Below are positions 1-64,000 of a stretch of DNA of 64,000 bases, piece by piece. The stretch is from Epithemia pelagica. Its lineage: Eukaryota; Protista; Bacillariophyta. Each line of letters opens with the position of its first letter. Position 1 is the first letter of the stretch. A program made the translations under genes and the position numbers. The stretch covers positions 3,224,001-3,288,000 of the forward strand of contig OX337236.1 of assembly GCA_946965045.2 (NCBI GenBank), written 5' to 3'. The notes below the pieces were generated by a model. It was not told where the DNA came from and did no database searches. It saw only the letters and a program-made list of their open reading frames with translations.

Positions 1-342
1 ACGGGCGCCCCAATGGCATCCAATCCTCCTGGTGGAGCAGCAGCAGGAACGCAACCCGAAACCGAACTCGTACCGAACCATGGCACTGGTGGTTCTTTTT
101 CCAACACGGACATGGCAGGGAAGGACGACGACCACAACAACACCAACAACAAGACCCTAGAATCATCCTCCTCCTCTGTATGGTTGTCCGTTTCATGTTC
201 CTCTTGGTATACGACGAATGCAGCAGAGATTCAGGATCAGCTCGAGACGGCCACACGTGCCATTGGGTCGGGCCTCGTGGCCGGAACCGTCGTCTGGATG
301 GTCCTTACGGTCCTGCTGGTTCCAGCCGGCACCACAGGATGA
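1..342 (+). CDS. 3' end of a gene truncated by the window edge; low-complexity linker plus C-terminal hydrophobic segment (TM or GPI signal)
   Basis: Frame is open from base 1 to TGA at 340-342 and ends in LVAGTVVWMVLTVLLVPAG; no recognisable domain. Confidence 0.35.
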   Translation, partial: TGAPMASNPPGGAAAGTQPETELVPNHGTGGSFSNTDMAGKDDDHNNTNNKTLESSSSSVWLSVSCSSWYTTNAAEIQDQLETATRAIGSGLVAGTVVWMVLTVLLVPAGTTG

Positions 343-915
343 CGCGCTAGAACCTAGAACTATCCATTCGCATTTCTCGTTCTATTGGAACTGCAAGTGG
401 TTTGGTTTCTTGTTGTTGTGTGTGGATCTGGAAGGAGAAGAATGACACGGAAATCCCATTTGATTGAATGAATTTCTATGGATGATCACGGCTGTGGCAC
501 CCAAAGCATTTGTTACCCATGCGATATATGGTCGAATAGTAGAAGATTTCAGGACCACATGGTCCTCTTATAACTCTTAAAGTCGACGAGCAACTATCCA
601 ACTCGTTTGTAGTACTACCTACTCCTTACTCTCTACTCTAGCACAGTGCCATTCCTAGCCAGTTCTTGCTGTTGACAGGAATGGAGATTGGTGTTGCCGG
701 AGAGTGAGTTCGAAAGAAATTCATGTGCGGTCCTATGCGACAAAATGTGAACGCAAACCATGCAACGAGTTGCAATGATTTGAAGGAGCTTTTTATCCAT
801 TTATTTGATTCGCACCGTAGCTTCGGATTGACATTATTTGCTGCTTTTTTACGAATGGCCAGGATATCGTTTCCGGTTTCATGGCAGTGCAACCTGTTCA
901 ACATTTCAATGACAA

Positions 916-2109
916 TCATGGATCGGTCTTTACTCGCTTACGATTGGATGTCGAGATAGAGCAGGATGTTGCATTCACATCTCGGATACCCATTCCTTCC
1001 CGGAACTGGTACCATCCGTTTGGATGCTGCTCACTGAGTCGACAAAAACACCACGAATTCTTGTCCAGTAGTGGTAATGTCACACAGGAAGGATACCCCC
1101 ATCCACCAATCACGGCAATTTGATCCGCAAGAGTCACCATACTGCAGCCCCATCGTTGTTCTTGCAGTCCAGGGAGATTCCACATGCGGTTGCGGTGCGT
1201 ATCCAAGACTTCCACAGTTGGATTGTCTAGTCCTCCTCCTACAACCAAACAAGAGCCCACGGCAACCACTGTACATGAACTTCGTGCATTGGAAAGCACC
1301 AAATCAGAATGAGTGGTCCAACTGGATGAGAAGGAAATGACTGTAGCAGCCATTTCCTCCTTTGTCTTTTCATGATCACAAGGCATTGCAAAGTCAATGT
1401 ACTCTACCGAGTCAAGATTGCCATGCTCGTTACGACCTCCAACGACAAAGATTCGGTGGCCAATAACCGCACTGCCACAAAATAATCGAGGGACAGTCAT
1501 GCTTGGTCCCGCTGTAACAGCGTGGTTGTGGGTATCAATAATATCCACCGACGACAAACATTGACCATCGTTGTAGCCACCCATTACAACAATGTATCGG
1601 TTGTGAACCGCGACAGCACAACATCCCACTCGTCCCGTTGATAATCGACATGTCAATGTCGTCCAAGGGCTCTCCTGCGTCCTGGTTGTTGTCAAAGATG
1701 ATCGGAGCAAATTCTTTACGTCAATTCGTTGGATAAAATCCATCGAACCTTGATTGTATCCTCCCATTACGTAGACACCCCCGTTGCACACAACAGCGGC
1801 ATGTCTATAACGTCTCTTGTTCATGGGTGGCCCTTCTCGCCACTGCATGTTTGGGTCTGCTAAGTTCAATAGAAGGATGGAATTGACCTTGCCTTGGCCT
1901 TGTTGCCATCCTCCCAAGACGACGACCGTTTGTCGCATGTTGTTGTTCTTGTTATTGTCGTCTTCATCGGGGTGATCAAGTACGACCGTAGCATGTTCGT
2001 TACGCCATCCACCCTCGAGAGAAGGCCAATTGTTTTCATTCCATTGTGATGTCTCTTTCGATAAGAAAAGGCCCGACTGCCATGCTTGTTCTTTCAGTGT
2101 CATGCTCAT
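916..2109 (-). CDS. Stand-alone kelch-repeat (beta-propeller) protein, paralog 1, 397 aa
   Basis: Repeated GG kelch motifs (VVVLGG, VYVMGG, IVVMGG, IFVVGG, LVVGGG, IAVIGG) with W..GP.M..R..H/C signatures; no BTB domain; basic tail NRKRVKT. Confidence 0.9.
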   Translation of the reverse strand: MSMTLKEQAWQSGLFLSKETSQWNENNWPSLEGGWRNEHATVVLDHPDEDDNNKNNNMRQTVVVLGGWQQGQGKVNSILLLNLADPNMQWREGPPMNKRRYRHAAVVCNGGVYVMGGYNQGSMDFIQRIDVKNLLRSSLTTTRTQESPWTTLTCRLSTGRVGCCAVAVHNRYIVVMGGYNDGQCLSSVDIIDTHNHAVTAGPSMTVPRLFCGSAVIGHRIFVVGGRNEHGNLDSVEYIDFAMPCDHEKTKEEMAATVISFSSSWTTHSDLVLSNARSSCTVVAVGSCLVVGGGLDNPTVEVLDTHRNRMWNLPGLQEQRWGCSMVTLADQIAVIGGWGYPSCVTLPLLDKNSWCFCRLSEQHPNGWYQFREGMGIRDVNATSCSISTSNRKRVKTDP

Positions 2110-2764
2110 GGTTCCAAAATATTACCTGCAGAATTTATGAGGATCGAGACACTGCATTGTTAGTGGTTAGTGGTTTTGCTTTGCTCCTGTGATTCTGATG
2201 GGTGCAGACTGGAAGCACGACTGACTTGACGAAATGGATGGAACAAAGATGGGTATAGCTTTCGCCACGAGACAAATCGTGACCGTAGACACGCAATGAA
2301 GAAGACCACGCATTCTTGTTTGGAATATCGTGGAAAAGTTTTTGGATATCGAAATAAACTTCATGGCGAGACAGACAACCCCTGATATAAGTATGGCTTC
2401 CATCTATTTCTCTCTTTCCCTGTGTCATATCCATAGGCTCTTCGTGAGCTCTCATGACTAGAGGATCTCTCTGCAATTCTACTTTTTTGAGCCTTTACTT
2501 TGGATAACCACAACTACCCTTCATCTAGAGGACCATCGGGATGGCGAAGGGGATTCCACGTAACAAGACTTTCAATCATTGCAGCCTCGGCCTGTAAACC
2601 AAAAGAGGATACCCTTCCATCATGATTGTTTTGGCCTGGTGGATCGCTTGTGTTCCTTTCTGGTTCCTGATGTTGCTCTCTGGTTGTCGGTCGACTTCTC
2701 TGCAGAGACCTTGTTCGTGCTGTTCTGGAGGATGGATCCTAAAGCACTTGGTGGTCATAGCTGG

Positions 2765-3758
2765 TTATGATTGTCGAGTCGAGGAGGACACGGATGATGG
2801 TTGAGCTTGTGGTGGACCGTCTCCCTCGGACGAGGCGGTGGGTGGAACGAGACGGCCTCCAACAGACAAGAGGACTTGTCGATTCGTGTTGTGTTTGGTG
2901 TGGCGGTTGTAGTGAGTGTTCGTGGGAAGCGACAGGGTGACCAAACTCGCATTTTCTCGGGCCACGGACAAACTTGGCCACGACGGAGCCAGTCGACGAC
3001 CACGTCGTGAGGTTGGTACTGTGGTTGTGGTGGTGGTTGTGGTGGCTGTGTGGATAATATAAGGATCGGGGTGTACCAACTGGGACGTTGGGGAGGTGGT
3101 GCTGTTTTGTTTTGTTTCCAGTCCTGGGTGTCGGAGTGGATTCCAAGGATTCGACGAGGAGGACGACGACGCTAGCAGTGTGACGACACGTGGATTTGCC
3201 GAGTGTTGCGGTGCTCGTTGCAATTGCAAAACTTGCAGGGACGACAAGACATGTCCATGTCCATCTCGTCCACCCGCCACGACAATGGTGGACGAATCGT
3301 TGTTTGACCGCACTGGCACAATATTGTCGTGGAACAGTCATCGATGGTCCAGCAGTGACAATGTGATTGCTTGTATCAATAATATCCACGGACGACAAAT
3401 AGCGACTGTTGAAGCCACCTATCACAACAATATATCGGTTGTGAACCGCAACAGCACAGCATCCAAATCGTTGCGTTGATAAGCGACAATTCAATGTCGT
3501 CCAATGACTATCATGTACGCTCAAATCATTAGAGTCAATCCGTTCCATGCAGTCCATGCAGTCCAAAGATGCTGTATTGCTTCCTCCCATCACGTAGATG
3601 CCTCCGTTGCACACAACCGCGGCATGGTGAGAACGTCTCCTGTTCATGGGTGGTCCTTCTCGCCACTGCTTGTTGGAATCTGCCAAATTCAATGCAAGAA
3701 CGGAGTTGGCATTGCCTTGGTCTTGTTGATATCCGCCCAACACGACGACTGTCTGCCT
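2765..3758 (-). pseudogene. Kelch paralog 2, 3' portion; chimeric and frameshifted
   Basis: 3306-3758 is clearly homologous to paralogs 1 and 3 (WREGPPMN, GIYVMGG, RYIVVIGG). At ~3305 it switches to a different kelch-like sequence in another frame (TIVVAGGRDGHG, VLLSVGGRL). Its 5' part lies beyond the transposon at 7804-7979. Confidence 0.75.
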
Positions 3759-3852
3759 GGGATTCCATACGGCTACCAGACCGGGTCATTCCATAGTTGG
3801 ACCCAAAAGGGCCCAACCAATAATCTACACTAGACTAGGTTAGAAAGGTAGA

Positions 3853-5764
3853 CTAGCTATCACCACCATCGCCAACATTGACAGCAGGAGCAGCTTCGCC
3901 AACTTGATTGCCATCGCCAACTTGGTAGACTCCTTGCCCCCCATCGCCGTTGTATCGCACGTTTGCCAATGTTCGCCAAATGTCGCGCCAAAGGTTGTCC
4001 TTATGGTTTGTCAACCACATGATCTTAAACAAGTGCCCCTTGAGGGCATTCTCATTGTAACACGCTGGGTCGATCCTTCTCTTGTAGCGCTTCCCCCACA
4101 GTCCCTCCACGGTGTTCGTACACGCTTGTGTTTCGGGATCATTGAAGGTCTCACTGTGGTTCACCGTGTAGTGGGTGTAATACCGATCTCGAATCCTCTC
4201 AATACCCTGGTAGGCTCTCCAACAGTCGCTGATGATGGTAGTACCTGGATGGATCCATTCCTTGATGATGGGGAGTAGAGTTCGCGCTTTTCGATCCTTG
4301 ACGACAAAAGCAAAATTTCGACCAGCTTTACACTTATTTCCGTCAAATTGCTCTTCCTGGAAGGGATTATTGGAGTTAGGCTCCAAACGCTCCACTCCCC
4401 CAAAAACCCAAGCACCCTCAACTCTATGGCCTCTATGAGAAAAATAACAGAAGAAGTGTGAGAAATCGATCGGTAGTAAGCAGTCGCGGTCCCCCAAATA
4501 CTACTTACATGATATTTTCTTTTTCCAAATTTGGACTCATCAATTTCCACAACCATTCCCGGTCCCCCAATCATATAGTTAGTTTCGGACGTGATCTCCA
4601 ATGCGACTGCTTCTCGTAGGTTGTTGGCCCAATCGGTCGCAGTTTCCAACGAGATCCCCAAGGTTTCAATAATTCGCGCTTGCGGAGTCTCGCGGATCCA
4701 CTCGTAGACAAAATGTACGAACGTTGACTTCCGAATTTTCGAATTGCCCAAAATAGAATCCTTGAAGAGTGAGACACTCTTGAAATTACAGCGTGTCTTC
4801 TGATACCGGAACAAAAAACAGTCATTGGAATCAATATTCTTGCTTTTTTGGCGGAGATTCCCCCCACACGCCGGGCATGCCACCGGAAGATCCACCACTC
4901 CCCGTCGCACAAGAAACACGACTGCAGAAATCTCGTCGAAGAACAAGTGGTATATCTCATCAGCGGGAGTGATAGACCGCTCCGTTTTTCGACGCTCCAA
5001 AAGATACGAGTACCGCGCACTTTTTTCGGCGGTTCATCCTCACCCTCATTTTCCTCCTCTTCGGAAAGGACGTCGAAGCAGGACAAGGGTGTCTCGATGG
5101 AGCCTGCGGCCAAACGCAACAACTGAGTAAAGTCCATGGGGCAGGAAGTGGCCGTGTGGCATGGTGGCAGGATGTTGGATGCCGCTTTGGCGGCGAGCTT
5201 TCGTGCTTCTGGCAGGGGCACCATCCTTTTTTGTGATAGTGGTTGGTTCATCGTCGTTGAAGCAACAGACCCAACAATCAACCCGTCGGAAGAAGAAGAA
5301 GAAGAATGACGTGGACTCGGCGGAACAGGGAGGAAGGCGGAAGGGTCAGGTAGCGTGGCGATTGGAGAACCCTGCGTCAGGGGACCGTCGGCGTCGACGG
5401 AGAAGGACGATGGTGACGGATGACGGCGGAAAAGCGACCCCCGTGGGCGAACAAAGTACTCGAAGGCATGCCCGGTGGAGTCTTGGGTGAGCATGGGGAA
5501 GACGGGGGCAGGGGCGAAGGGCAAGGGTGGAGGGCAGTCGACATCGCCGCAACAATCCACCACGGTTTCGTCGGACGAGACGGACGTCGTGTCCTGGGGC
5601 GATGGGAGGACGAAGGGATTGTCGCACGATGGAAGCGACCCACAAGCGGCCGAAAGAGACACCCTTGGGAGGGAGGGGACATCGGGAGCGGCGGTGGGAG
5701 GCCGGGAAGGGGCGCGACGGTAGGGATTCACATGGGGGTAGGTGATGTAGTTGAAAGGGGCCAT
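3853..5764 (-). pseudogene. ISXO2/Merlin DDE transposase with Pro/Ser-rich N-terminal extension; frameshifted, one probable intron
   Basis: Zn-ribbon-like CPACGG, VEIDESKFGKRKYH, RGHRVEGAWVFGGVER, IISDCW, HYTVNHSETF, TNTVEGLW. The N-terminal ORF (5764-5001, NLS-like PPKKVR) joins with a 1-nt shift at the A4 run 4999-5002. A GTAAGT...AG intron at 4508-4433 gives a splice 2 nt out of frame. Confidence 0.85.
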
Positions 5765-6376
5765 GGTGGAGTGTGGAGGGAGGCAAGGTGGAAAGGAAGG
5801 AGTGATTCAAAGAAGGAGTGAGGGACAATGAGGGACCATTTATGACCAAGACCGAAGGAAAAGCGATGGAAAGTAGGTAGACAAAAAGTAGAAGGAAGAT
5901 GGAGGGCCAAAGGATGAGAGACTGGCCCACGAAGACAGTATAGAGATAAACCTACAGGTATAGGAACATATTAGCTTTACTACGCGTTAGGAACGAAGTA
6001 AATAGGGATGGGACACCCCAGGGAGGGCCCTGTGACACCCAAATTGTGTGACAAGGTCACAGGGTAGGTAGGTAGACGGTACTGGTCATTACGATGATAA
6101 GATTTGGACGAGAAAGAAAAGGGACCACAAATCACAAACCGTGGGCAAAGAAAACGGAAGGTAAGCTCCCCACGCGCAAAGACACAAGACCTAGCCTGTG
6201 ACGCAAAAAGCAGATGGTGACAAGAGGAGAACGAGCCCGCCGTACTCACTGGACAATAGTGACAACAAAGGGCAATAAGAGGAAAGCGAAATTGACGTTA
6301 AAAAAGCGTGGCACGAAAAAGAAGCCTAAGTACTCGAGTTCGAAAAATTGTGGTTCTAACAAAAATTTGAAACAGG

Positions 6377-6982
6377 ATGTCGTCGTCACCCCGCAATCCC
6401 AACGCGAGGAAGGGCACGTGCGCAGTCGTGGCTCGAGGCAAATCGGAGCGATTGGGAGAAGTCGGATGGGTATCGAAAGAGTGGAACTGGGCAACGAACC
6501 GTATCGGTATTCGATTCGTCAATCAGGACCGGACGTCGTATTTCCACCCAAAGAACATCGACTTCAAGGAAAGTCTTCCCCTAGCGATCACCACCCACCC
6601 GGCGTTCGAAGCATGGGCGACGAAGGAAAATCTTACCAACTACCTCGCGAAAGGCAAAGTGTACATCGACAGTGTGCGATTGGAAGTGGAACCCAACCGC
6701 ATGGTAGTGGAAAACGTCCCCCTGAAGCAAGAAGCGGAACCCGAACCAGTATACAGTACTATGCGTACAACTAGTACCCAAGACAGGAACGAAGACACCC
6801 AACCGGCGGCAAGGAACACCAAGAACATCGAAGAACAGATCTCACAGTTAACCAATATCATGGAGCAGATGGTGATTCGCTTGGAGCGCCTGGAGAAAAG
6901 GGCCAATCAAAACACTAGGAACAGCACGGACCCATTCGGAGACGAGAACGACTCAGTGACAAACTATAATTCCAATAACTAG
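6377..6982 (+). CDS. Transposon accessory ORF2, unknown function, 201 aa
   Basis: ATG-initiated, protein-like composition, beta-rich N-terminus and C-terminal heptad segment (IEEQISQLTNIMEQMVIRLERLEK); lies inside the TSD-bounded element, divergent from the transposase. Confidence 0.5.
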   Translation: MSSSPRNPNARKGTCAVVARGKSERLGEVGWVSKEWNWATNRIGIRFVNQDRTSYFHPKNIDFKESLPLAITTHPAFEAWATKENLTNYLAKGKVYIDSVRLEVEPNRMVVENVPLKQEAEPEPVYSTMRTTSTQDRNEDTQPAARNTKNIEEQISQLTNIMEQMVIRLERLEKRANQNTRNSTDPFGDENDSVTNYNSNN

Positions 6983-7032
6983 TAGAACTAAAATAAGAAT
7001 ACGACTGTCCGAAGAACAAAATTAGAAATTAT

Positions 7033-7493
7033 CTAATTATTGCCTGGCGAAGAAGAGCGACCAATACTGGCCAAACGGGAATCCATCCACGTCAAAAGGG
7101 AAATCTTGGTATCACGCAGAGGCGCGCCAGAATCTTCAGGCTGGTCGTCGTCGTCCGCGCCGGATCCGAAGGGATCATCCATGTCCCCTAAATGAAGACG
7201 GGATTGATCCAAGAGAGACTTATAGAAAATCGGATGGCGCGCAGCAAAGTCTTCAGGGGCGATATCAGGGAAGCGTTCTTGTAAGTAACCAAAAAAATGA
7301 CGCGCCGGATCTTGGAGAGAAAACGGAACTGGGCATCACTTAGGGCGTCGATGTCGCACGGATCGGATTCATCCGACCCAACGGATCCAAAAACACTATC
7401 ACCACCAACAGAGCGCGTGTCATCGTCATTGTCATCATCACCAGGGGCACGGGCTGAGGCCAGAGTCGAAGCAGGCGGAGTAGAAGTAGACAT
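7033..7493 (-). pseudogene. Transposon accessory ORF3 (~150 aa), frameshifted at an A7 run
   Basis: ORF 7493-7188 continues protein-like in another frame after the homopolymer at 7291-7297 (GYLQERFPDIAPEDFAARHPIFYKSLLDQSRLHLG...SPGNN*, stop 7035-7033). Confidence 0.4.
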
Positions 7494-7803
7494 CGTGGAA
7501 AAAAAGTGGTAGAAGTAGACAGCGGATGGTAGATAGCCTGCGCCAAGAAAGAGACCGAGCAGGCGATAGGTGCGCTATAAAAGTAGGATGCCAGGCGCAC
7601 AGAAAAGGCAAAAAAACCTGTCCCAGAAACGCCGTCCACTACACTATAGGACACAGTAAAAATAGGAAACTTGTGCAAGGAGGACGGGCTGGAGCGGTCA
7701 TTCAAAAGAGAGGGGCTATTCAACAACACCTACATCAACTACACTACCTACAAGGGATACTAGGAGGCCCAGCAGAGTGCAGTCCCATATCCGAATGACA
7801 ACC

Positions 7804-7979
7804 GTCTGCCTGTTGTTGTTGCTAGCGTTATCCGTATCGGGATGACCAATTATGACCGAAGCATGTTAGAAACGCCATCCACCCTTGAGAGGAGGCCAGT
7901 CGTTAGTATTCCATTCTGAATCTTCGTCCAAAAGGACAAGGCCCGACTGCCATGCTTGTTTTTGCAATGTCATGCTCAC
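7804..7979 (-). pseudogene. Kelch paralog 2, 5' portion
   Basis: Translates as (V)SMTLQKQAWQSGLVLLDEDSEWNTNDWPPLKGGWRF*HASV, matching the N-termini of paralogs 1 and 3; start ATG changed to GTG; in-frame TAA at 7868-7866. Confidence 0.85.
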
Positions 7980-8560
7980 GGCTCCAAACGTTGACACGGC
8001 GCGGAATTTATGAGGAGGATCGCGAATCGCGAATCACGACAGTGATTGTGATGGGTGCGGACCGAGACATGTTGTATGGATAGACAACTATGACGCGTGG
8101 AAGGCATGGAGCCACAGAGTGCCTGTCGGACGTACGGTATCGCACATAGACTTCATGAAAGTGTCCCCACCAACCAGTTAGCTAGGTAGGAACCTACCGG
8201 GATGGGGCGGCTGAGTTCAATGATCACCCAAACACAAAAGGGCTCATAACCTACCACGATACGTTGGGTATTTTTGATATTTTTGATGACGTAGTCTGAC
8301 GTGTTGGATTGGCTATATTTAATAAAAACTTGTGGATTGCTATGACCGTTCTGCCATTATAAATTTTATACCTTGACGTATATAAAATTATATTGGGCGG
8401 GCTGGATCTGGCGTTGAATTTTGGAAAATCGCGTGCCGGCCTACTGAAATTGTATACTCAGTGGCAGAGGTGCTGGTCGGGTCATTGTGTATTTCCCACC
8501 CCCGGACCCCCTATTGGCCTGCCGGCTTACCCGACTCCGTTCTTTGAACTCAGTCGCATA

Positions 8561-9258
8561 CTCCCTCTCTGGACCGAAATTGTGTAGCGAATTGCAAAAA
8601 AATACTGTTACTTCATGGGCATATCTCCGTTTGTACGAAAAATTTTATAGATCGGTCGGTCTTTCCAAGATCTACATTTTCATGTATAATTTATGTGTTC
8701 CATCTCTCATTTTTGGGGCCATGAGAGGCAACTAAAGCGTAGCAAAAATAAATGTCTAACTTTGCCGTACCGGTTCATGCCCCCTGACCCCTCTCAAGAC
8801 CCGGCCCATTAAGGGGAGGCCCAGAGGGGTCCATAGAGGAGGGATATGCATCCACGTGCCATAGTGCTTCTGCTGGCGCTGGCTAAAAATGGCAGACTTT
8901 CCCATGGTGCCATTGCACAAGTCGCCAAAAAATTTGGTGCTAGCAGAACCTCCATAAGTAATCTGTTGGCGCGTGCCATGCTCAGTCATGCTTCAGTGCT
9001 TAATCAACTCACCAGATATTTGGCCTAGAGCATGCAGGCGCGGAAAAAAGCTTATCTATCAGTCCTTAGTCGTTATATTTGACGTGAAATAGTTTTTCTA
9101 CTTATTTGAAGGCACGTGTATCGTGGAATGTTCATCTCTAAAAATTCGACTCCGAATGAGCCGGCCAGTTCCCCGTAGGTTTGTACCAGGGTCTACGTGA
9201 TGTATTAAGGCGACTAATTTTTCTTGTTGGTCGCGCGCTACACAATTACGGTCCAGAG
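8561..9258 (+). mobile_element. Non-autonomous, internally deleted mariner derivative (MITE-like) related to the element at 21207-23139
   Basis: TA at 8559-8560 and 9259-9260; left end CTCCCTCTCTGGACCGAAATTGTGTAGCG, right end (reverse complement) CTCTGGACCGTAATTGTGTAGCG; retains the transposase 5' remnant (LLALAKNGRL, QVAKKFG) and the 3' subterminal region. Confidence 0.85.
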
Positions 9259-9656
9259 TACTAAAGTTAGAGCTATCTCTCTCGTTTGTCAGATGTCTCT
9301 AGTAGAGCTGAAATACATGAAAACTGTTCCCTTGCACCCTAGTTCTCTGTCTTATTGAATATCCAAACACCTCTCTCTCTCTTGGAATGGCAGTGTTACT
9401 TCTTTTTGGTGGGGCTCGGTTTCTTTTTGTTCGTGGATCTGGAATGACACGGAAATCCCATTCGAGGGGGAGTGAATGAATTTCTTTGGACGTACGGCTT
9501 GTTGCTCTTGGATCCCAACGAGTTCGAGGAGCTTTTGATTCATTTATAGGATTCACAACGTAACTTAGGATGGACAATATTTCCTGTTTTTAACGTATGA
9601 CCAGATATAGGTTCCGAGTTCATTGCAGTGCAACCTTTTGTACAGTTCGATGACAA

Positions 9657-10856
9657 TCATTTATTGGTCCTTGCTTGTTTACGATTGAAAGTCGAGGAAG
9701 TGCAGGATGTTGCACTCACATGTCGGATATCCATTCCTTTCCGAAACTGATACCATCCGTCGTTGGGCAGCTGCTCACAGAGTCGACAAAAACACCATGA
9801 ATGCTTGCCCATTAGTGGCATTGTCGCACAGGCAGGATTGTAACGTCCAGCAATCAAGGCAATTTGATTGGCAACAGTCACCATATTGCAGCCTTCAACG
9901 TTAGTTTCGATGGATGGGAGATTCCACCTGTGGTTGCTGTGTGTATCCAAGACTTCCACGGTTCGACTGCCTCCTCCCGCCACCACCAGACAAGATCCCA
10001 CGGCAACTGCTGCACAAGAATATCGTAGGTGGGAAAGTACCAAATCAGAATGAGTGATCCAACTGGATGAGAAGGACATGATGATTGTAGAAGCAGTCTC
10101 CTTCTTTGTCTCATCCTTGGCACAAGGCTTTGCAACGTCCAAATACTCCACCGATTCAAGAAACGGATAGTCATTATTGTTATGACCTCCGACGACAAAG
10201 ATGCGGTGACCAACGACCAAACTGGTACACCCAAATCGTGGAACGTTGAGGCATGATCCCGCAGTGACACTGTGGTTGCTGGTATCAATAATATCCACCG
10301 AAGAAAAGCTTTGCCCTCGATCCCTTCCCCCCACTACGACAAGGTATCTATTGTTCACCGCAACAGCACCACATCCATATCGTCCCGTCGATAACCGACA
10401 GTTCAATGTCTTCCAATGGATCTCGTGTGTGATGCTTGATGTCGAGGACGATCGCAGCAAATCATTGGCATCAATTTGTTTGATACAATCCAAAGTTGAA
10501 CCATGACTGTACCCTCCCATAACGTAGACGCTGCCATTGCACACAACAGCGGCATGTTCACGACGGCTCTTGTTCATGGGTGGCCCTTCTCGCCACTGCC
10601 TATTGGACTCTGATAAATTCAATACAAGAACGGACTTGGTGTTACCCTGGTCTTGTTGAAATCCGCCCATCACCACGACTGTTTGTCCGTTGTTGTTGTT
10701 ATTGTCGTCTTCATCGGGGTGATCAAGTACGACCGTAGCATGTTGTTCACGCCATCCACCCTCAAGAGGAGGCCAATCGTTGTCATTCCATTCTTCTCTC
10801 TCGTCCAAAAGGACAAGGCCCGACTGCCCTGCTTGTTCTTGCAGTGTCATGCTCAT
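9657..10856 (-). CDS. Stand-alone kelch-repeat protein, paralog 3, 399 aa
   Basis: Collinear with paralog 1 over its full length; six GG-type repeats; intact ORF. Confidence 0.9.
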   Translation of the reverse strand: MSMTLQEQAGQSGLVLLDEREEWNDNDWPPLEGGWREQHATVVLDHPDEDDNNNNNGQTVVVMGGFQQDQGNTKSVLVLNLSESNRQWREGPPMNKSRREHAAVVCNGSVYVMGGYSHGSTLDCIKQIDANDLLRSSSTSSITHEIHWKTLNCRLSTGRYGCGAVAVNNRYLVVVGGRDRGQSFSSVDIIDTSNHSVTAGSCLNVPRFGCTSLVVGHRIFVVGGHNNNDYPFLESVEYLDVAKPCAKDETKKETASTIIMSFSSSWITHSDLVLSHLRYSCAAVAVGSCLVVAGGGSRTVEVLDTHSNHRWNLPSIETNVEGCNMVTVANQIALIAGRYNPACATMPLMGKHSWCFCRLCEQLPNDGWYQFRKGMDIRHVSATSCTSSTFNRKQARTNK

Positions 10857-10920
10857 GACCCCAAACGTTGACTGCGGAATTTATGAGTCTCGCGAGATCG
10901 AGAGGGCGTTTTTGCGGCTG

Positions 10921-11493
10921 ATGGGTAATGCCCACTTGTTGGGCAATAATCACCTTGATGAGGGGCGCCGAGAACGTGTATTCAATCCAACGAAAGGGAT
11001 TTTGATGACGTTCAATGTAGTACATGTAGGTGTCACGAAAGGCAATACACGACAAATGCTCCAAGCCCGACAAGAGAGCGACCAAGGGGATCAACCACAA
11101 GATGGAAAAGTCCGACACTTGTTTGGCTTCAGGAATCCGGTCGGCATTCTCATCTCCCAAGGAAGGATTGGGGTAATGGACATACCAATACCAGGTGGTC
11201 GAATCGTCTTCTCGCATAGCAATAAAAAAGAGAATGAGGGCTTGCGTAATTTGGAAAAAGGCCGCTGCTCCACTCCAATTGGACAAGTCCTCGGGAACCG
11301 TATTGAGATTGAAAATCTCCGTGGCAATTTGCCGTTCGGCTTCTCGTAGTTTCTCTTCGGTAGTCTTGATGACGACAATGTTTTCGTCCTGGTAATCATC
11401 TTGGGGGTCGTTCGCTTGCTGTTGTTCTGCCGCCGACTGGGCCCACTTGGATTTGGGAGGATTTCGCGGTATGGCTTGTTCTTGGGACATCAT
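10921..11493 (-). pseudogene. Truncated heliorhodopsin paralog (N-terminal extension plus TM1-TM3 only)
   Basis: Homologous to 12617-13609 up to QVGIT, then runs into the kelch-3 upstream region (ORF stops at 10783); lacks TM4-TM7 and the retinal-binding Lys. Confidence 0.85.
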
Positions 11494-12616
11494 GGTGAAA
11501 GTAGCAGGAGTCTTCAGGATCCAATTCTACTCTTGAACAAAACTTGTCGTCGTCGTCGTGTTTTGCGTAGCTTGCCGCAAAAAATGAGCACAACCACCAG
11601 TCACCGGTATCTAGAGAGGGTAGAGGTGAGAAGTTTGCGGGTCATTCTGGTGCGTCGATCTTTCATCGGCAAAAGTTCCCGACCAAACTCCATGACATTT
11701 CTGGTGAGGTACGGCCTATGAAGTCTTCGAAGAGAGACATGAGACAGTCATTCGTCTGATTCAAGATGACATGATAATGGCTCGAATGGCCTGCTTAACT
11801 GGATAGTAAATTGGTGCACTGACGTTGCCCTCCAACGAATGCTTCTTCCTTTCGGTGCGCCAGGTGTCGTTTCTAGTATTTAGTTGGGTGTGTGCTTTCC
11901 ATTATGCCCTTTGCGGTTCTGAGAATATTCTGGTCGCGGAAGAACGATAGCGGGTGGTCGTGAGGTGACAGTATGTCCGTTTATGACTCTCTACAATTTC
12001 ATTTGATAGATCGAAAATGTCACTAGTAGGGACGAAGCCCGACTTTCACTGGGAAATTGATTGGGACTTCAAAGTGGGACCTCCGAGCTGCGAGATCGAG
12101 CTGCGAATTCCGACACGAAGAGTACGGAGTACGAACATGCTACTAATGTTGTATTAAGAGGATGAGCAAGGAGGAGAGAAGAAGTTGACCTGCCCCCATA
12201 TATTACGAGTATTCTATAGTCTCAATAGACACAATAGACACCTTTCTATTTTTTTCTCATCAGGAATGATGCACTACTGGATCGTTCGCATTCGTACACC
12301 GTGCCCATCCAGTGGCAAACCATGAATTCGACGTCTCTGTCTCGATTTTTTATCACTGCAGTCGCTGTAAAGGCTCGAAATCTTTGGTCGTTATTTCGAG
12401 AACGACGACGACGACTCGGCATTGACGCCGTTTCTTGCAAATGACAATGGTGCGATCTTTCGTTACCGAGAGATGTCGACAGGTCAAGGTAGGTAGTTTG
12501 TTCATGTTGGAATCCTTCCGAAACGTATAATGAATCTAGATTGTGCGTACTTTGAAATTCTCTTTAAACTCTTCACTATGTACATGCATGAATTTGACCC
12601 AAAACGAACACACACC

Positions 12617-13609
12617 TCAAATGGCATTGACCACGGTCAGCCAGGTCAAGATTGTCTTGGCGGTAAAACTCAAAGCGATAAAGGCCTTTTCCCCATTCAC
12701 ATAGTCTTCAAAGATGCCAATCTTGCTCCACTGCAAATAAAATGTAATGGCAAACGACGTGTCCATCAAGAACTGCAAAATGACCAAGGCCCAGACGGAG
12801 GAACCCTCTCCGCCACGACTGTTGTAGACGGCAAAGTAGTTGAAAATCAGGGCCCAATTCGTCAAATGGCCAATCCAGCCCGTGAAGAAGGGCCTCCAAT
12901 TCTGGGCACGATTCTCCGATCGTGCCTTGGCATTGCAAGCCTCATGAGTCGCGGCGCATTGAATGGAAATGGCCATGATGACAAACATGGCAATCAACAA
13001 ATGAACGTCGGTAATGCCCACTTGTTGGGCAATAATCACCTTGATGAGGGGCGCCGAGAACGTGTATTCAATCCAACGAAAGGGATTTTGATGACGTTCA
13101 ATGTAGTACATGTAGGTGTCACGAAAGGCAATACACGACAAATGCTCCAAGCCCGACAAGAGAGCGACCAAGGGGATCAACCACAAGATGGAAAAGTCCG
13201 ACACTTGTTTGGCTTCAGGAATCCGGTCGGCATTCTCCTCTCCCAACGACGGATTGGGATAATTGACAAACCAGAACCATTCATTCGTGTCGTCCCGTGT
13301 GGCAATAAAGAACAAAACGAGGGCTTGCGTGATTTGAAAAAAGGACGCGGCTCCACTCCAGGTGGACAAATCTTCGGGGACCGTATTGAGATTAAAGACT
13401 TCAGTCGCAATCATGCGTTCGGCTTCGCGCAACTTTTCTTGCGTCGTCTTGATGACCACCACATTGCGATTGTTGGCGTCGCGTTCAAAGGTTCCACCCG
13501 TTGCCATGGCCGAGGTCGACGGTGCGGCTCCGCCACGCGAGGTGGACCATTTGGACTTGGGGGGCGATCGGGGCATGGCTTGTTCTTCCATGATGGCTTG
13601 TGAGTCCAT
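12617..13609 (-). CDS. Heliorhodopsin (7TM retinal protein) with ~80-aa N-terminal extension, 330 aa
   Basis: Heliorhodopsin signatures QNPFRWIEYTFS (TM3), IAQQVGITD, GEKAFIALSFTAKT (TM7 SxxxK; S314, K318), LSGLEH (TM2 His); seven hydrophobic segments; intronless. Confidence 0.92.
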   Translation of the reverse strand: MDSQAIMEEQAMPRSPPKSKWSTSRGGAAPSTSAMATGGTFERDANNRNVVVIKTTQEKLREAERMIATEVFNLNTVPEDLSTWSGAASFFQITQALVLFFIATRDDTNEWFWFVNYPNPSLGEENADRIPEAKQVSDFSILWLIPLVALLSGLEHLSCIAFRDTYMYYIERHQNPFRWIEYTFSAPLIKVIIAQQVGITDVHLLIAMFVIMAISIQCAATHEACNAKARSENRAQNWRPFFTGWIGHLTNWALIFNYFAVYNSRGGEGSSVWALVILQFLMDTSFAITFYLQWSKIGIFEDYVNGEKAFIALSFTAKTILTWLTVVNAI

Positions 13610-15188
13610 CTTGTGTTGGTTTCGTTCTGACTATCTCTTGTTTGGCTTTGTGGTGGCGTGCGTGTGGTGGCTTGTCGACCAGGTTGTTTGGTTCTCCCAG
13701 CCCTTGTCGAAAAAGTGACCTGGCGTGAGAAAGAGGACAAACTTCGTCCTACCAATTCCATGTTGGGCGTGTTTGACACAACATTTTTTCGGAATCTGGT
13801 AAGGAACACTGACTGTACATTTACTCAAAATTGGCATACCCTCCGACTAGATGTCCGCTTCTTAGCTCGTCTGTTCGGGCAAGACAAACCCAATCTCACA
13901 GACAAAAAATGAATGGAAATTTCACATCCATCGGTGGAAAGGCTGGCGTGATGTGACAGCTGGAAGATGGCAGGCGTTCTGCTCAACAAGACTCAAAATA
14001 ATGTTCTCAGTGAGATCACGGGTCACAAAATCGATGCAGGCAACAAAACGAGGCAATGACCAAACCAACATCAAAAACGGCATGCTTCGTCCCTGGCCAT
14101 CTCATCTCATCTTTGTCACTGCACATCCATCATGGTAAGTTCTGGAATGGCTAATAATTGCATTGGAATGGACAATGTTTAGTTGTAGGCTCTCACTACG
14201 TTGCCAGTTGCCATAGTGTGTCATTTGTTTGTGCCATGTAACATCCATTTTGGTCGATGCCATGTGGGGCTGCTGGCATCATTTGTAGGATTCTTATAGG
14301 ACAAAATAGAGCTATAGACCTCAATTAGGAGTAGGTAGGATAAGTGGAGGAAGCCATCCATTTTTCCTCTGCTGTCGCTCAGTTTGGGTCTTTAGTGGAT
14401 TGTGATGTCGACCTGCTCCTGTTGTTCTTTTTTTGTTACCATGAGCATGACTTGTCTTTCCCAGCAGTGCAGGGGACTCTACACTCTATATGCTCCATAA
14501 CGCAACTAGAAAGAGACGTATTCTAAAATAGGACTGTATGTGGTTGCAAAGAGACAAGCCTACGGCAACGGCACGGTGTTGTGGAGGAGGGTCCACTTTT
14601 AAACGGACACAAACACTAGAAACAACCACACTTCTCCTAGAAAAAACAAAGAAAGGATGGGGTAGAGCAAAACACTATCTATGGTCTATATGTCAAATGT
14701 CCATGGTGTGCAGATGATAGAGAATGCATTGTGATGGTGCATGTCCATTATCCATGTCAAAAGGTGCGTAGTGAAAATAATGTGGGTCGCAACTTGGGAC
14801 GACAATCAAGAATGGGGAAGACCAACGGTCAAAGTGCGCACGCCTGCTCACAAAATTTCAAAACGGTGATCCAGAAGGCCGGCGTGATCATTTTCATTTT
14901 GACCCGAAATTTTCTTCAAAAACGCAAAAAAACCAAAATTAAAATTGTTGGTCGCGGAGAGCGGCTGGGGGGCTAAGAAGCGGACACCTAGTCGGATTCT
15001 CCAAAATTTCCGAGGAATTTCCTCCTTTCAGTCTAGTATGGAAAGTACAAATGATAGTTTGGACGGTTCTGTGAGGTAAAAAGGCAAAAGGCTCATGACT
15101 CATGACTCGCAATGACATCATCCCCCGAAATGGTTTATAGAACTTGTACAATTCCCCATATCCCCCAAACTTTCTTGATTATGACTCC

Positions 15189-15834
15189 TGACGTGGTCGG
15201 CTAAGAAGTCATGGAAGATGAACTTGGTCGGTCTTCTCACATGACCGGTATTTTGAATGCGCCCTACAATTACGAGTATCATGGAAAAGCAAAGACTGGA
15301 CAGAAGAACGAGGCCAAAACATTTCTGCGAAAAAATATCAATGGTAGAGATACGACTAAGAAGGGCTTCTACGTCACGTCACGGGCCACCGAGCTGACGA
15401 GAATCCGTCAATAGATGACGGCAACATTTTCCCGTCAGGTTCCCCCGTCAATTTACTTAGGCATATCGCAAAAAAAATGGAAGTACGATAGAATTAAGAT
15501 GCATTGACTACGTTACGTTCTAAAATGTGGAATGAAGAATGGTCTCTGCTCTCTGTTTCTCTGGCGCATCTTTGTCGTTTCCGGGTTGTTGAGACGTAGT
15601 TCCAGCTGCAGACTGCCGTGAAGCACGGTCAGTCCATTTTACAGAAGGGTCCCGCCATATCTCTCGTCTTGTTCTACTTGGCTGCCTTCAGACTCTGGTT
15701 ACTATGATCATGAATGATCATTAATGGTTGGTTGCCATCTTGGTGCATTTCATGCGATTTCTGAACTCGACACGATCCAAAAAAGATTTCGTCATGGCGT
15801 GATGGCCTGACGTGACGTCGTCATATTTACGTCA
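15189..15834. promoter_or_regulatory. Cluster of TGACGT/ACGTCA (bZIP/CRE-type) hexamers
   Basis: Six copies starting at 15189, 15371, 15376, 15808, 15813 and 15829; about 0.3 expected by chance in this span at uniform base composition. Confidence 0.3.
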
Positions 15835-17271
15835 GATGACGAGCGTCACTCGTTCCGTCGTCACTAGTCACAGTAGCATTCTTGATTCTTGATGAGTACG
15901 AACTACGAATGTACTCCTACTCCTACGGGTACAAAGATTGTCCTAACCAGTTATTTCTGGAACGACATAGCCCATTTTTTCTTAGGGATTTTTACCTTTT
16001 CTCTCGCACACTCGCATACTCGTTTCTCACGTCCTGCGGGTTCGAGTAGTAGCGATCAAACTATATCGCGACAGCACTCGCATACAGTATCGGCTTAGCT
16101 CATAATAGTTAAACAATGAGAGTACACTCGTAGAGGTGGTTTGTGGCTCGCAGAAAGGAATCCCACAAGTCAAATCAATTTCCGGTCCTTTGCATGCAGA
16201 GCAGACCATTGTTTGAGTCAGAGGGAAAATAGCGTGGATAGTCGCCTGGTCGATCTTTGATGATTGCAAGGTAGACACACCAACAATAAGTCCCGTGGCA
16301 CGAAACGATTGCTTCCAGCTCCTTCAGGAGAGGTAATTGTGTTTCTCTTTATCTCTCATGTTTGTATCCAGGGTTGACTGATGGGAGTATCGTAAATCCC
16401 AAAATCTAGAGAGATGTCGATGGGGAACATGCGAAAAGACTTGAGCTATCTATGGTATTGGAGCGGTGCGACTCCATCCAGCAGTAATTCATATGCGATT
16501 GACAAGTCCAAATGGAACAGCGATCTGCGGTTGTGGACACGCACGCCTTTTCGCCACAGTTACGCAGATGAACCAAGGCAAGGAAAGAGATATCTTCCAC
16601 ATCCAAAAACTCTTACCCGAAGACAAGGAGGAATAATCATAATTGTCCAAATCGCAATTCGCATCCTTACAAACGAGCGACCTGTTTCGGTTTGCATCCT
16701 ATACTGAGTCACACACCATTGGCCCTTCTCAAACATTCCAGAATGACGCATCCAGAATCCAGACCGAAACCAACAAGTACGTTCCAAAACTACCTAGGTA
16801 CATGCTCGATCTTCTGCACAATGGGATGAATGACGTACAACAGTTGTTGTTCTGTAGTAGAGAGAAGAAAGCAGATGCGGCATCTTTCACAAGCAAGTAT
16901 CACCGATAGCCCGGCACTAACCCAAAAGTCAACACTCTTGGTTGGCGTTACGACAAGGTTCCACTCTTACATGGCTCTGTAGTTCCAGTGTCTCTGCTGT
17001 TCTCCACTTGCTCCCACAATCCTCTTTTCGCAACAAGAAGCAGTATCCTTTGCTGGTCTACTACTTTTTGTTCCAACAAGATCGAAAGATTGGATCAACA
17101 ACAAGATGGAAAGATTACATTCACGACTATTACTAGCGATAAAATTACAACTTGAGCCCCTGGTGAAAACACGATGCCAATCCAATCTTGGCGGTTGTCG
17201 CCCTGCCATCAGTCGTCTTCTTCGACGGTCTTTGCATCAAACTAGTCTTCTTCTTCTTCCACCAGTTCTTG

Positions 17272-20094
17272 TTACTGACATGTATCGTTCGAAGAGGGTG
17301 CATTCTCCAGCCGAGGTGATGTTACTATTCTTGAGCACCCCTCCTCTTTGGTCGTTTCTTCGTGAGACGTGTCGGTCTGAGAAGATTCGTTTGTCACGGT
17401 TGTGATTGTGGTATCTTGCAGAATCCTACCTGCCTCTGACTCAGCGCCAAAGGGACCTTGCGGTTCTTCTTCTGGCCCTCCTTGCTCCTCTTCCTTGTGG
17501 TATTCCGAGTCGGCTGAAAACACAATTTCGGCCGAACCCATCGAGCAGTGGTAATTGGCATTTTCGTCTTCTTCTTCAATGGTTGATGTGGTGGATGGCA
17601 CCACATCATGTTGTAAATCTTGACAGCTCACAACCATGTCGGATGGATCCACCGTGCTGACACTGGATGGATGAGGCGATTGTGTTTCTTCTTGAGTCGA
17701 GGAATTCCATTCTTTCGTGGAAGTTGTCGTAGTGTCCATTCCTATATTGTCAGTGATGGTGGTCGTTTGGGAAACATCCCGGACCGAGGAGGAGATCCGA
17801 GACGATTCTTTAATGGGCAAGAGCTCTGCGGATGCTCCCGCCGAGGCAACCGCGGCACCACTGGCAATCAATGCCTCATTGCCCGTCAGGGTGTTGTTGC
17901 TGTTGGACGGCGTTGGCGATAGGGTACTACTGCCACCACCATGTTTCAATCTTCGAAATTCCATCGAGGTTGATCCCGAGTCATAGGTTTCTACGGTGGT
18001 GGCCACATGCGAACTTGCTTCGCTACTGTTGTTCATTCGGACATTGTCCGACGAAACGGGGTCAGAGGAAGGAGCATTGCGGACTCGCGCTTGGAAATCT
18101 CGTACCGATTCGGAAATTTCTCGAATGCGGCTTTCAAACAAGCGCTTTTGTTGCTCCCGACTGAGACCGGCATAGTCGCGTTGCAACCAAATCTTGGGGA
18201 CAAAAATGAGAATGAGCAACCCTTCGCACACGAGGAAAATGACCATGGTCAAAATCAAGTAATAGGCTGAGGGTTGTCCCTTGGCCACCACCACCACGGG
18301 GATACCGGTCAAAAAGGCTTGAAACAGTCCACCCACGGCCAGTCCGACATATTTGGCTTCGGAAAACTCGGATTTGAGATTGCGAGCCTTGATGGCTTGC
18401 CATGAGGCGATGACGAGGACAAAAAAGTTGATGAGGGCCAATGGAACGAGGTAGGCCAAGACATTTTCGGATCGACAGGACCCGTAGGTGGAAATGACGC
18501 GATTCCAATAATCGGTTCCTTCGTGTTCTTCTCGTTGATACTTGAGTGGATCAATAATGGTCCAACAAATCAAGACTGCAAAGTTGCAGGAGAGCAAGAC
18601 CAAAAAGGGGGGCAAGACATCGTATTCGCTGACTCGAATCCGAGTCATTTGATTTTGCAAATGAAACAATTTGTTGACTCTCCACAATTTGCTAAAGAGC
18701 GCCGAAAAGGTAATGGTAAAGCCGGTAAAGGCAAACCAGGGCACACTCATGCAAATCACCACGCTCTTGGCATGGCTCATATCTTCACTGCCACCTCCAT
18801 CGTCAAAGGTAAGAGGAATCAAACTCCCACTCATAATCAAGACACCAATCGCCACCATGACCAAAAAGAAGGGTTGCGCCGCCGATACAACAATGGAGGT
18901 TCGATTGCGATAGGTCCAAAACAGACATCCTGCAATCGAAAGAAGGACGATACCGAAACAAACATAACCGACCCATTCCAAAGAGCCAATCAAATTTTCA
19001 TCAACTTCCAATTCCGGCAATTCCAACGGAATGAGGTTGTAGGCCACAATATTGGTGGCAATGTATTCTTCCGCCACACTGGAAACGTCTCCTCCGGCTT
19101 GTGCCGTGGTGACCAAATCGTACAAGACGTGCGCCGATCGGAGACCCATTTCGTAGGGCATTTGACCGACCAAACCATCGACATAGCGACTATTGAGATA
19201 GGCCAATTGAAAATCGGCTCCATCCGTTCCAATATAAATAATGCCCTTGTGTCTATTTCGATCGACAAAATTGGTACAATTCTCGTGTCGCATGGGCGTT
19301 TGTTTCATAAAAATCATGGCCGTGGGATTGAGTGCAGCGGCCCGTTCCATGACGGGCATGTAATTGTGACCGGGTGGATTTTTGAAGGGATGCGAATCGG
19401 TTTCATTGTTAACTCGATAATAGGCCCATAAATGATCGTGCGTCGGACCTTCCATTTCGTACCAATGCGCGCGATCGTCGCGGTGATTGTACCGGGTAAT
19501 TTCTTCGACAAAGCCTCGATTGCGAGGATCCTTAAAGCCCACAAAGGTATAATTGCCTCCCTCTGGTCGCAATTGGCGCAACAATTTGGCCATGGTCCGG
19601 CCCATAAAGGCGTTGTCCGTTCCGACATAGGACATGCGACTCGAATTGGCCACATCTCCGTCCAGTAAGGTGATAAAGACCCCTCGTTGTTTGGCTTCAT
19701 CAAACAATTTGCGCATTTCGTCGTGTTCGGAGCACGGTTTCAACGCAATTCCGGAAACGCCCATATCCATCCATTTCTCGACTTGTTCACGACGATATTC
19801 GAAACATTTTCTCGGTGGTCCATCGTCACCGTCCGGTTGTTGCGATGCATAACAGGTAATGCCCAGAAGTTTGCATTGATGAAACCAGCCCTCATAAACG
19901 GGTTCGAAAAAGAGAGACCCTCCATTGTACAAGGCCAACGAAAAGGCTTGCGTCGTGTGCCGGCTGGTTTGCCATGCCAGTAACAGACTGATGATCCACA
20001 TCATCCGACAAAGACTACCAATGGTGCTTGAAGAGCAAGCAGTCGTCCTTGTCATGGGAGACCGGTGTCGTCGTCGAAACAAGTGGGTCGCCAT
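17272..20094 (-). CDS. Class C (GABA-B-like, 7tm_3) GPCR with a type I periplasmic sugar-binding-protein-like ectodomain
   Basis: Signal peptide (MMWIISLLLAW); RbsB-like motifs GVSGIALKP, ITLLDGD, YVGTDNAFMGRTMAKLL, YVDGLVGQMPYEMG; 7TM motifs AAQPFFL, FSALFSKLWRV, SEFSEAKY, LIFVPKI; Ser/Thr-rich tail. Start placed at ATG 20094; the ORF is open from TTG 20157. Confidence 0.9.
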   Translation of the reverse strand: MATHLFRRRHRSPMTRTTACSSSTIGSLCRMMWIISLLLAWQTSRHTTQAFSLALYNGGSLFFEPVYEGWFHQCKLLGITCYASQQPDGDDGPPRKCFEYRREQVEKWMDMGVSGIALKPCSEHDEMRKLFDEAKQRGVFITLLDGDVANSSRMSYVGTDNAFMGRTMAKLLRQLRPEGGNYTFVGFKDPRNRGFVEEITRYNHRDDRAHWYEMEGPTHDHLWAYYRVNNETDSHPFKNPPGHNYMPVMERAAALNPTAMIFMKQTPMRHENCTNFVDRNRHKGIIYIGTDGADFQLAYLNSRYVDGLVGQMPYEMGLRSAHVLYDLVTTAQAGGDVSSVAEEYIATNIVAYNLIPLELPELEVDENLIGSLEWVGYVCFGIVLLSIAGCLFWTYRNRTSIVVSAAQPFFLVMVAIGVLIMSGSLIPLTFDDGGGSEDMSHAKSVVICMSVPWFAFTGFTITFSALFSKLWRVNKLFHLQNQMTRIRVSEYDVLPPFLVLLSCNFAVLICWTIIDPLKYQREEHEGTDYWNRVISTYGSCRSENVLAYLVPLALINFFVLVIASWQAIKARNLKSEFSEAKYVGLAVGGLFQAFLTGIPVVVVAKGQPSAYYLILTMVIFLVCEGLLILIFVPKIWLQRDYAGLSREQQKRLFESRIREISESVRDFQARVRNAPSSDPVSSDNVRMNNSSEASSHVATTVETYDSGSTSMEFRRLKHGGGSSTLSPTPSNSNNTLTGNEALIASGAAVASAGASAELLPIKESSRISSSVRDVSQTTTITDNIGMDTTTTSTKEWNSSTQEETQSPHPSSVSTVDPSDMVVSCQDLQHDVVPSTTSTIEEEDENANYHCSMGSAEIVFSADSEYHKEEEQGGPEEEPQGPFGAESEAGRILQDTTITTVTNESSQTDTSHEETTKEEGCSRIVTSPRLENAPSSNDTCQ

Positions 20095-21206
20095 GTTGTT
20101 CGTTTGGTGATGTTGTTTGGTTGTTTGTTGGGAAGGAAGAGATGCTAGCCCTAACACGAACCCAAGTTCTACAGGTGGGGTTCATTTCAAGACTGGCCAA
20201 AACAATCTGAGGGCAAACATTTCCTGATCACCCCGCAAGGAACTTCGAGAACTTCGCCGATGATGGGGCAGTCCTCTGAAACGAATTGGTGGTCATAATA
20301 CACTTCCTTTATACTCATTTGTTTCCAGTACCAGACGCTGGAAAGTGGTAATGGAATGTCTCCTTCATGTCCGATGGCAGAGGTTCTGATTGGGGACCGG
20401 ATCGCATCGGACATTATGGATAAAATGAAGACGACTCCACTTTCTGTTTTGCTGCTGACTGCTGACTGGTGAAAAGAACCATTACAGATTACAGCCCGAC
20501 GCAATGGGCTGTAGTGATTGAGTTTGCGTATTCGATTGATAGTCCGAGTTCCGAGTTCCCATTATGATTCGATATTCGATCCTTCATACAGCAACTTGTA
20601 TATTGACGGATTGACTGGAACTGGTCATGTCGAATCTATCGAGAGCTGATCGAGAGCTGATCGAGAGCTATCGAGAGCTACCTCTATGGATACAGAAGAC
20701 TCATTCTGTGGATAGCGCAAAAATCTACAGCTAGACTACCTAGGAAGTTAGGTAGGGACGTAGGTCTTCTATGCAAGATCTATTGAAAACCTCACACCCA
20801 GACTGAAACTACTGGAAATGAACAGGTAGGTAGGAGAAGTAGAGATCGAGAAGACTGATCAAAATCAAAGAATATGTGTGGGTCCTACGAATTTTGGTCA
20901 ATCACCCTCCTGACTTATTTTCGTCACTGACGGTTTCGCGTCGTCGAGGATGACGTCACATCCTTGGATCTGGCCCTACAGGCTGACTGGTCAAACGAAC
21001 CCTATTCTATATTCTACTATTAATAGCTATCTTTTTGCTTTTTTGGAAATGAGGTAGGATGGTAGTAATGTAGGACGGACTCTACACGGTCCGCCTGCGA
21101 GTCGGTCGTGGTTCGTGGTGCACATAGCGAAGCGACTCCCTAGCTATCTATGGATATATGGTGGGCTACCCATATTGCTGTCACTCATGATAAATGACTA
21201 CTCCTA

Positions 21207-23139
21207 CTCCCTCTGGACCGTATTTGTGTCACGAATTGAAAAAAAATACTGTAACTTTACGGGCTTATGTCCGTTTATACTAAAAATTGTATAGATCGGT
21301 CAGTCTTTCCAAGACCTACATTTCCATGTATAATTTGTATGTTCGATCTCTCATTTCTGGAGCCATACGAGGGAACTAAAGCACACCAAAAAAACTTGTC
21401 GAACTTTGCCGTACCGGTTCATGCCCCCTGACTCCTTTCAAGACCCAGCCCTTCTAGGGGAGGCCCAGGGGGGTCCAAAGAGAAGGGAAATGCGTCCCCA
21501 AGACCGTGGACGTGCCATGGTGCTTCTCCTGGCCTTGGCTAAAAATGGCAAGCTTCCTAATGGTGCCATTTCAGATGTCGCCAAAAAATTTGGTGTTCAC
21601 AGAACCTCTATAAGTAAACTTTGGGCGCGTGCCAAGCTGACTCGTGTGTCGGGCGTAATTAACTCACCAGAAATGCGATCCAAGGCTTGCAGGCGCGGAC
21701 GAAAGCGTATCTATTTGTCTCCGATCGTTAGGGAGGCCGTTAAATCAATCCCTCTACTTCGTCGAACAACACAGAGAAAACTCTCCGCCGAGTTGGATGT
21801 TGGCAAGGGAACTGTGCAACGATGGAAAGAAAGAGGCATTCTGAAGTCTCACACCAACTCATTGCGTCCATACCTCACAGAAACAAACAAGCTGTCCAGA
21901 TACCTCATGGCAACTTCTTTTATCAGTAAGACTAAGCCCGGTGAGTACCAGGATATGATGGATTTGATTCATTTGGACGAAAAATGGTTTCATGTGTCGC
22001 GCGACGGACAGCGTTTCTTGCTAACGGATGATGAACCAAAGCCATACCGGTCATGTAAACACAAATCACACATCACCAAGGTAATGTTCCTATGTGCTGT
22101 CGCCCGACCTCGTTTTGTGCCTTCTATGAATGCTTGGTGGGATGGAAAGCTTGGCATTTGGCCTGTTGGAAAGTGGGTTCCGGCGCAACGCTCTTCCGTG
22201 AACAGGCCAAAGGGCACCCGCGTGTGGAAAAACCAGACAATCACAAGAAAGGTGTACAGGGACCTACTGATGGAAGAATTGATGGAAGCTATTCTATGTA
22301 AGTGGCCTGAAGGGGACAGGAACAGAAGGAAAATCAGACTTCAACAAGACGGTGCAAAAAGCCACATTGAGGAGAATGATCCACATTTTGTTGAGTTTCT
22401 CAAGGCAATGAAAGAGAAAGGAATCAATGCAGAGTTCTACACACAGGCAGCCAACAGCCCAGACACTAATATATGCGACTTGGGTTTCTTTCGAGCAATC
22501 CAAAGCTATAGTTTGATTGTTGGATCGGATGAGAAGCTGTTGATTGAAGGAGTTCAAAAAGCGTACGAGGAATACCCAAGAGAAAAACTGAATCATACCT
22601 GGCTGACATTACAATCTTGTTTCAATTGCATTATTGAGCAGGAGGGTGGCAATGATTATGCAATTCCCCATATGAGCAAGGAAGCACTTGAAAGGAGAGG
22701 AGAGCTCCCCCTTGTTCTGGAGGTGACCGATGCCTACTCACATCCTTCAAACAACAATTTGCATGTAGACTCCTAATGACACTAGTATATCTATTGAATA
22801 CCTGGCCGACCTCCAAGTGAGACAGGAGGCGGCCAGGGGCTACGGCCATTGATTGTCACCATAGGACAGCATTTGATATTAGGAAGGGTTTGTTTGTTCG
22901 TGTTGTTTGTTTTGTGTGGCTGGTGGAGGGAGACAAATGAGCGTTCATACCGATGGGGAGTTGGTGTTGAAGACTAGGATGAGTTTTAGGCACGTGTCTC
23001 GTGGTATGTTCATCTCTAAAATTCGACTCCGAATGAGCCGGCCAGTTCCCCGTAGGTTTGTACCAGGGTCTACGTGATGTATTAAGGCGACTAATTTTAC
23101 TCGTTGGTCGCGCGAGACACAAATACGGTCCAGAGGGAG
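21207..23139 (+). mobile_element. Complete Tc1/mariner element of the plant-type (DD39D-related, Stowaway-like TIR) group, 1933 bp
   Basis: Perfect 24-bp TIRs CTCCCTCTGGACCGTATTTGTGTC (21207-21230; 23116-23139), flanking TA at 21205-21206 and 23140-23141, intact transposase. Confidence 0.95.
21490..22776 (+). CDS. Mariner transposase, catalytic spacing DD42D
   Basis: IHLDEKWF, KVMFLCAVARPR, WDGKLGIWP, LQQDGAKSH, NSPDTNICDLGFF; likely ATG at 21490. Confidence 0.92.
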   Translation: MRPQDRGRAMVLLLALAKNGKLPNGAISDVAKKFGVHRTSISKLWARAKLTRVSGVINSPEMRSKACRRGRKRIYLSPIVREAVKSIPLLRRTTQRKLSAELDVGKGTVQRWKERGILKSHTNSLRPYLTETNKLSRYLMATSFISKTKPGEYQDMMDLIHLDEKWFHVSRDGQRFLLTDDEPKPYRSCKHKSHITKVMFLCAVARPRFVPSMNAWWDGKLGIWPVGKWVPAQRSSVNRPKGTRVWKNQTITRKVYRDLLMEELMEAILCKWPEGDRNRRKIRLQQDGAKSHIEENDPHFVEFLKAMKEKGINAEFYTQAANSPDTNICDLGFFRAIQSYSLIVGSDEKLLIEGVQKAYEEYPREKLNHTWLTLQSCFNCIIEQEGGNDYAIPHMSKEALERRGELPLVLEVTDAYSHPSNNNLHVDS

Positions 23140-23816
23140 TACCAGACAATTCATGTGGGAAAGAGTTCGTGCTTTCATATTATAGATCATATTTCCATGA
23201 ATCACTCAAAATACAGAACTCCGGTATCGACGGATCTGCGTCAGGTTTGGTCAAGCTTAGTACGGATCACTGTCAAAAGCACGTCAATGTTTGGAAGTCG
23301 CCATAGGTGGGATAGCTCGTGTCATGTTCCCATTTCCCAGCATTTGCCAAGTCTAGCTAGCAGACTCCCAAGATCTAGATTGCCGCCAAGACCACAGTGT
23401 ACTTATACTTGCCAATAGAATGAAGCAAAACTTGGACAAAAGTGCAAAAGAGGGGATGAGAGAAACTTTGCTTCGAGTGTCCCCCGCTTGCAACCATTGA
23501 CGCGTCGTATCTGTCAAAAATGGTTCTTCTCCCGACGTGACGAAACCTGAGGTCTGATATACACCTATTCATGTTTAATATTCGTATTTGATTTTATCTC
23601 TCATCTCTTATTAGACTCATATGGACGGTCCTCTGTTTGGGCTACCTGAGCTACCTACCGTACGTACTTATGAGAATGAAAATGGGAAGGAGCTTCCCTC
23701 TCTCATTCAAGACAATAGGCTGTTTCTGTTCTGACGTTGTTGAGGCTCAAATCCATGGCCTTTCGAAATGCTCTAGATTTTTCTCATTCTTTTCACGGAG
23801 GAAATGAAAGAATACG

Positions 23817-23953
23817 AGTATGCACAACTGTTCATAATAATAATAACTCATTGATTAGTTTAAATTAAACTGCCGGAGGCTTTAACGTCGCTGGTGAACC
23901 TAAGGGAGACGAATCCCGCCCGGCCCAGTCGACCAAGTATGCACAACTGTTCA
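23817..23953 (-). mobile_element. Putative 5'-truncated non-LTR retroposon (LINE/SINE 3' end), 101 bp, with an 18-bp TSD
   Basis: Perfect direct repeat AGTATGCACAACTGTTCA at 23817-23834 and 23936-23953 flanking a 101-bp insert that ends (minus strand) in a (TTA)4 tail. Confidence 0.55.
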
Positions 23954-24155
23954 AATTACAGCTCTATCGGTACTTGTGCTGTCTCTTCTGATGGAGGGAA
24001 AAAACAATATCTAATTATTGTTTTTTTCCTCAAGAGGCCTAAGACATTGCTCCATCACTGATAGATCTCATTTTCGAAAAGATACGTCTCTCATTTTCTC
24101 GTTTCTATTTGTTCTTTTGGATACTGGAAATCTAGGAACGATATCAACTGAGACA

Positions 24156-26230
24156 ATGAAGCTTTCCTTTTCCATGATGATCGCCACCATGAGTGGTCTT
24201 GTTGTTCCCTTCGCAGCCGGTACGTAATCACCTTCTTGGACAATGAAGCAGAATATCCTCTCCTCACCGAGTTTCTGTTTTTAGCCAGCGAGGACGTTTT
24301 GCCGGCCCACACCATGTGGCTCATGGGCAAATCCGGAGTGTACGTGATGAGTCCCGATGGATCCGAAACGTACCGTACCATTCCGGGTAGCGCCATTTGT
24401 GGAGAGAACCCCGATCCGAGCGACTGGCGCTTTTGTCGGTTCAACAGTGTGGTTTCGGACGGTCAAAAGTATGTGTGGGCTGGCGTCAACCGTGGCAAGG
24501 CCACGGTCGATCTCTTTGATCTGGCGACCGGGGCCATGGCAGGAGCCTTTGAAACCTGTCCGGAAGCCAGTGAATTGGAATACCATTCCTTGCGCAATGA
24601 AATTTGGGTCCGTTGCGGTGATTTGGATGTGAACAGTACCGATCCTACCCATTTGGATGTAATTTCGGCTTCCAATCCTTCGGGTGAGATTCAAACCAAC
24701 ATTTTGGCCCAGGAACGCGCCCTCCAAGATGGCTTGTCCTCGAGTGGAAAGTCTGTCATCAACAGTGACTTGGGAGATGTGGGATACATGACGGACAGCG
24801 AACAGCCCTTTTTGTTCAAGATTGATTTGAGCACCAAGGAGATTATTAACAAGTTTGAGATGCCGGATCCCAAGCCTCATGGACTGGAAGAGGCGGCCTT
24901 CTCCAAGGTCAACAAGCACATTTACCTTCGTACCTCCATGTGTTGCAGCTGCGGAGCCACGGATGGATCCACGGATATCGACTCCTGTGGACGTGGTCCA
25001 GGATCCGACGTTACCCCCACTACGGGTATTACCGCGTACGTATATTCCACAGAATGCCTTGTTTCAGATTTCTCTTAAATACTCTGATTCTCATGTTGTT
25101 GGTGTCTCACACAATGTATTTCGTGTGTCGTGTAGTGGCCAAACGGTTACGGGTGTGTGTGGTGGAAGCTGTGAAGGCAAGGCGAATGTCGATACCGTGG
25201 GAGTCCTTGAATTTGATACCACCACCGATACGATTGTCGGATCTCACACGTTTGCCGATGGGATTGGTGGTGATCCTCATATTTCTCCCGATGGCCGTAC
25301 GTTTTAGAACTGCATACACTCCAAGTTGGATGAATAGGAATATTCGAGATGGATAGGATCACTCACGAGACTGCGTTTCGTTTGTTTTGTCTTACAGGTT
25401 TTGTGGTCATGCTCGGCCGTAATGCCGGTAAAACGATTCGTATCCTCAAGGCCGGCACGAGTGGACAGAAATCCACCGTCTTTGTGGATTTGGAGCTGGG
25501 CTTTGAAACGGCCGGCTTTGAAGGACTCCGCGTGGCCCGATACGTGGGATTTGTGGAATTCGGCGGCCAGACCTTGTTTATCATGCCGTCGGGAACCGAG
25601 CACAAGATTGCCATTGTCGACTTTACGGGAGAAAGTCCCACGTTTGGTGTGACCAAGGTGGTCTTGACCGACGCCGTGTTTGAAAAGGGCAATGCGCCGC
25701 ACGGTCGGTTCCGTCGCGTCGCGTGGGCCGTAGACACTCCCTTTGTTTGGACGAATGATAGCAGTGAAGATGAAGTCTACGTTGTGGATGTGATTCAGGG
25801 CAAGGTCGTTCGCACTCTTTCCATGGATACTTCCACCATTGTGTCGGTCCAGCATGTGGCACATGCTCGCGAAGAAGCCATGAAGGCCGATATTCTGCAA
25901 GAGGTGCAGGCGAGCTTGGACGCCCAGGAAGCTTCCTTTGAGGCCCGACAGAAATCGGCGGCCTCCACCAATCCACAAGGCAACACCCCAGACAACAAAA
26001 ATGACAAGGATGATGACTCGAATGAGGCCTTGAGCATTGCGGCCATTGTCATTGGAATGATTGCTCTCGTGGTCGGTATCGCCAACTTGATTGTGATGCA
26101 GTCTCTCAAGGCCAAGATGCTGGCCAACAATAGTAATGCGGTTCCGGCGCAAATTGCCAAAGAAAAGATGGACGATGAAGTGGGATCCAAGACGAGCGAA
26201 CAGCAGCCCTCCATGGCATCCGTGGCTTGA
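24156..26230 (+). CDS. Secreted beta-propeller (YVTN/cd1-like) type I membrane protein, 4 exons, ~602 aa
   Basis: Exons 24156-24219, 24285-25035, 25136-25296, 25398-26230 are joined by GTACGT...AG introns and all splice in frame (1809 nt). Signal peptide MKLSFSMMIATMSGLVVPFAA; blade-like repeats (VDLFDLATG, LFKIDLSTKEI, VLEFDTTTDTI, VYVVDVIQGKV); C-terminal TM ALSIAAIVIGMIALVVGIANLIV. Confidence 0.8.
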
Positions 26231-27589
26231 ACACCAGGATCGTCCTTGTAGGCCAGGCCAACCCCCATGAGGGAACATGGAACGGAAATCGATTGCATGG
26301 AAAATAACAGTTATCAAACATGTATATATATAGTGTTCTTGTTGACAGTGGTGTAGACTTTACAGAGAATCGGATGATTAGATCATGTCCAGCCCAGTCG
26401 CTTGTCCAATTCCCAGCATGGCAGGAGAACCAACTGGCCTTATTGTCGGCACAAGAACAGTTTGATCCAACCAAACCTTGATTCGTTGAACTTGTAATAC
26501 CTAGTACCCCACATATCCTCCAATGGCGTAGCAGTTGCTATTCCTGGAATCGTTGACCAACAAGGTGGTCTCCACCAGCAATGATTTCGGGTCGACCACC
26601 ATACTCTATCCTCCGGGACAAATAATGTCCTAGAGTGCTCCTCCTGTGATCCGAACGTGCTCGATTGCCAGTGTTGTGGAGGCAAAAGAGGATGGAAACG
26701 GAGGAATCGTCCACAACACACCACAGGTGTTGCGCAAAATGTGTGTGTGGTTTGTCCGGTAAAGAGACATTCAAAAGGACCTGTTCCCCGCCCGGCGTAC
26801 CAGAGACTCTGCCGGCGCCAGACTACGAGATAGAGTAGTGCGAGCATGCCACGATCGAGAGCTTTCCCCCATCGCATCAACAATGACTGATGTGCGTCAC
26901 GGGAAAATGTCTCTGGTACTCTACTACGAGTAGAGCGAAGTAGTTTACAACTAGGCGAGACAACATGTATCGTTTAAAATTATATCTCATATCAGGTCAT
27001 TCTCGAATGATAGGTTGTGTGTAAGGCATCCGGGAGCCGGGAGGGCTCTCCCCCACCAGTCCCTTTGTGACGGATGACGGATGGCTTTTGGGTTTTGTGT
27101 TTTGTGGTGTTCTCCCCTCTCCTTGGGACTGTTTGCGGTTTTTGGGTGTGTGTCTTTCTTCCTTTTTTCTGGAAACTCTCTCTTCGCGGTATCTCCATGG
27201 ACCATTGCAAACTCGAACGACGACAACAACGGGGGTTTGTGGTTGTTGCTGCAACAAGTGTTTGCCGTTTGGTATAGAGAGAGACGATTTTGGAGTGCCA
27301 GTGTGGTGACGATCCGAATCCGTTCGAACCGATTCCATAACGACCACGGGGAACCAAAAACCTGTCACGCTGTCCAATCCACAAAGGAAAGAACAACACT
27401 CTACCACGTTTGTCGTACATTCTTGGTGAAAGAACGAGAAAATACTTGGTTCACACACATAGTCGGATCCAACTAGCAAGAGCGACTTTGAGGCTCACGG
27501 GGCACGGAGCATCTTATATTTGTGAAACCTGAAACAAGGTGGTGTCGTGTTGGAGATTCCAAACCAACCAACCAATCATAATCATTATC

Positions 27590-35528
<7,939 letters not shown>

Positions 35529-36285
35529 GCATCCTCCTATCAATATCATCATAATCTTGATTGTAGTTGGGCAGGTTTGGGGTGGGAGTCGTGTGTGGGG
35601 AGGAGATTCGCTCCAGCAAGAGACAAAAGGGACTAGAAACGCAACGAAACGAAATCAATGGGGACAGAGAAGGGGGCGATATACTGGGCGGATAGAGAGA
35701 GGGGGGATCTACTATCCGATTTGAATTTCATGTAACTGTACCAGTATATAGTACTTTGGGTGTAGTAGAAACCAATGAGAGCCAACGTCCAATATCGTCT
35801 TGTGTCAAACGGCTTGACTGACTTTCTCCGTCACTCCCCTCCACTACCTATAGTGCTTTCCAATCAACTGTTTTTTGGTTTCTTTTGGAACGACAATCCT
35901 CCACCAGCATCGACCGACCAACGAGGGCACCCGTATCTTCAACCACAACAATCTCTCGTTGTTTTGTGGCACCGAGCATCAGTCTGGATGCCAAGTACAT
36001 TCTGATACCAACAAGGAGGAACTAAAAAAGACGAACAAACCACGACGAGAGTCACAACAGCAAGACCAACCAAACAACATTGTGTGGTCCGACATCAATG
36101 AGGCACGACACTGTCACAGACTGGTATTCTGGAGACGTATGGACTTTCCGGCACGAAAAAGCCGACGACGAGTGATTTCGACCAGGAACTATCGTAGACA
36201 GGTAGGGTCGTTTACTCCATTGCTTCCACCAACAAGTATAATTCTGCACTAGAAGAGCTTGTGGACATTGTTCTACTAGGTATTA

Positions 36286-37240
36286 TTAATTTGGTACAGA
36301 ATGGATAGTGTGGTTTGTTTCGTTGGGGCAGGTTTTTCGGTAATCATGTTCAATTCGTAATCCATACTCCTCCAAACCTTGCACACTCTGTGCAAATTCA
36401 TCAAATATTTGGAAAATGGATTGTTTCAAAGATGTGTAGGCGCTTTTCCAAAAAGTATTGAAAGTCCTCTGCCTCAAACGATGAACTCAGGGGCGCAAAT
36501 TCTGTTGGCAATGTACACATGCGGCGACTCTGGTTCCGTTGCGTAAAGTAGGCGGCTAGAAAACCTTGTTGACCATGCCCCGATTCCATGGAATCTGGCT
36601 TACTGACATTGAAGCGGTGATCTTCCCGACGATGGACACTTAGTAGGACTTGGATGAAATCATCAAACAGTGCCTTGTTTGGTTCAATGACCATGGCACC
36701 ACTGTTCCATTCTATATTGTCTTTGGCCTGAATGGCACAGGGAGCTGGATACTCAAACCAATGCATGATATTTCTTCGAATGAGAACATCTTGATCGAGT
36801 GTGATGAGTTTGTCGTACTCGGTCAAATTGAACAGAAACAGCTTGTTAAACGTTCCGGCCCACAAGCCTTTGTTTACTTTTCCCAGCACATGGGTTTTGT
36901 CCACCACATGAATGTGCTCTGGTGGAAACCACTGCTGGAGGGCAGACCACAGCTTGGGATTCTCCTGGATAAACAAAGGATGCGTGACGGTCACAAGTGG
37001 AATGTTCATGCCAAACTTCTTCATTTGATTGCGAATGGAATAGATGCCGTACATGTTTTCTTCTTCATCGACAAAGGTTGCCACAGCATATCGTGGCACT
37101 TTGGCAACCTGATGGGTGGACGACAGGGCCTGTTGTTGGGGAATCAGGACGTGTGTCGTACTACAAGCCATGAACACTGCATTGAGCAGGGTAATGCCCA
37201 GAACTACCACTTGCACAGCTTGTCTCCAATGATTCATCAT
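36286..37240 (-). pseudogene. Glycosyltransferase family 8 (glycogenin-like) type II membrane protein, copy A; 3' end frameshifted or deleted
   Basis: N-terminal anchor AVQVVVLGITLLNAVFMAC; FNKLFLFNLTEYDKLITLDQD (DxD), WNSGAMVIEP, GQQGFL. After ETIHF the usual KPW motif is absent and a protein-like tail continues in another frame to 36286. Confidence 0.75.
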
Positions 37241-37901
37241 CCTGTCGCTCGCTTCGGAACAATCCAGATCACCAGGAATATCGAGTGCCAAACAAGAGAG
37301 TATTATAGGGATTCTTCTAATGTAGAATGGCGGTGGATACCAAATCGAATCTGCCGACGACGAGGGGGGATTCTTATTTTGTGAGAGCGGTACAAATCCC
37401 AATGAAGTATAAGTTTGCGGATGATGATGGCGTGCGCTATAAGTCATGCAGGCCGAGACAACTTTCCTAAGTAATTATCGCATTCATCAGGCATACTCGC
37501 CAATTCCTTGGAGGACAATAGCAACAGCTTCCGGGAAACGATAACGTGAAACATGATGTGAAAAGCAATACAGAATGTAACGGTGGGCCGGACCCGCGTC
37601 CCCGCGGCCGTTACTCTCGGCTCTTTGGTGACGGGGGCCACACGCACACACAGTACAGTCAGTTAGAGGGACCACTCGAGGAGCGTGACACGCGCCCTCA
37701 CAGATGTTCCCACAGTTTTCGCGGTTGTTGGGGAACCTTTTGTACCGAAACGATTCCACACGACTCGTGACGGTGCGCTCCCCTCACAGTCAGTCCATGT
37801 GTCCGTTGTGTCGACATTCGGTCGCCGATTGATTCACCCAAATTTGCGGTCGCGTGAAACATGTCAGTCGCTCACAAAAAGGTGACGTTCTCCGTTCTCC
37901 A

Positions 37902-37934
<33 letters not shown>

Positions 37935-38867
37935 GCTCATCTGTTCTGGGACGGACAGACGTGTCCTGCTTTTGGGTCGCTTCTCTCTCCAACTCCCTTT
38001 GGTCTTTTTCTGTGGTTTGGCGTTTGGCAAGAAGAGACAACCCCAGTACTACAAACTACAACCACGTATATTGGATCTTGGGGCAATGCTGCCATACCAC
38101 ACCAAGTTGGTTGTTTCCTGGTGTGTGTTTAATACCATCTTATGTCAACCGGCATGACTTACTTTCTCCACTACCTAGAATCGTCTTTCCACCTATCTAT
38201 ATATAGTAGAAGAAAGAAGAAAGCAATTCTGGAACCCACAAACTGTGCCACGACGAAGAGAGATCAAACACACACATGTGTGTGCGTGTTGCCCGTGTCA
38301 TGTGTATTTTGCCTCTAAAAACAAGAGTCTTGCCTTTTGGGGGTCTGAATGATGATAATAATGATACTACGTATGACGATGATGAGCTGTTGGTTGGTTC
38401 CATAACAAAGTCCTCGATAGTGCGACTCTTTCTATATGACGCTGCTAAAGAGCGACTTAAACGCGGCAAGGATCCAAAGCTAGCTAGAGGGAAGGAGAGG
38501 TAGACATGGTAGAGCCCCTACTGGAAACTGAAACGCGAGCTTTCTGGTTGGGCCTCCTTTCAAGGGACATCGCGATGGTCCCACAAAACGCAGTGTTGGG
38601 AGGGTGAGTGTTTGCCTCCTTTGTGGAACATCCAAGACAGTGTGTGAGACGGTGTGATCCCATTGAACGAGAGAGAGAGATAGAGAGAGAGGAAACAGTT
38701 CTCTCTAGAGATTGCTCGATTCCAAGCGCGCTTTTGTCGTCGTCGTGCTTGTGTTGTGGGTCCGTGTTTGTTGGTGTTGAAAGAGAAACCATCTCCAGTC
38801 TCAATCTCGCTCTAATATTGGCGCATCAAATTACGATCCAACCACAACAACAAGAGGAAGAAGAACC

Positions 38868-39590
38868 ATGACGGCGGCTCGGAGAAATCACCAGACGCTG
38901 GAGGACGACGATTCGTCTCGTCAGGAAGAGGAGGCAGAGTCTTCGGAGGAGGAAGCACCGGCCGACCATTCCTCCTCCTCCGAAGACGAAGAAGAGGAGG
39001 AGGATGAAACGACACACCATGTCATGGCCATGGTGACCCGTGCGGCCACAACACTGGGATCGTCCACCGATGTCAATACGGACAGTGAAACGGACCACGA
39101 CGACGAACCCACCAACGACCATTGCAATGACAACCATAACAACACGAAACACGAGGCCACGACCAAAACCACGAGTGTGGCGGATATTCGGCAGGAAATG
39201 AAGCAACGGCACAAGGAACGACTGCGACAATTGCAACAGGAACGAGACCAAAAAGAACAACAACCACAAGAACAAGAACAACCACGAGCCGTCTTGTCGC
39301 GCAATCGATCCAATCGAGCCTTGCAAGTGCCTCGTCGATTGTCGGCCGGGGGAGGGAATTATACCATGGCATATACTGGATCGTCGTCTTCCACTGGACC
39401 CAAATCCCACAAAGATCAACAGCAACGACGACGAGCCTCCATGGAATCGTCTTCTACCGCACGGCCTCGACGACGTCTCTCCATGGAACAACAACACAAC
39501 AACAAGCAGCAATCTCGACGGGACAGTGCCAGTGGAGGTACCCGTACGCGACCTGGTTTGATGCAACGAGGATCGTCCCGGCGACTTGTC
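38868..39590 (+). pseudogene. Acidic/Ser/Arg-rich low-complexity gene, copy A, 5' part (interrupted; 3' part at 44429-44584)
   Basis: Matches the intact copy 59855-60739 up to RRLVV; the remainder (LNTDQNRP...TKLQW*) resumes at 44429-44584. Confidence 0.75.
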
Positions 39591-39977
39591 GTCGTCGCAG
39601 CACTTGGGGACAATGACTGGGTTGCCGTTTTCGCTCGTTCTGTTGTTACCGCTGTCCGTATTCTTGAATCTAATGTACGTGCGCACAACCGCAAACGATC
39701 CGTTGTCATGGCAATGCGCTTGCATTACTTCACTTGAGGTTACGGCGGCAGCGGCGGCGCCTTCACCAGGCAACACTAAATCATCCATCATGATGCAATG
39801 CTCCGACCCAAATTGATTTATTGTGAATACGGCAAATATATGTAGTGGTGGACCATTCGACGAGGCTTCGTTAGCGAACCATGTCGTGTTTTGGACCGTA
39901 AATCTGACTTGCGACTCGGCTTGTCGAACGATTGTGATTGGTGGTGCTTCCGCTCCAAGGCCTTCAACGCGTCTACT
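39591..39977 (-). pseudogene. Exon fragment of a Cys-containing extracellular-type domain
   Basis: PPITIVRQAESQVRFTVQN...EHC...QAHC...AVVRTYIRF...VIVPKCC follows an acceptor-like TTTGTTTCTCAG; cut at the insertion junction. Confidence 0.45.
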
Positions 39978-40120
39978 GAGAAACAAAACTGGATCAACAT
40001 AAATGTTCCTATATATATTTGACTACCAAGGAAACAAACCAAGACGCGGATAAACCCACATCTTCACGTGTTTTTTCATTCAGAATCCTCTTCATCCAAT
40101 TATTCCAATAAAGTTGCTAC

Positions 40121-40696
40121 CTACTGTGTAAAAATCATTGCGGGAAGGGCCATGAAGGCTATCATCAAATAGCTAGAGCGGTCTCTTCCTGGTGCTGCAG
40201 ACTCTGTCGGCGGCTCTGATCCTGTCACATTTGTAATTAAGCTGAGAGTCCATTCTTCCTCCTCATTTTTTTTGAAAATGTAAACTCCTTCGTCTACGTA
40301 TCGAGGCACACCAATTGCAGACCGGAGGGAAAAGGTGGTAAGCGCTGGGTGTCCAGGAGGATTCCATTGGACATCGAACAATCTATCAAATGGAATTTCG
40401 GCAAAAACTCCATCACTTCCATTAGCACCAAAGTTTGATACCAGCCATTCCTCTGCTAGGCTGACGTTGTTACCTGCAATCGCGTCTGTGTCGTATGTTC
40501 CAGCTTCGTTCCCAGCGGGAATACTCGGTGCTTTGATCAGAGTTCCATACCCGGAATTTCCCTCGAACAGTAGCACATCTTCAGAAATGACCTTGAAATT
40601 AACAAGTTCAAAAAGTGGTAAGGTTTCCTCGGCAGTAATGGCAATCCAATCAATGGCGAGAAGGATTACCAGGCGGGGCAAGGAAGAAAGGCGCAT
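40121..40696 (-). CDS. Small secreted, probably GPI-anchored protein, 191 aa
   Basis: Signal peptide MRLSSLPRLVILLAIDWIAITA; N-glycosylation sequons NVS, NGS, NVT; small-residue site ESAA followed by a spacer and hydrophobic C-terminus YLMIAFMALPAMIF. Confidence 0.65.
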   Translation of the reverse strand: MRLSSLPRLVILLAIDWIAITAEETLPLFELVNFKVISEDVLLFEGNSGYGTLIKAPSIPAGNEAGTYDTDAIAGNNVSLAEEWLVSNFGANGSDGVFAEIPFDRLFDVQWNPPGHPALTTFSLRSAIGVPRYVDEGVYIFKKNEEEEWTLSLITNVTGSEPPTESAAPGRDRSSYLMIAFMALPAMIFTQ

Positions 40697-41061
40697 TTTG
40701 TGTTTTTGTTGGTGAAGCTGCTGTTATTTTTATGTCGTCTCAAACAATGCGTGTACTGTGAGGATTGCCATACCCATGTAAAATAGCACGGTATAAAAAT
40801 TGTGATCTTTAGGAATTACGAGGAATTAGGGGGAATGAGGAATCCACAGTGCCACGTGCGACGAGAAATGACTGGAGGAGGAACAGCCAGATGGCGGAAG
40901 ATTCATGTCGCAGTGTCAAGAACGCGAACCGGGAATGGAACGTGGTGACACGTATGACGGGATCCATATAGGGGTACCGCACTCTACCTCTCCCTGGTCG
41001 GACCTAGGGAGTTCGAGCGGGACAAGAATGGGAAAGCTTGGAGACCAGCATTAAAACCCAT

Positions 41062-42681
41062 TTATTCACGAAATGGAACAAGACGACGAATGTTGATTCG
41101 TTCAGTGACGTGGGGACCACGTTGGATAGTCACAGTGCCATTGGAATGGACCTGTGTAATCCGAAAGGGATTGGGGCTTGTGCGAAGCTCAAGCTTGTCC
41201 GGATTCGTGGCGCGGAGCAACACACGATCGTTGACAGCGTAATCATGAAAGACACGAGAACGATTTGCGAGACGAGCGCGTTCATCGACAATTTGTTGTC
41301 GTTTCAGACGGACTGTTTCCATGTCCGCGATAATCGGGATGTCGAACAGCATGTCGCGATGGAACGCAAGGCTGCCGGGAGAATATTTCAAGGCGCCATG
41401 AATGGCAGTGCGAGTGGAATACGCAGCAGTCTGCAGAGCAGTATCCACGGCAAGCGCAGCATTTTGTGCATCTTGTGGTGGTTCATAGTTGGTGATCACA
41501 CGAAGAGTGTTGCCAACAGTCAAATGTAGTCGCTCGCAAAGAGCATTTGATTGAGGATTCTTGACCGTCAACGGCACTGGCTTAATGCCATGGTTTCGAA
41601 GCACTTGCGTGAACGCATGTCCAATAAATTCACCGCCTTGATCAAAAAGGCAACGAACGGGACGTGGATAGCGTGAGAGCCACGCGTTTTCCAATTGCAG
41701 ACCCACGTGACGTGCCGTCTTATCATGGATGCGAATGAGTTCGCAGAAGTTAGTGACATTATCGATAATAGTCAAGGCTTGAAATGTTAATTTCTGCCCA
41801 TGAACGGTAACGTTCCATGGTCCAATGAGGTCGACAGAGATGTCAGCCCATGGATTGCCTCGGACCTCGCGAGGAGGGAGTTCACCGTAATGGCGATGTA
41901 TGACTTTAGAGCGTTGGCATGTAGCACAACTAGCCACGGCTTGTTCACAATACAAACCCAAATTAGGATGACTCATGTGCATAGAGATCGTCTCACGAAG
42001 ACGTGTAGACCCCAAGTGATTGAGGGACAGGTGATATCAATTAACGGTATGTGCCAAGAGGCTGTCTGGGATACGAATACGCCATACGGCATTAGGATTC
42101 TGACGATAACAAATCAAGTTGTATTGTGGGTTTTCCGTAGGGAAGGGTTGGAGATGGAATCTCTGTGGTTGTTCGGTCAACTTGGCCACAAGAGCGGCAT
42201 CGTTCTGTTGGTGTTGATGGATCGTCGCATAATCGACGGGCAATGGTTGATTTGCGTTGATGGGAGGATGATTGAGGTAGACATCGATCAAATCCTCATC
42301 CATGAAGATGGGAGATTCGAAAGCGTCAGGATCACGCGAGTGATGAGAGCGGGGGTCATCATTAGGGCCATGAGGCACTTGCAACACTGAGTGTTGTCCG
42401 CTATGATCATAGAGCGATCGTGGATGCGGCGAGGCATCCGTAGAGGAGGTCGACGACGGAGAGACACTCTTCTCCTCCTCTTCAGAGAGAGGGAGACGCG
42501 ACAAGGCGTCGGCGATGACATTGTCCTGGCCAGGGACATAGTGAAAAATAGGGTTATACTCCTCGAGGAACAACCGCCAACGGAGGACCCGTTGCGAGTT
42601 GATAGTAGCGTAAGTAAGATTTTTATGGTCCGTATGGACGTGCAGTTCGGCACAGCCGAGAAGCATGGAGCGGAACTCGTA
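41062..42681 (-). pseudogene. pol: Gypsy pol remnant: RNase H C-terminus plus integrase, one in-frame stop
   Basis: EFRSMLLG, HTDHKNL, RWRLFLEEY, NVIADALSR; HHCC zinc finger with TGA in place of TGG at 42039-42037; SVDLIGP, FDQGGEF, NPQSNALCER. Confidence 0.88.
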
Positions 42682-43675
42682 CGGGCAAGAAAGGCGTTGA
42701 AACGCTCTTGGTTAAAATTGGAGGACTGCAGGTTGTAGATGCAGTTGGCCCAAGTATGATTGGAATCGCATCCTTGTAAGGACAGGCATCGCCGTCATTG
42801 ACGGGACGATCACCGGACGCTTGGCGTCCACCATTGGACTGGCGATTGCCGCCGCGGAGACCGCCACGGCCACCATTAGAGGAGCGAAAACGCTTCGTGG
42901 AACCGCGAGAAGTGGAATCATCGCGAGGATTGCGGGACTTGGCCTGGGACTGTGCATTGGCAGCCATCTTTTCTTGGGAGACCTTTTGATAGCCACGCAT
43001 CGCATGAAGAAGGTCGGTGATGTTGAAATGATTCACCAAGTCTGCAACCAAGGGATTGGCCGTCTTGAACTCGTTGCGCCAAGCAACAGGGGAGCCGAGA
43101 TAGAAGGCTTGCTTCAACTCATCGTCAGTAAGGGCTTGGACAGCGTTGTCGTTAGACAAGTAACGGAGACCGTTGGAAATCTTCTGGAGGGTGTGATAAT
43201 GGATATCCACGTTCATATCAGGTGGCTTGCGAGGACCGCTAAGAAGGTGTGCCCGAAAGGCATTGACTTCGGAAACCGTCAACTTGGGTTCGAAGATCAT
43301 AGCAATCAACCGTTTGAAACACGCCTCATCGAGGTCGGCGCCATCAGGCAAGGCCTGGAATGCATCATGGAACTTGTCCGCTACGAGACTTGTGGTAACA
43401 CGGGGAAAGTAGGTGCAGCAGGCAGCAAAGGGCTCTGGGTGACCGGAGATCTTGACCTTGTCAACAAAATGGAGGACCCACAGGAAGAGATTCGAGGGCT
43501 CTTCATCCACGCCATCTCGGAATGGCAAGAGACGGACGTAGTACTTGTCATCGTCGTCGTCTTTCAACTTGAGGGTAGAAAGAGCAGAGGAAGAATCTGA
43601 AGCCGAGGCTTGATCGAAGCGCTTTTGGAAGCGTTGAACATCCGCAAGGGAGACGAGGGAAGATCCTGTGCTCAT
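42682..43675 (-). pseudogene. gag: Gypsy gag, frameshifted near the Cys/His knuckle
   Basis: 350-aa ORF with helical gag-like core and RG-rich segment; adding one G at 42772-42773 gives CPYKGCDSNHTWANC. Confidence 0.65.
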
Positions 43676-44854
43676 GATGAGACTGCAAAAGAAAGAAAAG
43701 GAAAGGAATCAAAGGATGATAAGATCAACGAGGATCGGCCAAAGAACGGCAGGTGGTTATGGTGAAAGAGTGTTGGGGGAAGTTTTCGAGCTTCTGATCA
43801 GAGTGCCATACCCATGTAAAATAGCACGGTATAAAAATTGTGATCTTTAGGAATTACGAGGAATTAGGGGGAATGAGGAATCCACAGTGCCACGTGCGAC
43901 GAGAAATGACTGGAGGAGGAACAGCCAGATGGCGGAAGATTCATGTCGCAGTGTCAAGAACGCGAACCGGGAATGGAACGTGGTGACACGTATGGCGGGA
44001 TCCATATATGGGTACCGCAAGGATATCTCGACAAAATAATCCTCCTCCGGAACGCCACAGATTTCCGGCGAAACTTAAAAAACTACCTGGTAATGCGACT
44101 TTTTGTCCGATGGTCCCGTTGCCGGCCACTTATCTAGCGGTTTGTTCGCCATAGACCCAAAAGGTTAAGAATTAAGAAAAGGTTAGCAGCATTGTGCTTC
44201 TCATTTCTGCCACTTAACTTCGAGTAAGTTTCACATCATCGGTGCCCGAAAAATGAGAAGACCCGGGGTCTTTCCGAAGCAGCTGCCTTCGTCGAGAAGA
44301 CAGCTGCTCGGAACATAGCCGTGTCATAAAACAAGTAGTCCTCAGTAGTCTGTCTGCTCTTCTGCCAATGCATTTGAAAATAATTTTTCTACACACAATG
44401 TCAGGATTTTTTCAGCTGTTTGGTGCATGTACTGAATACGGACCAGAATCGTCCACAACAACGACGCAATTCGGCCAGTGGACCCACCACCAAAGGAATG
44501 GTCCCAACCACCACCTCTACGACGACTCCCAGCAGTCCTCGACGATCCTCCTTGACGCATGCGCGAACCAAGTTGCAATGGTAACACACATGACATCCCA
44601 CCACCCAATCATCTACAATACAAACCAACCACTCACACATACACAAGTGATTATGATAGCGTCTGTGGAAACCTTGCGAGTCCAGAGTGAGTGAGTGAGT
44701 GTGGATTCATAGTCTTTTTTAGTATTATATCAAGGATCCTAACGCAACCTTGGTAGAGTAGTAGATGGTCCTTCGTATTCGTAGTGTGAATGTGCGTGTG
44801 TGTGAGTGTGTATTTATAGTCTTTTTTAGTACTATATCAAGGATTCTAACGCAA

Positions 44855-47800
44855 CCAACGGTCCTTGTCAGGCAGTGACATTGGTTCCGAAGACGAAAAG
44901 GAGGAAGCGACGGCGAAACAAGAAGAGAAACGACCAACCACATACAAGACTACTTTGAAACGGCCAAGTTATCCCCGCTCTCTGTCAGGATTAAATGACG
45001 ACAACAACCAAGAACAACGACCGGTGGACGAGCAACCAGAGAAGGACAAAGAATCGAAACCGACGCTTTCAATTTCCGAACGACGTCAAAACTACCAGCG
45101 TTCGTTGTCCGGTAGTCGTTTGGTAGACGAAGACAAGCAAGATGGAAAAGCTTCTGATTCGAAATCCAATATTACAACGCATGAAGAGCAAACGGGCTCA
45201 ATGACAATTGCGCAACGTCGGAAGAACTACACCCGTTCCCTGTCTGGAGGTCGCCTTGTCGAAGATTTAGAAGAGGGGACAACCACCAATGATGCTGAGC
45301 TGTCCCATAGACCACAAGAATCGATCCAGAAAACAGCAGTTGGTGATTCAGACAGCAAAGCTCCAAGCGCATGGCAAGGTGTTTTGAGTAGTGTCAAGCG
45401 GACCTTGTCGCCGCAACGAGCAAGCCGACAGGAGCCGACAGTGCCCACGCACAAGACAGCAGTGACGGAGAATGCACACTCTGGAATTCAAAAGAAGAAG
45501 ATGATGTTGGGTTCCAAACATTCATCCATGCCGGACCTCCAGTCTGACGAAAAGCATCCCATTTCCGAGCCGGTGGAAGGTGAAGGACATCAACAGACCA
45601 AATCAGGACGGCCCTGGCCATCGAGGATGCAGCGGAAAAGTCAAACTGCAGCCCAATCTGTACGGGAACTTGTTACAGCTCACCAGCAACAGCAGTCAGA
45701 CACACAGACTGGTCCTCAAGAAGATTCCAGGTTTGTGTCTCCTCCACGACGACCAAAACAGTCGGAACAACCACTAACAGCCGCCTCCTCACCAAGACGT
45801 AGATCACAAACAGCTGGAGACGGAGGAGGTCCTCCAGTACCCTCGAAGCGTTTGGCCAAAGCTGGAGCGTTTCTTCGTCGGGCATGGTCACCCAACAAAC
45901 GCAGCAACAGCCAAAAATCTCTTGACCTGGATCATGAACCCCCGGCTGGTCTTGCATCTGGACATCAATATGAAACCAATAAAACCAACACGAGCGTTGC
46001 CAATCCAGTTTCGTTTGAAAAAGAAGATACAAATCGGGTGACAGAAGGAGAGTCTGGTGAAGGAGAAAATGACGTTCCAGACCAAAAGGAGGATTATGGC
46101 TCACGAGGTGGTTCCAAAGTCATGAAGAGCCCTTTCCATACTTTTTCGCTCAAGAAACGGCAGGAGCGAGCAAGATCCCTTTCACCAAACAAACGATCTC
46201 TATCGTTTCGCAGCAGAAAGAAGAATGCCGCAACAGAGGCGGCACCCGAAGGAGATTCTGTCAAAACTGAACAGGAGTCGAAAGAGGACCAAAAGGAGGA
46301 ACAGAAACAAGAGCAACCAAATAAATTACCACCGTATCTTTTCAAAAGGAATCAAGCAGAAGAGACCGTGACTAAGATATCGCCCGAGGACGTCGTAGAA
46401 GCCAACCCGAATCAATCTCGTGGCGATGGTGCTCCGGGGCTACGTGGCAAGCTAAACCGAAGAGATTCCTTGCAACGTTTTAACTCACTTTCAAGACTCA
46501 GTATTACAGACGAACCAAAGAAGGGGAAGTCCCTCTTGTCATCACAGTCTGTCATTGATCCAGGGCCAAGTGAACACGAAGATGAAAAACCAAAAACGGC
46601 CCCACCTGCGGCACCCGTTTCCAACAAGATACCAAAAATGGTCAAATCGCTGCAGTCTGGTTGCTTCATGGCGGGAGAGCATGTACCTGGTATCCTACGA
46701 GACTGCCTGAGTTTCATTCAAGGCAAAGGGAAAGGTAGTGATCCTAACATTGACAAGACAGAGCTCCAGTTGCAGCTTGGCCAATCCAATTCAGCTGTCT
46801 TTTCAATAATCACCATGATGAATCGTTGTGAAGATGATGCTGTGGTACAAGAATTATGTTGCGCCATAATACAGGAGCTTTGTCGTGTTCATGATACGAA
46901 TCGATCTCGTGTCACCACCGAGGGCGGTTTACAAGCTGTGTTGGTGGCATTGCTGAAACATGAACATTCCATGGAGGTTCAAATCAATGGCTTGGCGGCA
47001 ATGGCGACTCTGGCTCTCAATGAAGGGAACCGCGATTTGATTCCCGAAATGAGACGATTGGATGTTTTGAAAACGTGCATGGAAGCCTATGTCATGAATA
47101 TTTCGGTTCAAACGGAAGCTTGTCGAATTATTACAGCCTTGACCACAGATCATGCCAAAAACTCCAAGGCCATGGGTGCCCTCCGTCTCGGCAAGGCCAT
47201 TGTGGGTCTCATGTTTGCCCATCCTGAGGCGGGAGAATTACAGGAGCAGGCCTGTGTGGCTATTCGTGCCATGACAGCCAACGATGACATGAATCATGCA
47301 TCTCTTTTATCTGCCGATGTTTTGGAAGCCGTCTTGACTGCCATGAAAACGTTTGACGAGAATTTGACTTTGCAGGCAGCGGCCTGTGGTGTCTTGTGGA
47401 ACTTGACATCCTTTCATGGAACGGTAGAGGCCATTCAAGCGTACGACAGCAGTCGGGGGAGTAGCCGCAATGACAATTGCATTCGCATCTTGTTGCTAAC
47501 CTTGCGAGCGCATGACTTGGACCCGGCGGTGCAAGAAGCTGGGTGTGGAACTCTCAAGCATTTGACCGAGCGACACGAAGCACAAAAGTTGCTGACGGGT
47601 CAGGCCGGTGTGTTGGTCGTTCCGACCATTCTCAATGCCATGCGGCAACATCAGTCGGTCAAGGGTGTGCAAACACAGGGTTGTGGGGCCTTGTGTAACT
47701 TGGCCATGGTGGAGGAACACAAGGGACCCATTCTCAATGCTGGAGGCATTAGCATGATTATCGGGGCCATGCGAGAATTGCAAGACAGTATTGAAGTCCA

Positions 47801-48218
47801 AAAACAAGGATGCCGAGCTCTCCGTACCCTGACAGCCACGAATGCACCCACCACGGGCAGTAGTCACCATGGAAATAGCAATCATAGTACAGGCACAAGT
47901 ACTAATAGTACATTGGGCAGTGGTGGCGATTCGTCGTCGCAAGCCAAAATATCCATTGCGGCCGCCGGTGGGATTGTGGTATTACTCAAGGCCATGGAAC
48001 GGTATGCCGACATTGTTGGTGTTCAAGTCTTGGCCTTGGGCGTACTGCAACAATTGTTGACGGTACCTCGCAATCGAGGCATTGTCTTGTCGAACGACGG
48101 TGTCCGTGTCTTGGAGCAGATTCGAGAATTGCATTGTCCCCGTCAAGTCCATGTCGACAAAGCGACGCGAGAAATTTTGCAATTGGTCCAAGGTGGTCCA
48201 GGAGAACCAGCTGAATAA
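44855..48218 (+). pseudogene. 5'-truncated duplicate of the ARM gene (C-terminal ~1120 codons, reading frame intact)
   Basis: Begins mid-exon at the duplication junction with no native start or promoter; ARM region uninterrupted. Confidence 0.8.
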
Positions 48219-48967
48219 GCATCCTCCTATCAATATCATCATAATCTTGATTGTAGTTGGGCAGGTTTGGGGTGGGAGTCGTGTGTGGGGAGGAGATTCG
48301 CTCCAGCAAGAGACAAAAGGGACTAGAAACGCAACGAAACGAAATCAATGGGGACAGAGAAGGGGGCGATATACTGGGCGGATAGAGAGAGGGGGGATCT
48401 ACTATCCGATTTGAATTTCATGTAACTGTACCAGTATATAGTACTTAGGGTGTAGTAGAAACCAATGAGAGCCAACGTCCAATATCGTCTTGTGTCAAAC
48501 GGCTTGACTGACTTTCTCCGTCACTCCTCTCCACTACCTATAGTGCTTTCCAATCAACTGTTTTTTGGTTTCTTTTGGAACGACAATCCTCCACCAGCAT
48601 CGACCGACCAACGAGGGCACCCGTATCTTCAACCACAACAATCTCTCGTTGTTTTGTGGCACCGAGCATCAGTCTGGATGCCAAGTACATTCTGATACCG
48701 GAACTAAAAAAGACGAACAAACCACGACGAGAGTCACAACAGCAAGACCAACCAAACAACATTGTGTGGTCCGACATCAATGAGGCACGACACTGTCACA
48801 GACTGGTATTCTGGAGACGTATGGACTTTCCGGCACGAAAAAGCCGACGACGAGTGATTTCAACCAGGAACTATCGTAGACAGGTAGGGTCGTTTACTCC
48901 ATTGCTTCCACCAACAAGTATAATTCTGCACTAGAAGAGCTTGTGGACATTGTTCTACTAGGTATTA

Positions 48968-49922
48968 TTAATTTGGTACAGAATGGATAGTGTGGTTTGT
49001 TTCGTTGGGGCAGGTTTTTCGGTAATCATGTTCAATTCGTAATCCATACTCCTCCAAACCTTGCACACTCTGTGCAAATTCATCAAATATTTGGAAAATG
49101 GATTGTTTCAAAGATGTGTAGGCGCTTTTCCAAAAAGTATTGAAAGTCCTCTGCCTCAAACGATGAACTCAGGGGCGCAAATTCTGTCGGCAATGTACAC
49201 ATGCGGCAACTCTGGTTCCGTTGCGTAAAGTAGGCGGCTAGAAAACCTTGTTGACCATGCCCCGATTCCATGGAATCTGGCTTACTGACATTGAAGCGGT
49301 GATCTTCCCAACGATGGACACTTAGTAGGACTTGGATGAAATCATCAAACAGTGCCTTGTTTGGTTCAATGACCATGGCACCACTGTTCCATTCTATATT
49401 GTCTTTGGCCTGAATGGCACAGGGAGCTGGATACTCAAACCAATGCATGATATTTCTTCGAATGAGAACATCTTGATCGAGTGCGATGAGTTTGTCGTAC
49501 TCGGTCAAATTGAACAGAAACAGCTTGTTAAACGTTCCGGCCCACAAGCCTTTGTTTACTTTTCCCAGCACATGGGTTTTGTCCACCACATGAATGTGCT
49601 CTGGTGGAAACCACTGCTGGAGGGCAGACCACAGCTTGGGATTCTCCTGGATAAACAAAGGATGCGTGACGGTCACAAGTGGAATGTTCATGCCAAACTT
49701 CTTCATTTGATTGCGAATGGAATAGATGCCGTACATGTTTTCTTCTTCATCGACAAAGGTTGCCACAGCATATCGTGGCACTTTGGCAACCTGATGGGTG
49801 GACGACAGGGCCTGTTGTTGGGGAATCAGGACGTGTGTCGTACTACAAGCCATGAACACTGCATTGAGCAGGGTAATGCCCAGAACTACCACTTGCACAG
49901 CTTGTCTCCAATGATTCATCAT
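48968..49922 (-). pseudogene. GT8 glycosyltransferase, copy B; same 3' lesion as copy A
   Basis: Near-identical to 36286-37240 with a few substitutions. Confidence 0.75.
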
Positions 49923-50217
49923 CCTGTCGCTCGCTTCGGAACAATCCAGATCACCAAGAATATCGAGTGCCAAACAAGAGAGTATTATAGGGATTCTTCT
50001 AATGTAGAATGGCGGTGGATACCAAATCGAATCTGCCGACGACGAGGGGGGATTCTTATTTTGTGAGAGCGGTACAAATCCCAATGAAGTATAAGTTTGC
50101 GGATGATGATGGCGTGCGCTATAAGTCATGCAGGCCGAGACAACTTTCCTAAGTAATTATCGCATTCATCAGGCATACTCGCCAATTCCTTGGAGGACAA
50201 TAGCAACAGCTTCCGGG

Positions 50218-50975
50218 TGTTAGGATTCTCACCGAAAACTAGGTGGCGAAACCTACAACTCATCGAATGATGCTAGTATTTTATGGCATCCGATGACATT
50301 TTCCTAAAAGTGAGAAAAGAATGTCGGCATGCTCGCGAAACTATAAATTTGGCCACGGCATGCTCGCAGCGCACGCGTTATCGGCGACCGCTCGGATATT
50401 AACTATGGCCCAACACGTGCGCGCCCAAAACTATCAAGTGCGCGCCTCTACTATCCGAGTACGCGCATCCACGATTCGACCTAACGGTCTATGTAATCAA
50501 AGCACGAATCACGATCACGCGAGACCATATCTCTGTTCCCACAAATCCAAGAATGCAAACAGCAACGCGCCCAGGACAAGACTTATACCACGACAAAGCA
50601 AGAGCTGTTGCATCCCATACATGTTATCCATCACCCTATACATTCAATATACACCAATGCCGGTCTACTCCAACCAGTGAGGACCTATCACACCAGATCC
50701 ATGGCCGTATTCAAGAGCCAGGACTTCGGCACCGTCAACCACCTTAGTTAGTAATCGTCTCACAATCATTAATATCACCATTTTAACACTCATCTTAAGA
50801 CTTACCTCTTATCAGTGGACCGACTGCCCCCACCCACGGCGGACTTCGACTTGCAACTCTTCTCTGACCCGTGGAGGATTGTTGTATCGGTTGGTGATTC
50901 GATTGTCGGCTCAGCGAGCCTTTTACCTATCCACACTATCTGTCTAACCCCTGTTGAATCGAGAGAAGTTTATCA
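50218..50975 (+). repeat. Copia 5' LTR
   Basis: Direct repeat of 57780-58537. Confidence 0.95.
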
Positions 50976-50989
50976 GATTAACAGTCTCA
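50976..50989 (+). promoter_or_regulatory. Putative primer-binding site complementary to the anticodon arm of tRNA-Asn(GTT)
   Basis: GATTAACAGTCTCA abuts the LTR; reverse complement is TGAGA-CTGTTAA-TC. Confidence 0.6.
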
Positions 50990-51013
50990 TCGTTTATTTC
51001 CGAGAAGCTTTCG

Positions 51014-51769
51014 ATGTCTCACGACGATTCCAACCTCTCTATTCGACACATCTTTCATTCCTTCCAACAAAGCGGGGAGGAACTCCATCCACCCGTGGCC
51101 CATCCGGGCGAGCCCTTGATTGAAACTCCGAAACCGACCCCGACTCAGGCCAGTGCTCCGAATCCCTTCCAGACCCCGGACCAAGTGGTCCAGCCTCCTT
51201 CGATCCCGACTCAACCTTCGACTCCGCCTCGCCGTTTGAACCCTACTCGCACCCGACGTACGAGCCGTCTTCTTACTGCGCATATCCGACACTTCCGCGA
51301 GCCGACTGAGTCGACTACCGACCCCGACGTGATCCGTTCCACAACCGAACGCGAGATCGATTTCCAGTCCGTCCAACCCGTGACTGACCTTGAGGACATC
51401 CAACGACTTCTCGACCTCTTGAACCAGTGCTCGAGACGCCGTTTCATTGTCCAAGCCCTGTTGGGCAACCCTGTGGAACCCATCCGTATTCGATTCATCT
51501 CCTTTGAACGTCCAACCAACTACTTCCACACCATCTGGATCGTCAACTCGACGACGAATCCGCTACCTACCCCGACTACTCGTCTCGACGAGTACGTCTC
51601 CTTTGTTCACGAGATCCATCTCTGCCAGGATTTCCGTGCGACTATCTACCCTCTCTTCACTCAACACGTGAACCACTTGTTGGAAGACGACGACGTTGAA
51701 GAACTAGCCACTACAGTGACCGATTCCGCATCTCGTCTTCAGTACCGAGCCGAAAGTGACCAAGAATAA
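51014..51769 (+). CDS. Extra ORF (ORF0) in the copia leader, 251 aa, unknown function
   Basis: ATG 51014 to TAA; Pro/Thr-rich N-half and globular-looking C-half; separate from gag-pol. Confidence 0.65.
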   Translation: MSHDDSNLSIRHIFHSFQQSGEELHPPVAHPGEPLIETPKPTPTQASAPNPFQTPDQVVQPPSIPTQPSTPPRRLNPTRTRRTSRLLTAHIRHFREPTESTTDPDVIRSTTEREIDFQSVQPVTDLEDIQRLLDLLNQCSRRRFIVQALLGNPVEPIRIRFISFERPTNYFHTIWIVNSTTNPLPTPTTRLDEYVSFVHEIHLCQDFRATIYPLFTQHVNHLLEDDDVEELATTVTDSASRLQYRAESDQE

Positions 51770-52103
51770 GTAACTTTACGTAGTTTCTACACCAAACCAG
51801 ACACAAGACCGAGTTCCGTCCAAGACTTAAACTCAACGCACATCCGGGTACCCTTGGTCGCACAACACGCCACACATTCCCGTCAAATCGCGAAAATTCG
51901 GCGAAAATTTGTTGAAACTCGGCGAAAATTTGTCGGAATCAACGGAAATTTCCAGGAGTCGCACATCACAACACACATCCGGGTATCACATACGTGGTAC
52001 ATACGTGGCACACGTGGTACATCCGGGTTCACATCACATCACACATTAAATAAACCACATCACACCGCACATTAAATAAACATCGAACCAACCAAATAAC
52101 ATC

Positions 52104-55100
52104 ATGGAAGCGACACCTCCCAAGACACCGTTTACTCCTCCTGAGGACAAGTCAAGTCATATAACCGACCAAGATCTCTTCGACCATATAACTAAAGGCA
52201 TCTTTGGTTGTAATGATGAACGAGCCCAATCACTTCAAAAGTGGATGCGACATCATGGTTTTGAACATATCCTTCATGTCCTCGACCATGTTGCAACTGA
52301 TCCTGAGGAGACACTCAAGGATCTCATGCAATACAAGGTTGGAAAGCAAGTCAACGACCTACAGACAAGTACAAGATTACAACTCAAACTAATGGCATAT
52401 TGGTTACTACAACAACGGCAACTCCAACATGGAAAACTACCCCGTGCTACATGGATGAACCTCACGAGGGACCAATATGACGATTGGAGGATCAACACCG
52501 ACTTTACCAAGTCTGGTATGAACCAAGACCCAGTTTCTCCTCTGAAATCACCTGCACACTCCGTATCATCCCGATCTCCCACTACATCCTCTACAACATC
52601 TCAATCCATGTTAGATCTCTCTGCTTTCAAGAAAGGAACCAAAAGAGATGCAACAGCATTTGAATCATTCAAAGACGAACGATACTTTGATTCGTTTTGG
52701 CGTGTATTCAAATCAACTGCGAAAGCACAAGGATTGTCGAATGTTCTTGATTTCAATTACAAGGTACCCAAGGATGACGAATGCGCAGAGTTACTTTTCC
52801 GAGAACAACAAGTCTTTGTCTATTCTGTACTTGTACGTATTATCCAAACCGACCAAGGAAGAGCATACGTTCGAGAACATGAACATGATGAAGATGCAAG
52901 AGCCGTCTTGAAGAAACTCCATGTTCTACACACTGAATCTGATCTCGCTAAGCGAGAAGTGTTACGCCTAACAAGCTACATTTCGAATCTTCGACTGGAT
53001 GACTCTTGGCGTGGTACAACTCGTCAGTTTCTCCTACATTTCCAAGAACAGCTACGACTTCTGGATAACCTTGTACCACTGTCGGATCGTATCCATGACC
53101 ATACAAGGATGACCTTCCTTATGCAAGCTGTTGAAAAAGTACCTGATTTAAGACGAGTCAAGATCTTGGATAACGTTGTCAACACAAAATCTGGAGCCAA
53201 GTCTCTCTGTTATCAATCATATTTCCGCCTACTTCTTGATGCTGCTTTTGACCATGACCAAGCTACCCGAACTTCTGCGTCTAACCGTCGTCGTCATGTA
53301 AAGCAACATGAATTTCAGTTGGATGAACCTTTTGAACCAATGGAGCCCCCTGACTACCAGATCAACAACACAAATATCCAATCCGAAAAGTCCCCAACTT
53401 CGTCGAAAATCAGCCTTCCAAGAGATGTATGGTTTAAACTCTCTGAAGAGGATCGGCAAATCATTGTCGACTTCAATAAATCCGTCCAAGATTCCCCGAC
53501 AACTCCACGCAAGGTCCAAACACATTCTCTTGACATTGATCCTGAACCGGACCCTGATCCTGATGCCAACAACGTTGGTGATACCCATCAAGATGCACCA
53601 GAACAAGATCCATTCGATACATCCTCTGATCCGGTTACCCAGTTCGTACACCAGGCTATTGCATCGACAGATATCAATCATCCAGCATCTGACCTCAGCA
53701 ACATCTTGTCAACTTCTACGACAAAGTCAAGTCCTAAAGTCAAGTTCAAGTCTTCTGCCGACCACAAGCAAAAGGTTCATATGTCACGGTATCTATTCTC
53801 CCGCAAATCCACCTTTTCTGGTAATCAACTCATCGATCGAGGTGCCAATGGAGGCCTTGCAGGATCTGACATGCGCATCCTTGCCAAAACCGGACGTCAT
53901 ATTACCATCGTAGGTATTGACAATCATGAATTGACTGGCCTTCCAGTTGTTACCTGTGCTGCCAAGTTTGATACAAGTGATGGACCCATTATTGGTATCT
54001 TCAATGAGTATGCCCACTATGGAAAGGGTTTATCTATCCATGCCCCAGCGCAATTTGAACATTTCGGCCTATCTGTCGACGAACGATCCGTCAAGGTTGA
54101 TGGCAAACAACGCATTACTACCCTTGATGGACGTGCATTGCCCTTACGAATCAAGGATGGCCTTGCATACATTCAATCTCTGGGAATCCCTTCTGATGAC
54201 GATATGGATAAATATCCGCATATTGTGTTCACTTCACCCCATATCTGGGATCCTTCTGTACTTGACCATACCCATCCAGACCCCCATCAAGACCCTGCAT
54301 CGAACTGGACATCTGTGGAGACTGATGGTAGTATGGAAACGTACCCCTATGACCAATATGGGGAGTATACCGATCGCGTTGTATGCACTTTGAATCTCCT
54401 CCTTGATCTCCCATATGATCATGGCCCCGATACACCTTCCTTCTTTTCCATCTATGCTGATCAAGATGGCAACGACCCCACACTTCATGCGTCTGTCCAC
54501 AAGCTCTACAAGGAACAATACGACTGGAAGAAATTTCGCCCTTTCTTTGGATGGCAATCGGAAGATGTAATCGCAGATACGTTCAAGCATACAACTCGTC
54601 ATGGACACATTTCCTTTGACCAGGATACCTTGAAGAAACATTTTAAGGCCCGGAATCCTATCCTTAACCTACCACGACGGCATGAACCCGTTGCCACTGA
54701 CTCCATCTTCTCCGACACCCCGGCTGTTAACCATGGTGGCAAGATTGCTCAGATTTTTGTTGGTCGTGATACTTTGGTTACTGACATTTATGGTATCAAG
54801 TCTACCAAGCAATTCGTCAATACCCTCCAGGATAACATTCGTACACGTGGTGTCATGGAGTCTTTGATCAGTGATGGTGGTTCGTCACTTATTTCCCACA
54901 AGGTCAAGGATATTCTTCGCACCCTTCTGATTGGTGAATACCGTTCCGAGCCCTATCATCAACACCAGAACAAAGCTGAGAACCGCTACCAGACCGTTAA
55001 GCGTATGACCAACGCTATCATGAATGCCTCTGGTTGCCCTGCTTCTGCATGGTTACTTTGTTTAGAATATGTGTGTGACCTCCTCAATCACACTTCCTCT

Positions 55101-57785
55101 ACCACCCACTCTGGCCGCACCCCTCTTGAGGCTCTTACCGGTACCCCACCCGACATTACCCATCTCCTTTTCTTTCCTTTCTGGGATGAGGTCTACTATC
55201 GTGTCGACCCTTCTGAACCTACCTCCGGTTCTTACCCTTCGTCTCCCGACGAGAAGCTTGGCCATTGGGTTGGTTTTGCCCACAATGTTGGTGATGCCTT
55301 TACTTGGAAGATCCTCACTGCCGACAACGTCATCATCTACCGTTCCGCTGTCCGTCGCGTTGCCTCCACTACCCCCAACCTTCGTGTGGATATCTCTTCA
55401 GGGGAGGAGTCGCCGCATAAACCCACTGACAAGCAAGGTGACACTGTCTTTATTCGCAGCAGAAGTGAAGACCCATCCACACCTATGCCAACAATTGACT
55501 ATGATGATTTAGTTGGACGCACATTCCTTTGTGACACTGAAGAGAATGGGGAGCGCCACCGAGCACGAGTAATCAAACGAGTTGTCGACCTGGAACAAGA
55601 TGCAACCAAACAAGAAGATCGACTCAAATACATCTTTCGCAAGTCTAACTCCAATGTTGATGAGATGATCTCCTACAACCAGCTCATGGAATACATTGAA
55701 AGGGATAATCAAGCCCAAACGACAGGGGATAGTCTCTTCCGATTCAGAGACGTTATTGCACACCAAGGACCTTTGAACTCAAGCGACCCAGACTATAAAG
55801 GGAGTAAATATAATGTCCTTGTTGATTGGGAGACTGGGGAGACGACATACGAACCTCTATCTCTTATTGCAAATGATGACCCCATCACAGTCGCCATCTA
55901 TGCCAAGAAAAATGGTTTGCTGGATCTACCTGGATGGAAACATCTCAAGCGATACGTCAAGACAAGCAAAAGACTCATTCGAGCAGCTAAACAATCCAGG
56001 ATCAAACAAGTTCGTCGCTCTATCAAGTACAAGTTTGGTTTCCAAGTACCTCGTACCTATGAAGAAGCAGTGGAACTAGACAAGCAGTTTGGGAACACGA
56101 AATGGCAAGACGCAACAGAATTGGAACTCTCACAGATCCAATCGTATAACACTTTCAAGAACCATGGAAAAGCCAAGTTCATTAATGGGAAATTGGCCAA
56201 TGCACCAGAAGGATATCATAAGATAAGAGTACATCTGGTCTTTGATGTCAAGCATGACGGAAGGCACAAGGCACGACTTGTCGCAGATGGACATCTCACC
56301 AAGGAACCCGTTGAGACCATCTATTCAGGGGTTGTCTCCATTCGCAACCTTCGCATTGCCATATTTCTTGGAACCATGAACGACATGGAAATATGGGGAG
56401 CAGATATTGGGAACGCATACCTAGAAGCATTGACAGGAGAGAAGATTTTCATCATTGCAGGACCAGAGTTCAAGGAGTTAGAAGGACATATCTTGATCAT
56501 CTACAAGGCATTATATGGTCTCAAATCCTCAGGTGCTCGCTGGCATGACAAACTGTTTGATGTTCTCATTGATATGGAATTTTCTCCAAGCAAGGCTGAC
56601 CCTGATATTTGGATGAAGAAGGCTCCTGGAGAAGACTGTTATGAATATATCGCTGTATATGTTGATGACTTAGCTATCGTTGCCATGGACCCTGAAGCTG
56701 TCTGCAAGATCTTTACAGAAAAATACAACTTCAAACTCAAAGGAGTCGGACCTATCGAGTATCATTTGGGGTGTCGTTATACCAAAGATCCAGACGGTAC
56801 ACTTGTGTCTGACCCACGAAGGTACATCGAGAAGATGATGGATACCTATGAACGATTGTTCAATGAGAAACCCAAGAAAGCAAAGCCGCCAGTCATTGCT
56901 AACGATCATCCTGAACTCGATGACTCTGAGCTCTTAGATGAAGAAGGGACCCAGCATTTCCAGACTCTTATTGGACAACTGCAATGGCTAATTACCATTG
57001 GCCGTTTTGATGTCTTTCCTGCTACCATGACTCTATCAAGGTTCAGAGCTGCTCCAAGGATTGGTCATTTGAAGCGAGCTAAGCGCATCTATGGATACCT
57101 CATGTCATTTCCTGATGGGTCTATCAGATTCCGCACTGGGGAGCCAGATTTATCAGCTTTACCTATCCAAGAATACGATTGGAGTCGTACTGTATACATG
57201 GACGCCAAGGAACGTATCCCTGAGGACTGTCCAACCCCACTTGGGCGTTTTGTGACAACTATACATTATGTCGACGCAAATCTCATGCATGATATTGTTA
57301 CTGGGAAAGCAGTTACAGCCATCCTGCATTTTGTAAATGGTACACCCGTGGACTGGTACAGTAAGCGACAAGCCACAGTGGAAACAGCCACGTATGGATC
57401 TGAATTTGTTGCCGCAAGGACTGCAGTTGATCAGATCACGGAGCTACGCCTTACACTCCGATACTTGGGAGTCCCTCTGCGAGAGAAGAGTTACATGTTT
57501 GGAGATAACCGCTCTGTCGTTATCAATAGCACCACGCCACACTCAATCATCTCCAAGAGGCACCATCTCCTATCCTATCACCGAGTCCGTGAAGCTATCG
57601 CTGCAAAGTACGTCGCATTCTACTGGAAAGATGGAAAGACAAACCCAGCTGATATCCTCAGTAAACATTGGGAATTCGCCGCAGTTTGGCCCATGCTCAG
57701 ATCTTTGTTATTCTGGAGAGGAAAAATCCAGGAAAGTGATGAGGGAATTGACAATCCTCATTCGACGAATTGTGGGGAGTGTTAG
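52104..57785 (+). CDS. gag-pol: Copia gag-pol polyprotein, 1893 aa, intact
   Basis: Protease LIDRGANGG; integrase ATDSIFSD / ISDGG / QNKAENR; chromo-like module; RT ADIGNAYL, YVDD; RNase H YVDANLMHD...E...GDN; stop codon lies in the first bases of the 3' LTR. Confidence 0.96.
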   Translation: MEATPPKTPFTPPEDKSSHITDQDLFDHITKGIFGCNDERAQSLQKWMRHHGFEHILHVLDHVATDPEETLKDLMQYKVGKQVNDLQTSTRLQLKLMAYWLLQQRQLQHGKLPRATWMNLTRDQYDDWRINTDFTKSGMNQDPVSPLKSPAHSVSSRSPTTSSTTSQSMLDLSAFKKGTKRDATAFESFKDERYFDSFWRVFKSTAKAQGLSNVLDFNYKVPKDDECAELLFREQQVFVYSVLVRIIQTDQGRAYVREHEHDEDARAVLKKLHVLHTESDLAKREVLRLTSYISNLRLDDSWRGTTRQFLLHFQEQLRLLDNLVPLSDRIHDHTRMTFLMQAVEKVPDLRRVKILDNVVNTKSGAKSLCYQSYFRLLLDAAFDHDQATRTSASNRRRHVKQHEFQLDEPFEPMEPPDYQINNTNIQSEKSPTSSKISLPRDVWFKLSEEDRQIIVDFNKSVQDSPTTPRKVQTHSLDIDPEPDPDPDANNVGDTHQDAPEQDPFDTSSDPVTQFVHQAIASTDINHPASDLSNILSTSTTKSSPKVKFKSSADHKQKVHMSRYLFSRKSTFSGNQLIDRGANGGLAGSDMRILAKTGRHITIVGIDNHELTGLPVVTCAAKFDTSDGPIIGIFNEYAHYGKGLSIHAPAQFEHFGLSVDERSVKVDGKQRITTLDGRALPLRIKDGLAYIQSLGIPSDDDMDKYPHIVFTSPHIWDPSVLDHTHPDPHQDPASNWTSVETDGSMETYPYDQYGEYTDRVVCTLNLLLDLPYDHGPDTPSFFSIYADQDGNDPTLHASVHKLYKEQYDWKKFRPFFGWQSEDVIADTFKHTTRHGHISFDQDTLKKHFKARNPILNLPRRHEPVATDSIFSDTPAVNHGGKIAQIFVGRDTLVTDIYGIKSTKQFVNTLQDNIRTRGVMESLISDGGSSLISHKVKDILRTLLIGEYRSEPYHQHQNKAENRYQTVKRMTNAIMNASGCPASAWLLCLEYVCDLLNHTSSTTHSGRTPLEALTGTPPDITHLLFFPFWDEVYYRVDPSEPTSGSYPSSPDEKLGHWVGFAHNVGDAFTWKILTADNVIIYRSAVRRVASTTPNLRVDISSGEESPHKPTDKQGDTVFIRSRSEDPSTPMPTIDYDDLVGRTFLCDTEENGERHRARVIKRVVDLEQDATKQEDRLKYIFRKSNSNVDEMISYNQLMEYIERDNQAQTTGDSLFRFRDVIAHQGPLNSSDPDYKGSKYNVLVDWETGETTYEPLSLIANDDPITVAIYAKKNGLLDLPGWKHLKRYVKTSKRLIRAAKQSRIKQVRRSIKYKFGFQVPRTYEEAVELDKQFGNTKWQDATELELSQIQSYNTFKNHGKAKFINGKLANAPEGYHKIRVHLVFDVKHDGRHKARLVADGHLTKEPVETIYSGVVSIRNLRIAIFLGTMNDMEIWGADIGNAYLEALTGEKIFIIAGPEFKELEGHILIIYKALYGLKSSGARWHDKLFDVLIDMEFSPSKADPDIWMKKAPGEDCYEYIAVYVDDLAIVAMDPEAVCKIFTEKYNFKLKGVGPIEYHLGCRYTKDPDGTLVSDPRRYIEKMMDTYERLFNEKPKKAKPPVIANDHPELDDSELLDEEGTQHFQTLIGQLQWLITIGRFDVFPATMTLSRFRAAPRIGHLKRAKRIYGYLMSFPDGSIRFRTGEPDLSALPIQEYDWSRTVYMDAKERIPEDCPTPLGRFVTTIHYVDANLMHDIVTGKAVTAILHFVNGTPVDWYSKRQATVETATYGSEFVAARTAVDQITELRLTLRYLGVPLREKSYMFGDNRSVVINSTTPHSIISKRHHLLSYHRVREAIAAKYVAFYWKDGKTNPADILSKHWEFAAVWPMLRSLLFWRGKIQESDEGIDNPHSTNCGEC

Positions 57786-58537
57786 GATTCTCACCGAAAA
57801 CTAGGTGGCGAAACCTACAACTCATCGAATGATGCTAGTATTTTATGGCATCCGATGACATTTTCCTAAAAGTGAGAAAAGAATGTCGGCATGCTCGCGA
57901 AACTATAAATTTGGCCACGGCATGCTCGCAGCGCACGCGTTATCGGCGACCGCTCGGATATTAACTATGGCCCAACACGTGCGCGCCCAAAACTATCAAG
58001 TGCGCGCCTCTACTATCCGAGTACGCGCATCCACGATTCGACCTAACGGTCTATGTAATCAAAGCACGAATCACGATCACGCGAGACCATATCTCTGTTC
58101 CCACAAATCCAAGAATGCAAACAGCAACGCGCCCAGGACAAGACTTATACCACGACAAAGCAAGAGCTGTTGCATCCCATACATGTTATCCATCACCCTA
58201 TACATTCAATATACACCAATGCCGGTCTACTCCAACCAGTGAGGACCTATCACACCAGATCCATGGCCGTATTCAAGAGCCAGGACTTCGGCACCGTCAA
58301 CCACCTTAGTTAGTAATCGTCTCACAATCATTAATATCACCATTTTAACACTCATCTTAAGACTTACCTCTTATCAGTGGACCGACTGCCCCCACCCACG
58401 GCGGACTTCGACTTGCAACTCTTCTCTGACCCGTGGAGGATTGTTGTATCGGTTGGTGATTCGATTGTCGGCTCAGCGAGCCTTTTACCTATCCACACTA
58501 TCTGTCTAACCCCTGTTGAATCGAGAGAAGTTTATCA
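57780..58537 (+). repeat. Copia 3' LTR (preceded by a short PPT, GTGGGGAG)
   Basis: Direct repeat of 50218-50975. Confidence 0.95.
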
Positions 58538-58908
58538 CCGGGAAACGATAACGTGAAACATGATGTGAAAAGCAATACAGAATGTAACGGTGGGCCGGAC
58601 CCGCGTCCCCGCGGCCGTTACTCTCGGCTCTTTGGTGACGGGGGCCACACGCACACACAGTACAGTCAGTTAGAGGGACCACTCGAGGAGCGTGACACGC
58701 GCCCTCACAGATGTTCCCACAGTTTTCGCGGTTGTTGGGGAACCTTTTGTACCGAAACGATTCCACACGACTCGTGACGGTGCGCTCCCCTCACAGTCAG
58801 TCCATGTGTCCGTTGTGTCGACATTCGGTCGCCGATTGATCCACCCAAATTTGCGGTCGCGTGAAACATGTCAGTCGCTCACAAAAAGGTGACGTTCTCC
58901 GTTCTCCA

Positions 58909-58941
<33 letters not shown>

Positions 58942-59854
58942 GCTCATCTGTTCTGGGACGGACAGACGTGTCCTGCTTTTGGGTCGCTTCTCTCTCCAAC
59001 TCCCTTTGGTCTTTTTCTGTGGTTTGGCGTTTGGCAAGAAGAGACAACCCCAGTACTACAAACTACAACCACGTATATTGGATCTTGGGGCAATGCTGCC
59101 ATACCACACCAAGTTGGTTGTTTCCTGGTGTGTGTTTAATACCATCTTATGTCAACCGGCATGACTTACTTTCTCCACTACCTAGAATCGTCTTTCCACC
59201 TATCTATATATAGTAGAAGAAAGAAGAAAGCAATTCTGGAACCCACAAACTGTGCCACGACGAAGAGAGATCAAACACACACATGTGTGTGCGTGTTGCC
59301 CGTGTCATGTAGAGTCTTGCCTTTTGGGGGTCTGAATGATGATAATAATGATACTACGTATGACGATGATGAGCTGTTGGTTGGTTCCATAACAAAGTCC
59401 TCGATAGTGCGACTCTTTCTATATGACGCTGCTAAAGAGCGACTTAAACGCGGCAAGGATCCAAAGCTAGCTAGAGGGAAGGAGAGGTAGACATGGTAGA
59501 GCCCCTACTGGAAACTGAAACGCGAGCTTTCTGGTTGGGCCTCCTTTCAAGGGACATCGCGATGGTCCCACAAAACGCAGTGTTGGGAGGGTGAGTGTTT
59601 GCCTCCTTTGTGGAACATCCAAGACAGTGTGTGAGACGGTGTGATCCCATTGAACGAGAGAGAGAGATAGAGAGAGAGGAAACAGTTCTCTCTAGAGATT
59701 GCTCGATTCCAAGCGCGCTTTTGTCGTCGTCGTGCTTGTGTTGTGGGTCCGTGTTTGTTGGTGTTGAAAGAGAAACCATCTCCAGTCTCAATCTCGCTCT
59801 AATATTGGCGCATCAAATTACGATCCAACCACAACAACAAGAGGAAGAAGAACC

Positions 59855-60739
59855 ATGACGGCGGCTCGGAGAAATCACCAGACGCTGGAGGACGACGATT
59901 CGTCTCGTCAGGAAGAGGAGGCAGAGTCTTCGGAGGAGGAAGCACCGGCCGACCATTCCTCCTCCTCCGAAGACGAAGAAGAGGAGGAGGATGAAACGAC
60001 ACACCATGTCATGGCCATGGTGACCCGTGCGGCCACAACACTGGGATCGTCCACCGATGTCAATACGGACAGTGAAACGGACCACGACGACGAACCCACC
60101 AACGACCATTGCAATGACAACCATAACAACACGAAACACGAGGCCACGACCAAAACCACGAGTGTGGCGGATATTCGCCAGGAAATGAAGCAACGGCACA
60201 AGGAACGACTGCGACAATTGCAACAGGAACGAAACCAAAAAGAACAGCAAGATCAACCACAAGAACAAGAACAACCACGAGCCGTCTTGTCGCGCAATCG
60301 ATCCAATCGAGCCTTGCAAGTGCCTCGTCGCTTGTCGGCCGGAGGAGGGAATTATACCATGGCGTATACCGGATCGTCGTCTTCCACTGGACCCAAATCC
60401 CACAACCAACAGCAACGACGACGAGCCTCCATGGAATCTTCTTCTTCTTCGACAGCACGGCCTCGACGACGTCTCTCCATGGAACAACAACACAACAACA
60501 AGCAGCAATCTCGACGCGGCAGTGCCAGTGGAGGTACCCGTACGCGACCTGGTTTGATGCGACGGGGATCGTCCCGGCGACTTGTCGTACTGAATACGGA
60601 CCAGAATCGTCCACAACAACGACGCAACTCGGCCAGTGGACCCACTACCAAAGGAATGGTCCCAACCACCACCTCTACGACTCCCAGCAGTCCTCGACGA
60701 TCCTCCCTGACGCATGCGCGAACCAAGTTGCAATGGTAA
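59855..60739 (+). CDS. Acidic/Ser/Arg-rich low-complexity protein, intact copy B, 294 aa
   Basis: Continuous ATG-to-stop ORF with a coiled-coil segment and repeated RRxS motifs; no recognisable domain. Confidence 0.55.
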   Translation: MTAARRNHQTLEDDDSSRQEEEAESSEEEAPADHSSSSEDEEEEEDETTHHVMAMVTRAATTLGSSTDVNTDSETDHDDEPTNDHCNDNHNNTKHEATTKTTSVADIRQEMKQRHKERLRQLQQERNQKEQQDQPQEQEQPRAVLSRNRSNRALQVPRRLSAGGGNYTMAYTGSSSSTGPKSHNQQQRRRASMESSSSSTARPRRRLSMEQQHNNKQQSRRGSASGGTRTRPGLMRRGSSRRLVVLNTDQNRPQQRRNSASGPTTKGMVPTTTSTTPSSPRRSSLTHARTKLQW

Positions 60740-61329
60740 CACACATGACATTACACCACCCAATCATCTACAATCCAAACCAACCACTCACACGCACATA
60801 CAAGTGATTATAATAGCGTCTGTGGAACCCTTGCAAGTCCAGAGTGAGTGAGTGTATATTTATAGTCTTTATTATTATTATATCAAGGATCCTAACGCAA
60901 CCTTGGTATAGAGTAGTAGATTGTCCTTCGTATTCGTAGTGTGAATGTGTGAAACTAGTGGCGTAGACAGTGCGCGCAAGTAGAAACATGAGAGAGAATG
61001 AAGGTTCTTTTGTATGGTAATAGATGATGAGGATGAAGAGATGTTGTGGTGGTGGTGACGAGAGTATGCGAGGATGAAACTGTGGAGTAAAGGGGTCGAA
61101 GGAGAATATATAACGAAGGGATGGTAACCACGAGTGAAACAAATAGAGAGAGCTGTAGGAGTGGTGACAGTGCGAACATCCATTCTTCCCAACGACTGAA
61201 GCGCCATCAGGAAAGAATGTCAACGTAGTAGTAACGATGGAGAGATGGGTACACAAGTGCTGTTGGCTCACCATAGGAGAGAGAGAGAAACACCATGACA
61301 AACGCGCGCGCGCAAGACAAGCGTCATGT

Positions 61330-63265
61330 TCATGCGGTCGCTTCGGCACCATCCGTGGCCAATGGTTCCGCCGCCGCATCCTCCGTCGTGGCTGCTGCGT
61401 CCTTGGGTGGCGGTCCCCATGTCGTGGATGCCGTAGCCGAACTTGCTCCTCCTCCTTCTTTGGAACCCAAGGGTACAAAGTCATTGGCATTCAATTGAAA
61501 CTTTCCACCTTTCTTGGTCGCTGCCTTTTTCTTTGTCGTATTGTTGTTGCGTTCGTCTCCCTCCTTTCCATTGGTCTCGTCCGACGACGACGGTTGTCGA
61601 TTGGCTTGTTCCTTGCGTTTGCGAATTTCCTGGGCCGTCGGGACGGAACCTCGTGGTTGTTGTTGATACCACGCCTTCTTTTCCCGCAAGGCTTGGACCG
61701 ACTGGGCGACATCTTCGAGTTTGACGGGGGGATCCAATTGCAACATGCCAAATTGTTCAAAGGTATCGACCGATAGGGTAAAGGGTCGTTCCGTGACCAA
61801 ATCTTGCTTCTTGGCCGCTCGGACTCGCTTCTTTTTCTTGCCACCCGCCTTGCCAAAATAATCTTCTTCCGCCTTTTTGTTGACGGGGGTCAATCCGGCA
61901 AAGGGATCGTCGTCCGGAACGCGCGTCGTGGCGGCCGTGGCAGCGTCCTTCGTCTTATCCTCGCCATCGGCCGGAGCATCCAAGTAGGTGCGTTCCAAAT
62001 AATTGGCCAAAAAGTCACACAGCGCTTGTTCTTCTTCATAGGGAATTTTCTTGGCTTCTTCGGCTTCAAGTTTGGCTTGATATTCGGCACGTTCCGCTTC
62101 TCGTTTGGCCTTTTCTTCTTCGTATTGCATCTTCTTTTGCGCTTTAATGGCGCGTTGGTAGGTGAACCAGGCATTGTTGGCCGTTCGAAAGGCATCGCGT
62201 TTGACATCCTTTTGGGTAAACAAGTCATTGATTTCTTTGCGGACCGCATCGCGTTTGGTAAAGAGTTCCTTCTTGGCATCCCGTTTGGTTTGATGGGCTT
62301 CATCGAGTTCCTTCATGGCCTTGACAATGGCATCCATTTCGGCCGACACGGCATCAATTTCCTTATCCTTGGCCGAGATTTGTTCGGCCAAGGCCTTGCG
62401 TTGGACCCGCATATCATCCAAGGCGGCATCCTTACTCTTGATATCCGTGACAAACTTTTTGGAGGCTTGCAGGGCATCCATTTCCTTGATGAGCTTCTTT
62501 TCTTCTGTCAGCGACATGCTGGTGGTTTCTTGCAATTTTTGCAACTTGGCAATTTCCTTGTCAATGTCTTGGACGGAACCAAATCGGGCATTGCTCCGAG
62601 CATCCTTCTTGTCCTTGAGCAATTTGTCATTGTCCGTCTTGAGGCGATCCAATTGAGCCCGGAGGGCCTTTTTTTCGTCAATGAGCGTCGTCTTGGTCTT
62701 TTTGAAGGACGCCATTTGCGCGCGTTTTTCCGCCATGGTGGATTTGGACGTGGGATCGTCCATGGCTTGGTCAATTTGCTCTTGGACTTCCTTGCGAGCG
62801 TCTTGCAAGGTTTGAATTTGTTCGTCCAAGGCGGCCAATTCCGCTTCGTGGGCCTCCTTGTTGGGTTTGTCGACCTACAAATTAGAAGTAACAAGAAGAA
62901 GTAAAAAGCAGCAGCGCACAGATAGATGCATGAGTGTGTGAGAGAGAAGGCGATCCACACACAGTCCCATACTTTCTTCTCACACCCTGCGACGCTCTCG
63001 ACACGCACACACACACAACAACAACAACCATTGATCGATCAATAGAAAGATACATAGAGATACGTACTCGTGGAATGGGTTGGGTCAAATCGTACAATTC
63101 TTCAATGGGCTTTTGTTCTTCCCGTGGTCTGGGTTGACGGCCACCCTTTTTCGGTTTCGTGGTGGCACCATCGGTTGTAGTGGTGGTAGCATCGGTGGTC
63201 GGTGGTGCGCCCTCCGTGGCTGGTGGAGTGGCCTCTGCGACGGCGGGTTCGTCCGACGAAGACAT
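61330..63265 (-). CDS. Coiled-coil protein of the Bfr1 / proton-pump-interactor type, 2 exons, ~580 aa
   Basis: Exon 63265-63068, intron GTACGT...TTGTAG 63067-62875, exon 62874-61330 in frame; long coiled coil, IPYEEEQALCDFLANYL, FTLSVDTFEQFGML.LDPP...KKAWY. Family assignment is from recalled motifs. Confidence 0.7.
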
Positions 63266-64000
63266 GATGAGAGTAGTAGGTTTCTCCAAACAATCAAGAA
63301 AAGAAGAAATAGGTTGGTGTAGATCGAGTCACCAACCAAAATGAATCGATTGGTTGGTTGGTTGTGGTGAAGTGATGATGCTTTGGTCACAACAGCTCTC
63401 CTCTGCTGCCAACCACAAATGCTCCAACCACAAAAGGGTGCCAACACCTCTCGTCTTTCTCTTTCTCGTTTTCCTCTGCTAGCACGGTTGCCGTAGGATA
63501 AAGCCTCTGCAAGTTGTTGTTGCTGTTGTTGTTTGCTTGCTCTCGTCGTCGTTCCTTCTACAACACACTCACAACAAAAGGAAACAACCAACTTGTTGGT
63601 ATGGCAGCATTGCCCAAAGATACGTGGTGTGTGTAGGTACGACTTTTGGGTGTGGTGCGCGGTGCGTGATGCAGCGCGATGTAGGAGTAAAAAAAAGGAT
63701 GGCGAAGGAAACTCTTGGAGCGAGGCGCGACCCAAACAGGACACGTCCGTCCGTCTAACCTCTTCAAATGGATGGTCACGATGGACGACAGACAGACATC
63801 GGATGACGTCACTTCTTGAGGAGCGACCGATGTTTTTACGCGAGCGAATCTTTTGGTCGACTAATCCGCGACCTCACGGAACGTCGACGCAACGGACATT
63901 TACAAGCTGAGTTCAGGGAGTATGTTCCTGACGTAGACCCCTCGTAGATTTAGTACCATAAAATATAATCCTCAATAGCGTTTGGCCTGACTAGTGAATG

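Follow-up and report, generated by a model that had tools for sequence, protein, structure and literature searches.

The window, the whole stretch of 64,000 nucleotides from Epithemia pelagica that was analyzed, contains an intact, intron-free heliorhodopsin (HeR) gene of 330 codons plus stop and a truncated tandem copy, both on the minus strand. The features to which the text refers are the following:

10924-11484, minus strand: truncated tandem copy 2, TM1-3 only (equivalent to residues 8-200), from tblastn, blastn and a four-way alignment.
12617-13609, minus strand: HeR gene (copy 1), from the ORF, Pfam, PDB profile matches, AF2 model and Foldseek.
12656-12658, minus strand: codon of K318, the Schiff-base lysine (= K241 of 48C12), from the ungapped TM6-TM7 HMMER alignment; invariant in full-length homologues.
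12761-12775, minus strand: TM6 segment from Q279 to D283, from the alignment and published equivalences.
12857-12877, minus strand: TM5 segment W245-H248-N251, from the ungapped alignment anchored on P240, F241, G244 and W252.
13040-13042, minus strand: codon of K190 (= I116, extracellular half of TM3), from the alignment and residue census.
13067-13069, minus strand: codon of E181, the single counterion (= E107), from the alignment and census.
13145-13150, minus strand: codons of E155 and H156, from the alignment.
13334-13336, minus strand: codon of Q92 (= H23, TM1), from the alignment and census.

Comparison with Pfam revealed that the protein passes the threshold of the heliorhodopsin family (PF18761, type-3 microbial rhodopsin), with an E value of 3.3e-49 and a score of 167.8 bits (cutoff 26.7), over positions 1-240 of the 242-position profile; all solved HeRs in the PDB were also matched by profile (2e-42 to 6e-38). 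The AF2 model has the seven-TM rhodopsin fold, with pLDDT above 90 in the TM core and a long AB β-hairpin between TM1 and TM2 (strands 112-118 and 131-138), and its ten best Foldseek matches were HeR structures only, with TMt 0.91 to 7u55 and a range of 0.82-0.91 for TaHeR and 48C12. The Pfam match, the predicted fold and the profile alignment thus bear out the assignment to the heliorhodopsins made in the first-pass annotation. The same fold (TMt 0.82-0.91) is found in the characterized non-transporters 48C12 (bacterial), TaHeR (archaeal) and Cv06 (Chromera velia, PDB 9VFC), which also have in common with this protein the AB β-hairpin and the dimer contacts (D127 and Y179 of 48C12 are matched by D201 and Y258), but identity to them is only 25-27%. 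No introns are needed in the reading of the gene, since the ORF can be aligned over its whole length with the solved HeRs, whereas many homologues seem to have an intron before TM7. Many homologous proteins diverge past ‘...KIPPFDG’ or ‘...KIGPFQG’, which looks like gene-caller read-through of that intron.

The 7TM core occupies residues ~80-329 and follows a cytoplasmic N-terminal extension (residues 1-79), for which M1, M7, M12 or M35 are candidate start codons and which, examined by eye, is hydrophilic and without a signal-peptide-like segment. The predicted extracellular loops contain 3 K/R versus 10 D/E, and R163, R172, R178, K228, R230, R234, R239, K296 and K308 lie at the cytoplasmic ends of the helices. 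This pattern, which is a charge count only, fits the inverted topology of HeRs, with the N-terminus cytoplasmic, positive charges inside and negative charges outside.

The residue equivalences were taken from an HMMER profile alignment against 48C12 (6su3, native numbering) and TaHeR (6is6), which is ungapped through TM5, TM6 and TM7. The lysine of TM7, the single Glu counterion of TM3 and the TM7 serine are all present: K318, E181 (= E107) and S314 (= S237), the last one turn ahead of K318; all three are invariant in full-length homologues. R178 (= R104) is positioned 3 residues before E181, and this Arg and Glu are invariant in all 70 proteins compared. Together with H156 (= H80), E223 (= E149), Q293, E307, Y303, N175 and Y166, these residues align with the conserved HeR network (PMC7049168); the Lys, Glu counterion, Ser, Arg, H80, E149 region, Q216, E230, Y92, N101 and Y108 are shared with 48C12, TaHeR and Cv06. 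Y182 (= Y108), W252 (= W173), F286 (= F209) and A287 are kept throughout the diatom clade.

Against this conserved background, the protein differs from the three characterized HeRs at N16 (S85, 7 residues before Q92), H23 (Q92), F79 of 48C12 or A81 of TaHeR (E155; A125 in Cv06), I116 (K190), C166 (W245), G169 (H248), P172 (N251), L202 (Q279) and F206 (D283). The network is accordingly not of the canonical 48C12 type (Kovalev subfamily-1-like), with Q92, S85, H156 and an added E155 in place of the His23/His80 pair and Asn16. The residue identities listed in the first-pass annotation, together with all of its 48C12 equivalences, were upheld by the profile alignment, and the extra polar residues that it had placed within helices are all inside helices of the AF2 model. 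None of the substitutions is found in 48C12, TaHeR or Cv06, so that the annotation's own objection, that such residues might be common in characterized non-transporting HeRs, did not hold for these three.

Heliorhodopsins in diatom genomes have been known since the family's description. A residue census of 70 homologues and an ML tree including 26 diatom-type rows placed the protein in a diatom-type clade (support 99/90) as sister to Epithemia clementina, of which two hypothetical proteins, ACA910_002515 and ACA910_010253, have 71% and 53% identity to it; PtHeR of Phaeodactylum tricornutum and MPSEU_000617600 of Mayamaea pseudoterrestris belong to the same clade. Alignment had been suggested as a check on whether Q92, K190 and D283 define a clade, and it revealed that the substitutions are consensus residues of diatom HeRs as a group rather than a peculiarity of this gene, although identity among the members is only 40-70%. 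Asp or Glu is found at position 283 in 26 of 26 diatom-type rows, while the other 33 rows have Phe except for one fragment (P0068, Arg); Lys or Arg is found at position 190 in 25 of 26, the residue being hydrophobic in every other sampled HeR group. Gln at position 92 (21 of 26 rows) and, in most sequences, Glu or Asp at position 155 and His or Gln at position 248 are likewise shared, as is a conserved N-terminal cytoplasmic helix motif. By contrast, the only full-length sequences with Gln279 are this protein and the two of E. clementina; the fragments P0010 and P0024 have it as well. Elsewhere in the clade the residue is Met, Leu, Ile or Phe. Taken on its own, the gene is an ordinary orthologue inside the diatom HeR clade. 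A literature search found no diatom or stramenopile HeR characterized by spectroscopy, electrophysiology or structure; Cv06, which does not transport and has a photocycle like that of 48C12, is the sole eukaryotic HeR with a solved structure.

Copy 2 lies inside an ORF (10783-11493), stops at residue 200 and lacks TM4-7 as well as the Schiff-base lysine; a tblastn search (E ≤ 10) for its TM4-7 detected nothing across the whole window. Its 3' 228 bp (10924-11151) are 100% identical to 13010-13237 of copy 1, a stretch that, judging from the sequences, is a gene-conversion tract. Directly after it, the four-way alignment and the comparison of the window with the other haplotype (L001) revealed a 663-bp deletion, and in that other haplotype copy 2 is frameshifted. 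A break of the Logan contig at 10924 and a collapsed 228-nt contig agree with this structure. The reading of the locus as two paralogs was rejected, copy 2 being a pseudogene that has decayed in two different ways; the statement that Ser and Gln occupy the N16 and H23 positions in both copies is correct for the residues, but the second copy is truncated and dead. Between the haplotypes of copy 1, 7 of 993 nucleotides differ, none of them non-synonymous in the 7TM core, and divergence is 0.7% in the HeR CDS versus about 3.4% over the aligned locus, which speaks for selection on the gene. Transcription of copy 1 is suggested by a 981-nt contig in run X4 (recorded neither as RNA nor as DNA), which covers 12663-13617 only and leaves the unique flanks without coverage, and by a 177-nt piece with 98% identity in a marine metatranscriptome. 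In diatoms, HeR transcripts are responsive to blue light (PMC7670200; 10.64898/2026.07.27.741118).

The substitutions fall into three modules at named positions, and the alignment places them at sites that have a bearing on function: Q92, S85 and E155 in the Schiff-base cavity; W245, H248, N251 and D283 in the retinal pocket and fenestration; and K190 in the extracellular half of TM3. In the cavity, His23 and Asn16 are replaced by Gln92 and Ser85, and Glu155 is added as an extra carboxylate beside the kept His156. As position 79 is counted among the cavity-forming residues (10.1101/2025.11.27.691015), E155 is, on the alignment, a residue lining the cavity and a likely explicit proton acceptor. 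The TM3 module consists of the conserved basic residue Lys190.

In the pocket module, Phe206, Gly169, Cys166 and Pro172 are exchanged for Asp283, His248, Trp245 and Asn251. D283 aligns with F206 of 48C12, F203 of TaHeR, W195 of V2HeR3 and W182 of bacteriorhodopsin (BR; alignment; PMC9448325, PMC6951262), and F206/BR W182 is the conserved aromatic residue flanking retinal (PMC6951262). W245 and H248 (= G171 of TaHeR, MO position 5.54) occupy the two fenestration positions, whose roles have been described (PMC13739731; 10.1101/2025.11.27.691015), and N251 that of the π-bulge proline of 48C12. Kornilov et al. (2025 preprint, 10.1101/2025.11.27.691015) define the fenestration and carotenoid site by an aromatic pair at 162/206, small residues at 166/210 and Gly at 169; here F241 is present, but D283 is found at 206, and W245 and H248 replace the small residue and the glycine, so that only A287 (210) fits. 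With these four substitutions the TM5-TM6 fenestration, which serves retinal uptake and proposed carotenoid binding, is probably closed and polar. Going by what has been published on the homologous positions, Asp283 probably carries a proton or pairs with His248, and it should tune colour or kinetics.

We consider the gene, which is nuclear, intron-free and of the diatom type, to be the functional HeR copy, whose product would be a retinal-binding, slow-cycling, non-transporting photosensor, and give this reading as a whole, sensory function included, a probability of roughly 0.65. By homology, all-trans retinal would bind K318, with E181 as the single counterion and S314 at its TM7 position. 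Illumination would start a slow HeR-type photocycle, with the proton of the Schiff base passing into the cytoplasmic cavity and later coming back, and the protein would signal to a cytoplasmic partner rather than transport ions. An altered colour or altered photocycle kinetics are plausible from the sequence. This function is extrapolated from relatives of ~25% identity in which precisely these substitutions are missing, and an Asp in place of an aromatic residue critical for stabilizing the polyene (PMC6951262) could shift chromophore binding or photochemistry beyond what is assumed here.

One alternative to a distinct role of the substitutions is that they are neutral, lipid-facing or structural, and that colour, photocycle and retinal handling are those of 48C12 and Cv06. 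The fully kept core network is compatible with this, as is the position of K190 ~1.7 turns from the end of TM3 in the AF2 model, from which it could snorkel to the surface. The description of the H23/H80 pair in the first-pass annotation as the proton-accepting group of 48C12 is partly outdated, H23 and H80 not being essential proton acceptors, and H23A, H23S and H80A leave the absorption maximum of 48C12 unchanged (PMC6951262). However, D/E283, K/R190 and E/D155 are near-invariant in a clade of 40-70% identity, which argues for selection on them, and positions 206, 169, 166 and 79 are documented in the retinal pocket, fenestration and cavity rather than facing lipid; we regard purely canonical function as unlikely. 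At the other extreme, loss of F206 and closure of the uptake fenestration might prevent stable retinal binding, leaving an apoprotein or non-photoactive derivative with a light-independent membrane role. F206 and Y108 are described as critical for polyene stabilization (PMC6951262), and TaHeR G171W inhibits retinal uptake (PMC13739731), His being found at that position here and Trp one turn earlier. This very improbable reading would hardly explain why the lysine, the counterion, S314, Y182, W252, F286 and A287 are kept throughout the clade, and the dead copy 2 exemplifies the effects of relaxed selection at the same locus.

Proton transport, light-driven or light-gated, was also considered. 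Extracellular to retinal, the part of an internal proton donor or acceptor comparable to BR D96 would be played by Asp283, Gln279 lying behind it and Lys190 close by; Glu155, His156 and Glu307 would be the cytoplasmic accepting group that completes the pathway across the membrane. A fully hydrophobic extracellular half has been used to explain the lack of transport by 48C12, TaHeR and Cv06, and K190, Q279 and D283, in or near that half, break this rule. V2HeR3 and related proton-transporting viral HeRs (Kovalev subfamily 2) likewise have polar residues there, and, like the diatom clade, they lack P172 and the fenestration motif (10.1101/2025.11.27.691015, PMC7049168). The proton-accepting E205 (Q/E) and E215 of V2HeR3 have equivalents in Q293 (= Q216) and E307 (= E230), residues that do not discriminate, as non-transporters have them too. 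The comparison in the first-pass annotation of D283 with the TM6 carboxylate of V2HeR3 turned out to be one helical turn off: the published equivalences of TaHeR I199 and F203 rule it out, and the hallmark E191 aligns with Q279 (= L202 of 48C12, I199 of TaHeR; PMC9448325). Gln at this position, occupied by Met, Leu or Ile in most of the clade, corresponds to E191Q, which abolishes the V2HeR3 photocurrent (PMC9448325), and the required co-gate W195 is missing, D283 being in its place. His at 162 or 166, part of the viral signature, is absent, with F241 and W245 instead; a metagenomic P0032-like group fits that signature far better (Glu202, His162, Phe206). Even E191 is no guarantee, since EhHeR and McHeR carry it and do not transport (PMC9448325), nor does Cv06 transport. 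In addition, V148, I145 and I141 of the TM1-2-3-7 tunnel and I192 at the BR-D96 position stay hydrophobic (alignment read against PMC6951262). Because Gln replaces E191, W195 is lost and the tunnel is hydrophobic, the ion-conducting function that had been proposed is not favoured; V2HeR3-like transport is unlikely, and so is proton transport through Asp283.

With the non-transporting photosensor retained as the preferred reading, a further, tentative one is that diatom-type HeRs form a functionally distinct class, having Asp283 at a near-universally aromatic retinal-flanking site, a fenestration plugged by His and Trp and an extra cavity Glu, and with Asp283 as an internal proton donor/acceptor or a strong spectral tuner; we hold this to be possible, at well under even odds. 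If true, colour, photocycle or (inward) proton transfer would be unlike those of both the 48C12 and V2HeR3 types, and this in diatoms, a main group of ocean primary producers. The diatom HeR clade itself was known; what is gained is the set of clade-wide modules and the corrected counterpart, Q279, of the viral transport carboxylate. We regard the diatom clade as worth expressing. Should Asp at the W182/F206 position alter colour or the way in which protons are handled, it would mark out a new subtype of HeR by function, and rhodopsin engineering would gain a new tuning position; should it alter nothing, the aromatic residue there would be dispensable in HeRs.

The 330-residue ORF at 12617-13609 (minus strand) encodes a heliorhodopsin (HeR), as the first-pass annotation had held: its product matched Pfam Heliorhodopsin (PF18761) across essentially the full model (E 3.3e-49), its sequence matches among solved structures were heliorhodopsins only, and a 13-sequence profile scored E 2e-42 to 6e-38 against the solved HeRs. 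An AlphaFold2 model built from this profile alignment contained seven helices and the TM1-TM2 beta-hairpin typical of HeRs (mean pLDDT 80, most of the TM core >90), with residues 1-52 disordered. All solved HeRs ranked first in a Foldseek search with the model (archaeal TaHeR, 7u55: TM-score 0.91 by target, rmsd 1.7 A), and type-1 rhodopsins ranked far below. The gene, which requires no intron, belongs to the already known diatom HeRs; its nearest named relatives were two hypothetical proteins of Epithemia clementina, 71% and 53% identical to it, followed by matches from Mayamaea and Grammatophora, all diatoms.

Other features around the gene, in window coordinates
10400-10907: repetitive DNA directly downstream of the shortened copy 2
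10924-11484, minus strand: copy 2, a partial tandem HeR copy
13842-14996: 1155-bp element with 25-nt terminal inverted repeats, 96% complementary
17272-20157, minus strand: 961-aa ORF, ~3.7 kb upstream on the HeR strand

The same locus was present in ENA contig ERZ21939226 ctg1252l (L001) at ~96.6% nucleotide identity with many indels; this contig comes either from a second haplotype or from a strain very close to this one. Its HeR CDS differed at 7 of 993 bases. Both amino-acid changes (G26D and Q57A) lay in the N-terminal tail, and the 7TM core carried three synonymous changes and zero replacements, a pattern that, small as the numbers are, fits purifying selection. Logan contigs from four runs of one organism contained the locus. 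Transcription is suggested by a 981-nt contig from sequencing run X4, which spans only 12663-13617 with the unique flanks absent and looks like a transcript, together with a 177-nt piece at 98% identity in a marine metatranscriptome. L001 lacks the 1155-bp element, which in the window lies 233 bp upstream of the HeR start codon; the contig depth at its ends (10^4 to 10^5) identifies it as a high-copy non-autonomous DNA transposon, which could influence the promoter of this allele. The 961-aa ORF combines a periplasmic-binding-protein domain (PF13407) with a following class-C GPCR 7TM domain (PF00003), and no evidence of a functional link to the HeR was found.

Copy 2 comprises only residues 8-200, and tblastn found its TM4-7 nowhere in the window. 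Over its last 228 bp (10924-11151) it has 100% identity to copy 1 (13010-13237), and the rest matches copy 2 of the other haplotype, which differs from copy 1 by ~17% in this tract; the tract is a gene conversion from copy 1 into copy 2. It ends exactly at the junction, with 3-bp microhomology (ACC), of a 663-bp deletion, which took out TM4-7 together with the 3' flank. Copy 2 of the other haplotype (L001:11996-12951) is full length, with a 1-bp deletion at ~codon 153 and Gly for the conserved Glu at the 48C12 E230 position; in the public gene calls it appears as two proteins of 143 and 188 aa, the longer being homologue P0006. If the 1-bp deletion is not an assembly error, these two independent lesions in two haplotypes indicate that copy 2 is a pseudogene. 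The repetitive stretch at the 3' side of the shortened copy had, in three runs, Logan contigs of very high depth that joined in many alternative ways.

HMMER profile alignment to bacterial 48C12 (6su3, native numbering) and TaHeR (6is6, index = native + 6, verified on K238, E150 and Y164) ran without gaps through TM5, TM6 and TM7, and the 48C12 equivalences originally drawn by hand were correct. Every extra polar residue lay within a predicted helix of the AlphaFold2 model.

Residue equivalences (window protein = 48C12)
S85 = N16
Q92 = H23
Q95 = Q26
E155 = F79
H156 = H80
Y166 = Y92
N175 = N101
R178 = R104
E181 = E107, counterion
K190 = I116
H222 = Q148
E223 = E149
F241 = F162
W245 = C166
H248 = G169 = TaHeR G171
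N251 = P172
W252 = W173
Q279 = L202 = TaHeR I199
D283 = F206 = TaHeR F203
T284 = N207
F290 = Q213
Q293 = Q216
E307 = E230
S314 = S237
K318 = K241, Schiff-base lysine

Column-by-column census of 70 homologues and a maximum-likelihood tree of 59 cores revealed a diatom-type clade (26 rows, support 99/90), a small 48C12-like group and a large metagenomic P0032-like group. Within the diatom-type clade, position 283 was Asp/Glu in 26/26 rows, 190 Lys/Arg in 25, 92 Gln in 21, 155 Glu/Asp in nearly all, and 248 His/Gln in all except one; position 251 was variable, with Pro in a single row. Only Gln279 was confined to the window protein and the Epithemia proteins sister to it; Q92, K190 and D283 thus define the clade, a point that the first-pass annotation had singled out for checking. 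Judged from these sequences, the polar pattern is a property of the clade, not of this gene. It corresponds to the diatom HeRs already known from PMC7670200, which names PtHeR, from a mention in PMC8413402 and from their detection in ocean metatranscriptomes (PMC8017926).

An N-terminal cytoplasmic motif, VVIKTT.EKL.EAER (residues 51-69; 13402-13459, minus strand), is kept across the clade and lacking in prokaryotic HeRs; it is predicted helical at 57-69 (pLDDT ~66-75) and could be a partner-binding element. In P0012-P0014, P0016, P0019, P0021, P0025 and P0026, similarity ends after KIPPFDG or KIGPFQG, without TM7 and its lysine, which looks like a conserved pre-TM7 intron, absent from the window gene, read through by prokaryote-style gene callers. 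P0028, a 198-aa diatom-type fragment, has Glu at 279 (E191 equivalent), Glu at 283 (F206 equivalent) and Phe at 248; in this natural variant the viral hallmark and the carboxylate of the diatom clade occur together. The P0032-like group has Glu 202, His 162, Tyr 166, Gln 169 and Phe 206, a signature given by Kovalev et al. for viral subfamily 2 and the eukaryotic U8 group (PMC7049168). Its metagenomic members P0032, P0034-P0054 and P0057-P0063 (~25-30% identical) carry Trp at 207 and Glu at the V2HeR3 E191 position; by this signature, that of the subfamily with proton transporters, they are stronger candidates for transport than the window protein.

D283 had been likened to the essential TM6 carboxylate of the viral proton transporter V2HeR3. 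That residue, E191, equals TaHeR I199 (PMC9448325), therefore 48C12 L202 and therefore Q279, and D283 sits one turn deeper, at TaHeR F203, 48C12 F206, V2HeR3 W195 and BR W182; the analogy was therefore misplaced. E191Q abolished the V2HeR3 photocurrent, and E191 is "essential but not sufficient", since EhHeR and McHeR carry it and do not transport (PMC9448325). At position 206 HeRs have a "highly conserved phenylalanine", which flanks the retinal polyene together with Y108 (PMC9448325; PMC6951262). An acid at this retinal-flanking aromatic position arguably makes D283 more unusual than had been supposed. By analogy with the buried carboxylates of BR, Asp283 would most likely be protonated or paired with His248.

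H248 takes the place of TaHeR G171 (MO position 5.54), a glycine that belongs to the lateral opening and whose mutation G171W inhibits uptake of retinal (PMC13739731). The fenestration/carotenoid-site motif of Kornilov et al. (an aromatic residue at both 162 and 206, nothing bulky at 166 or 210, Gly at 169), found in 91% of HeRs and absent from the transporting viral subfamily (10.1101/2025.11.27.691015), is lacking in the window protein, whose residues at 162/206/166/210/169 are F, D, W, A and H. Because these five positions line one opening in solved structures, we infer that W245, H248 and D283 close the fenestration and make it polar, with H248 a likely partner of D283. Position 79 is counted among the residues of the hydrophilic cavity beside the Schiff base (10.1101/2025.11.27.691015), so E155 adds a carboxylate to the cavity of a protein that has lost H23. 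The 48C12 mutants H23A, H23S and H80A had unchanged absorption maxima and the histidines were called not essential (PMC6951262); thus Q92 alone is unlikely to matter much, and E155 is the more interesting change. K190, six residues before the TM3 end in the model, may just snorkel; its counterpart I116 lies in the extracellular, usually hydrophobic half, and is charged in other subfamilies (Kovalev et al., PMC7049168). The residues filling the 48C12 TM1-2-3-7 tunnel, F72, V69, V65 and L118 (PMC6951262), correspond to V148, I145, I141 and I192, all hydrophobic, with I192 at the BR D96 position in the alignment read against PMC6951262.

All characterised HeRs outside the viral transporting group, eukaryotic Cv06 from Chromera velia included, show no transport and a seconds-long photocycle (PMC9448325 and the Cv06 study). 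Because the window protein also keeps the full core network and has a "null" residue, Q279, at the hallmark E191 position, it is probably, by analogy, a retinal-binding, slow-cycling, non-transporting photosensor (probability roughly 0.65). Proton transport via D283 is unlikely with Gln in place of E191; the residue observation behind the earlier interpretation stands, and the interpretation itself holds in part, without its V2HeR3 analogy. It is also doubtful that the clade residues lack any functional consequence: a snorkelling K190 and a weak Q92 would agree with this, set against an acid at 283 in every diatom-type row. Loss of chromophore binding is improbable; a closed fenestration might hinder retinal uptake, and the Schiff-base lysine and counterion are in place.

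If the protein is such a photosensor, E155 would most plausibly alter proton acceptance in the Schiff-base cavity, and D283, H248 and W245 colour, kinetics, and retinal or carotenoid access. Open-access papers and bioRxiv yielded neither a characterised diatom HeR nor a discussion of the clade signature. It is this clade-level signature, above all Asp at W182/F206 with His at the fenestration glycine, that is the part worth pursuing.
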